Assembly (NCBI GenBank): GCA_013239625.1
Contig: MU053792.1
Span: 73,618 to 137,617 of the forward strand
DNA from: Lama guanicoe
Lineage: Eukaryota
DNA length: 64,000 bases
Reading direction: 5' to 3'
A program made the translations under genes and the position numbers. Positions within the stretch are counted from its first letter, which is position 1. Every line of letters begins with the position of its first letter. Below are positions 1 to 64,000 of this stretch, piece after piece. A model generated the notes under the pieces. That model was not told the DNA's origin. It did not search any database and was given only the letters and a program-made list of their open reading frames with translations.

Positions 1-560
1 GGATGCAAGGATATTACAAATGTTACAAATTAGTCAGTGTGATACACCACATTAAAAAATTGAAGAATAAAAATCATATGGTAATCTCAATAGATGCAGA
101 ACAAAATCAACAAAATTTAACTTTCATTTATATTAAAAACTCCCTAGAATGTGGGCATCGTGGAGACATACCTCAGCATAATAAAGGCCATATATGACAA
201 ACCCACAGCTTACATCATACTCAAGGTGAAAAGCCAAAAAAGCTTTTCCTCTAAGAATAGGAACAAGACAAGTGTGCCTAGTCTAGCCACTTTTATTCAA
301 CCTAGTTTTGGAAATTGAGCCACAGCAATCAGAGAACAAAAGGAAATAAATGAAATCCAAACTGGAATGGAAGAAATAAAACTCTCACTGTTTGCAGTTG
401 ACATTAACACTATACCTAGAAAATCCTAAATGTGCCACCAGAAGATTACTAGAGTTTATCACTGAATTAGGTAGATTTTAGGATACAAAATTAATATATA
501 GAAATCTGTTCCATTTCTATATGCTAACAACAAAATGTTGGAAAGATAACTTAAGAAATT
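1..560 (+). mobile_element. LINE-1 ORF2 fragment (RT region), degenerate
   Basis: Translates as L1 ORF2 (..VIHHIKKLKNKNHMVISIDAE..) and includes the 'ctgtttgcagttgaca' FADD-region remnant. Confidence 0.9.
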
Positions 561-561
561 A

Positions 562-752
562 ATGAGGACACGTAATAACTGATACCACAGAGATATACAA
601 AAAAATCATAAAAGAATACTATTGAACAGTTAAATGCCAACAAATTGGACAACATAGAAGAAATGGATAAATTTCAAGAAACATACAACTTTTCAATTCA
701 TTCTACAGGGCCACCATTAATCTATTACCAAAACCAGACAAAAACATTACCT

Positions 753-798
<46 letters not shown>

Positions 799-3481
799 GG
801 AGGAAGGGAGGAAGGGAGAAAGAAAGAAAGAGGGAAAGGAAGGAAGAAAGAGAAAGGAAGGAAGAAAGAAAAAGGAAGGAAGAAAGAGAAAGGAAGGAAG
901 GAAGGAGGGAAGGAAGGAAGGAGGGAAGGAAGGAAGGAAGGAGGGAAGCAAGGAGGGAAGGAATTACAAGCCAATGTCTCTGATTAATATCATGAAAGAA
1001 TTATCAACAAAGTATTAGCAAATTGAATCCAACAATACATAACAAGAATAATAAACTATAAACAAGTTGGATTAATTCCAGTGTCACAGAGATATTTCAA
1101 CATTCATAAACCAATGAATGTGATATACCACTTTAACAGCAAGAGGGATAATAATCACATGATCATCTTACTAAACACAGAGAAAAGCATTTGACAAAAT
1201 TCAGTATCTATTCATTATAAAGACTCTAATCAAAGTCTTTATAGATGGAAATATCTCAACACAACAAAGGTCATTTATGATAAACCCACAACTAACATCA
1301 TAATGCTGGAAAGCTGCAAGATGTTTTTCTGAAATCAGGAACAAGACAAGGATGTCCACTCCTGTCACTTCTATTTAACATAGTATAGGAAGTGTTAGCC
1401 ATAGCAATCAGAAAAGAAAAAGAAATAAAAGGCATCCAACTTGAAAGAGAAGAAGTAAAACTGTCACTATATGCAGATGACATGATATCAGATATAAAAA
1501 ACCATGAATTCTCCATGCAAAACTGTTAGAACTAATAAATGAATCCAGCAAGGTTGTAGGATACAAGTATACAGAAATAATGAACTATCAGGAAAAAAAA
1601 AGCAAAAAATTATCCCAGTTAAAATCACATCAAAAAGAAAAAAAATACAAGAATAAACTTAACCAAGGAGGTAAATGATTTATATTCTGAAAACTATAAA
1701 ACATTGATGAAGGAATTTGAAAGTGATACAAAGAAATAGAAAGATATTCTATATTCTTGTATTGGAAAAATTAATATTTTTAGAATTAACCATACTACCC
1801 AAATCAATCTGTAGATTTAATAGAATCCCATCAAAATACCCATGCCATTTTCCACAGAACTAGAAAAAAATCCTAAAATTTATATGAAAACCACAAAAGA
1901 CCCCAAATTGCCAAAGTGTCTTGAGATAATAGAACAAACCTGGATTGATCACACTCCCTGATTTTAGACTATACTACAAGCTACAGTAATCAAAACAGCA
2001 TTGTACTGGCACAAAAGAGACACAGATCAATGGAACAGAATTGCAAGCCAAGAAATAAGTCCAAGCACTTATGGTCAATTAATCTATGACAAGGGAGGGA
2101 AGACTATACAATGGAGAAAAGATAATCTCTTTAATAAGTGGTGGTGGAAAAATTGAAGGGCTACATGTAAAAGAATGAGATTATAACATTTCCTCAGGTC
2201 ATACAATGGTAAGCTAAAAATAGATTAAAGACCTAAATGTAAGACTAGAAACCATAAAACTTCTAGAAGAAAACATAGGCAGAGCACTCTTTGACATAAA
2301 TTATAGCAGTATTTCTCTTAAGGCAAAATAAATAAAAGCAAAAGTAGACAAACAGGACCTAATTAAACTAAAACCTTTGGTGCAACAAAAGAAGCTATTG
2401 ACTAAATGAAATGAATATTTACTTATTGGGAGAAAATGCTTGCAAATGACATGACAGATAAAAGGTTAATATCCAAAATATGTAAACAGCACGTGCAACT
2501 CAATAATAATAATAATAAAAAATAAGCAAATTAAAAAATGTGTAGAGTTCCTGAAAAGACATTTTTTCAAAGAAAACATATAGATGGTCAACCAGCATAT
2601 AAAAAAATACTCAGCATCACTAATCATCAGAGGAATACAAATCAAAACCACAATTGGATACCATCTCACACTTGTCAGCTGGTATCATTGAAAGTCTACA
2701 AACAATATACACTGGAGAGAATGTGGAGAAAAGGGCACCCTAGTATATGGTTGGAGAGATTGTGAATTGGTGTAGCCACTGTGGAAAACAGTATTTTGTT
2801 CCTCAAAAAGTAAAAAAGAGAACTACCATATGACCCAGCAATTCTACTCCTGGGTATATATCCAAAGAAAATGAAAATGCTAATTGATAAGAGTATGCAC
2901 CCCAATGTTCACAGCAGAATTATTTACAATAGCCAAGATATGGAAGCAAACTAAGTGTTGATCAACAGATGACTGGATAAGAAGTCATTGTGTTTATGTC
3001 TGTCTATCTATATCTCATTATATATGTACATATGTATACACAATGAAATATTACTCAGTCTTAAAAAATTCTGCCATTTGCAATGATCTGGATGGACCCA
3101 GAACATATTATACTTAGTATAATAAGTCAGATAGAGAAAAAGAAATGCTTTATTTTATCACTTACATGCAAAACCTAAAAAATAAAACAAATGAATGTAT
3201 ATAACAAAAGAGAAACAGATTCACAGATATAGAGAACTTAGTAGTAGTTAGCAAAGAGGATAGGAAAGGGGAAGGGGTATGGGATTAGGAGTCACAAAAT
3301 ACTGTGTGTAAAATAAATAAGCAGCAAGGATCTGTTGTACAGCACAGGGAAATACAGTCATTATTATGTAATAACTTTAAATGGAATATTGTCTGGAAAA
3401 TATTAAATCACTGTGTAATGCATCAGCAGTTAATACTTCAGCACATCAATTTAATATTATAAATCAGCTATACCTCAAAAA
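562..3481 (+). mobile_element. 5'-truncated LINE-1 (ORF2 RT to 3' UTR)
   Basis: LDNIEEMDKFQETYN, then YADDMI motif at ~1469-1486, ORF2 C-terminal region and artiodactyl-type 3' UTR ending 'tatacctcaaaaa'. It repeats the consensus interval covered by 1-560, so it is a separate copy. Confidence 0.92.
753..961 (+). repeat. Compound (GAAA)n/(GGAA)n microsatellite inside L1 ORF2
   Basis: Pure purine tract of AGAA then AGGA units, flanked by contiguous L1 ORF2 sequence. Confidence 0.97.
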
Positions 3482-4599
3482 TGTTTATTTATAGTCTTTT
3501 ATCTGACAACTTTTTGATTTACTTGTTTTTAAGATTTATGTTTAGATGCTCAACATTTCATGAGACATTAGTTTATTATCTTACAGTATCTTTCTTGCTG
3601 ACAAAGTCTATAAAAGAGATAACATGACCTTATTTGACTTCTAATAAACCTAGCTATAATACAAGTGTTATAATTAATGCTGATAACTTTAAAGGCATGC
3701 TTCTTTGAATTAAACCAACAAAAGTAAACTAGCTTTTACTTACCAAAGATTATCTTAGATCACATGAACTTGAAGACTTTTGTGTTAGTTTCTATACTTC
3801 TGAGAGTATGTTTGATTTATATAAACCTGTGTTTTCATTTAAGCCAATTCCATAGAGCTCTTTACAAATTAATTCTGGCAATGTCATGAGAGGTAGAAAA
3901 CAATCACACATTTATGACATACATTTATAATATATTTAGACATACAGGCAGATGCAAACAAAGATCATATAGCTTTCATTTAAAAATTTCAACCATAAGA
4001 CATGCACCGTAATGCAAAACTCACTGGTTATCAAAGACCAGTTGGATCCAAATTGTGTTTCCACTACAATTTCTGACTAGATTTGTATAACAAGTGCAAA
4101 CTTTTAATACTTCAAGAAATTGGATTGCAAGCTGAATGATATTCAGAGACTTTCCTACCTAACCAGATATATCATCTTCACTTTGCTTCTTTATATCATG
4201 GGAAAGATCTTCAACTTAGATAGAAATTAAAAAAAATTGTTATGCTTTGTATTTAGAGCTGTGTGTCTTTGAAATGTTTTAGTAAAGTCTTCCACAAAGG
4301 GTTCAGATTTTTTTTTCTTTACTTCGTAGTTTTATTTCAGGTTAGGGGATAAGGCCTTACAAAATGTTTCTATTTACTCTATCAGCTTCCAACTCTGCCA
4401 GCTTCTGACCTTGAAGCGACTTAAAAAACAAAAAAACAAAAAAAAACCCTTCCAAATATTCCAAGTTTCAGCAGGGACAAACTGTAAATATTCCTGGCAG
4501 TATTAAATCACCCTTTGGAAGCAAGAGGCATCTCCAAAGATGGTGCAAATGATGCTGTCCTCTCCAGATCCATTGTGTTTGTTTGTTTATAAAATATAA

Positions 4600-4690
4600 C
4601 GTGTTTATTTTTTACTCTCTGTTTCTCCTTAATGGAGGCATTGGGGATTTGTGCTCAGCCAGCATGCACTCCACCATAAGCCCAGACACT
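4600..4690 (-). mobile_element. Degenerate tRNA-derived (Vic-like) SINE
   Basis: Minus strand ..gtggagtgcatgct..aatccccaatgcctccatt.. followed by an A-rich tail resembles the SINEs at 38202 and 55002. Confidence 0.45.
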
Positions 4691-4694
4691 AATT

Positions 4695-4880
4695 CCTATG
4701 TACAAATAGATAAACACAAGGTGCTATTATATAGCACAGGGAACTATATTCAATATTTTGAAATAGCCTATAATGAAAAATAACATAAAAGGAATATATA
4801 TATGTATAACTGAATTACTATGCTGTACACCAGAAATTAACACAACATTGCAAACTGACTTTACTTCAATTAAAAAAAAA
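4695..4880 (+). mobile_element. Short L1 3' UTR end with poly(A)
   Basis: 'tatagcacagggaactatattcaata...tgtacaccagaaattaacacaacattg...acttcaattaaaaaaaaa'. Confidence 0.85.
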
Positions 4881-5839
4881 TTTAGAGCCATTCCCAAAGA
4901 TAACCAAAAGAACAAAAGACTTAGACAATTCCTCTGAGAGCTGGAAACATTTCAGTATGACTTTGGCTGCAAATGAAAAGCCACTCATGTTTCTATCCAG
5001 CCATATTTTGGGGACCCTTCACCTTATGATCATCAAGCCAAGTTTCCAGGACACAAAAAAAGACAAACAAGAAGTCAACAGCCATCCACATCGAGGGAAA
5101 GGCCTGACAATCAGTGGGTATGTGAAAGCAAAATTCACAAGTCACAATTCAAAGATCTAATTCTTACAAATGTTCTTTGCCGGCCAATCTGAATTTGGAA
5201 AGGCACAACATGTCATTTTTAACTCCATCTCTTGACCAGGAGCCATACACAGAGATCTGGGAGAGCTGACTTTGGGAAGAATTCTCACCCTTCGCTGGCT
5301 TCTGCCAATTTCCCCGTGATCTCATCTGTAGGCCCCGGAGCAAGTGGAGTGGCCCAGCGGGTCTCATCCTGGTAACTAGAAACTGCAGAGGAGGGAATTT
5401 ATTCTTCGCTTTACCCTTTATGAGGAGTGTGGCTGAGAACTCTTCTCCTCTAGGGCACCTCATGGATGGATAACTTATCTAAATTAACTGTTCTCCCCTG
5501 TGGCCACAGTCATTCAAAGTTATCTTTGGTAAAGTTAACTTGCTTGTTCAGCCTAAAACAAAATTTTATTCACCCAAGGCCTGCACTGGACCCAGTTCAG
5601 TGTTTTGAGCCAAACTCAATTCTACTATGGCTGGTTTCCAGACCTAGTCAGGAGAGAGAGATTCTCAAATGGGCTCTAAAAGCTCAAAATATGGAAGCTG
5701 TGGAGCTTGGATCTGAGAGGGACTTACAAAGAAACCCCGGGGGCAGCAAGAAAGCAGCCAGCTCAAGGGGCTCAACAGGTACTCATGTCTGGTTGGTCAG
5801 TGTTACTGGGGGCCTTGGTGGGGGGGGTTCTCCTTCAGT

Positions 5840-5856
5840 TCCCTCTTCTGACACTA
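5840..5856 (-). promoter_or_regulatory. Retroviral primer-binding site, tRNA-Leu-like
   Basis: Minus strand TAGTGTCAGAAGAGGGA vs canonical TGGTGTCAGAAGTGGGA (15/17), 4 nt after the LTR-terminal CA. Confidence 0.75.
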
Positions 5857-5860
5857 CAAC

Positions 5861-6250
5861 TGTGAGATGATAAACTGAGCCATATGGTCAAAATGTAAGT
5901 GTGTATTTGAGCAGACATCAATTTGAATTGAGCAGCATTCAAATGAAATCAGATATAAAGGAATTCCAAAGAGTGGTAAAAAAATGAGATCTCATATGCA
6001 GAAGGGAACAGAAAAAGGTGGTTTTCCTAGGCAAAAAAGCAGGTTGGTTATTGCAAAGTTCCTCTCCTTTGCAATAGATGGCAGGAGTCAGCCGGCTGGA
6101 TTATGTAACTAACGCTGATCAGATGATTCCAGATGGACTGTTTGCAGATTCCATTTCTGGGAGACCTGACACCGTAATTAAGTCTCAGTTTGGTGACATG
6201 GGGCTTACCACAAGTGACTCCATTTTGAGCCTCTTTTGTTGTTTTTAACA
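5861..6250 (-). mobile_element. ERV1 5' LTR
   Basis: Minus strand TGTTAAAAAC...aaaatggagtcacttgtggtaagccccatgtcacc...tctcaCA, immediately followed by the PBS. Confidence 0.75.
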
Positions 6251-6744
6251 ACACATTTTTTTCCCCCAAGAACACAGCTAATTAATAAAACAGGGCTGCA
6301 AAATGGGAGTCCATGACCTGAAGTTCTATTTATATTGGCTAGTGCTTAAAAATTGAATTATCGTGCCACTAATAGTGATATGCATACTCTAGTTTGCCCT
6401 TGTTACTACCATTGATGTGCCCTTACACTACCGTGTTTCATGTATCCACGTTACCAGCTCACTTGGGAAGGCATAGGCTTTTCAAGTATTGGGAAAACAT
6501 ATTTAAAATTTAAAAACAATCTTCTCCCAATCTAGATATTCTTTCTACAGAGGTAGCAAAGAGAGAGAATACTTTTATCATCGAAGAAGCATGAAATCAA
6601 AATGTGATACGCACCACAGGAAATCTACCAAGAAATTGCAAAGGCAGAAAGGAACCTCCTCCCCGTAACAGCCAAGCAGATACAAACAGTGTTTCCAAGA
6701 TGAAAGAACAAACAAAAGAAAACAAACAAACAAAGCAATGAAAG

Positions 6745-7198
6745 AACTAGTTCTTAAGAGGACTTGACGGGCACTTTTTGTCACACATACTTCATCCTGG
6801 CTTTACCTAGTAATCAGTGACCGTCTGTGTTAGCTTGTTAGCTTTATGCCCAAGAAAGGCAAGCCTCATAACCTTGTATGACAGGAAGCTACTTTGCAAA
6901 TTGGAACCAAGTGCCCAGGGAAGTCGACTTCCTCACTGGGAAGTAGGGGGGCTACGTTCCTTAATGCTTGCATTTCAAAAAGATGGTCTTTAAGGAAGCT
7001 ATTCCTAGGTCCTGAAGCTGACAAAAGGACTAGATAGTTTCCAAAAGGATTTACACACATTTCAAAGAGAGGAGGAAGTACTTCCAAGGATACGTTCTCA
7101 AGTAAATTCTCTCAGAAAAAGCTGCACAGAGAAGTCTCTTCCTTTATTTTTAAAAGGCGAAATTAAGCTCTTATTCCTTAGTTTCATATATTCTTACA
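6745..7198 (-). mobile_element. Old ERV1 LTR fragment (MER31/MER67/MER89-like)
   Basis: Minus strand starts TGTAAGAATATATGAAACTAAGG..AAGAGCTTAATTT..TCTCTTTGAAATGTGTGTAAATCC, typical of this LTR group. Confidence 0.6.
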
Positions 7199-7262
7199 GA
7201 AAGATCACCTGAATGGGCTCTCCTAAACAAAGTAGCTTAAGAAAATATTTTTAAAGTAGTGT

Positions 7263-7280
7263 TTTTTGTTTTTTGTTTTG

Positions 7281-7310
<30 letters not shown>
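7263..7310 (+). repeat. (GTTTT)n microsatellite
   Basis: Tandem GTTTT units seen directly. Confidence 0.9.
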
Positions 7311-7312
<2 letters not shown>

Positions 7313-8208
7313 GCAATGGCAGTCCCTGGCATTTGTGAAGTGATTTTAAAAGTTTGGTTTTAGGAAATTAAAGAGCTTTCTAAAATGCAGATTCTCATAG
7401 ATACCGATTGTGAAGATCTGAAATTCAGTTTAAATATTCCCATTCTTAGCAGATGCCACTCTGACTATTCTGAGGGAAGTTATGCTATTCTTCTCCTTAA
7501 GAAACACCACCTGAGGCTAGGCAACCGTTTTGAAAAAGGCATCTTGCATAAAGCTTTTTGACTTGTTTAATGACCTTTGGAGTACTCTTAGGCTACTTGT
7601 TTACCTAATAAAATTAGTCATTTCTAATTATGTCCGGACACATATTTTCCCTTGTTGGAAACAGAAGATATCTCCTGTTTCATAAGTGAATGGTTGCTAT
7701 GGCATCGGTGATGCAGAGCATCCCCTGTGAGTACCAAACCCATACACTATTGTGATGTGGTCCAAACACATTTTGGATTAGATATTATTTTTAAAAAGAA
7801 GAAAAAATATTATCATTTTTGTATTAATTTATAAGCCAAGAGGAAGACTAAAAATAAGGAAAATTAAATGTTTAATTTAAAATATGTCTGTGGCATGGTG
7901 CTGCATTCAGTACATAATAAGCAAGTCCCTGACTTTTTAAAGTAATCAGCTGTCAGATATTTTTGTCCTTATTAGCACTAGACTAGACCCCTAAAGGCGT
8001 GGCTACTTGTCTCCAACTTCAGCACTTCAGACAATAAATATCAACACTGCTAACAAAATTATGATGATTAAAATGTTCCTTTAAAAATGGTGACACTTAC
8101 AATTAGTGTAAGTGACAACAGCTCTTTTAGTTATTTAAATTGTACCGTGGTCGTTTTACAATTATTGTTCAACTGTATTGAAAATTTTGTTAAGGTATTT
8201 AATAAGAT

Positions 8209-8711
8209 TGTTGACTGAAATAAAATCGCACAACATGAGAGTTGTGGGTTAAGTTTTATTTGGGGCAAAATGAGGACTATAGCCAGGGGGGCAGCATCCC
8301 AGAGAGCTCTGAGGAACTGCTCCAAAGAGGCAGAGGGAGGACTCAGTATTATAAATGATTTCAGTGAAGGGGGTACATGTAGTCAATCACACACTTAGGC
8401 AGAGTCCTGCTGCTAGTCACAAGGATCAGTTGTCACCGTAGATGAATTTATTGTTTTTCAAGATAGAAGACGTAAGAATTTGGGCTCATAAAATCTTCTC
8501 CTGAAAATAGCTAACTGTCTGAAGGCCTGTTCTGCTGGTACTCCCAGAGCACAAGTGCCTCACTCCTGTTCTCTCCACCCCAAAATCCTTTCAGGGTGGT
8601 TGGAGCAGCTGCAGTGGCTCACCACCTAATCCAAGCAGAGGTGGATGGCAGGTGCCAAATTGGCTCCAATCCTTGCAGAGGCAGATGACAACTGCCAGTT
8701 TTTAGTTGGCA
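8209..8711 (-). mobile_element. Solo ERV1 LTR with 4-bp TSD AGAT
   Basis: TG..CA termini; AGAT at 8205-8208 and 8712-8715; AATAAA on the minus strand at ~8256-8261. R/U5 is related to the LTRs at 17439 and 38616. Confidence 0.9.
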
Positions 8712-10192
8712 AGATAAATAGCAAACATAAAATATAAATAAAGGTACAGAGAAGGCTTCAACTTATCCTTTCAGGGAAAGAAAAGATAATAAAATTTTCC
8801 TCTTTAGAAATGTGTTTTGTCAGGTGATAATGTAGTGATAAAGTGGCATTAAAATCTTGGAAAACAGCTCTCAGTCATTCACTTAAAAAAACTGATATTT
8901 GGTCATTACTTATTACAGAACTTAACGGCATAGGAAGATGTTTCCATAGGCATTTTTAGGAAAATAACAATTATTATTTATTTTGTTAGGACAAAAGCCT
9001 ACACTGCAGTTTAATAAAAACATGATGCAATTCCTGTAGGCTGTGATTCTTTCTGGCCAGCTAAGATCGTGGCTTCTGTTTTCTATTCCCAATGGCAATC
9101 TCCAATCTCCTGCCCCCTCTGTCCCACTAGCACAAAGCAAATCAAGAAACACACTGTTTTATTCCATTTATGCTTCTCTCCCTTCAAGCGCTTCAGATTC
9201 TTTAGCCAGGGAACAAATTTTAACCCTCTCATCCCACCAAAAAACAAACAAAAAAAAACCAAACAAAACCCCTTCAATTTGACTTCTCTAGCCCTTTCTT
9301 CACTACTTTGTATCTATCCAAATCTAGACAATTTAATTATCGGTTTATGCTTCTTTTCTTTTCCTGCCACCTTGTCTTTGGTTCTGCGCTCTTCAGCACT
9401 CCTTGCTGGAAGTCTCTCGTGCGTCCTTCATCTGCCTCCTTCTCTTGCTGAATGATATTAACCTATCTTTCAAGACCCTGGTAAATGCTACCAATTCCTT
9501 GATGCTATTACATCCACAGCCAGAAATGATCATCTCTCAACTGTCCTTGCAGAATTTGTATCATCTTTTCACACAAGTGTTTATCATGTAATTGCTGAAT
9601 GCCTGATATATACCTGGAAATGTACCTGAATGTTACAAGTTCGGATCTCTGACTTCATGGAACACATAGGTAGTTTTCATAGACTAAAGGGTAGTAGTCT
9701 TTCTTGCCTCTAACTATACTATTAACTCTCTAAAGGCAGGAATATTCATCTTTGCATCATCACAGCACCTTGTATGATATTGGGAATGTAGTGGATAGAT
9801 AATTAATAAAATGATCTTAGTGAGTGGAGGAAAAAATTCTCTACTTAATACAGCATGTTTGAAAGCATAGATGGCTTCTGACTTACTGGCTTACACTTTT
9901 CCTCCCTGACGTGGCCTCTTTTTGGTCTTTCACCTGAACTCAGCCTCCATTATCAGAGATTTATTAATTATTGTAAAATTATGGAGATTTTAAAGAGTTG
10001 TTCTGGTGGAGTGCTTTGAGAAGGTCTACAGGGAGCTGGAGATCTAGCATTTAAAAAGAAATAAACCTCTCACTGAAGCCAAAATCAATTTTCTGAAATA
10101 CAAATCTGAAATTTCCAGCTATTTTGCAGCTATTTACAGAAAATATTTCCCAAGATAAAACAGAAGCTAATTAACATACCTGACCAGGGTGT

Positions 10193-10350
10193 CCATCAAA
10201 CAGATTACTGAATAAACTTCACTTCTCCATTTTTCTGTTTGTCTAATTCCCACTTAACTTTGGTGGTTCTACCATCAAACAGATTGCTGAATAAATTTCA
10301 CTTCTCCATTTTTCTGTTTGTCTAATTCCCACTTAACTTTGGTGGCTCTG
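10193..10350. repeat. Two-copy 79-bp tandem duplication
   Basis: 'ccatcaaacagatt(a/g)ctgaataaa(c/t)ttcac...ttggtgg(t/c)tct' starts at 10193 and again at 10272; about 4 substitutions. Confidence 0.95.
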
Positions 10351-10379
10351 TTTTCTACCACAAACCACACTTCAGCTTT

Positions 10380-10860
10380 CCTTTTGGGAACCATACTTCC
10401 TCCATTCTCAGCCACGTGACCTGAGGGGAATTGCAGCTGATGGGCTGAAGCCATCTACGTATTCATTCCCCGAGTCACAGTGACGGTTTCAGGGACAGTA
10501 GGCACGTTACATAGGCCTAGCTGGATCAACACTTTTCTCCATTCTTCTTCCCAACAGTGACTGGTTCAGAGTGAGAGGCAGATCACGCAGCCTCAATTAG
10601 TCCCAAAATAGTAAAACTCATGAATTTTCCTGAGAATATTGAGGTACTGAAGCCATCTCGTTTTTTCAGCCTGAAATTTCTTCAATTACAGGGAAAAGAC
10701 TGGAGCTAGGGGTTGAGCATGGGGCTTAGGAAAGGGGATGAGAAGGGAGAGAGAGGATGTAGAGCCTGGGTAATGGACAGATCCAGAGGAAGCAGGGACA
10801 GGAGAGAGATATGATGATGCCATTTAATTCCAGGAGTCAGCAATGACTGGGGCTTCTCTA
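10380..10860. mobile_element. Old ERVL-type LTR remnant (LTR16/LTR33-like)
   Basis: Repeated 'cacagtga(c)tggttcag..ggca' motifs and 'ccattctcagccacgtg', typical of this group. Confidence 0.45.
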
Positions 10861-10959
10861 CCTTATTGCCATATTTGTCAGTAGTTTTTAGATTTTGATG
10901 CTCTTGCTGCCAATGCAGAATTTATAGAAAGATGCTAAAAAGTATACAGGCTAACAATT

Positions 10960-11985
10960 GTATAATACAATGCCATCATTAACACGTTAAGTCACATAAC
11001 ACACAAAAAGTGCACTTATTTAAAATGTACACTTTAATGATTTTAATTCAGCTACAGAATTTTTCAACCATAGTTACACTCTATTTTAGGACATTTTTGG
11101 CACCCCACGAGGAAACCCTGTCCTCACTTACAGACACTCTGCAATCCCACTAAGCTCTCCAACTCCAGACAACCACTAATCTACTTTCTGTCCCTATACT
11201 TTGTCTGTTTTGGATACTTTATGTGAGTGGAAACATACAATGTGCTGTCTTTTGTGACTGTCTTTTTTCCCTTAGCAGAATGTTTTTAAAATTCATCCAT
11301 GTTACAGTGTTCAATTCTTCACATGGCTGAATAAAATACCATTGTATAGACAGCATTTTATTTATCCATGACCATTTGGGTCTCTTCCCCTATTTAGCTG
11401 TTATGAATAATTCTGCAGCAAACAGTCATGTACAAGTTTTTGTGGGGATATATGGTTTTGGTTCTCTTGCTTATGTACTTAAGAGTTGAACTGATGGCTT
11501 AAATGGTCAGTGTGTGTTTAACTTTTTAAGAGACTACCAAACTTTGTTTTCCAAAATGGTTTACCATTTTATATTCCCATCAAAAATCTCTGAGGGTTCT
11601 AGTTTCTCCACATTTCTCCCTCTGATTTTTTTGCTAGCAATTTCTATTACCTTTGTAAACTTTAGAGCCATCCTAGTGAGTCTGAAATAATATCTTATTA
11701 TGATTTTGACTGGCATTTTCCTGATATGATATTGAACATCTTTTCATGTGGTTATCAAACTTAAGTATAACTTCTTTGGAGAGATGTCTATTCAGATCTT
11801 TTATCCATTTTAATTTGTTTTGGTCTAATTTAAATTAGTAATTTATTTTCTTAATTTTTAAATTAGGGTTTTTTTTTATATTCTGCATGCAAATTTCTTA
11901 TGATATATGTGATTTACAAACATGTTATCCCATTCTGTGGGTTGTGTTTTCAATTTCTTGATGGCATTCTTTGCAGCACAGAAGT
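10960..11985 (-). mobile_element. Old L1 3' portion, antisense
   Basis: 'caaccactaatctactttctgtccctat', 'ttcatccatgtt', 'gccatcctagtgagtctgaa' are antisense L1 3' UTR/ORF2-end motifs. Confidence 0.85.
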
Positions 11986-12239
11986 CCTCGCTGATCCTTA
12001 CAGAAAAATGATGAGGGTCAACCTGAGTTTGAGGAAGAACTCAGTTCTCCGGCCCAGAAACTGAAACTGAAGGAAGTTCCTGCAGTCTAACCAAGAAGAG
12101 ATGGCAGAGATGCAAAAGGTGCTCAAGTTCCTGGAAGAGGTCATGGGAATCACCAAGGTTTATTTTCAAACCATTCGGGAGACCAGACACCAAGCCCTGT
12201 TCATCTTTTTCCCAGGGGTGGGCCTAGGTAGTAGGAAGT

Positions 12240-12538
12240 TTCTAATAAATCTCTTCCTATTGGTGAAAAAGGGAGCATCTTCCTTTAAATTCTCCTAAGT
12301 AAAATTCTAAAGGTAATGACTTAAAAACTTTAATCGGCACATTAGAAACTGCCACTATTTGCACTGAAGTATTACACCGAGGGAGGGAGCCTTCGATTTT
12401 GGTACGGTTTAAAACTGAAAAGGTGGCTCCTGTGTTTATTAGAGCCTTAACTGGTTCTCCCCGTACCTTTATTTCTACGTTCCCCAGAGTTAAAGAGAGA
12501 CGGGGAAAGACTCCGGGTGCTTCCTCAGAGCAGCCCTG
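12240..12538 (-). pseudogene. pro: Retroviral aspartic protease, catalytic Asp replaced by Asn
   Basis: ORF 12257-12580: VEIKVRGEPVKALINTGATFSVLN (canonical LIDTGA); C-terminal GRDLLE motif in a shifted frame at ~12241-12258. Confidence 0.88.
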
Positions 12539-13952
12539 TTTTTGTTTAATTTGGGATTCTGGTCTGAAATCTTCCTTCATTTTTCTGCAGTCCTTTTTAT
12601 AATAGCCTGGTTTTGTTTGTTTGTTTATTTTTTTAACAGTAAAATCAAATGTTAGATGTCTTTGTCAGTAACAGTAAAATGTTAGATGTCTTTGTCAGTC
12701 ATAGATTAGGCGGGGGTTTGTTAATTATTGACTCACCTTGATTACTTAATTAGCACAATTGGTGGTCCATAATTTTTCTAGATGTATTCCTTTCTTTCCT
12801 TCTAATGGTTTTGGAAAGTTGATCAGCCATTGTGACAAGGGCATTTGTATATAATGCAGACCAACTTAACTTGTCTTTTAATTGGAATAGCCAATTCTTC
12901 ATCTACGCCTTCTAAAAAGGCAGAGTTAAGTAAAGGATCATTTTGATGGTTAGAGGATGACTCACGTGTCATACCTGAATCTTGTTTAAGAGTTTTTTTT
13001 CAAACCTCTAAGGGTAATCTGAAATTGAATCATCTAGCCTTTGTTTGCATTGTTGAATAACCAATCTATGGCTTTTGGAAGAAACTCTGGGATAAATTGA
13101 GTAATTTATAGCTAATTCTTTGCCTTCAGCTCAAGCCTGCAGGCTATGCAAATCAAAAATCCATTAAGGGGTCATTCTTTCCTGCTTTTCCTATTGATGC
13201 CTTTGCTTTACTTTCAGAAACTACTAGCTGTATTCACTGATGTTAATCTGAAAACCCAGGATCTTAGGTTCAGATGGTTAGCTCAAATTCCTTAGCAAAT
13301 CCTATGGGATCTTGGCTAGGTCTGAGAAATTCCTTAGCTAAAGCTCTAAGTTTTGCTTGGGCCCAGGGTGTATATGTAAGCACCAAAGATGGTTTGCCCC
13401 TTTCCATAATGGATTTCTCCTTAAAGGGAGCTATGATTACCTCTGATTTTATGTCTTCCTTTCCTGGGGATGGGGAAGGAGCAGGAGGTGAGGTTGATGG
13501 AAGAGAGAGAGAAATAGTCTCTGAATTAGGCAGTTCAGATGATACAGGAGGAGCAGAGGGAGAAACGGGGTTAATGCTAGTGGCTTTTTAAAAAAAAAAT
13601 TCTGATGTCATTTGAAGCAACCTTTTGTTGATTTCCTGAAGTTACTTTATCATTTCCTCTTTTAGAGGCTTCTAAATGCCAATCAAAATAAGCATTCTAT
13701 TCAATCTGTTTGATCTTACAGCTGGCTTTTTCTAGCTATGTACGCAAAGAAAAAAAAAGTTTTGGAATATCAAAAGAGCCCCAGTTTGGCCATTTTAGGC
13801 TGAGATCTCCTTTAGTACAGTTTCCCCAATCAAATAAATATTTGCAAGTGTAATTTCCATATGTATTATACATGATCCTGGCTGGGGTGTGTTAGTTGGA
13901 GGCTGGCAATCTGTTGTTCCTTTTTCTTTGGTTTGAAAATTTTATTCCCCAT
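12539..13952 (-). pseudogene. gag: ERV gag, disrupted
   Basis: Minus-strand ATG at 13952: MGNKIFKP..(fs)ARIMYNTYGNYTCKYLFDW..DLSLKWPNWGSFDIPKL..AYFDWHLEASK. Pro-rich stretch at 13470-13570 and a degenerate CCHC knuckle (FYC..KPGYYKKDCRK) near 12585-12645. Many stops and frameshifts. Confidence 0.8.
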
Positions 13953-14390
13953 TCTGATGTCAGTTTGTCAAAATAAAATCATTGGTGACAATTGTGTGAT
14001 GGACCCATGTGCTGTCTGAGATTAACGCTTCTAAGTTTTTACCCAGAGTTGTCTCAGCTCCCTCTGTTTCAGGTTCCCCCTTTGGTGTTATAAAACCACA
14101 AGAGCTCAGATTGTGGACCGGCCAATTCTAATTCACGTCCCTGGCAAAGCAAACTTTAAATAAAATGAGTGGGTTTCCGTACAGGGACAGCTACATGGCA
14201 TGAAGTCTGTGCTTCCACCACTTGTGCAAGTTTCTCGGTCACCTGAGAAAGCCATTGCTGGCCAGGAGGAGCCTGGCCATCAGAGCCTAAAGGCTCATCA
14301 GATTTCAGTTTCATTTCAACAAACTCTATTAAGGTCACCAATTCAGGGAAAAAAATGACAGGCCGGTCGCATTCCCTCTTATCTCGAGAA

Positions 14391-15180
14391 AATTTTTGGT
14401 CTTAAAATTTATTTTGCCTAATATTGGTACAGACACTCCCATCTTTTTTATGCTTGCTGTTTGCATAATATATATTTCTCTCCTTTTAATTTCAAGCTAT
14501 AGACAGCATAGAGTTGGATATTGGTTTTTATCTAGTCTATCTGTGCCTTTTGAATGGATTGTCTAATTCATTCACAGTTGCAAGCCCTTTTACTTTTTTG
14601 TTTACTGTATGTTTCCACTTTGAAACATAGATTTCCTTTTATTCATTTTTTATTTTTCTTTTTGATTAAGTGAATATTTTCTAGTGTAACATTTTAATTC
14701 CTTTAATGATTATTCACTCTTTTTGTTATCTTCTTAGTGGTTAGAATCTTCAGATTTATACTCAATGCCAATGAGATATGGAAATGTTAATTTTAGGGAT
14801 TTCTATTCCCTTTCCCTCTTTTTGCAGTATTGTTGTTATACATTTTACATTTCTATATATTTTCAATAATATAATTATAAACATTGTTATATGCAGTTGC
14901 TGTATAAATCAGCTAATAAAAGAAGAAATATACATTAATACTATCTTTTATAACTGACATAATTACCTTGATCAAATATATTTTTCTTCAATGTGGATTA
15001 AATTATTTTCTGGTGTCACTTGCTTTCTGTCTGAAGGGTTTCTTTATGTTTTCCTCATAAAGTGTCAGTTAGCAATAAATTTATGCATTTTTTATTCATT
15101 TTTTAATAACTTTCACTAGTTATGGTTGTTTCACTGGAAAATGGGTACACAGACCTTCTCACATCACTACTCCCCAATGA
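14391..15180 (-). mobile_element. Old L1 fragment (ORF2 5' end/inter-ORF), antisense
   Basis: 'tgctgtttgcataatatatatttc', 'tagacagcatagagttggat', 'tgccttttgaatgga' match the antisense L1 EN region. Confidence 0.7.
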
Positions 15181-15214
15181 TACATTTTTAATGTTTAAAT
15201 TTAATTCTGTTTTC

Positions 15215-15613
15215 CTGACTGTAAATATGAAGTATCTGAACCAGGGGCTATTCTCATCACCCAGAGCAATAACCATATTATTTCTGCACATCTCATTTCT
15301 TTCCACGTCGGTGAGATCTGCTGAGAGCCAAATGGTCAGGCTTACAGGCACAGGGGTTCTGCCACAGGAGAACAGCCTTACAATTATGAGCCAATGCATT
15401 TATGGAATTTGGCTTGCATAGCCGTCCTTCACTCTGAGAGGGAAATAGAAAACTAGTCTCCTTATAGAAAACTAGTCTCCTTAAAGAAAACCGTCTCCAT
15501 ATAAAGTAGAAAGTCAGGTCCTATTCAGAAGCCCCTTTGGAATGAAAATAAGTATTTCTAACGTGGTAAATAAAATACAGGACTCTGGTTTGCAATCCCT
15601 GGATGCTCCCACA
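15215..15613 (-). mobile_element. Old ERV LTR-like fragment with an internal 19-bp triplication (15445-15500)
   Basis: Minus strand starts TGTGGGAGCATCC; 'atagaaaactagtctcctt' occurs twice plus one degenerate copy. Confidence 0.4.
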
Positions 15614-15679
15614 GTTCTGAGCCTTCTCCCCCTTTGAAATGTAAATGTAATGTAAATACACAGAGGTAAAGCTCTCTGG

Positions 15680-15684
<5 letters not shown>

Positions 15685-15711
<27 letters not shown>
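15685..15711 (+). repeat. (CT)n microsatellite
   Basis: Seen directly. Confidence 0.9.
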
Positions 15712-16732
15712 ATTCAGACATCTTTTCACATTCAGAATTTGTCTTTCAGCCTGCCTTCTACTTTTCATTGCTCAAAAATCCTCGCCATGACGAAATTTGA
15801 AACTACCATATTGTTTCTAATAGCCAGCAACAGGTGCTTATTTTACTGACTGCTGATGCTAAGGCCAGGAGTACATTTAGATAAGATCAGGACACATTTG
15901 ATTCTTTTTGCTTTTTGTCGCACTACCTGGTTTCTAGCTGCCAGGATCTACAACTCAGGATAGTATTAGCACCACCACTTCAGCCCAAGTGTCACACCAT
16001 AGTGAACATTGTCTTGCAAAATTCACAACCCCTCAGGAGCTCTGGGACTTATCTTGGGAATTAAATGGTTTTCTGGGTGATCCAGGTCCTCTCTAGTTAA
16101 ATTTTATGAATAGTTAAATATAAAGACAGGCTAATTTAAAACAAAGAAGATAAAAGAAAACAAAAAGCTACTCCTATTATTATTGTGGAGAACAAAAATG
16201 TTTTAACTTTCAAATATGCTTAACTCAATCTTTTCTAACACATTTTACAACTTATTTATAAATATCTCATTTAATAATTGAACTCAATTTTGCGCTAATG
16301 TAAAAAAAATAAAATCTCTAGACAATTTTGAATTACCTTCTAATCTAAAATTGGTTAATCAAATAATCTATCAGAAAAAATTCGAAAAATATTAACATGT
16401 AATAGTCAATCCCTTCTGCTTACCTAGACTGAGAGACTGAGGGGTAGCTATCTTTTTTATGTCCTTGATAGGAAGAGATAACTCATTAATAGGTAATGAG
16501 GAAAAAAACACACACACACAAACAGAACAGTGAACAGACTAACAGAAAGAAAAGAAACGGGATCATCTGGCCCTATGGAGATGTGGGAAAGTAGGTCTCT
16601 TCGCTTCTCAAAGTTTTTAGAATCTAATTAGGATGCCTCATGAGGCCCTGTTACACTTCCTGCTTTTGGTACAGTGAAGAAATACTTAATTTAATTTTCC
16701 CTGTATAATCTCACTTGTGCGGGTTTCTGTTA

Positions 16733-18550
16733 CAGACACTTCTGCTATAATGCAACATATACATTGCTGAAAATCACTGCCTTATGCAAAATCATGCAAT
16801 TAAAAAAACAACACACACACACAGAGCTGATGGTAAATGTGAAGTTAGAAGCAGAACCTTCAAAACCTTAATGGTACAAGCAAAGTAAGGGTGGAAGCCT
16901 AAAAAAATGGTATCCGAGTTTTATACACGTTAAATGGTCAAGAAAACACAAATACTACAATAAAAATAGTAATTTATCCTGTGAAAGAAAAAAACGACCT
17001 TTTTTAAGAGGGCATAAGATGAACTGCAGCTTGTGAGTTACTATTAAATGGTAGAAGAAAAGTTACACAATGTGTAATCTTTTGTAGCCTTAAAACTGAG
17101 ACTTCATTTTTATTTGTTTTTTCAGCCTGTAAGACATAGGTCCTTCAAGGCTTGTGTTTATAATAAATATCTGTTTCATCAAAATTAAAAAATTTATGTA
17201 ATTTATAACCATCTTCATTAACTTCTGTATCACGTCTAGAAATTCCTTTGCTGCTTTTTAATTTTAACTCACGGCTTTTTTTCAAGAGCTGAAAACTGGA
17301 AACATCATTAATTTTTGAAAACTGCAAACCAGTACTGATGGGAACCAATTTCTGTTTAAAATCTTCCTTTATAAATAATGATTTATAGTTGATTGTGTAA
17401 AAAGGGTTTCCTGGCTTTTTAATGTTTGATCTTCAGTGTGTGAATGAAAAATACTGCAAACCATATCAGTAAACAAAGAATGCTGAAGCCATCAAGTCAC
17501 CAGTGACTGCCGCCACCCCACCCCCCAGTGAGATCAGGCCTGCAGCCCGCCTTCTGCAGCCACTCACAATGGTGCACCCTGAGGGGACTCAGATAAGAAA
17601 GGACAGGAGACTGGCCCTAGGTAGCTGGGTGCTTGTCAAAGGAGTGAATTCAATGAGCCCAAATGTTTGCTTCCTCCCACGCATAGAAAAGCACTAAATG
17701 TTTTAACTTGAGGTGCCTGGTTTTCTTTAGTTAACAAGTAATCTTTTATTGTTCCAACTACCTGGTCTTTGTCGTAAAGCTCCTATATATCCTGGCTCCT
17801 CCCCTGCCTCTTCGGAGCAGCCCCTCGGAGCCATCTGAGAGGCTGTCATCCCGGCTCGAGCCCTCCCGTCAAATAAAACAGAACTCTCAACTTTCAGGCT
17901 GCGCATTTGTTTCAGTCGCCAAGTGTAAGCACAGCAGCCTTACCATTACTTTTGTTTTATTAGGTCTTGTTCTTATCAGCTTTGCAGGGCTTGGAGTCAT
18001 TCCGATTATGACGTTTCTTTTGTTTTCGCAGCCTTGTCTCTGATGGTCCCCAACATAGATTCCTGGCTGCTTGTTGCTTGGGAGCCATCACATGTTCTCC
18101 CATTTCTTTCAAGACATTTTATTATTGCAAGCTTTTTTTTCAATGCTTAAAGCTTTCCTTTTTCAGGCACTGCTCTGTGTTTTCTGATCAGGGCACTTAG
18201 ATACGTTTGGGATATTGAATGAGTCTCCCCAAATGCAAACGCAAAACACTCTTTTGGGATAGCACATGCAGTGAATAGTGAGTGAATAGTAGAGGTATTT
18301 GAGATGTTTCAGACGTGTCCATATATACATTTTCTGTATCCCTATGTGGCTTAGTTCAGCTGGCTGCTTTTTGGTGGGGGGGACTGGTATTCACCTAGTA
18401 TTTCTTTCAAATAAAGTTGCATATGAACAAATGCAAAAACTGTTCTCAAAATGTTCCTTAGTTGATAGATTGTATTCTCAAATCATTCCCTAATAGACTA
18501 CATCGGAACACATAAGCGTTTCAAAATAAATGTGATGGCAGAGCTGACTG
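16733..18550. mobile_element. Tigger6-like TcMar/pogo DNA transposon with minus-strand transposase remnant, interrupted by a solo LTR
   Basis: TIRs ta|CAGACACTTCTGCTATAA and TGGCAGAGCTGACTG|ta with TA TSDs. ORF 17145-17348 has GYKLHKFFNFDETDIYYKHKP*RTY (pogo DDE motif 'IFNxDETGLxxK..PxRT'). Confidence 0.88.
17439..17921 (+). mobile_element. Solo ERV1 LTR with 4-bp TSD AGTG
   Basis: TGTGAATG...GTCGCCA; AGTG on both sides; TATA-like 'cctatatat' at ~17782 and AATAAA at ~17872. Paralogue of 38616-39093. Confidence 0.93.
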
Positions 18551-19147
18551 TACTTGCCCATTTTTGTAGGCAAAACATATCATGTAGCAGTCAAAATACC
18601 TTTAAAAAATATTAATTATATTTAAAAGTTAAATAGCCAACTTTACAAATACAAATGATCTAATTTTGATTTTCAGGAATTCTGGAGTATGGAGTGTTAG
18701 AGTAAATGATTATCGTGTAGGCATAAGTAGTTTTTGTTTTATGGATAAGAGCCTAGAATCCAGAGACAGCTGTCTGTGATTGAATCAGCATGTTACTATG
18801 TAACCTTAGGTAAGTTGCAATGAATGATAGTTATTATCTTTAGAATAATCGCTAACTCTTTCAACTGACTTAATTTTTTTAAAAAATCATAGTCTAGAAA
18901 TACCTATTTCCTTTTAAGTAATTGAAAATTGATTAGGAGGAATCATTTTTACATAATAAATGTAATACATAATAAATATAACATAAATGCAAACAAAGAA
19001 ATAAAGCTTATTTTAGAATTTACCCCGTTCTCTTATCTCCTCTTAAGTTCTTCATGTTGAAACACCATAAAAAGAGGGACCAGAAACAAATAATAATAAA
19101 TACCAAAAAGTCCAATAAAAAGAAAGTCTCTTGGTATTGGAACAGGT

Positions 19148-19370
19148 CAGGACTCGGCAAACTTTCTTTTCAACAGAACAGATGAAATTAAAGATTTAAG
19201 GCTTTTTCAGCCATAGAATTTGTTGCAAATGTTTACAGCTGCTATTGGAGCTCAAAAACAGTCATAGAAATACAAAAACAAATAGCCATGGCTCTATTCT
19301 ATGAAACTTTTATTATCAAAACAAATAGTGATCTAGATTTAGCCCACTGGCCATGGTTTAATGACTCGCC
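19148..19370 (+). mobile_element. MER58-like hAT-Charlie MITE
   Basis: 'caggactcggcaaactttc...gccatggctctattc..gatttagcccactggccatggttt'. Confidence 0.65.
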
Positions 19371-19670
19371 AGAAATCAATCATTTAATTTAAAAACCTGA
19401 TTTTTAGAATACCTACACTTCTGTTATAGTGCTAATATGTAACTAGAGACAAAAAAAAAAAAAGAACTTCATTTCAACAGTCCCATATTCAGTATTAGCA
19501 TGTCACCTGGATAAGTTTATTAATTCCTGCAGAAATTCTGCTTTGGTGGTTCTCAGAACCACTAAACTTGACCATTCAAACTATACCAAACCTAAGCCTT
19601 ACTGCCATAGTAGCTAATTAAGTTGGTCTGAGGATGTGGTCTGAATAACTATATTAATAGAAAAAAATAC

Positions 19671-20330
19671 TGGTGACTGAAAGATGAAGGTGTGGCCAGT
19701 GATTAGATTCTTGTCTCATCACAGAAAGAATTCAGAGATGAGATGTGAAGGTTAAGAAAGTAAAGTAAGGATTTATTAAGGGATGGACAGTACACTCTCA
19801 CTGGAAGAGCGGGCAGGCTCAGGTAAGCGGCTTCACTGAGTTTCTCTGGCAAGTTGGTTGCATAGGGTGTAAAAGTGAATGGGTAGAATAACCACTGGGG
19901 AGGGAAGGATTTGGGGTCGTATTCCCTGATTTTTATCCTATCTCCACCTTCCCAAAAGGAAGAAAGGATTTTTTGTCCTTATTTAGCCTGGATTGGATGT
20001 GTCATGGCGTTGGTGCATCATGGGCACTTCTGATCTGCAAGGCTAATTTTATTGTAATGAGGGCACAGTGAGCAAAAGTTTACATTTGGCCACTGGAGAT
20101 TCCTGCTTATCTGACCTTTCTCAGTCAGCCTCCAGGACACCTGTCATCCCAAAATATGTGATACAAGTCCTGAGGTTCCTGCTGTTCTCTGTCTGCCCGA
20201 GGACCCCTGTTGTCTGCATGATGTGTGTTTTTCTACAATTTGGCCCGTGCCCCTCCTTCTTCCCAATTCCTGCCATTTGGCCTGCACCCCCCTTTCTCTG
20301 CTCATATCTAGCTATTTGCCTGCTCTAAAA
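19671..20330 (-). mobile_element. Solo ERV LTR
   Basis: Closely similar along its length to 39569-40196; AATAAA on the minus strand at ~19772-19777. No clean TSD found. Confidence 0.85.
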
Positions 20331-20467
20331 AGAGAATGGATGAGAAACATGGCTCTGATTACTAAGTCAGATTTTGCACTAGAATCATTTGTAAATATTT
20401 CAGATTCCACTCTATAATTTCTACTTTATCACCTTTTTTTTTTTTTTTTTTTTTTTTGAACAAAACT

Positions 20468-20496
20468 NNNNNNNNNNNNNNNNNNNNNNNNNNNNN
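20468..20496. other. Assembly gap (29 N) next to a poly(T) tract
   Basis: N run seen directly. Confidence 1.
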
Positions 20497-20695
20497 AGCT
20501 TCAGTAAATAGGGCTGATTTGGCTTCTGCACAGATAGATCTATAATAATTATTTCACAAAACACTTGTATTGCAGGTTAACTAAACCAAGTCAGTGATGA
20601 CAAATGTTATTTTCTGTGGCTTCAACATATTTCACCTAAACAGTATCCCAGGCTTTATATTAATCTGACAAATTTTAATATTTGCTAATATTTAC

Positions 20696-20908
20696 CAGGA
20701 TTTCTCAGTCTCAAAAATATTGTTATGGTGAACTGGCAAATTCTTTGTTTTGGAAAGGACTGTGCTGTGCGATGTTGAATGTTTAGCAGCATCCCAACCT
20801 TCTACCCACCACATGCCAACAGTGCTCCTCCACCTGCAGCTGCAACCATCAAAAATGGCTCCAAATATTGCCAAATACCCATGGCAAAGTATCAGTTGAG
20901 AACCACTG
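20696..20908 (+). mobile_element. MER20 hAT-Charlie element
   Basis: 'atgtttagcagcatccc..ctctacccac..atgccaacag..caaccatcaaaaatggctccaaatattgccaaa..gttgagaaccactga'. Confidence 0.8.
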
Positions 20909-20962
20909 ACATTTATTCAAAATGTATATATGCTATTTTATCATATTTTTATATAAATAACT

Positions 20963-21583
20963 ATGGTATGGAACTTCTAAGTTGGTTGCCAATAATTCTT
21001 ACCTCCCTAGGTTTATGATTTTGTGCAAACTTCTCCCCTTGAATGTCAGATGGACTTAATGATTGCTTCTTCTTTTTTTTTTTTTTTTAACAGTTATTTC
21101 AATCTATTTTTGCATATAGTGGGTAACAATTATTGATTTGCTTCTAACCAGTTGCCTATGACAAAAGTGATGGAATGACATTAAAGAGATAAAATTACAA
21201 GGGTTCTGTTTTCTGTCTTGCTTACCTTCTCATGTTCTCTCACTTGCTCCCATGAAAAAAGGTGGATGGCGCATTGTAAGCTGCCCTATGAGGAGACCAA
21301 AGTGGAAAGAAACTGAGAGAAGCCTTCAACAAACAGCCCACAGGAACTGAATCCAACTAGAAGCCACAAGGATGATCTTGGGAGGGGATCTGCCTTCAGC
21401 CATGCCCTGAAATGACTGCAGACCCCAGCAATACCACGTTTGCTGCCTTGGGGAGAAACTGAGCCAGAAGGCCCAGCTCCATTTGCCTGCATCCCTGATC
21501 TCAGGAACTGTCAGATGATAAAAGTTTGGTTTTAAGCTGTTAACGTTTGGGCTAGCTTACTATGAAGCTATGGGTAACTAATA
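20963..21583 (+). mobile_element. MLT1 (MaLR) LTR, MLT1F-like
   Basis: 'gctgccctatgaggagacc..aactgagagaagcc..ggaactgaatcc..ttttaagctgttaacgtttggg..taactaata'. Confidence 0.75.
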
Positions 21584-22127
21584 AAATTATACTTAATCTA
21601 GTTAAATATAATTAGTTAAGAATTTTTAGATGTCCTGATAATTGTTTATCTTTCCAAAGGCAACTTCCAGGGCTCTTAGTCATCTGGTGTTCAGCCGTCA
21701 TGAGAATTTTTTATTTGTCACTAGTGGGAAGACTTGATTTCCTTTTTATAATTTATCCAAAAATCTCTAATTTATGCTTCACAAGACGTACATCCATTAA
21801 TAGGAGAAAACGTACAGGAAAAAAGGTGTTCGTGCAAAACAGTAAAAAGCCTGGAATGCATTGTAGCAACACATCAAGAGAGAATTCTTTTTAGTATACT
21901 GAGTATATTGCTTCAATTTAACAAGAAAATCTAAGTTTTAAATTAAAAGAGTCTCTTTGATGTATTTCAAGAAGAACTATACAAATATAAAATCCTAAAG
22001 CATCATGGAGAGAGCACAGAACTATTCTATGTCCATCCTGCTCTCACATGATCAAAAAAAGTAACTTCTCAGTTATAAAAAGTTGGAAAAACACACGACT
22101 GAACAGAATTAAAGACATAGACATAGT

Positions 22128-22990
22128 TGTGCTGGTTTGACTCAGCAGGCCTGGGTTGCATATTTCAAAGAGAGGTCTGTCTCAGGACTGGCCCTTAGCA
22201 GTCCCCTGGAAGATAACCTATAATCCATTAGAAATTGTGTTGTCACACGTTGTTGCTGAAAGAATTGTGTTTCTTTGTGTGATTCCACTGAGGGAGGGAC
22301 ACCTTAAAAAACTGTCTTGTTTCTTCTACATTTAATCTCATGTACCTTTTACCTTTTCTGATGTTAATCTGCATCCTTCGACTGTAATAAGCTGTAAATA
22401 TAAGAGAATTTCTTTTTTTTTAATTGAAGTATTGATTTACAATGTTGTGTTACTTTTAGGCGTACAGCAAAGTGACTCAGTTATACATGTATCATGTACA
22501 TATTATTTTCAGATTGTTTTCCATTTTAGTTACTATAAGATACTGGATATGTTTCCCTGTGCTATACAGTAGGACCTTATGTTTACTTATTTTATATAAA
22601 GTGGTGTGTATATATTAATCCCAAACTCCTAATTTAGCTCCCTGCTCCTTGACTTCCCCTTTGGTAAACATAAATTTGTTTTCTATGGCTGTGAGTCTAC
22701 CTCTGTTTTGTAAATAAATTCACTTGTATCTTTTTTTTTTTAGATTCCTCATGTAAGTGATATCATATTTGTCTTTCTCTATCTGACTTACTTCACTTAA
22801 TATGATAATCTCTAGGTCCATCCATGTTGCTGTAAATGGCGTTATTTCATTCTTTTTTATGGCTGAGTAGTATTCCATTGTGTACATATACCACATCTTC
22901 TTTATCCATTTATCCATAACAGCTTTTCTGAATTCTATGAGTCCCAGGGAATCATCAAGGCTGAGAATAGTATCATGGACCCCTGGTAGA
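22128..22990 (+). mobile_element. MER21-like LTR split by an antisense L1 3' end
   Basis: 'ctgtaataa...' resumes at 22916 as 'ataacagcttttctgaattctatgagtcc..gaatcatcaa'. Confidence 0.65.
22411..22915 (-). mobile_element. L1 3' end (ORF2 C-terminus plus 3' UTR), antisense
   Basis: ORF 22720-22917 DKWIKKMWYMYTMEYYSAIKKNEI..ATWMDLE; poly(T) at ~22413. Confidence 0.92.
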
Positions 22991-23205
22991 GATAAAATAG
23001 TAAGAATTATTACATATGTATTGGGGGCTTCAGTTTCAGATGAAAGCGAAGTTTGTCTGAAACCAAGTTACTAAAGTAACTAATATTTATAGCATCAATA
23101 ACACTCTTTATACTTTTTGTGGTTTCATATAAAGTAAGTGCCAGAATACCTGTTATCATCAAATATGATCTCAAGTTCAGTATCAATGTCAGAAATGATA
23201 GATGT

Positions 23206-24095
23206 GAGCTGATAGTGAGACCCCTAAATTAGGAGGCCCACCAAAGTGTGGGTCCCTGCCTGCTGGCTGGAAAGAATTCACAGCTAAGGCAGAGAGACAG
23301 AGCAAAACTGCTTTTCTTTTCAAAAGAGGAAACAAAAGAAAAGTGTTCAAGCAGGGAGAAGAAAAGAAAAGCACTCGAGGGAGGAAGAGATGCTCAAGTG
23401 GGGAGCCGTTAGCCAAGATGCCAGTAGAGACAGCTCTGGCTTGGGTTGGGCCACGTGGCCTCTTCTGCCCTCATGTCTTCCTTCCAGGTGTGATGGAACC
23501 AATCCATCCCTGTTCAAGTTTTTCAGTCCTTGTATGGGCTTTTCTGGTGTTGTCACGGCAATCATCAACTGCCATGGTGCTGGTGGGTGTGTCATTTAGC
23601 ATGTCAATGTATTACAGTGAGCATATAATGAGGCTCCAGTTCCTCCCTGGAAGTCAAGTCTGCCACCATCTTGGACTCTGTTGGTTCTAACCAGTTCTGT
23701 TTTTATTCTGCAGCTGCTTCCTGGGACTTAGATAAGAATAATTAGTTTCTGTTTGAAGGAGAGGCAGGTGTGATCCTATGTGCAATAGCCGTGGTAACAA
23801 AAAGGAAAGTTGTTTTTAACCAGAATACTTGCAGTCTGGTGGACCCAGTATCCCACCCCTACTCCCCTCAAAAATCTCCAAAGATTCTGTTCAGCCATGA
23901 AAGTTTTAAAGGGAAATGAAGACATATTCTCCGTGAATGATTGAGACAGGCGGTCACAGTCATTGCCATCCCCCAGTGCCTGCACGCTTGTCCTGGAGGT
24001 GCTTTTCTATGACTCAGGGGGGCTGGGGGACTCCAGCTTTTCTGTAAATAAGAGGCAGGGGTTGGGGCAGGGCACAGGGTCCTGCTCCCTTTTAA
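23206..24095 (-). mobile_element. ERV1 LTR-derived sequence (one or two elements)
   Basis: 'gaaagaattcacagc', 'gccatggtgctggtgggtgtgtcatttagcatg..gagcatataatgag..gccaccatcttggac' are shared with MER4-type LTRs and with 37232-37631. Confidence 0.6.
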
Positions 24096-24379
24096 TGATG
24101 CAGGAGCTTGATATTAGATTCAGGAAATACCCTATTACTTGTTATGAAGCAGACAGTGAGCATACTGAAAGCAGGAGTTATAGAGTAGATATCTTTATAA
24201 CTGTGGAACCTAGTCTTTATAACTGCAGCCCCTGGTACACAGATCGTGCTCAGTAATTGTGTGCAAAATGAGAAGGGGTCATACCAGGAATTAGAATTCA
24301 TGCAGAATCAGTGTGGAAACATAGACCAACCCCATGAGAAGTGTAAATAAAGTGGTATCTTGGAAGACTAGCCACACAG

Positions 24380-24790
24380 AGGAAGATCACAGGATTATCT
24401 GGATTCCAGAAAAGTGTTAAAATCACTCATGATTTATTACCAATCGGAGAAATGTAGGCCAGATGAGAGAAAAACCAAGTTTGGTCAGAACTGGATGGTA
24501 GTACATTCAGATGGTTGAATTATGGCTCCCCAAGAATGATCACTTAGGACTCTGCCCTAGGCCTTGTCCTATGTAACACTTTTATTGTTAACTTGGATAA
24601 AGACAAAAATGCATGATCACAAAATGTTGAGATGACAAAAGACTGAGAGAAATAGTTAATATGCTGCATAACAACCAGTATTTGAAAAGTTCTTGACAGC
24701 AATTTGTGTGGAAAAGACTTCAGGATTTAGCTGACTTTCAGCTCAAAATTAATCAGCTGTGGCTGTCAGGAAAGTTAATAAATGTATGTT
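24380..24790 (+). mobile_element. CR1/L3 LINE RT relic
   Basis: 'ctctgccctaggccttgtcctatgtaacacttttattgttaacttggataaagac..aaatgttgagatgacaaaagactg' corresponds to GSxLGPxLFNIFINDLD..KFADDTKL. Confidence 0.65.
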
Positions 24791-25210
24791 GTATGTAAAT
24801 GCAGTGGCACAAATGTGTGAGTGTGTGTGTATGAATAGGAAACATTGGTGAGTATGTCTGTTATTCATTAAGTCAGTTCAAGAGAATAAAATTCTCTGAT
24901 TTCCAGCAGTTTCCCACTTTTACAACAGCCTGTCCCTGATGTACTATTGATCCCCTTATGCTATTTAAAGCTCTACATCTTGGTAAAGTTAATAAATGGT
25001 GAAAATTAACCAAGTTTTTGGATTTTTTGGCACTCACTCTGAGTCCTGAACGGCTTACTTGGCCAATGGGAAGAATGGGAGTTGTAACTACATGCACAGT
25101 ACAGACCAATGGTCAATGGCTTACCGCCTGAGTATTATAATCAACCGGTGAGAAGTAAGGGTGCCACAACCAAAGCAGCCCAAAGGACCAACCATCAAAA
25201 ATACTAAACT

Positions 25211-28200
25211 GGGGAGATCGGCCAAAAGGATGGAGCCGAAAGGTCCTGAGCTCACATCCTCTCATGAGCACACACAACTATCTACAAAACAACCATTGTT
25301 AAAAAAATAAAGACTGGAATCTACCAGAAAAGGTATTCTACAACTAAAGACATAAAAAAGGAACCAAAATGAGATGGGTAGGAGGGACAGACAGATGATG
25401 CAATCAAGACCCATATCTTCAAGTGGGGGTACCCACAAACTGGAGAGTAATTACACTGCAGAGGTTCTCCTACAGGAGTGAGAGTTTTGAGCCCCACATC
25501 AGGGTCCCCAGCCCAGGGCTCCTGCACCGGGAAGACAAACCTCCAGAGAATTTGGCTTGAAAGGCCAGCAGGACTTAATTTCAGGAGCCCCACAGAACTG
25601 GGGAAAATAGAGACCTCACTCTTAAAAGGCAAATATAAAACCTCACATACATTGGGACCCAGAACCAAATAAGTAGTTGAACAAAAGTCTGGCCAGATCC
25701 ACCTGCTAGTCTTGGAGAGTCATCCAGAGAGACATGGGGTGATTGCAGCTCACCCTGGGGACATAGACGTTGGTGGAAGCCGTATTTGGGAATGTTCTAC
25801 ACAGTGAACACTGCTTCTGTTGGCTGCAATCTTAGGATCCACACTTTAGTTCATTATTAGCATCAAGACCTGACCCCAGGCAACAGCTTGTAGGTGCTGG
25901 TGCTGGGACGCCTCAGGCTAAACAATTAACTGGGTGAAGACATAGTCCCACCTACTCGCAGACAGGCTGCCCGAAGCTCCCTGCGCCCATGGCAGCCTCC
26001 AGACATACCCTTAGACATGGGCCTGCCCAGCAGAGCGACAAGACCCAGCTCCACACACCATTGGGTAGGCACAAACTCTGCCTTCCAAGAAGCCTGCATT
26101 AGCCCCTAGACCAGGCTCACCCATCAAGGGGAAGAAACCAGACACAAGAAAACCATATCTCGTGGCCTATGGAACTAGTCCACCCACAGCAGGCCAGACA
26201 CTTCCCTGGGACCAGCCGGGCCTTAGCCCTGTCCTGTAGCAGGCCAGCTCAAGCTTTGTGACCCCAGGACCCATACCCAATTGTGTCCGAAACCACCCCC
26301 ATCGATGATCTGAAGTGAGCTCTGGGATCCCCGAGCCCTGCAGCCAGATTTCAGGAACCAGCACTGCCTGCTACTCCCAGGATCTGGCTTCACCCTCCAG
26401 TGGTGGGCAACAGCCCCAGAGTGTTCAGGACCCTGATTCTACCCATGAGTGAGCCAGCACTAGACCCAGGGCATGTGGAGTTCATACAGCCAGGCTCCTG
26501 GTGACCAGGTCCCACTAAACAGCAGCCAGCAGCATTTGCACAAGGCGCAGCCTGGCAATCAGTTGAATTAGAGGCCAGCCAAGCTTATCAGGCTGCCTAA
26601 CTAGTCAGCCTGCAACAGCAGAAGGATTCTTAAGAGAAACCCCTAGAGCAAATATCTTGGGTGATAAGAGGAGAGTGTACTGCTTGGACTCATAGGAGGA
26701 AAGAAGTGTTATACTTCTCAACCTTGGAGACACTACATAACCTGCCACATCCCTAAAAACACAAATAGCAACTTATATTACATGTGGCAGCAGAGGAACA
26801 TATTCCAAGCAAAGGAAAAAGATAAGACCCCAGAAGAAGAACTAAGTGAAGTGCAGATAGGAAATCTACCTGAGAAAGAGTTCAGAGTAATGAATGCAAA
26901 GGTAATCAAAAGGGTCAAGGGAAGAATGGATGCACAGTGTAAGATGTTAGATGCTTTTAACAAAGGGTTGAAAATACGAAAACAACCAAACAAAGATGAA
27001 GAATAAAATAACTGAAATGAAATATACACAAGGAGGAATCGACAGGAGACTGAAAGATACAGAGGAAAGGATAAGTGAGCTGGAAGACAGAGTAGTGGAA
27101 TCACTTTGTTCTGCACAGAAAAAAGAGAAGAAAAAAGAAAAGACAGTTGAAAGTTCTCTGGTACGACATCAGGTTCACCAATATTCACATTACAGGGTTC
27201 CCAAAAGGAGAAGAGAGACAGACAGGGTGTGAGAAAATATTTGAAGACATAACACTGAAAAATCCTCTAGCCTGGGAAAGAAAGGAGTCAGCCAAGTTCA
27301 GGAAGGCCCATGCAGAATTAACCCTAAGAGAAACATGCCAGATACATTGTGATTAAAATGACAGAGACATCAAAGTTAAAGAGAATATTAAAAGCAGCAA
27401 GAGAAAAGCACCTAATAAAAGACAGCAGAACTCCCACAAGGCTATCAGATGATTTTTTTTTAAGCAGAAACTCTACAGGGGAGAAGGGAAAGGCATGACA
27501 TTTCATCTCTAGAGACACACACAGACTGAAAGTGAGGGAATGAGAAAAAGATATTTCATGCAAATGGAAATCCAAAGGAAGCCAGAGTAATAAACTTTTG
27601 TCAGACAAAATAGACTGTAAAGTAAATATTACAAGAGACAATGAAGGACACTACATAATGATCAAGGCATTAGTACAAGAAGGTATAACAACTGTAAATA
27701 TATGCATCCAAGATAGGAGTGTCTCAATTTATAAGGCAAACGTTAACAGACATGAAAGAAGATCTCAAGAGTAACACAATACAATTAGGGGACTTTAATA
27801 TTCCGCATTTGTGGGAGTGCATGATGGGATTAACAAATTGTAACAGACCCCAGCTGCCTGTCAACTTTAAGAAGAACAAATGTGCTTAGGAACTGCTTTG
27901 CAAGCAGGCACGTTTGTGTCCACACTCCTGTCTCCTTGCCATAAAAAGCAGAGACAATGCCTTGCTTGCGTAGTTGAGGTTTTAGATAGCACTCTGCTCC
28001 TTGCAAAGCAACGACCCAGGCCCTCAGCTAAACGCTGGGCGTGCCTGCTGTTAGATAGTCTATTATCCCCAAAAAGGCTGGGCTGCTGCTCTGTAATTAG
28101 CGTATCTAAAGAAAGTACCTTGTTCCCCTCTGCCCTTGTCTTCCCTAAAGATAAACCAAGACTTTATGCTCATTGTGATTTCTACAATCTCAATCCCATC

Positions 28201-30912
28201 CTGTCTTTCCCTAAATTCCTGCATTCCATCACACAACTGTTAAGCATTTTTCCTTTGATTGTACACAATAAATGTGGGAGCATTTGAGAGGCTGGTGGAG
28301 TCAGCTCCCGACTCCCTCTCTCTCTCTTGACTTTTCCACAGAGTTTCAAGTAATTCATTCTGTCTCGGTGGGACTTCTGCTGGCCAGAACCCACACACTT
28401 ACATCAATGGACATGTCATCCAGACAGAAAACCAGTAAGGAAACCAACACTTAAATGACACATTAGGCCAAATGGACTTAATTTATATCTATAGAGCATT
28501 CCACTCAAAAGCAGCAGAATGCACATTTTTTTCAAGTGCACATGAAACCTTCTCCAGGATAGATCATATGCTAAGGCACAAAACAAGCCTCTATAATTTT
28601 AAGAAAACTGAAGTCATATCAGGCATCTTTTCTGACCACAACACTATGAGACTAGATATCAACTACAAGGAAGAAACTGCAAAAAACAAAAACACATGGA
28701 GGCTAAATAATATGCTACTAATCAACCAATGGATCACTGAAGAAATCAAAGAGAAAATAAAAAATACCTAGAGACAAATGAAAATGAAAACATAATGATA
28801 CAAAGTCTATGGGATGCAACAAAAGCAGTTCTAACAGGGAAGTTTATAGCAATACATGCTTACCCAGGGAACCAGGAAAATCTCAAGTAAACAGCTTAAC
28901 CTTATATCTAAAGGAACTAGAGAAAGAAGAACAAATTCCAAAGTTAGTGAAGGAAAGAAATCATAAAGATCAGAACACAAATAAATGAAATAAAGACTAA
29001 AAGATCAATGAAACTAAAAGCTGTTTATTTGCAAAGGTAAACAAAATTTATAAAACTTTAACCAGACTCATCAAATAAAAACAAAAAAAAAGCATGAGAA
29101 AGAGAGTCCAAATCAATAATATCAGAAATGAAAAAGAAGTCACAACTGACAGCACAGATAAATAAAGGATTATGACTACTACAAATAAGTGTGTGCCAGT
29201 AAAATGGAGAACTTATAAAAAATTTACAAATTCTTAGAAAGGTACAATATTTCAAGACTTAACAAGGAACAAATAGAAAATATAAACAGTTCAACTACCA
29301 GTAATGAAATTGATTCAGAAAAATTTGAATTAAAAAACTCCAAACAAAGTCCAGGACCAGATGGCTTCACAGGTGAGTTCTACAAACATTTAGGGAAGAG
29401 TTAACATCCATCTTTCTGAAACTATTCCCAAACATGGCAGAGGAAGGGACACTTCTGACCCCATTCTGTGAGGCCACTATCACAATGAAACCAAAACCAG
29501 ACAAAGATATCACAAAACAGAGAAAATTATAGGCCAATATCACTGATGAGCATAGATGCAAAAATCTTCAAGGAAATCTAGTATATAGACTCCAACAATG
29601 AATTAAAAGGATCATACACCATGGTCAAGTTGGATTTATCCCAGGGCTGCAAGGATATTACAATATCTGCAAATTAATCAATGTGATACACCGCATTAAC
29701 AAACTGAAGAATAAAAACCCTATGATAATCTCAATAGATGCAGGAAAAAAACTCGACAAAATTCCACTTCCATTAATGTTAAAAAAACTCTCCAGAAAGT
29801 GGGCAAAAAGGGAATATACTTTAACATAATAAGAGCCATATATCTCCTAAGACAAAGGAAATAAAAGCCAAAATAGGAAAATTGGACCAAATTAAACTTA
29901 AAAGTTTTGCACAGCAAAGGAAACCATTGACAAAACAAGAAGACAACCTACTGAATGGAAGATATTTCCAAATGATTTGACTGATAGGCAGTTAATATCC
30001 AACATATATAAACAGCTCATACAACTCAACACCAAAAAAGTAAACAACTTGGTTAAAAAATGGGCAGAATAGCCTAATAGACATTTTTCCAAAGAGAAAA
30101 TACAGATGACCAACAGGCACATAGAAAGATGCTCAACATTGCTAATCATCAGGGAAAAGCAAATCAAAACCACAATGAGACACCACCTCAAACTTGTCAA
30201 AATGGCCATCATCAAAATGAATACAAATAACAAATGTTGGTGAGGATGTGGAGAAAAGGGAACCCTCCTACACTGCTGGTGGGAATGTAATTTGGTGAAG
30301 CAACTGTGGAAAACAGTATGGAGGGTTCTCAAAAAAACTAAAAATAGAATGACTGCATGGCCCAGCAATTCCACTCCTGGGTTTATATCTGAAAAACACA
30401 AAAACACTAATCAAAAAGATACATGCATGCCAATGTTCCTAGCAGCGTTATTTACAATTGCCAAGATATGGAAGCAACCTAAGTGTCCATCAACAGGTGA
30501 AAGGATAGTGAAGATGTGGCATATATACACAATGGAATGGGACTCAGCCATAAAAAATGACAGAAGTTTGCTGTTTACAGCAACATGGATGGATCTGGAG
30601 GGCGTTATGCTAAATGAAATATGTCAGGCAGAGAAAGACAAATACTCTATGACATCACTTATATGTAGAATCTAAAAAAATACTACAAACTAGTGAATAT
30701 AACAAGAAAAAATCAGACTCATAGATGTAGATATTAAACTAATGGTTACAGTAGGGGGTATGGGCAATATGGGGGTGGAGGGGCAGGAGGTGCAGACTAC
30801 GCGGCTACATGGGTATATTCTACAACATGGGGAATATAATATTTGAATTAAAAAACTGTAAATGGAGTATAACTTTAGAATTGTATACAAATAAAAATCA
30901 AAATTAAAAAAG
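25211..30912 (+). mobile_element. LINE-1 retaining 5' UTR, ORF1, ORF2 and 3' UTR, with two internal deletions and an LTR insertion
   Basis: GC-rich 5' UTR from 25211; ORF1 start MWQQRNIFQAKEKDKTPEEELSEVQIGNLPEKEFRV at 26782; EN domain TFFSSAHETFSRIDHML; C-terminal WHIYTMEWDSAIK; A-rich tail at ~30890-30912. Consensus jumps at ~27502 (ORF1 into EN) and ~29843 (RT into C-terminal region). Confidence 0.93.
27810..28395 (+). mobile_element. Solo LTR, probably class II (beta-like), inserted in the L1 endonuclease region
   Basis: Perfect inverted termini TGTGGG...CCCACA; AATAAA at 28267-28272; L1 'ggggactttaatattc..|cacttacatcaatggac' resumes across it. TSD is imperfect. Confidence 0.8.
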
Positions 30913-31108
30913 AGGCTTAAAACATACTTTTTTAAAAAAAAAACATGAATTGTTAGCCACATGTGTGTAACAGTAGGATCCAATCGCAAAGATTGACATG
31001 ACTCTCCTACTGTCATAGTTAAACGCATTTAAGTTAATTGAAATTCTGTTTTTAGATATCAGGTTTTTTGGTTTTTTTCTTAAAAAGCAGCCATTTTTGG
31101 TAACATTT

Positions 31109-31491
31109 TGTATTAATCAGCTAGTGCCTCAATAACACAATGCCACCAACTTGGGGGGAAGGGGCTAAAAACAGAAATACACTTTTTTTCATAATTTTGA
31201 AGACTAGAAGTCAGAGATTAGGGTGCTGGCAGAGTGGGCTTGTTCTAAGAAGTCCCTCCTTTACTTAGAAATGGTCAGCTTCTCTTGTGTCTTCCGTTAG
31301 TCTTCTTTTTGTACGTGTGTATTCAAATTTCCTCTTCTTATAAGGATCCCACTCAGAGTCGAGTCTACCCTCATGGCTTCATGTTAACTTACACTTCTCT
31401 CCAAACAGGGTCGCATTCTGAGGTACTGTGGGGTAGAATTTCAACATACACATTTTTGGGGAGGGGGTCACACAATTGAGCACATAAGACA
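31109..31491 (-). mobile_element. MLT1A/B-like MaLR LTR
   Basis: 'aaatttcctcttcttataagga..gtcgcattctgaggtactg..ttcaacata..acacaatt'. Confidence 0.75.
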
Positions 31492-32339
31492 TTAGTAGTG
31501 GAATAAAAACGTCTTCCACCACAGGAGAAAAGTTATATTGTCAACTAAACCTCCGTGTTACTACAGTCCAGCAGAAGCTTCACATTAAAAGGGGTAATTT
31601 TAAACTTTGTTCAACATAGCCAGCTAACGAGTCAGCTGCACAAAAATGTAGCATTTTGCAACTTTGATGGGGGGATGGCAAAGAGGGAAGCTTCACAAAG
31701 TCTGACTTTATTCTCTATACCTATTGGAATCAAAGAAGAATTTCTACCCTGTACACACACACACACACATACACAAATATATCACCTTGCTGTCATTTTA
31801 ATGAAAATATAATAATAAGCCTTTCGTTTTTCACCTAACAGTGGCTAAGGCTGTATTTCTCATACTTTCCGGAAGGCATTGGTCAGAGCAATTATGCATT
31901 TAAAACATTTCGGTCTTACCAATCTAGAATGCAAACGGGTAGATAATAAATTTCTAATATAACAGGGTCCTCAAAATATTACAAAATAATAGAATTTAAA
32001 AGTTAAACCCAAGTTAAAAGTAAAAATTGGTGATAAGAAACTCAAAATGTAATTTAGTTTAGCAGTTCCTTGTTAAACTTTGGAATCCAAGGAAGAACCA
32101 TTCTTTATGTATCTGAAATGCTAATCTCTGCTATTCTAGCCCTGTGCTTCTTTATTTCTGCCCCTAAGTGTTACTGACAAGGAAAAAATCCAGATGAAAT
32201 AATCTTCATGTTTGTCCCCATAACACTAAAGAGAATATTATTATTTAAGTAAGGATATAAGGAATCAGCCTGGGCCTAAGTTGGAACTCCAATGATGATA
32301 GTGTAATTCTTTGATAGGCTTGAAAAGGGACTTTTTGAA

Positions 32340-33430
32340 TTTCTGGTTTTAGTCAAAATGTTCATGTTGTTACAGAAGTAGAGAGAACAGCGTAATGGTC
32401 CTCTGTGTACTCATCACAGCCCCAAAAGTTATTCCATCATGACAACTTTTTTCCCTAACTCCACTCACACTCCTTGTCCCCTGATTATTTAGAAGAGAAT
32501 CTTAGGCGTCAAAACTTTAGAAATAAATATTTCAGTAGGCACTTCTGAAATATAATGGCTCTTCATAAACATAACCACAATAGTATTAACATGCTCCCAT
32601 AAATTAAAAATATTTCTGTTTTCATGAACTAATAGAATTTAGTTTTTAGAAAAACAATTAGGTTCACAGGAAGATTGAAAACAATGAATAGAGATATCCC
32701 ACATACTCCCTGCTCCACTCATGCACAACATCCTCCACAAGAGTGGTACAATTTGGTACAATCGATGAACCCACATTGACACGTCATTATCACTCAAAGA
32801 CTATAGTTTACATCATGGTTCACTCTGTAAAATGTATTACATTTTATGGCTTTGGACATATCAAATGTATCATGATATGCATTTACCATTACAGTATCAT
32901 ACAGAATAATTTCACTGCCCTGAAAATGCTCTGTGCTTCACCTGTTCATCCCTCCCACCTCCCAACCCCTGACGTTTTTACCGTCTCCATAGTTTCACTT
33001 TTCCCAGAATGAAATAGAGTTGGAGTCATACAGTATGTAGCCTTTTCAGACTGGCCATTTTCACTTAGTGGTATGCATTTGTTTCCTCTATGTTATTTCA
33101 TGGCTTGGCAGCTCAGTATCTTTTAGTGCTGGGGAAAAAACAATGCATCAATATTGATAACATTATTGATTATTAAAATGCAGTGTTATATATAATAATG
33201 GTTTCTTTTTAAAAAGAAAATATCTGGTCAGTTCACATTTCCCAAATGATCACACTTACATGTATAATACTTGAAAATTCAAGTAAAATCCAAATATCGC
33301 AATTGGTTGAAATGCCACTTAAGTGTTTTGTTTTTTTTAAATTACTAGTTACACATCCCTCATGAGCTTTCTTTTTACTGTCTTTTTGTTGTTGTTGAGG
33401 AGAGTAAGTCATCTGTTGTAGAAAGTTTTC
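32340..33430 (-). mobile_element. Old L1 3' UTR fragments, antisense
   Basis: 'ggtacaatcgatgaacccacattgacacgtcattatcac', 'cagtatgtagccttttcagactgg'. Confidence 0.7.
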
Positions 33431-36400
33431 TCACACAGAGTTTGCTAATTGCCATTAATGCCAGAAAAACAATTGCCTAAGCTCCTTGTCACGATTAATC
33501 GCTTTCCCAGAATAACAGCTAAAAAAAAAAAAAAAAAAAGAGGAAAAAAATTACAAAAAATAAAAGGAAAATCAAGGTCTCAATTTCCAACTATGTAAAA
33601 TCATACTTAAATATATCACAGCTAAATTACCAAATCAAAGTGTGCTGTTGTTAGGTATGAAAGCAGATACTAGAGGCTGGTAAACAATAAGAATGACACC
33701 TGCTATCAGAGCAAATATATAAAACAAGTTATCTTCAAGGAAGAATGCAGAGAAAATATTTAATGACGTTAAAACTTGTGTGGAACATTAAAAGGAATAA
33801 CTTGTGACTGACGAACAGTTTAGAGCTTTGGTTTGGGCAATAGACCTAAGGGCAAATCTCAAATTTGCTATCTTTTTTCTGAATAGCTTTTGGAAGTTAC
33901 ATAGACCGACCTTTCAGTTCCCCCCCTTTTTTTTAATGTATATAATAATGTTTACCTCATAGAGATGTTATAGAGATTGAAATAGATAAATCAGTAAAGA
34001 ATACTAAAAATAATTTGCTTAATAAAATTCATAGCTATCAAACTGTAAAATATGATCAGTGGAAAAAGGAGATGTTATGGATATATAAATAAAATATTCA
34101 TGTATTTAGCTCAGTTTTCCTTCCTGTCTATCTGTGTAGGTATATGTGCCAGGTTGGAGCAACTGCAGTCACAGTGAATCCCATCATTTGAAATAATCCA
34201 TTTAAATAATCTCTGAAAAGTTTTCTTCACAAATATTTTATAGTTAACTAATTGGTCTACAAAGGTTTTGTTTGTTTTGTTTCACTTTTATGAGGACTAG
34301 GGAAGACAAAGTCTGAAAGGAGTGCAGAGGAGCTCCCCCTCTGTTGGCACTGGCTTACTTCCTTGGCTGTATTATCTATGTCCAAAATAGTTCATAAATT
34401 TTTTAAAAGTATAATTCAAGTATAATTAGCTAGCACTCAGAGATTACAAGTCTTTAAAAATTATGGAATAATTTCATTGTAAGTTTCAGCTACTGATATA
34501 TGGGGTGTGCAGAATGTGTTAATTATAGATGATATTATGACTATTGATTGCACACATTTTCACTTCCTGTTTCTCCGCTCTTTATCTGTTTAATATCCTC
34601 TCTTTACCATACATCTGAACACTTCTTTTCCTGTAAGGATATTAAGTCTCCTTTTCTGTTATTAATGTTATATTGGTTGAAATCACTTGGGGAGTGAGGT
34701 CAATAACACACAGACTAGACACTGTGGCTCCTGTACGGCGATATTTGGCTAAAGCTAGCCCATGAAGAGTTTTAGATCATTGGAAGCTGGAAAATTTTTT
34801 CCATCAACTTCCAAATGTATTGTCCATAGTCAAGCCTGTATTGAAAAAAAAAGACTGTCTACAGACTGCTGCAATTAATATTTTGCAGTGTCCAATCTAA
34901 TATTTAAGTGAATAATAATAGATGTTTTACATGTATGTGTATCTTACCTCATTCAATTTTTTTCTTAATTATTAAGGCAAGCTCCAGTATAAATTACTGA
35001 AGGTATATTGAATTCAGCAGATAGGCAGAAATGCTCTGAGTTTTGCACTAGCCTTTGCATTCATTATATTTTTTAGGGATCATAATTTATGATTACTCTG
35101 GCCTGAGCTAGCTTTTCATTTAGGTATGTGTTTATTCATTTGAAGGAAGTGTTGTATTGAATGTTTTAAGAAATTTTTATGATAAATTAAAAAAATTATT
35201 ACTTCAGATAATCTGATATTTTCTGAAGACATTTATTTATTCTTTTTTTTGCCAGTTAGAATGTACTTTAGGCTCTCTGGAACAGAATTTCATTTTTGTT
35301 TTGGGTCCCAGTCGTGCAGCCTGTGTGTATTGAATGATGCCAAATTTAAGTCATTCCATGAACAGAGGACTAAGGCAATCTGAAGATTCCATCCACATGA
35401 CCACAGTGATTGGTTCAAATATGAGCATGTGATCTAGGTCAAGCCAATCAGGCTCAACAAGCTCCTTGCAGAGTTTTGAGAATGCATTTCTAGAACAGCT
35501 ACAATCCTCATGTGACAAAGAGAAGGGAACCTTTATGATAATAAAAGAACAAACTTTTTTTTTAAAGATAAGAAACAGGGAGATAAACTAAATTATTTTA
35601 ACATTGTTTGAATCAATGATAAATCATGCCTGAAGCTATCGTATTCCTTTTGTCCTGAAATCAAGTTTGGCTTCAATTTTCTGTTTGATGCAGCCTCCAG
35701 CCCACCATCTACATTCTTGCCATCTATTTATAAGCATGCAGCAGAGCTTTAAGAATTTAGTCTAATTAATCCCTTACTATCCATCCAGTCTGAGCCACTC
35801 TGCTCCTCACCCACCATATATATTCCATAAAAATATTTAATATGATGGATTATTAATTTGTTCAGTTAATTAGCTATTCTAATACTCTGCTCAACAAAAG
35901 TCACCAGAATTTAGAAATGTTACATTCTCAGTATTAGGCATACACTGAAGTCTCTTTCAAGTTCTGGACAATTTTCTTTTCTGATACCTGGGAGCATCAA
36001 GGTCGAAATCTTATTCTCAGCTTTCTGGCAGAAGAGCACAATTCTGTGATGACTGCACTGTCTCTGCCTCTGACCTCTAAAACTGTGCATATTTGATGAA
36101 TGGCATCCCAGGCGACAAGGCTTGACATGTGGGCTTGTTTGAAATCAGATGAGAAGAAACAGTTAAAAAGCACTTTGGGGACACATGTGGTTTTCACTTA
36201 GATTTATTGCAGAAAAATGTATTTATTTTCTGATAAATAATTCACTTCTTGAATTGGTTTTTAGGCAGAGTGATCCAGTTTTGTTTCAAGAGGTACAAGC
36301 AAGAGTGATTGAGAGCTTAATACAGACATAATCTGTAGCTTGCACTGATCAGTCCTCCACGGATTTTTGCCATGGATTAATGTACAGCTGCAAAATTCAC

Positions 36401-37231
36401 ACAGTAATCCTCTGCTATGCAATTTGGTGACAGGCTGTATATTAGTCATTGTCCCTACAGACAGTAAGGACATAACATGTATCCTGTCTTGGTTTACACC
36501 TTCCTATGAATGGATAAGCAAAGGGAAGACAATAACCCGAAGTCACAAGGAAGCCAACACAGAGATAAAATCTGACAGTGAAATACCTTAGTACGCAAAT
36601 TGGATTAAATACACTGAGTGCAGGGTGGCTTCAAGGCAGGGATGGGATGTGAGTGGTACCTCAAATACAGACTGAGATTAGATGAGAAGTTATGTGTTCC
36701 CATTAGGAGCAGAGGTGGCATGAACAGTGTAAACAAGGTATGGTTGTGAGTAATAAAAAAAAAGCCTACTAGAAAAAGGGGTCGTGCTTGGAAGAAATGT
36801 GACAGAAAGATAGAAATGAAACTGGAGTGCAGCCATGTGAGGAATGTGTTAATGACAGTGAAAGAGTCTTAAAATTTATCTTGTAAATTGTAATAAAGGT
36901 TTTTAATTGGTTTTAGGCCTTCGCAGGTAGCTAATGAGAAAAACAAAATTCAGGTGGACATGCATTATTTTTGCTTCTGGAAATATGATTAGTGAACATT
37001 GGGGAAACTCTCCATCAGAATAGCTGATTCTAAACTGAGAAGATGGAGAAGAAAACGGGCAGTGTTTCCGTCTCTTTGATTGGGTGGTAATGAAAGAATT
37101 AAATTCAATTACAGTTTTGAAATCATCTGCTGAAACTGGAAGAAAGTACTGTTTGTATCTTGCCCCCTTAATTGGTTGCAGGATGGACGGCAAAACTATG
37201 CCAACATGGCTTTGGGGGGAAGATCTGGAAC

Positions 37232-37631
37232 TGAAGCAGGAAAAATGGATGTGGGGCATGAGAAGGGCTGTGTCCCAGGCTTCAGTTGGCCCCTGGGACG
37301 TGTCCTGCCAAGTGTGAGCCCTTGGCTTTGCACAGGAAAGAATTCAAGAGCAAACCACAGTGGAGTGAAGGTAGATTTATTCAGAGAGATACATTGAAAG
37401 GCAAGAGAAGAGGGAGAGAAAGGGGGCGACAGCTGCGAGACACCTTGTTGCCAGTTATTCACCAAGTTAATATATTATAATGGGCATATAATGAAGCTTA
37501 AGTTCTACTAGGAGTCAAATCTCTCACCATCCTGAGCCTCAAGGCCTACTGGGGGTTGAATCTTCCACCGTTTTGATGTTAGTTGCTGTATCATTCCTTG
37601 AATGGCTGTGCCCTGCCCACTTCCTGTCTCA
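37232..37631 (-). mobile_element. Short solo ERV1 LTR with 4-bp TSD GAAC
   Basis: TGAAGCAGG...TGTCTCA flanked by GAAC at 37228-37231 and 37632-37635. Confidence 0.88.
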
Positions 37632-38201
37632 GAACCAGTCAGATAATATTACCCAGCACTGTTTGAGTGCCGTATGCTTGTGGCAAATCACAGCTTCAAA
37701 TGCTAAAGCTCAGCACAGAGATGCTTTGGAATCAGCAACAGTAAACAAATGAATATGCGTTCAGCAGATAAAAGGAGCAGCGATGAGCAAAGTCCTCTTT
37801 AAGACATATAACAGGAGGGAAGGGTCCCCAAACACCAGGCTTAGCATAGAGCTATCACACAGACCAGAGACCACTGTAGGTTTGAGAAATGAAGAGATAT
37901 TGGTCAAGCAAAGGGCAACAGTATTTGGAGGGGGGAGGTAAAGAGTGTTGTACACTCAAGTACGTGAAAGAAGGTAGAAAGTTGGCAGAGAAAATGGTGC
38001 ATTACAGAAACTGAAAGGCATGAATTGTGTATTCTAGTGAAGCTGGAGGACATGGATTTAGAAATGAGTAGCCAAGTGCCAAGGATTTACTGCCGTAATG
38101 ATTTTCCTATGTGACAGAAAAATACTTGAAGTGCTCGTCACGAGAATAAATTCTTTCCAAATATTTGTATCTCTACAAAGAGGATATTGTTGAAAATTAT
38201 T

Positions 38202-38286
38202 GGGGGGAGTGTATAGCTCTGTGGTAGACTGCATGCTTAGCACACACAGGGTCCTGGGTTCAATACCCAGTACCTCCACCAAGAAA
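38202..38286 (+). mobile_element. Vic-1-type tRNA-derived SINE (camelid)
   Basis: GGGGGGAGTGTATAGCTCTGTGGTAGA (A box)..GGTTCAATACC (B box)CAGTACCTCC; 'aaattatt' on both flanks. Confidence 0.85.
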
Positions 38287-38615
38287 ATTTTTTTTAAATT
38301 ATTTTATTGGATAATTTGTCCTATCTAATAAAATTTATATTATCCTTGCTGTGTTATATTCAATACTTAAGCCAATGTATACAGTTTATAAGAATGGAAA
38401 AATTTGACTCTGGCAGCATGCTTTAACAATTTTTAAAAAAATTAAATACACATATTAATTGTGAAAATTCTATGAAAAATTCTGTGTTAGTTACTGGAGA
38501 TACACAGATGAAAAATAAATCGGATAAAGTGCAAAATCTGGAAGGTAAAGATCAATTCATAAACAAGTCATCTAAAGAAGCAACTGAGTTAGTGAAAGGT
38601 GGAATGAGAAGGAAG

Positions 38616-39093
38616 TGTGAACAAAAAATACCTCAAACCATCTCAGTAAGCAAAGAACGCTGAAGCCATCAAGTCACCAGCAGCTGCCACCACCCCCCAG
38701 TGGGGACAGGCCTGCAGCCCAGCCTCTGCAGCCACTCACAGTGGTGCCCTCTGAGGGGACGCAGAATAAGGAGGGACAGGATACTGGCCCTAGATAGCTA
38801 GATACTTGTCTAAAAAATGAATTCAGTGAGTCCAAATGTTTGCTTCCTCCCATACATGGAAAAGCACTAAATTCTTTAACTCGAGATGCCTGGTTTTCTT
38901 AGATAATAAGCAATCTTTTGTTGTTCCAACTACCTGGCCTTTGCTGTGAAGCTCCTATATATCCTAGCTGCTCCTCTACCTCTTCGGAGCAGTCCCTCAG
39001 AGCCATCTGAGAGGCTGTCATCCCAGCTCAAGTCCTCCCACCAGATAAAACATAACTTTCAACTTTTAGGCTGCACATTTATTTCAGACGACA
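38616..39093 (+). mobile_element. Solo ERV1 LTR with 4-bp TSD GAAG
   Basis: TGTGAAC...GACGACA flanked by GAAG; same family as 17439-17921. Confidence 0.93.
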
Positions 39094-39568
39094 GAAGAAA
39101 CCACAATGCTTAGCGTTCTCTGGTGCTCAATTTTAAATACTGGTTTATGAGGAAAGATCGATTTCAGCTGGGTAGAATATTTGATGAAAAGTCCTATATA
39201 AACATTGAGAGTATGCTTACAAGCTGAAGTGAATTTAGAAGTACAGGGGGAAGTCACAGAGCAAGACACAGTGAGAAAAAAAATGAACACTGAGATGAGT
39301 CAGATATGAGTTGAAATAATTAGTAACATTCCAGGCATTCTGAGGTACAACAGTGAATGAAACATGGTCCTTGTCCTTATGGATCTTACATTCTAGTGGG
39401 GAAAATGATACGATAAAAAACAATTACAATATCAGGCAGTGATCAGATTTAAGAAAAGAAATTGGCTTAGGGGATAGGGAATATTGGGATGTAGGTCAGG
39501 AAACAGCCCTCTCTGACATCTGAGAAAAGACCTTCAAGAGTTTAGGGAGCCCTGCAGGAATCTGATAG

Positions 39569-40196
39569 TGCTGCTGGTGGATGGAACAGGTGTCCAGGTT
39601 CTTGTCCCATCCCAGAAAGAATTCAGAGACAAGACATAGAGGTTAACAAAAGCAAAGTGAGGATTTATTAGAGGATGGATAGTATACTGTCAAGGGGAGA
39701 GCGGGCAGGCTCAGGTGAGTGGCTGCCCTGAGTTTCTTTGGCAGGTTGGTTACACAGGGTGTAGAAACGAATGGTTGGAATATTCATTGGGGAGGGAAGG
39801 GTCTGGGGTCGTATTCTCTGCTTATCATCCCAACTCCACCTTCCCAAAGGGAGGAGGGATTTTTATCCTTATTTAGTCTGGATCGAAGTGTCATGGCGTC
39901 GGTGCACGATGGGTACTTCTGACCTGCAAGGCTAATTTTATTGAAATGAGGGCTTAATGAGCCAAAGGTTACATTTGGACACTGGAAATTCCTGGCTTTT
40001 CTGACCTTTCTTTGTTGGTCTCCAGGCCAAAAGGCGTGGCCCCTTATCAGCCCAAAGGTTCCTGCTTTTCTTCCTCTGCCCAGGGGCCCCTGGTGCTGAC
40101 ATGATGTGTGCTTCCTGCATCTGGCCTGCGCCCCTCCTTTCTGCCCAATTCCTGCTGCTCTCTGTGCTCGTGTCTAGCTATCTGCCTGCTCTGACA
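39569..40196 (-). mobile_element. Solo ERV LTR (flanks ATAG/GTAG)
   Basis: TG..CA termini and a near-TSD with one transition; paralogue of 19671-20330. Confidence 0.88.
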
Positions 40197-41128
40197 GTAG
40201 CAGTGATCATATTTTCAAGGTTCTGCAGAAAGGCCAGGACTCAGTATTAGGTGCCCAATAAAGGTGAAGTAACTCTAAAAAGCCAGAGTATTATATTTAC
40301 AGTTTAAACCAGTTTAAGAAAACCTGTTCCCACCCTAGAGCAAAAAACTCAAAAGAATAAAACTCAAGACATTAAAGCCAACAATTGTGGACAGGACTGA
40401 GTCCAGCCACGTCAATTTGCAGATGAGACAACTATGTGCAGAGAAGCAAAATTATTGGCAGAATGGAACTGGGACTAGGAATTATGTCCCTTCAACCATA
40501 GGCAGTTGATTCTTTCCCCATCATCCCTGCTGACACATAAGAAAAAAAAAAAAAAAAGAAAAGGTCCCAGGAGTTGTCCTGATATAATATCTAGCTTAGC
40601 ACTAAATTCAATAAGCTGCATGATTCATGCACCTTGTTTGGAATGACGTGACAATTCAGAATCCTCGTGTCATTTTCTCCATGAAATACCACATCTATTT
40701 TTTTGAAGACAAAAAAGCCAGCTTTTACATAGCAATAATGCTTTGTACTTAGGCCTCTAATATGAGTAGCATAAAAACATATGTATTTTTTTAATTTAGG
40801 GAAAATTGGATCTCATTTTTGGAAGGAACTTCAACTACTCTCCAAAAAGTATTGCTCAGTTGGCTCCCTTTGACTCTCCAGGAGTCAATGACTAAGGCTG
40901 ACCTTATTCGTATTTTTGAGTTGGAGTATTTTAAAAAATGCATGGATCAAGTTGCCATCTCCTCTTCCTTTTGTTTTTATTTGAATTTTATGAATTTGCT
41001 ACAGGGAAAACCCTCAGCCGTTTCTGTAATAAGAGGAGAGCAAGTCTGACTCCACACTGCATCTGTCCCTTTAGTTCTAACCACTGTGCCCTGTTTTCTA
41101 GGCTCAGTCTTGCCAGCTCTGCACCTTT

Positions 41129-41555
41129 TGTGAAATAATGTTGCCTTTAGCCTGAAATACACAGGAGAGCCTATTTTCAGGGCTCCGACCTTTAAGGATG
41201 TTAGCCCTTCTGCACTTATGTAGAGATGGCAAGTAGCAAACTAGACAATAACCTTTGTTTCATTGGAGGTTTACAGGGACACCATGGCCTGACCCACATG
41301 GACGGCTGTGAGAACACAGAATTCCTGCAGCAAGAAGTTTGCACCAACCAACCAACCACACCTCCTCCCCTATTTTTTTTTGTGTAAAAGGAGCCTGTAT
41401 TCTGACTGGAGCAGGATGGTTCTCCAAGACATTAGTCTGCCAACCTCTCGGTCTGCCGGCTTTCCAAACAAAGTCGCTATTCCTTGCCCCAACACCTCGT
41501 CTCCTAATTTATTGGCCTGTCGTGCGGCGAGCAGAATGAGTTTGGACTCAGCAAC
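41129..41555 (+). mobile_element. Solo ERV1 LTR (MER41/LTR10-like) with TSD CTTT
   Basis: TGTGAAAT...'aaagtcgctattccttgccccaacacctcgtctc..attggcctgtcgtgcggcgagc..ttggactcagcaac'; CTTT on both sides. Confidence 0.85.
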
Positions 41556-42215
41556 CTTTCTTTTGAATCATTTGCATCTTCTCAAGATCTATTATTATTG
41601 CCTCGTTCCACAACCACCACACTCGGGCTGGGATGTTGCTGCTGACTTGGTTTTGTGACTCACATGACACTCATGGCCTGCTGTCCTTCTAGCTCTGCTT
41701 TCCCAGAAATCATCACTGTGTGTCTATCAACATAACACTAACAGTAAGTGATCTTGGCCCAGGCATTAATTTTTTTGCGTAGAGTTAGTCAACATATTTT
41801 TCTTGACAGTAATCTATCTGTAACCTTCAAATATGTTTGCATATTTTTGCATTATTAATTTCCATGTTTGCATGTATGCATATTGTGTTAAAATTTTTAA
41901 AAATATTCTTTAAAAAAGAGATAAATGGTGGTGATTTCTGTCTCTAGCCTACAAAAGCCAGTTCAACTCATAATATAGTTATAGTATAAAACAAATAGAG
42001 TCAGATTTCAGTCCTGAGGGGAGAGGCATTTTCTGTCAAAAGAAAAAAACACATCAGTGAATGGGAGAGACACTGAGGAGAGAGTTTGTTTTCTTCCCTT
42101 TTCCTAGTTTTAGAAATAGCAGTACAGTTCCCACAGTAGTGAAATTTGTCTTTTTTTAACCTATATACTCTCCTTCCAGGGTGCCCTTTATCTAAATGTC
42201 AGAGGTTTTCAGCAA

Positions 42216-42700
42216 CTGTAATAGATTAAAGGTGGACACAAAGTTTTTTACACTTTTCCCATCAGTAGGCGGAATCTAATTCCCTTCCCTTGAATTTGGG
42301 CAGGGATTGTGACACCTTGCCCAACAGAATACTGTGAAAGGAATGCCACTGGTTTTCATGCCCACATTTAAGACACTTAGGCTGGTCCCACGCCAGTCTC
42401 TTGAATACTCATTCTTGGATCCCAGCTGCCATGCTCCGAGGAGGCTCACCCAGTCATTTGGAGAAACCCTTGTAGGAAGGAATGGAGGTGTATGACAGTC
42501 CCAGCTGACAGCCAACATCCATTTTCCAGCCACACGAGTGAGCCTATCTTGGAAAACCCATCTTTCAGCTCCATTAGCCTGAAGCAAAGGAATCAGTGAT
42601 GAGTTCCCCTTACGAACTCCTGCACAAATGGCAGATTAATGGGGAAGACATGATTTTGTGGTTTAAGACAAGAAGTTTTGAGTGTTTTTATGCACCAGAA
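42216..42700 (+). mobile_element. MLT1G/H-like MaLR LTR
   Basis: 'tcccttcccttgaatttgggcagg..cccagctgccatgct..ccagccacacgagtgagcc'. Confidence 0.7.
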
Positions 42701-43369
42701 GAGTGCCCTTTTGTGAGCATATACACACCGGTCAGGCTCGCTGTTTCTGCAAGGGTGTTCCGAGCTCACTTGCACTAAGACACTACATTTTCCACAAAGC
42801 CGCTTCCCCAGGTCAGCGCTCACCTTCTATTAGAGCCAGTGGGCTAATTAGTTGTTAGAAGAAAGCAGAATGATTGAAGTAATTTTGCATTGTCTTGAAT
42901 GACTAATGTGTGTTTAAGCCACTCAGAAAGCTTTAACCAGCAAAATTCCAACAAACAAAAAGAAACTGAAAATAGAGTAGACAACATGGGAAAGGATATT
43001 CTCCGATGGGGTCATAGTTCAGAGTATACAAAATACATCCACTAAATTGAGTAGCGTAGATCAAGAACTCATATCTTGTGTTAGTTACTAGGAAAGGGGC
43101 AACATACATAGGACATTGAGTTGTATTTTAAAATAATCCATTGCTCACACCCATGGCTACTTTGTATGTTTCTTCAAGGTAGGAGTGAAACCTACCTCAT
43201 CCATGTATTTTCCATCCTACCCCGTACAGTGTGTTTTGTACAATTCAGGTGTTCAAGCAATTTTTGTGTGAAATAATTAGTATACTTGTACATTTACCAT
43301 TTGTTTTGATGTCAGAGTGCCCAAATATGAGCTTTCAAAATAAATAAAATTTTTCAAGTTGAAAAAAAT

Positions 43370-46300
43370 ATATATATATTCTTGCCTCTTTATTGCACTG
43401 GCTAAAATATCTAGTACAATGTTGAATACTTGGATAAATTTTAAAATGTAATAATTCCCTTACATTCCTTGAATAACCCCAACTTATTTGTATTCTATGA
43501 TTCTTTTTCTGTATTTCTTGGTTCACTTTGCTCATATTTTATTCAAGTTTTTTAACATCTAAGTTCATGGGTTTGCCTAGGATTATCTTTTTGAAATTTT
43601 CTGGTCAGGTTTTGCTATCAAAGTTAGACTATCCTCATAGAACAAACTGAGGGGGTCCTACCTTTTCCTAGTTTCTGAGATAAAAACGTAGTGTAGCAAT
43701 CATCACTAAAGCAGTCTGGGGCTAAATTTTTAAAGTAGTATATGGTTATTCATAATAAAGACTGTAAAGAAAAAGGATATTCACAGATGATGTTATATTT
43801 GGAAAAACATACAAAAGAATCTATAGATCAATAATGGAAATAATAATTTGGCTTAGAAGATTGATGCATAACAATTTCAATGCGTACAAACTGTAATATT
43901 CAAGAAAAAAGAGAAAATAAAATGTAATGATAAAAATTTTATTTAAAATAGCAAAAAATATGAAACATCAAATACTAAATTTAATAATTTAAGACATCTC
44001 TACAAAAATTATAAAATATTTAAGAATTTTTAGAGAAGAAATTAGTAATGATAGGTACCATGTAAAACTTTTGAAATAAGCCATATGATAATGGTGCAAA
44101 TTTTCCCAAAATTGACCTATAGTTTTAATGCAATTCCAATCAAAATTCTACCAGCTGTATTCATGTGTTTGGCCACAAGCAGATTTTAATGTTCATAAAG
44201 ACTTGTAAAGACACAAAAATAGCTATCATAGTATAGATCAATAAACTGCAGAATAACAGAGAGAGTGCAGAAACAGATCCAGTCTTAAAGGGATACTTGA
44301 AATAACACAAATTGGAACTAAGAAACAGGAAAGGGGAGACATCTCTTTATTATATTTTAAGTTAATGGGATATTCAGATTTTTAATTATGAAATTTGACT
44401 TCTACTTCATACTGTTCTCGAAAGTTAATTCCAAGGAGTTTACAGATAAATTAGCATGAAAGGAAAAAGAACACAACTTCTAGAAATTATACAAGACTAT
44501 TGACATGAAATTCAGGTAGACAGAAAGATTTTTACAAAGAAAACAAAGCACTGTCTATAAATGTAGTCTGATAAATTGAAATTAAAATAAAAAATACAAT
44601 TTTGTTCTACAATTTTGAAATTGTAGAACAGATAAACAAGATTACACTGTATAGCACAGGGAAATATACACAAAATTTTATGATAAATCACAGAGAAAAA
44701 AATGTGACAATGAGTGTGTATATGTCCATGTATGACTGAAAAATTGTACTGAACACTGGAATTTGACACAACACTGTAAAATGATTATGAATCAATAAAA
44801 ATGTTAAAAAAAATAAAAAAAATAAAGTAAAAAAAATAAATAAAATAAAATAAAAAATAAATTAAAATTAACATTAAAATAAAAAACTTGATAAATTCAA
44901 AATATGAGTGAAAAGACAATCTGCAGAGTGGACAAAATAATTCTAACACAAATAACTGACAAAAGGACTTGAATCCTAAATATAGAAAAAGCTTCTAAAA
45001 ATTAATAATGGAATTACCAAAAAAAAACCTATAAAAATGAACATGACACTGGATCAAGCATACTACAAAACAGGATATCTACATGACTGAAAATCTATGA
45101 AGAGATGATCAATCTTATTGGTAATTAGGGGAATGTTAACTAAAACCACAATACTAAAAACCCAGTAGGTGATTAACACTAAAAAGATAGAAGATATGAA
45201 CATTATTAGGATGTGGAGTAACCAGAATCTTCCTGTTCTACTGCTCCAAGATGAAACTAGAATAGTGACATTCAAATCCTCTTTGACCAGTATCTACAAA
45301 CATACATCAGCTTTATCATGATCCAGCAATTCCATTGCTGAGAACAGACTCAGCCAAAGTGATTGGTTAGGTGTATAGACAGACTAGACAGATAGATAGA
45401 TAGATAGGTAGATAAATAGATAGAGTTATATACTAAAAAAAAAAGAATGTTCATAGTACTATTATTTGCAGTAGCCCACACTGGAAACAACCTTACAATA
45501 TAATAGCTCACATGAGAAATGTGCCACAACAGTGATGTGGCCTATTCATATAATTAAAAATTATACAATAATGTGAAAGAATAAACCACTGATGAGTGAA
45601 ACAATATGGGCAAATTTCCCAGATACAATATTGAATGAAATAAACCAAACAGCAGTTCATACTACTTGATTTCATTCACAGTTCAGAAATATAAAAAGTA
45701 ATACAATGCTGGTTATCTCATAAGGCTATGGTAAAGTCTAATAAGAGAAGCAAGGAATTCAGCTAAAACTCTAAAAAACAGATAATTGTAGTGCTATTGA
45801 AACTTTTGCAGTGCACAGAAAAAGGAGGATAAGTTTTAAATTATTCTGTGAATGTAACATTACACTCATAGTAAAGCCGAAGAAAGATTTCACAAGAAAG
45901 AATACCCGTTCCACTTTGGAACGTCAAAGCCAAGTCTCTTCAAAGACGCTGAGATGGTTCAACATTAGAACTCACTCAATATCACAGTGCAAGTTTATGT
46001 AAATAGATGAAAGTATAAAATTTTATTTCTTAATAAAACACAGCATGGTATGTATTCAGCTCTAAGCTGATTACATTTACATCAGTCCCAGAAACAACAG
46101 CAAAAAATGTCAAATTTTATTTAACTAGACAAAGTAAATTTTAAAGTAATGTTAAAAAACAAATCAAGTAGAAAATGTCTGAAAAAGACCAACACTGAAG
46201 GGAAAAAGTAGAGGAATCTATTCTTAGAAAGTATTAAGATATACCATGCAGCCCCAAAACAATGGGGCGTTGCCACAGAACTACACAGACTAATAGGTCA

Positions 46301-47128
46301 GAATAGAAAGTTTAGAAATGAAAACAAATTTCTGAGAAAAAACTTTATGTTTCAGATGACATCTTTCATAAGGGTGAAAAGCTAGACTTTTTAATAAGTG
46401 GTACGCAGAAACAATTTGTTATCTGGAAAAGTACTAAAGTTGGATCAATTCTTCATACTGTATACTAGGAAATATTCAAAACCAATCAAATATGTACATA
46501 AAAAATAAAACAATAGATGTCATAGAAGAAAACACAGAAGAAGTATATTTAATCTCTGAATTAGAAAGGCTTTTCTCCCTAGTACGTAAAAGAAGCATCA
46601 AGAGAAAAATAAACCTGGTCAATTTAGCAACATAAAAATCAAAAGCTTTTGTAGGACAAAAACTCATATACCAATTTGATTAAGTCAACTAAGACAGTTG
46701 AGAAATATGATAAATGGTGATCTTTTAAATACATGGGATTATAGTAGCTCTGAACCCAACAGAAAAATGAACAAAGGACATGAACAGTATGATCACAATG
46801 CAGGAATTATATGTGTGAAGATAATCAGCTGCAGTCATAATAAGAAAAATACAAATGAAAACTAATAAGGTATCATTTATCACCCATCAGATGAATAAAC
46901 ACTTAACAGCTTAATATTGCACTATCATTGAGACGTGTGAAAATACGCACTTTATATTATCTATATTACAATTAGAAAGTAAATATCATTGCTAGGTAGG
47001 GAAACTGGGGATTGTCTTTTAAAATCACAAATACATTTACTCTTGGACTCAGCAGTTACATTTCTAAGAATTCCTAAAAGTGTACTAGCATATTTATGAA
47101 AGGATTATTCAGTGCTGTATTACTGGAA
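43370..47128. mobile_element. Cluster of old degenerate L1 ORF2/3' fragments (mostly + strand)
   Basis: 'ttaatgcaattccaatcaaaatt', 'gatccagcaattccattgct', 'aaggacatgaacag' and similar motifs; short antisense piece at ~43370-43680. Confidence 0.7.
44595..44872 (+). mobile_element. Young short L1 3' end with long A-rich tail and ~14-bp TSD
   Basis: 'attaaaataaaaaa' at 44581-44594 and 44873-44886; body 'tgtatagcacagggaaatatacacaa..tgtccatgtatgactgaaaaattgt'. Confidence 0.85.
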
Positions 47129-49457
47129 TGGGTGCCCAATCCCTTATCCAAAACCTTCAGAATAAATGTGTTAAGGAGTACAGCTTTTGTGTTTGATTTT
47201 AGGAAGATGGCATATGCATGTATTATCTATTACATAAAACCCTCAATAGGATTTGGGGCTGCATCCCCTACCGAAATTATTGCAATGTCTGTAGTGAAAT
47301 ATGTGTACATTCACACTAAGTGGCATATATATATATATATAATATTATATATAAGTATTTAAATAGTATTTTACAAATAGTATTATAGGTTGCTTATGGT
47401 TCTTTTTTAGAGTAGTCTTTTTTAAAGTAGTCGTTTTATAGTTTTTGAAATAATGGAATAAATTTAGACCGGGGTTCTAAAATAAGAGCCTGTGTAAGGA
47501 TCACTTGAAGCCTTATAGAAAGACAAATTACTGGGTCCCAACTTCAGAGTGCATGACTCAGTAGGGTTGGGGTAGGACCTTACAATTTTCGTTTTTATCA
47601 CCTTATCTGGTAATGCTGATGCTGTTGGTTCTAGGCATCACATTTTAAAAACATTGATATAGACCATAAACACTCTATGCTTCTTTTTTCTATAAATAAT
47701 ATTTAACCAAACTCCATTCTAAATATAATGCCTGTACATACACATACACTGGATATTTATTACAAAAGCAAGATGAGGAAAAGTGAACACATTAGCACAG
47801 GCTTTGTAACTAGACTGGAGTTAGGTGTTTGAGGATTGGCCAGAAGCAAATTTCTCAAGTGACCAGTCACACCAGAGCCTTATTCAATCTCTCTGTGGAT
47901 CGCCTGATTAAACACTTCTGGTGTCTTCTGTCTCATTACCATAAGTTTCTTTCCAAGAAGTTTCTGTTTAATTATGTAAACCACTGCAATCTCTTGCTCA
48001 CTGATAAAAGCATGCTGTTTAAGGATACAAATTCAGTTATCAAACATTTTCTTCTAATAAAAAATTTAGTATGTATACAGTTTTCCCATCATTAAGGTAA
48101 TGCACAACAAATGCTTTTTCTTTAACTTTCTACATAATTGATTAACTTTAATCTTGATGGAGTTTAATATCACCTCTTACCATTTTGCAAAAGAATTATT
48201 TAAAGTTTTCATCATTAGAGCTTTTCAAACCATGATTACTAGCCTGATGGCTGTGCCAAGCATTTTTTAATGTTGATTTATCAACATAATTCCAAACATT
48301 AGTGATGGTATACTTGGTGTTCTAGAAATTGAATGCTTTTGGGAAATCTTGAATTCTTCATTCTCTGTTAATTACAACAGCCTTACACATTAAAGTGTGT
48401 CTATACTTGCCCTTCATAGAGTGTAATGGACATATTATAGATGTCCCATTGGTAGAAAATATATTCATCCACAAATAATAACATTTTAAAGTTTCTTTCT
48501 CTGGTTATACTGATCTGAAATGAGTTTGCATGGCTGGTACAAAATTATTTTTGAACCAGTAAAAGGCACAATATATCTAGTTACACTTATTTTCATTTTG
48601 CACAATAATGTACAAATTAATCAAATACACCTTTCAAATATTTTGTTGAGTTTTTCTTATCCCTATCTATTCACCGTCTGTATTCCTACATACCCAAGAG
48701 GAGTTAATATGATTTTCCATTTGTATTACCCACTGGCATTCTCTCCTCTGTTATCATTAAGATGTTTCTAGGAATTAAGCATCATTGTCAAGCTTTTTAT
48801 CTAAATTGTAAATATTTTCAAGACTACATTTTTCATTAAACTATCTCACAAAATTTGTCAAAGTAGATTTTTTCACCATAGATTTCACTGTGGTTCTTCC
48901 CAGTACTTTGAAGTTAACATCCTAAAGATCCACACTCACCTTCATTTTTCATGATCACTTCTAGCTAGTTTCATGGCCAACAAACCAGTTGCTGGTATAG
49001 ATTCACTTCTTATTGTTCTGTCAATACAGTCAACACATGGTTATGTCTTTAATATTTTACCGCATGTAATGTGTCTTTCTGTTTCCCATTTCTTGTTCAT
49101 CATTGTCACAGAGTAAACATAAAACATGCTAATTATCATATCACTCATTCATTTCTGATTGTAACTGCTACCAGAGTAGTGGAATTTATTCTAAATGTAT
49201 TTTCACAGTTTAACTAAAACTAAGATCAAGACATAAGAAAATGTTAAAGAATAACAAATACCAAATAACACATTATCAAAAATGCAATAACATGTCAGCA
49301 AACAGAGGCACATGTGAGCACTGAAGCACAAATGATATTTCCTATCAGTCAAGATTAGGTTTTATGAACAAGTGAGTTCTAGTATAAGCATTATTTTAAA
49401 AATTCATTTTCAGAGAGAATCAGATTTTGAAATATTGGATACGGGAATATGTATCTA
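47129..49457. mobile_element. ~2.3-kb Tigger/pogo transposon with MER46C-like ends and a minus-strand transposase relic
   Basis: Degenerate TIRs 'tgggtgcccaatcccttatcc' and 'ggatacgggaatatgtatcta'. Minus-strand remnants at ~48400-48850: SLENIYNLDK, PRNILMITEE, YLKGV..FVHYCAK, YWFKNNFVPAMQTHFR, LLFVDE, SMKGKYR. Old L1 sequence resumes across the element. Confidence 0.75.
47468..47660. mobile_element. MER5A-like hAT MITE nested in the Tigger element
   Basis: 'tactgggtcccaac..gactcagtagggttgggg..gtaatgctgatgctgttggt'; 'tagac' on both flanks. Confidence 0.7.
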
Positions 49458-50494
49458 CGTAAACAAAAGAATAAAAACTTGAATATTCATCAGTAGGTGT
49501 TTGATTCAATAAATTGTGGAGTGTGCTCTGTGGTGTAAGAGAGTATAACTTTCAAAAAGAATGTGGGATGTTCCTTACATTTTTGTATGAAGATGACCTG
49601 AAGATTTATTATCACATGTGACAAGCAATGCGCTAAGCCATGTTACTAGTCTGTTTAAGTTCCTGTAGAAAAGGAGGAGATAAATACATAAACAGGTATC
49701 CTGCATAGAACTGGTGTACAAGAGGGTGAGGATGGGAGAGAGACTCTTCAGCATCTGCTTTTTTTCCCCTCTTTGGAAGGGTTTTTACTACTTAAATATG
49801 GCCATATGGTTATGTATTTATATTAATTCTACTCAAGAAATTAAATGCTTGAGTGACTGAAAGAGAGTGCTGCTAAGAAAACTGGAAGGCAGGAATATGG
49901 GTCGTGATGTGGATAATAAAAAGTTTATCAAATAAATCTTTAAAAAAGTTTTCAGGACACAGCATATTTTTAACCTTTCCTATTAATTAAATACACAATA
50001 TATTCTAGTAACGAACCTTAAAGCAGATAAGACTACCTTCAGAATTATTATAGGTAAAGAATATATTATATTATTTTATTTGGAGTATTAAATATTTATA
50101 GCGTGGGGCAAAAGGAATCATATTCTGCAGAATAGTTGCTACAGTAACTCCAAGAGGCTGCACACTTACTATCTTCCCAGGAAAATTTCTGAAAAATCTA
50201 CCAGAAATCTCATAGGGTGCATATAGTAGTAGGTTTTGTATAAACCCAACCAAGCACCGGAGGCAGAGTAGGAGCACATTCAGCCTCCCTTCGGAGAACC
50301 CGAGAAGTCACCACGTTCAAGGTTCCCTCCACTGTTTACCTACTCGGCTCTGAGAAAGCCAAACCATTTGCAAACAAATGCATACTCAGAACTACGCTTT
50401 TAAAGGGGACAATGTTAAGTCTCAAAGTGATACAATAAGTAGGAGTGGAATGTGTTTTGGTGTCTACCTCAGATTGACAGTCAATAGACATTCC

Positions 50495-50838
50495 TTTCTT
50501 TTTTTTTTCTTTTTGTATATATATCTTTATGGAAGTACAGTCAGTTTACAATGTTGTGTCAGTTTCTGGTGTCCAGCATAACGCTTCAGTCATACAGGAA
50601 CACGCATATATGTGTTTTCATTCTTTCACTATAAATTACTACAAGATATTGACTATAGTTCCCTGTGCTATACCGTATGAACTTGTTATTTATCGGATTT
50701 TTTTTTATTGCAGTATAGTTGGTTTACAATGTTGTGTCAATCTCTGGTGTACAGCACAATTGTTCAGTCATACATGGATATACATATATTCATTTTCATG
50801 TTATTTTCACCATGAGCTGCTATAAGATATTGAATATA
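50495..50838 (-). mobile_element. Two adjacent short antisense L1 3' ends
   Basis: 'tttacaatgttgtgtca..tctggtgt.cagca..ttcagtcatac' occurs twice (~50545 and ~50723), each preceded by a T-tract. Confidence 0.85.
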
Positions 50839-53800
50839 TTAGACATTGCTTTCAATTCTCCATTTTACAACAAGCATAGGGGCACACATAGACAGATTGA
50901 CTCTCCCTATAAATACTTTTTGCTCCAACATAAGGCAAAACATTGAGGAAGAGGTAATGTAAGAATATTCTGAGAACTCCACAGCTACATACAAGTAAAA
51001 GTGCCCTTGAATTATTATTGAATTATTATTGAAAAACTGTGACAGTGTATTGTACCAGCAGGATGAATCTGGGTGGGGTGGGGCCTGAAATTCATACAAC
51101 TCAACATTACAAACACAAAATCAGGTACGAGAGTGAATATTTACTTACAGTAAAAATAATTTACAAGTTACACATTTTTAAAAGCTTAAAAATCTTATAT
51201 ACATAAAGAAATCTAGAAAAATTTCTTACTTACTACCTAGCACAATTCTACAGTACTTTTAATTCTATGTTTCTGGCTGTCTATGCTTCAATGACTTCTT
51301 CCCAGGATGACAATTTTGTGATATCACTTCTGAAATATCACAGAAACTGGGAAGCAAATCCAACTGTACTTTTAGTATGGTTGATTGAAATTTGTGTTTA
51401 TTACTAATTGTAGAGACATGAGGTACAAAAGCCCTTTTAAATAAACCTAGAGAGGGATCATAAAAATGTGTTAACATTTTTTTGGTAAATTCTGCAAGTT
51501 AGCTATTTTAACCATAATCAGTTCAGACCACTGCCTCTTTCTCTTCCAACTTCTCCTTTATCTGTTGATCTCATGTTGGATCGTTCCCATATAGCCACAG
51601 AAAGTTTTGGGATCAAGCTAAGGAGAAATCAGGGGAGCAAATTTAGTTTGCGGTTAACAGGAGTATTTGTGTGGTTTGAAGTCATTTCTGATTGTATTTG
51701 GATTATTGAGAACAGCTTCCAGGAATACACCTCAAAGTGTATATAAGGTTAATTACTGTGCACACAAAAAATTTGCAATGCCCTCACTGTATTTAGATGA
51801 CACATGAAAAAAACTATATAGAAGTTTCCTCAAATTTGATAACAGTCCTAAAATTTGCATGGTATTACTATTAATGGATTCTGAAGCTGTCGCTGAAAGT
51901 ATAACAAAGTGAAATTCTGAATGGAAAGCGACAGTGGTATTGACCCATTTCACTTAAAATATATTACTTTCCAAAACACATTGGACTTTATGACCACATT
52001 GCTATGGTCCTTCCTGAAGCTTAAAGTTTAATTGGCTTCATTGTAAACCCACCTCTGTATGTATAGTAAGGAAAGCTAAGCCTTTAAATAAGTTTGGTTT
52101 AAAATCGCAGCCCACTACTTAAGACTTTGGTAGAGAAGAACTATTTACTTGGTTTTAGCTTCTTCATCCATTAAATATTTAACTTGAAGAGTTGGAATGA
52201 TTCATTTATTCATCTATTGATTAAGTGTCTATTTTGTTTCATGCCGGGAAAAAAGCAAGTGCTGGGAAAGAGCTGGGCATGCGCCACAAACTGAAAGAAG
52301 TTCCACGTGGCTGGTGAGTAGTGAGTGGAGTGGAAAGTGTTATTGAGTGAGACCTGGGTGAAGGGACCCCACAGGTGAGAAAGATATTTATTCTTTATTT
52401 AATTTTTTTATTTCTAGATACTTATTTTTATTGTAAGTAACTTATTTTTAAGTTTTTAATCTGGGAAGTGGCATGCTAATATATATTTTGAGAAAAATAA
52501 TCAAAACAGCAATTGATTTATGTACCAGGCAAGATGCTAATCTCCACGCATGTGCTTTTCCATGTAACCCTCCTAAAAGCCTGCTTTAATAGTATCATTG
52601 TCTCCATTTGGCAGGTTTGGAAGCTGAGATGTAGAAAATTTAATCAAACCAATGGAGGCCATGCAGTTACATTTTGACAAGTTTTTGGACTCCAATCCAC
52701 GTCTCTGTTACTCAAAAGTCCCCCTCTGCAAACTGTAACTACCCTGTTCCCACGTGGCAGGAGTCAGAGCACTTCAATGTCATGGGGGTTAAAGGAAGCT
52801 TCTGCACCATTTGGTTGAGTATTATTGGAAACTTTCTGTCTGTGCTCCAAATGTTTCTGTGGGGGAAAATAGACTAGCCTTTTAAATTGAGAACATTTTC
52901 AAATGTTTTGGCAGTTGGCTCAGTAAAGAAAAGGTGTTCTTTTGCAGTTAAATTGGAATGTAGCTTTTTGCAACAGTGACGGTATTTTTAAATGGCTTAT
53001 TCAAATGGAGTATTTTCAGAAAATTTCAAAATAGAATTAAACTGTTTGTGTCATGAAGCTGAACTACAGTCTTGATATATTCCTAAAATGTTGTCCAGTA
53101 TGAAAGATGTTGTCACAGTTCACTTCATGATATGGCTAAGAAATGAAGGGAGGAAAAAGCAACATTACAAATTCTTAAGCTATTACTATGCGCCAGGGCT
53201 TGTTTAGATTTTTTTCATATATGTTGTTTCTTTTAATTCTCCCTAATTCTTCCCTTTCTCTCTCCTCCAACATCAAACCTGTATCAGAAATTCTGGGCAT
53301 AAATGTAAGTGCTAGCCAGCTAAAATGAATCAGAATATTAATTTCATTCATCTCGCCCCAATTTTTTATCTGTTAAAAAAAATGTAGATTCCTGTATCCT
53401 ATTGAAGCCCAAATTTCTTTCTTTCTTTCTTTCTTTTTTCTATTTGACTTTCACATTCACCCATTTTCTTACTAGGGTCTCCTTTATCTAAATTGACCGG
53501 GTACCTTCCTCAAGGTCTGAGATATTGGCTCAATCTGCTGCATAAGCTTTACATGTTCTAAACAGAGTGAATGGCAGCTGTTGGCAGTTCTTCTAAAATA
53601 ACTCAGACTTAATGCAGCCAAATTCATTACTTCTAGAGGCATACAGGATAGATAATTTTAAAAGATGGAGATCAAAGATGAGCCATGCGAAGATGTTTTA
53701 TTCTCTGAAGGAGGGTAGGTGCCAACTGAGACTCTTTCAGGTCTACTGTATGAGGGGGTAGAGATGGATCCACGCCAAAGAAAGTCATCAACATTAAAGC

Positions 53801-54771
53801 TTCAAGCGTCACGCAGAGTCTCTTTTGTTGCTCTGTATTCTGCTTCCCTTTCCAGTCTTTTTTAATTCATCTAAGGAGGCCTGGAGATTATTTCCATTTT
53901 TGTGTTATTCCAAAAAATAATTTTTTTCTGATTGATTGCATCTTCATTTCTCATTGACAAGACTTCACTCCCTGCAGGTAGAACCCATCGATTGCATCAC
54001 TTAGTACTTCCTGCTTTAACATTATCTTTTATAATTCACCACCAACTGTTTGCACCCGTCAGCCAAGAATTAGAATCTGAGCAACAGCAAAGCCAGTGCA
54101 ACATTTGGTTGATGGATACAACCTCACATACTACTGGTAATTCTCATTTCACGGATCAGTCGACCCAAGCCAATGGTACCAAGGCTTGGTTTTAATTCAT
54201 ACTTTTATTCAATTAATAAGCCTGTAAAATGGAACACTTAAATGGAAATCGGTAATACTGAAGTGTAAGAAGGAGTCTGTAATCAGTTTGAAAGATTCGC
54301 GTTTCTGATGAGTGCTGACAACGTCGGGCTTGCTTGTGCCGTAGACACAGAGTCTCCTGGAACAACTGGTAGCCACTTTAAATTACTCAACATTCCAAAC
54401 AGAGAATCATCCTACTATTTTAGCAGCTTCAGAAATAAAAATGCATTCTGCATGCAAAAAGATGACAGAAAATGCAGTAGATTACTATGTGACTCTTTTA
54501 AGGCTAGCCTGCTTATTTCCTGCCATACTTCAATATAAGTTACTTTTAAAGAACATTTTAAGTAATGTTTGACTACAGATGTCTTGCATCTGATTAAAGC
54601 ATGTGATAAATGCTTCTGTGAGTTGAAGTTACAGAAGCAAAAATACTTCTTGAATATGTACAAAGGTGTTAATCAAGAAGTGACAATTTGAATTGTTCGT
54701 AGTCAACTGATGAAACATGATTAAAATCTCACACCAAAGCAACAGCTACTAAAAGGGCAATGACTATGATT

Positions 54772-55243
54772 TCTATAGTGGGCTATTGAGCACTTGAAAT
54801 GTGGATAGTGGAGCATCTGAATTTAGATGAGCTATAAAAGTGGAACATACACTGGCTTTGAAGATTTTCTGTGGAAAAAATAGACATTCCAATAGTATTG
54901 TATTGTCTTGAACTGTACTGAATGTAAGTTGAAATGACAATATTTGGGTATACTGAGTTGAATAAAATGGGTTACTAAAATTCATCTCACTTATTTTTGC
55001 TATTTTGCTTGTGTTGTTTGTTTCCTAAGGGGAGATAATTAGGTTTCTTCATTGATTTCTGCTTGGAGGAGGTACTGGGGATTGAACCCGGGACCTCCTG
55101 GGTGCTGAGCATGTGCTCTACCACTTGAGCTATACCCTTTCCCCTATTTTTGCTTTTCTAATGTAAGTACTAGAGGATTTAAAATTAAAACTATGTCGCT
55201 CATATTTGTGACTCTAATTGTATTTCTGTTGAACAGCACTGCT
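54772..55243. mobile_element. MER33-like hAT-Charlie element split by a SINE
   Basis: 'gctattgagcacttgaaatgtgg..gttgaaatgacaatatttggg..tatttctgttgaacagcactg'. Confidence 0.75.
55002..55144 (-). mobile_element. Vic-1-type tRNA-derived SINE with 10-bp TSD
   Basis: Minus strand GGGGAAAGGGTATAGCTCAAGTGGTAGAGC..GGTTCAATCCCCAGTACCTCC; TSD tatttttgct at 54992-55001 and 55145-55154. Confidence 0.92.
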
Positions 55244-55473
55244 CCATGGAGACTGATGGATGAAAATACATTGTTAAGAGTAAATTAAAATCCCTTTGAG
55301 AAAGTTTGGCAGTTATATTAACCTTCAGAACACATCTTAGAAACTTTTCTCCACTTTACCTTGTCATTCTCTGTTAGACAGCTGGTTCCTATTAAAAATA
55401 CACACAGTAGACAAACATACACATGCACACATACTGTCCTTAGAAGAAGGTGGAGGAAAATAAGTGATCAGCA

Positions 55474-55780
55474 CAGTCAGCCCTCCGTATCTGCAGATTC
55501 CACATCCATAGATTCAACCAACTGTGAACTGAAAGATAAAAAAAAAAAAAAATCCAGAAAGTTTCAAAAAGCAAGACTTGAATTTGCTGGGCGTTAACAA
55601 CTATTTACATAGCATTTACATTGTGTTAGGTATTAAAAAGTAATCTAGAGATGATTTAAAGTATGTGGGAGGATATGCAGATACCACATCTTTTTATGTA
55701 AGAGACGAGCTTCCACAGTCTTTGATATCTTCAGGAGGTCCTAGAACCAATCAATCTCTTGTGGATGCCATAGGGCAGCG
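55474..55780 (-). mobile_element. MER2-family TcMar-Tigger MITE
   Basis: 'cagtcagccctccgtatc..acaactatttacatagcatttacattgtgttaggtatt..taatctagagatgatttaaagtat'. Confidence 0.85.
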
Positions 55781-58700
55781 TATGCTAGAAAGAACACTAG
55801 GATGAGATTTAGAAGATCTGTGTTGTGTTTAACATTTCTACCAACAACTGTATCTAATGGCAATAAGATACGTATTTGACCTGACTTTCAGCTTGCCCAT
55901 CTGTTAAGTTGAGTGTGTCAAAGACTCACAAGGACCCCTTCCTGCTCTGACATCAACTACTCCTTAAAACAGACACAAAAGGTACAAGAATGACTTGAAA
56001 ATTGATTTAGGAAACTGGATTTAAGCAGAAAAATCAGAGAGAAGCCATCACTGGCGCCCAGAGCAATGTGTCCCTTCAACAGCATGGAGAAGCATTCTCA
56101 AGAACCTTTAACCGTTAGCTTCTACCCACTGCTTGTGCATCTCACCTTCACAGGAAGAAAATAAGTCCCTCACCTTCTGAGGCTGTCCCCTTGTTATAAA
56201 GATTCCTTTTCCTTACAACCACCACAAATCATATCTGTGGGCTTCTTGCATTCTGTGCCTCTGTTTATTGGGGTCTATGGGGGCCTCTTCCTCCCCAGCC
56301 TTATGTATCGTCTCTTGCTTTCAGACAGGAAGTTCTCCTGGGAGTGGTCCTGCATCCCCCTCTTTCCTGGTGGAACTTTCTGTATGGGTGCCCCTATCTT
56401 CAAATCAAGACTCAAAGCTGCACGTCTCTACCTTCCCATGTCTCATTCCCAAGGCTCTTTAGGTTACTCTGTCTTAGCCATCAGTGCTCCACGCAGGCTC
56501 TGAATCCCTCAAATAGTGGAGAACATTTTGGTCTGGGGTGGGATGAAAGGTTGGAGGATGAGAGATTTCCCATCATAGAGAGGAAAGGCATGAGAGAAGG
56601 TAAAGTATGAAGGATGAGAAAGGGGACGTATCTGCTTGACCCACAGTATATGTCTCCTTTGTTAATTTACTGACTTTACTTATTCATTTACCTTCACTGA
56701 ATACTCAGCTAGCTAGGTACCTAGAAGTTTATCTGTGCAGACATATTCTCTGCCCTTGGAAATATTTATTTTGCAAAATCACCTGAATATTGTTTTTGAA
56801 TCATGGTAGGGGATCTTCTTTTCATTCTTACAGATATAATTATTAATACTTTGTTCCGAATTACTCTTTTCAATTTCACTGTACCTTGGAGCATATCTCA
56901 ACTCTATGCATTACTCCCTCAAGTCAGCTGCCCTTCAGTTTATCAAAAAATGTTTTAAAAATCTAAAGTCTGATGTTACATTGATTGAGCAAAGCCTCTC
57001 ATTTCTATTTAAACATCAGATAATCTCTGACTTCAGAAAGCAATGGATATAATTAGCTATGATTTTGTTTTGTTGTTTTAAGTGTGCTTTTTACCTGGAA
57101 GCTTATAATTTACACAAACACACACATACACATACAAAATTGGTCCTTGTTCATGTTTACCATTTATATTTTTTAAATTTAATTCCATACTAAGTCATAC
57201 TCTTTTGCTCTATCACTACAAGTTTTCTGGGATCCTCATGTGAGCCCAGACTTAGAGTTAGAAATAAAATTTATATTTGGTTCCCCATCATGACTCCCAG
57301 AAAGTCTTTAATTGAAGACTTTTTTTTGTAGCTAAATCTCACTGTGGCAATCTCCAAGGCCTCGGCAATGAATTCATCTCCACCAATTTTAAACCAAGGG
57401 CACATTAACTCTGTTTCCATTTGACACGTATTTATAATCAGAATGTTCAGAGGATTTGAAAAGCTTCAAACAAACCATGAGATTTTCCCTATGTGAGTCA
57501 GGGAATCAGAGGCTTTTATTTATTTTAATAAAGAATTCTAATTGCTTCTCAAGACACTTTAATTTATAACTTTATAAGACAATGTTAATAGAGTATATGC
57601 AAATATAAAAATACAAGAACAAACCCAGTCTGCCCCCAACTTTTAAAGGGATCATCAAATTAATAAACACATTTGAATACTCTCCAGAAAAGCTTTCCCT
57701 CACTATGTGCTTACTGGGTATGAAAAATGGTAACAAGAATTTCCATTGGGTACAGGTGGCAACAAAACCTACAAGCATCTTCCTCTAGTTGACATTCAGA
57801 TCTAAGCTGAAAAGAACATATGGAGTCTAGAAGAGAAGCCTTTTGACTTGAAAAGGGACTGTTGGGGAGCAGAGTCATTGATACAGGGGACTCTGTAGTG
57901 TCTGAGATTCTTCAGTGGCAAAAGAGGAATTGATTGAGGGAGAAAAGCCTGTTGATGGTAGGAGCTATAGTGTTTTCTCAGAGGAAGACACTCATTCTTT
58001 ATTTCCTATTTTAAAATAAAAGCAATCCTGTTGAGAAACAGAAGGAGCATCACAAAAGGCGATAACCAAAGCAAGACATGGGTACTTCCAAGTCAGTCCA
58101 CAACTATGCCATTGTGAAATTATTACAGAGAAATGTTACTTATTTCTATATGTTAGATTTTCGTGAGGTTTGTATTTCATGTGCATAAGACAAATGTTTT
58201 AAAATATTAATACATGAGCTTTCCTCTGTCCCCTTCAAAATTGGCTTATTGATAGGAAGTTCCTCTGAAAGTCTCTTTACATGAACAAGAACCCCCCCAA
58301 ATGACCCTTTTTTATTCAACCAGTTTTTCTCTCTAACCCATACTTATCTTAAATTGCTTAAAATCTGTAATCTAAAGATATAAACAGAGTGATGTAATCT
58401 TAGAATAATGCAATTTAGATTAAGCACAAAAGGTATTCAAAGTGTGAGGGAATGACCTCAAAATCCTGTCCTTTATGGTGATTGTCATTCATGCATACGT
58501 CCCTTGAGTAATAAACATAAGGCCATTCTGAATAAGACCCACAGCAGCCACATATGATCCGTGGAAGAGAGAGTCTTGGGTCTGTTTTCCAGGTTACACA
58601 AGGTAGCAGCCCATCACCGTATCCTGAGTGTTTGCTATTACACACCTGCCAGAGCTGCCACAGATCTCCGGTCCCCTGACCAGGCGAGACTGGCCCAGAG

Positions 58701-59649
58701 CTTCCTCAGGGAGAGAGGAAGAAGTGAAAGGTATTGCAGAGCTCCTGGTGGGCCAGGGGCTTTGCGTCCCCACTTGACCCTCACAGGCAAATGCTCTGAA
58801 CTTCTTTCTCCTCTGGGCTAGGGGTTCTGCTCCACCCCAGCCCACGGAGACTCTGAGGCAAGCAGTGCTTGCTTTAATTTCACTCACAGGAGTCAAAGTT
58901 CCATTTGTCTCCTTTGTGATTTGTCATCACAAAGTGGCTTCAGTGACCTTTAACCATAGCAAAAGAAATGGAAACCCAATAGGACATGAATAAACTCTTC
59001 TGTGCACGAATAGCTACAATCAAATATATTGCAGTTAAAGCCATAATCAAGAAAAGCCAGGTTCTCTAACTCTATTTTATTTTGTAGTCCCCATCTATTT
59101 GCTTATGTGAGGTCAGTTAGTCAAAACCCCTTCGTTTTCTATTTTGTTGTCTACTGACAAAGGCACACTGGTTTACACAGTTCACTTTCAGGTAAGACAT
59201 CATAGAACAGCTTGTGTGATTTTCATGATAAATCAGCCTCTACAATGGTAAATTCAGTTTGTTGTGCTTTTACTGGTTCATATCTGTTGCTTCTTTATTT
59301 ACTATCATATTAAGTTAAATTAAATTAAATTAAGATCAAATTGAAGTAAGAGTTAAAGCAGATAATGAATATAACACTTTATTATGGGGAAAAAATCAGT
59401 TTTTTACAGTCACAGCTGAAAGTAATCAAAACGTCAGTCCATTTTTATCTGATTAATTTTTAAGTGGTAACTGAGATGCTAAACTTGCCTTAAATGAGGG
59501 GGTGGTATTGAACATCATCACTTTTATGTAAGAACCTCATTGCAAAAAGTTATTTCTGTTTGTTTTTGAACACTGTTATTGAACATATTAAGTCTCTAAA
59601 GTAGGTCATTTTTGTTATGGGATTAGTTACTTTGTCAAAGCTCACCACA

Positions 59650-61640
59650 AGATTAACATACTGAAACCTGTTGCGTGTCTCTACACGAACAATGAAATAT
59701 CAGGAAAAAAACAAACAATTCCTTTTAAAATTATATAAAAATTACCTGGGAATAAACCTGACCAAGATGATGAAAAACCTATAGGTTGAAAACTATAAAA
59801 CATTAATAAAGGAAATTGAAGATGATTCAAAGAAATGAAAAGATATCCTATTTTCTTGGATTAGAAGAATTAATATTGTTAAAATGGCCATACTACTCAA
59901 AGAAATCTACAGATTTCATATAATCTCTATAAAATTATGAAGAACATTTTTCACAGAACTAAGAAAAATAATCCTAAAATTATACGGAACCACAAAGACT
60001 CAGAATTGCCAAAGCAATCCAGAGGAAAAAGAACAAAGCTGGAGGTCTAACCCTCCCAGGCTACAGACAATATTACAAGGCTAAAGTAATCAAAACAGCA
60101 CTGTATTGGCACAAAAAAACAGTCATATGGACTAATAGAACAGAATAGAGAGCCTAGAAATAATCCCACACAATTATGATCAACTAATCTTTGACAAAGG
60201 AGGCAAAAATATACAATGGAGAAAAGACAGACTCTTTAGGAAGTGGCGTTGGGAAAGATGGACAGCCTCACGTAAATGAATGAAGTTAGAACTCTCCATC
60301 ACATCGTACACAAAAATAAATTCAAATGACTTAAAGACTTAAATATGGCGTGACACCATAAAGAAGAAAACTTAAGCCAAATATTCTCGAATGTAAATCA
60401 TAGCAATGTTTTCTTAAGTCTGTCTCCCAAGGCAAAAAAACAAAAACAAAAATAAACAAATGGGACCTAATCAAACTTAAAAGCTTTTGTGTAGCAAAGG
60501 AAACCATCAATAAGACAAAAAGACAACTTACGGGCTGGGAGAAAATATTAGCAAACAATGTAATCAATGAGGGCTTAACTTCCAAAATATACAAACTTCT
60601 CATAGGGCTCAGTTAAAAAAGAAAATCAAAAAGTGGACTGAATATCTAAATAGACATTTCTCTAAAGAAGACACAAAAGAAGCCGTACAGATGGCCAACA
60701 GGCACATAAAAAGATTCTCAATACAATTTATTAGTAGAGAAATGCATCAAAACTACAGTGAAGTATCGCCTCACACCATTCAGAATGCCCATCATCAAAA
60801 CATCTACAAATAATAAATGCTGGAGAGAGTGTGGGCAAAAGGGAACCCTCCTACACTGCTGAGGGGAATATAAATTGGTGCAGTCACTTAGAGAACAGCA
60901 TGGAGGTTTCCTAAAAATATAATAATAAAATAAAATAAGAATAGAGCTGTCTTATGACCCAGCAATCCCACTCTTGGACATATATCCAGAAAAGATAAAA
61001 ACTCTAATTTGAAAAGATACATGCACCCCAATGTTTATATCAGCACTATTTATAATGGCCAAGACATGGAAAAAAATCTAAGTGACCATCAATAGATAAA
61101 TGTATAAAAAAGATGTTTTTATTTATATATAAATATAATGGAATATTACTGAACCATAAAAAATGAAATAATGCCATTTATAGCAACCTAGAGATTGTCA
61201 TACTAAGTAAAGTAAGTCAGACAGAGAAAGACAAACTTATATGCGGAATCTAAAAAAAAAATAGTGATTCAAATGAACCTATTTACAAAACAAAAATGGA
61301 ATCACAGTCATAGTAAACAAATTTATGGTTACCAAAGGGGAAAGTGGTGGGGAGGGATTAATTAGGATTTTGGAATTAACTGTTACTCACTACTACATAT
61401 AAAATAGATTTAAAAAAAACCAAGGATCTACTGTATACCTGTATATCACAGGGATCTATATTCAATATATTGTAATAATCTATAATGAAAAAAATCTAAA
61501 AAGAATATATATATGCATATATACATATACATATTGTACATATATATACACATATGTATGTATAACTGAATCATTTTGCTGCACACCTGAAAGTAACAAA
61601 ACATTGTAAATTGACTATACTTCAAGTTAAAAATAAAAAA
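59650..61640 (+). mobile_element. 5'-truncated LINE-1 (ORF2 C-terminal half plus 3' UTR)
   Basis: 'gaagaattaatattgttaaaatggccatactac', 'gacccagcaatcccactc', 3' UTR ending 'gactatacttcaagttaaaaataaaaaa'. Confidence 0.92.
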
Positions 61641-61674
61641 GATATGATTTCCTAAATTCATTGTCTTGTTTCAT

Positions 61675-62598
61675 TACCTAGCATGTGATCTAATGTAAAG
61701 AATTTTCCATATGCAGTTGAAAAAAATATCCATTCTGTTGCTTTTGGAAGGAATGTTCTATATATATCTCTGCTGAGTTCATTCATCTATTGTGTCCTAT
61801 AAGGCCAGTGTTTCTTATTGATTTTCTGTCTAGATGATCTGCCCATTGATATAAGTGGTGTGTTGAAATTCCCTACTATTACTGTTACTGACAATTGCTC
61901 CCATTATGTTTATTAATATTTGGTTTATGTCTTTAAGTGTTTCTATGTTGGGTGCATGTACAGTTACAAGTATTATATCTTCTTGAATTGATCCCTGATA
62001 TCATGTAATTTACTTCTTTATCTCTTGCAACAGTTTGTTGTAGTCTATTTTGTCTTGTGTAAGTACTGCTACCCCAGCTTTCTTTTAATTTCCACTTTCA
62101 TAGAATACCTTTTTTTATCTCCTTATTTTCAGACTGTGTGTGTTTTTATATCTGAAGTGAGTCTCTTGCAGACAACACATACATGGGTCTTGTTCTTGCA
62201 TCCATTCAACCACTCTACATCTTTTGATGGGAGCAGTTAGCCCATTTACATTTAAAGTAATTATTAATATCTATGGTCTTACTGCTATTTTGTCAATTGC
62301 TTTTGTGTCATTTTTGTAGGTGTTTTTGTTTCTTTCTTCTTTTGTTTACTTCTCTTGTGATTTGATGACTATCTTTTAGTGTTATGTTTGGATTTCTTTT
62401 TCTTTGTGTGTGTATATCTTTTGTAGATTTTTCATTTCTGGTTACCATGAGGTCTGTATTAACAATCCATATACATTACCAATTGTTTCAATTTCTGATC
62501 TCTTAATTTCAAATGCATTTGCTACTTTTGTCTTTTAACTTTCCTACTAGCTTGGAGAGTATATGGATGAGTTTCTCCCTTTCCTATATATGCCTTTA
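61675..62598 (-). mobile_element. Antisense L1 fragment (ORF2 endonuclease plus inter-ORF region) abutting the EPV
   Basis: 'ttgattttctgtctagatgatctgcccattg..gtgttgaaattccctactatt', 'tttatatctgaagtgagtctcttgcagac', ending 'tatatatgccttta'. Confidence 0.88.
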
Positions 62599-63451
62599 TG
62601 GGCACTAATTTCCTTGAGGTGCCAACCTACCAAAAAATAGGCAAAGACAAATATGGGGAGAAATATCTAAATTATGAGCCTGAAGTTTTTCAGAGAATGC
62701 AGGAGTTTGCAAATGCAGCTGCTATATCTGAGAATGCCAAAATCTCGATGAGAGCAAAACCACAGCTGAATTCTTTGTGGAAGGGGTGAGAAACTATTTG
62801 CACCCAGGAACCTCATGGACAGAGCAACTTTAATGATGTGACCATGAAAGTCACCAAGGACGCTTCCCTGATTATGTCATGGAGGGAGGGAACAGACAGC
62901 AGTCCTTTGATTATATGGACCAAGGAAAATGGGACCAACTCAACAGATTTCAACTCTGCCACCACAGCAGGCTGTGTCATGACCCTGCAGATCTCACCAA
63001 CCATCATCCTGGAAAGCCAAGGCCTCCTGTTTGCAGGAATTCAACCTGGCAATGTACAGATGGATCCAGATATATATTTGTGGGGCCCTACATGGGCTCA
63101 AGTTCCTCATGTAGATGGAGTATTCCACCCTACTCCTAACATGGGGGGTTTGGGTGTCATCGACCCCCCTCCAATGATTCTAATAAAAAATACTGCCGTG
63201 CCAGCCGAGCCCTGGAAAGCATTTACAGCAGGCCCTAGTCTTTCATTAATCAGTACTCCACAGGACAGGTTACAGGAGAGATGGAGTGGGAGATTGAAGG
63301 AAAAAACAGTAAGCACTGGAATCCAGAGATTCAATACACCGGTAATTACGGTCCTAACAAGGACACAATGAATTTTACCGTAGATGGGAACGGGAAATAT
63401 AATGGGAGTCCCCAGTTTGCTAGAACCAGGTTTCTGTCAAAACACTTGTGA
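62598..63451 (+). pseudogene. cap: Endogenous dependoparvovirus (AAV-like) capsid gene fragment, roughly AAV2 VP1 residues ~452-735, three frameshifts
   Basis: ORF 62838-63371 contains GIQPGNVQMDPDIYLWGPTWAQVPHVDGVFHPTPNMGGLGVIDPPPMILIKNTAVPAEP (AAV2: [59 protein letters not shown]). After a frameshift at ~63238 the frame from 63239 reads [70 protein letters not shown], stop at 63449-63451 (AAV2: [37 protein letters not shown]...[25 protein letters not shown]). Upstream segments YQKIGKDKYGEKYLNYEPEVFQRMQEF and EFFVEGVRNYLHPG are colinear with the AAV GH loop. Confidence 0.97.
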
Positions 63452-63532
63452 TAAAAGTATTATGTTTCAGATTTTGGTGTCAGTATCTTTATTTGAAATT
63501 TCCCTTTATCTCGCTGGTTGATTTCGGTGACC

Positions 63533-64000
63533 TGTGCACTGAAGAGGGCGGGGCAAGGGCGTTGCATCAGCCAGAAGAGACTAACCGGAAAGACAGGAAA
63601 CTGGAAGCAGAAACGAGCATCAGAGTAGGAGGGGGAGGGGCTTTAGCAGGAGGAGCTAGGGTTAGGGGTAACCTCATGGAGTAGGTGTGCCATGGGTGTG
63701 TACGCTCTGTTTTTCTGCAAATAGTTACACTTTAGGTATGCCTCGGAGAGGAGGGAGCTCAGGGTTTCTCTACCTTGACATCTTTGCCTATCTTTCTGCC
63801 CCTTGCTTTTTAAAGCGAAACAGAAGGATGTATGTGTGTGCGTGGGGTAGGGAGAAGAGGTTCTGATTGATCAAAAATACTATGATTTCTTTGGAAATGC
63901 GGCTGGGAGGAGAATTATTTATTGTTACTGGTTATACCCATTCATCCCCTGCTCCTTGGGCTGGCAGGACACAAAGCTTTTGATTTTCTTTCTCCCTACA
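63533..64000 (-). mobile_element. Probable ERV LTR directly 3' of the EPV (left boundary uncertain, may extend to ~63463)
   Basis: Minus strand begins TGTAGGGAG at the window edge and has LTR-like composition ('tgctaaagcccctccccctcc..ctcttcagtgcaca'); a minus-strand AATAAA lies at 63488-63493. TSD not checkable. Confidence 0.45.

Follow-up and report, generated by a model that had tools for sequence, protein, structure and literature searches.

A broken half of a dependoparvovirus capsid gene shared by several related mammals

Here we describe a broken dependoparvovirus capsid gene fragment, found in a window of 64,000 nucleotides (the whole stretch of DNA that was analysed), which with a probability of about 0.85 lies in the germline of several related mammals, likely camelids, and is likely decaying there without function. 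The element, located at about 62586–63451 of the plus strand, represents the C-terminal half of the gene (VP3), closes at the natural stop at 63449–63451 and covers about residues 450–736 when aligned with the AAV6 capsid P0081. Its four pieces are separated by three frame breaks, and the ~285 codons along the chosen path contain no stop. We regard it as an ordinary capsid fossil, to which a link with uncultured capsids and antisense cDNAs are added.

An ancestral germ cell would have captured viral DNA, presumably long before the living species split. The C-terminal cap half now stands alone in the window, with rep and the first cap half absent and the left end adjoining a truncated LINE-1. 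Point mutations and the three breaks would have accumulated afterwards; of these, breaks 1 and 2 together with most point changes came before a split of ~4%, the amount of decay being an estimate. As it stands the locus gives no capsid protein because of the breaks and the missing half. The features are as follows.

61660–62553, minus strand: LINE-1 fragment, ORF2 start and part before it, 71–73% identical to the copy at 27499–28587; its truncated end adjoins the viral piece
62586–63451, plus strand: endogenous dependoparvovirus capsid gene fragment (Parvo_coat and PDB matches, colinear alignment)
62586–62735, plus strand: piece 1, short VR-IV position and the conserved stretch preceding VR-V (13 of 27 columns identical to P0004)
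62736–62755, plus strand: frame break 1, located only to within this range; contigs of organisms C and G are gapless across it
62756–62807, plus strand: piece 2, short, in another frame, the strand after VR-V (from frame scoring)
62808–62812, plus strand: frame break 2; contigs of organisms C, F and G are gapless across it
62813–63234, plus strand: piece 3, divergent VR-VI to VR-VIII (median identity 14%), then conserved core and HI loop (median 54%)
63235–63240, plus strand: frame break 3; gapless in organism C, outside the contigs of F and G
63241–63451, plus strand: piece 4, last strand, VR-IX position and C-terminus (median identity 51%)
62609–62944, minus strand: antisense-read stretch of two barcoded cDNA molecules from run X20 (organism G), 5′ ends at 62861 and 62944
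63452–64000, no strand assigned: right flank with no detectable terminal repeat; X17 contigs cover 63561–63990

The capsid fragment and its surroundings

Homology of the larger pieces is direct. The frame 62790–63368 matches Pfam Parvo_coat with an E value of 1.3e-11 and the frame 63239–63448 with 5e-05, which is under the curated cut-off, while searches of PDB with pieces 3 and 4 returned AAV capsids (79 and 93 sequences, best E 8e-23 and 7e-19, respectively). For the remaining parts a profile was used, built from the last 330 residues of 112 dependoparvovirus capsids; 116 had been gathered and four were dropped, two as synthetic (P0103, P0105), one as short (P0114) and one as aberrant (P0116). 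Piece 1, which on its own has neither a Pfam nor a PDB match, reached 11.5 bits against this profile (E 9e-06 as a single comparison) with the best start at 62586. Piece 2 and the first half of piece 3 alone gave −0.9 and 1.6 bits, which is not significant. The positions of VR-IV, V, VII, VIII and IX, taken from an excerpt of PMC3906578, all fall inside the range of the element.

The preliminary description had located the capsid half at 62598–63240. The place was right, but similarity begins at ~62586 by the profile and the element continues to 63451. The spacing from PG to GIQPG, described there as colinear with AAV, is nearly so, at ~80 codons against 83–87 in the 5 of 8 homologues in which it was measurable. 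Absence of the RGNR motif, also pointed out there, is true and uninformative, as none of the 116 gathered homologues has it. The longest open frame of the element codes for 193 aa, there is no intact ORF of at least 300 aa, and the N-terminal barrel strands of the capsid are missing from the half gene. No match to Rep, VP1u or the N-terminal half of VP was found anywhere in the 64-kb window. Colinear VP homology is present in this endogenous dependoparvoviral element, with no Rep match in the window and no terminal repeat detected in the right flank. The element is flanked by host DNA and is common to several individuals and organisms (contigs of C, F and G; 16 runs).

On the left side the minus-strand LINE-1 fragment has a weak endonuclease match (E 0.0027), and its boundary near 62553 was placed by what we take to be likeness to L1. 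No continuation of this fragment is visible on either side within the window. At 59650–62553 two LINE-1 pieces of opposite strands abut, with the 3′ end of the plus-strand one beside the minus-strand fragment. On the right side, comparison of the flank with both ends of four dependoparvovirus genomes gave scores reached by 19–199 of 200 shuffles, and neither a hairpin (z −0.98) nor a copy elsewhere within the window was detected. CpG is less depleted at 63500–63720 (0.49 vs 0.19 window-wide), and the same stretch holds what we assume to be GC-box-, ETS- and NF-kB-like motifs. A host promoter or enhancer at this place might be the source of the antisense reads discussed below.

Elsewhere in the window, a remnant of a retroviral aspartyl protease (12260–12664, minus strand; Pfam RVP, E 7e-05) marks an endogenous retrovirus fragment, and a 79-base unit is present as a tandem duplicate with 96% identity at 10193–10349. 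Repeats with at least three copies are LINE-1 3′ ends only, with no SINE family seen; we presume that the absence of a multi-copy SINE is compatible with a camelid host. Searches for Rfam families and tRNAs returned none. Among 249 scanned frames no member of the PNRC2, RIDA or caspase families was found at E 0.01, a scan in which short exons are missable. These frames comprise 245 of the 248 of at least 60 aa, the other three being capsid frames, together with four shorter L1 frames.

Decay, surface loops and antisense reads

There are 58 columns in which at least 95% of the 112 capsids agree, and in 15 of these the element has another residue; stricter thresholds give 9 of 44 (99%) and 6 of 34 (100%). 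Living capsids at the same 58 columns show a median of 0 differences, with top counts of 3, 4, 4, 4, 6 and 13. Of these 15 changes, 13 lie a single base away from the conserved residue; 7 count as non-conservative and 5 as conservative, while 3 are found in some living virus. In the six changed fully invariant columns the residues are absent from every living capsid in the set. Neutral decay of living capsid genes, simulated at 8, 10 and 15% base change, altered 15.5, 18.6 and 25.8% of residues. We estimate the post-insertion decay at ~8–15% of bases, with the best compromise near 10%, and likely about one residue in five or six has been altered since insertion. At this level 2.3–4.1 stops are expected and the probability of zero stops drops from 0.13 to 0.013 (150 simulations per level, three codons being hidden at the breaks). 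There is a mild tension here with the decay estimate: the stop-free state is somewhat lucky, or else part of the difference is truly viral.

It could be argued on this ground that the copy is only lightly decayed (about 4–5%), its loops being essentially viral and its differences mostly true viral divergence. A path of ~285 codons with three breaks only and no stop would agree with that, the probability of zero stops being 0.33 at 4% decay, as would the loops being in register, the 5 conservative changes and the 3 that occur in some living virus. Also the living sequence P0115 differs at 13 conserved columns, so that a deep viral lineage is possible. We nevertheless consider light decay unlikely, as at 4% the simulated chance of at least 15 changes in 58 conserved columns is <0.0001, almost all the changes are single-base ones (13 of 15), nearly half are non-conservative, and 6 of the 34 fully invariant columns carry residues unseen in living capsids.

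The heavier decay bears on the surface loops. The preliminary description held that variable regions IV–IX of an extinct virus are recoverable, and suggested that failure of the loops to thread onto the VP3 fold would speak against it. The element does span the variable-region positions and the loops are in register with capsids, since for the divergent stretch 62811–63032 none of 300 shuffles attains its score. Recoverability is a different matter, with 15 of the 58 near-invariant columns changed. Identity of the loops to living capsids has a median of 14–17% and is ~22% at best, and by our estimate 15–25% of loop residues are host-era changes. The surface loops of the extinct virus are therefore likely not readable directly from the element, being in part host-era noise: no outside sequence shows which loop residues are original, and orthologues do not allow the host-era changes to be removed, as most of the decay is older than their split. 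The predicted structure of the largest unbroken piece, 142 residues consisting of loops without the barrel, reached a pLDDT of 30.8 alone and 62.3 with 76 homologues; as is to be expected of loops that lack the barrel, the model superposes on no capsid. A Foldseek search with this model had no match at E 0.001, the best value being 0.074; all 49 matches listed were AAV capsids, with TM of 0.23–0.34 and rmsd of 8.5–14.6. Capsid loops of endogenous dependoparvoviruses were already modelled, and proposed as a source of vector loops, for whale, bat and rabbit, in an excerpt of PMC7474932. Our estimate of decay cautions that what looks like 'divergent loops' in fossils of this kind is in part host mutation, beyond repair by orthologues from a young radiation.

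The age of the decay can be judged from relatives. The window differs from organisms G and F, the most distant relatives in the data, by 3.6% and 4.5% in the element and by 3.1–4.6% in the right flank. Since these relatives are only that different and have breaks 1 and 2 in common with the window, most of the decay predates their split; ~2% per lineage is estimated to postdate it. Substitutions since the split look neutral. Synonymous changes were 4–5 of 12 in X20 (expected 3.4–3.5) and 3 of 7 in X17 (expected 1.9), P 0.25–0.46, on 12 and 7 sites only and contigs of depth 2–4, which gives little power. The dN/dS-type comparison among orthologues proposed earlier thus gave a neutral-looking synonymous share, as by chance, within this small number of sites. 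The earlier argument that the frameshifts speak against a coding gene holds good: there are three breaks, two of them old and common, and the substitution pattern is neutral. Neither the open frame nor the purifying selection of a co-opted coding sequence was found, given the three breaks and a synonymous share at the chance level.

Two single-cell cDNA molecules appear to have been read from the opposite strand. Both X20 contigs end in 39 loose letters, opening with the 10x 5′ switch oligo in reverse complement. In the 10x 5′ layout 16 barcode, 10 UMI and 13 oligo letters precede the RNA in its own strand (excerpt of PMC11349216), and the tails fit this layout, so that the two molecules represent a minus-strand reading, antisense with respect to the capsid gene. 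The sequence of the switch oligo and the strand-invasion artefact are described in a passage of bioRxiv 10.1101/2023.04.17.536840; the genomic letters next to both cDNA ends are unlike the oligo. Among the 24 runs listed no RNA run is on record. Background or read-through transcription is the likelier source of the two molecules, which we treat as a lead only. If real and regulated, the antisense RNA would join the few expressed parvoviral elements, of which none is listed for camelids.

Retention of the piece for host use, whether selection first acted on it as a capsid fragment or it now serves as a template for antisense RNA directed at related viruses, would account for the zero stops, improbable at the estimated decay (0.13 to 0.013), and for the two minus-strand cDNA molecules with ends unlike the oligo; X17 contigs, which may or may not come from RNA of this strand, are present here as well. 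However, breaks 1 and 2 are old and common, the changes since the split look neutral, two molecules of one run with differing 5′ ends fit background or read-through transcription, and the catalogue of such elements (PMC9707805, Table S4) gives no expression. We find host use distinctly unlikely. A wider scenario, in which the element is a fossil of the living lineage P0001–P0005 and dates that lineage to more than 20 My, selection for a host capsid fragment kept the frame free of stops for some time, and a right-flank promoter now drives antisense transcription, perhaps of an antiviral RNA, should be given slightly less credence still. We therefore return to a piece which is likely decaying without function.

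Reading frame and inheritance of the breaks

The four-segment, three-frameshift and stop-free path was proposed in the preliminary description, and the order of its segments is confirmed here, with the middle frame scoring best. The first break, put there at ~62755, exists; its position is fixed only to ~62736–62755, as the top 15 placements lie within 1 bit. Breaks 1 and 2 offset each other, and hence the real rival is a single frame with a stop at 62787. Frame paths were scored with X at breaks and stops over 6593 placements. The whole-length score was 230.7 bits for the excursion into the middle frame and 223.0 bits when the first frame was kept with its stop; the best excursion into the third frame gave 227.3 bits and contains a stop. 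The value of 230.7 is a best-of-many figure, and for this reason shuffle tests were added. Compared with the corresponding stretch in the 112 capsids, the middle piece scored 7.3 and the other two frames −5.0 and −1.7. Shuffles, taken as the best of three frames, matched 7.3 in 0 of 1000 cases with 25 random capsids and in 15 of 1000 with the 8 nearest. The stop-free path requires three frame changes, and all 500 shuffles require at least four. Taken alone, the middle piece misses its right position in the profile, so the support for frame 2 is good, not overwhelming. One frameshift and one premature stop, with the first frame running on through 62755–62810, would replace two events by a single one and lies only 7.7 bits lower in the whole-length test, but with −5.0 set against 7.3 in the stretch itself, and so few shuffles attaining the latter, such a path is highly improbable.

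The element was then followed in sequencing runs. Of the 24 listed, 16 DNA runs with five organism labels (A–E) hold 0.92–1.00 of the sampled words, five of them 1.00; six of the 16 carry a mark as possible sources of this DNA and ten do not. Small word shares were noted in runs X18 and X19. Contigs were sought in four runs, of which X16, X17 and X20 gave them and X10 gave none. The 3925-base contig of X16 (organism C, depth 12) covers 62614–64000 with 3 substitutions and a sole gap at 63439, and being gapless at all three breaks it places breaks 1, 2 and 3 in organism C. X16 shares a study with a possible source run, yet its sequence differs from the window. The X20 contig (organism G) over 62609–62861 has 10 substitutions and is gapless, and therefore has breaks 1 and 2 in common with the window; that of X17 (organism F) over 62747–62902 has 7 substitutions and is likewise gapless, which makes break 2 common. 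The evidence from X20 and X17 consists of single contigs of depth 2–4, and support for break 3 comes from X16 and the word shares. Breaks 1 and 2 are older than the split from the ~4% diverged relatives.

The question raised earlier, whether the indels are shared by orthologues or are assembly errors, is in this way answered in favour of inheritance, by all three breaks in X16, breaks 1 and 2 in X20 and break 2 in X17. That the frameshifts are assembly errors in an open capsid frame can be practically dismissed, as the X16 contig is gapless over all three breaks, those of X20 and X17 are so over breaks 1 and 2, and five runs contain 1.00 of the words, and no supporting point was found. Two details of organism C (X16) may be added: the one-base gap at 63439, near the end of the capsid piece, indicates that decay is continuing, and at 62613 one of its two alleles equals that of the distant organism G (X20).

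Living relatives and catalogued elements

The element nests among dependoparvovirus capsids in a 55-row tree of 172 conserved columns, which includes dependoparvoviruses only, is rooted on those of reptiles and has a bootstrap not fully settled. It groups with P0001–P0004 (99/90) and then with P0005 (99/89); the enclosing larger group holds duck AAV, rat AAV and the AAV-Po1 group, with AAV3B/6/13 and the goose-type P0033 outside. Its end branch is 1.05 against a median of 0.16. AU tests on a 28-row tree rejected a clade with P0033 (p 0.0065) and with the Po1 group alone (0.009) and retained one with primate AAV (AAV3B/6-type) capsids (p 0.07); in this smaller, quickly built tree no starred group contains the element. 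The nearest capsids are thus the uncultured dependoparvoviruses P0001–P0005, with a placement unsure given the long branch, and the donor virus was likely of a lineage which has living, uncultured members (P0001–P0004). If true, the link would set a minimum age for that capsid lineage.

P0001 (QKN88754.1), P0002 (QKE54951.1), P0003, P0004 and P0005 form the supported group with the element and include the top match in piece 1. They are living and intact, unlike the broken element. P0004 has the highest overall identity to it, 38%, where unrelated AAVs have a median of 34%. These five sequences fall in clusters of 1–2 members each, are sister to duck AAV types in the tree and apparently have no solved structure among the PDB matches listed. 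In the 27 columns of piece 1, 13 are identical to P0004, 9 to AAV-Po1 and 4–5 to four primate AAVs. The claim that the sequence resembles AAV5 more than AAV2 is borne out in its direction (AAV-Po1, P0009, which we take to be AAV5-like, 9 vs 4–5), while P0004 is closer kin and AAV5 and AAV2 themselves are outside the protein set. With the AAV5-type (AAV-Po1, P0009) and primate AAV capsids the element has the same conserved core, at about 50–57% identity in conserved pieces.

The locus is probably EPV-dependo.23-Camelidae, already catalogued; host and site are inferred, and the identity rests on the host pattern. About 80 dependoparvovirus insertions have been catalogued (excerpt of PMC9707805), and Table S4 of that work (Campbell et al. 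2022) gives dependo.23-Camelidae in five species as 'Lemuria', at PNRC2/RIDA and 11.7 My, without an intact ORF and without expression. In an extract of Table S1 of PMC12719739 it stands at human chr11:104.77 Mb, in the PDGFD-CASP12 interval, with a minimum age of 20.56 My, and in an extract of supplement 1 of PMC11089739 this age is 20.9 My. It is the sole camelid dependoparvovirus element in the extracts of the three sets of tables (PMC9707805, PMC12719739, PMC11089739). A search of main texts found no paper on a camelid dependoparvovirus element, so that it is known to us from supplement tables only. EPV-dependo.23 is family-wide in five species; here the element has five near-identical organism labels and two ~4% apart. 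Both lack an intact ORF, the longest frame here being of 193 aa. The table gives no expression, whereas here there are two antisense cDNAs.

As to 'Lemuria', which on a Rep tree has its place within the viruses of waterfowl (excerpt of PMC9707805), grouping of the capsid with the goose-type P0033 was rejected; the label is Rep-based and no other Lemuria element is in our tree. Capsid genes are widely exchanged between AAV lineages, according to a passage of PMC12358894, and such exchange may be why the Rep-based label and the capsid tree disagree.

Most endogenous parvoviral elements are fragments, as stated in a passage of PMC9707805. In the excerpt of PMC7474932 (Hildebrandt et al. 2020), the whale, bat and rabbit elements have, as here, a frameshifted cap common to orthologues and a short VR-IV as in AAV5. 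They are near full-length with rep, and their cap carries 4–16 frameshifts and mostly several stops, whereas the element described here has only half of the gene, broken three times and free of stops.
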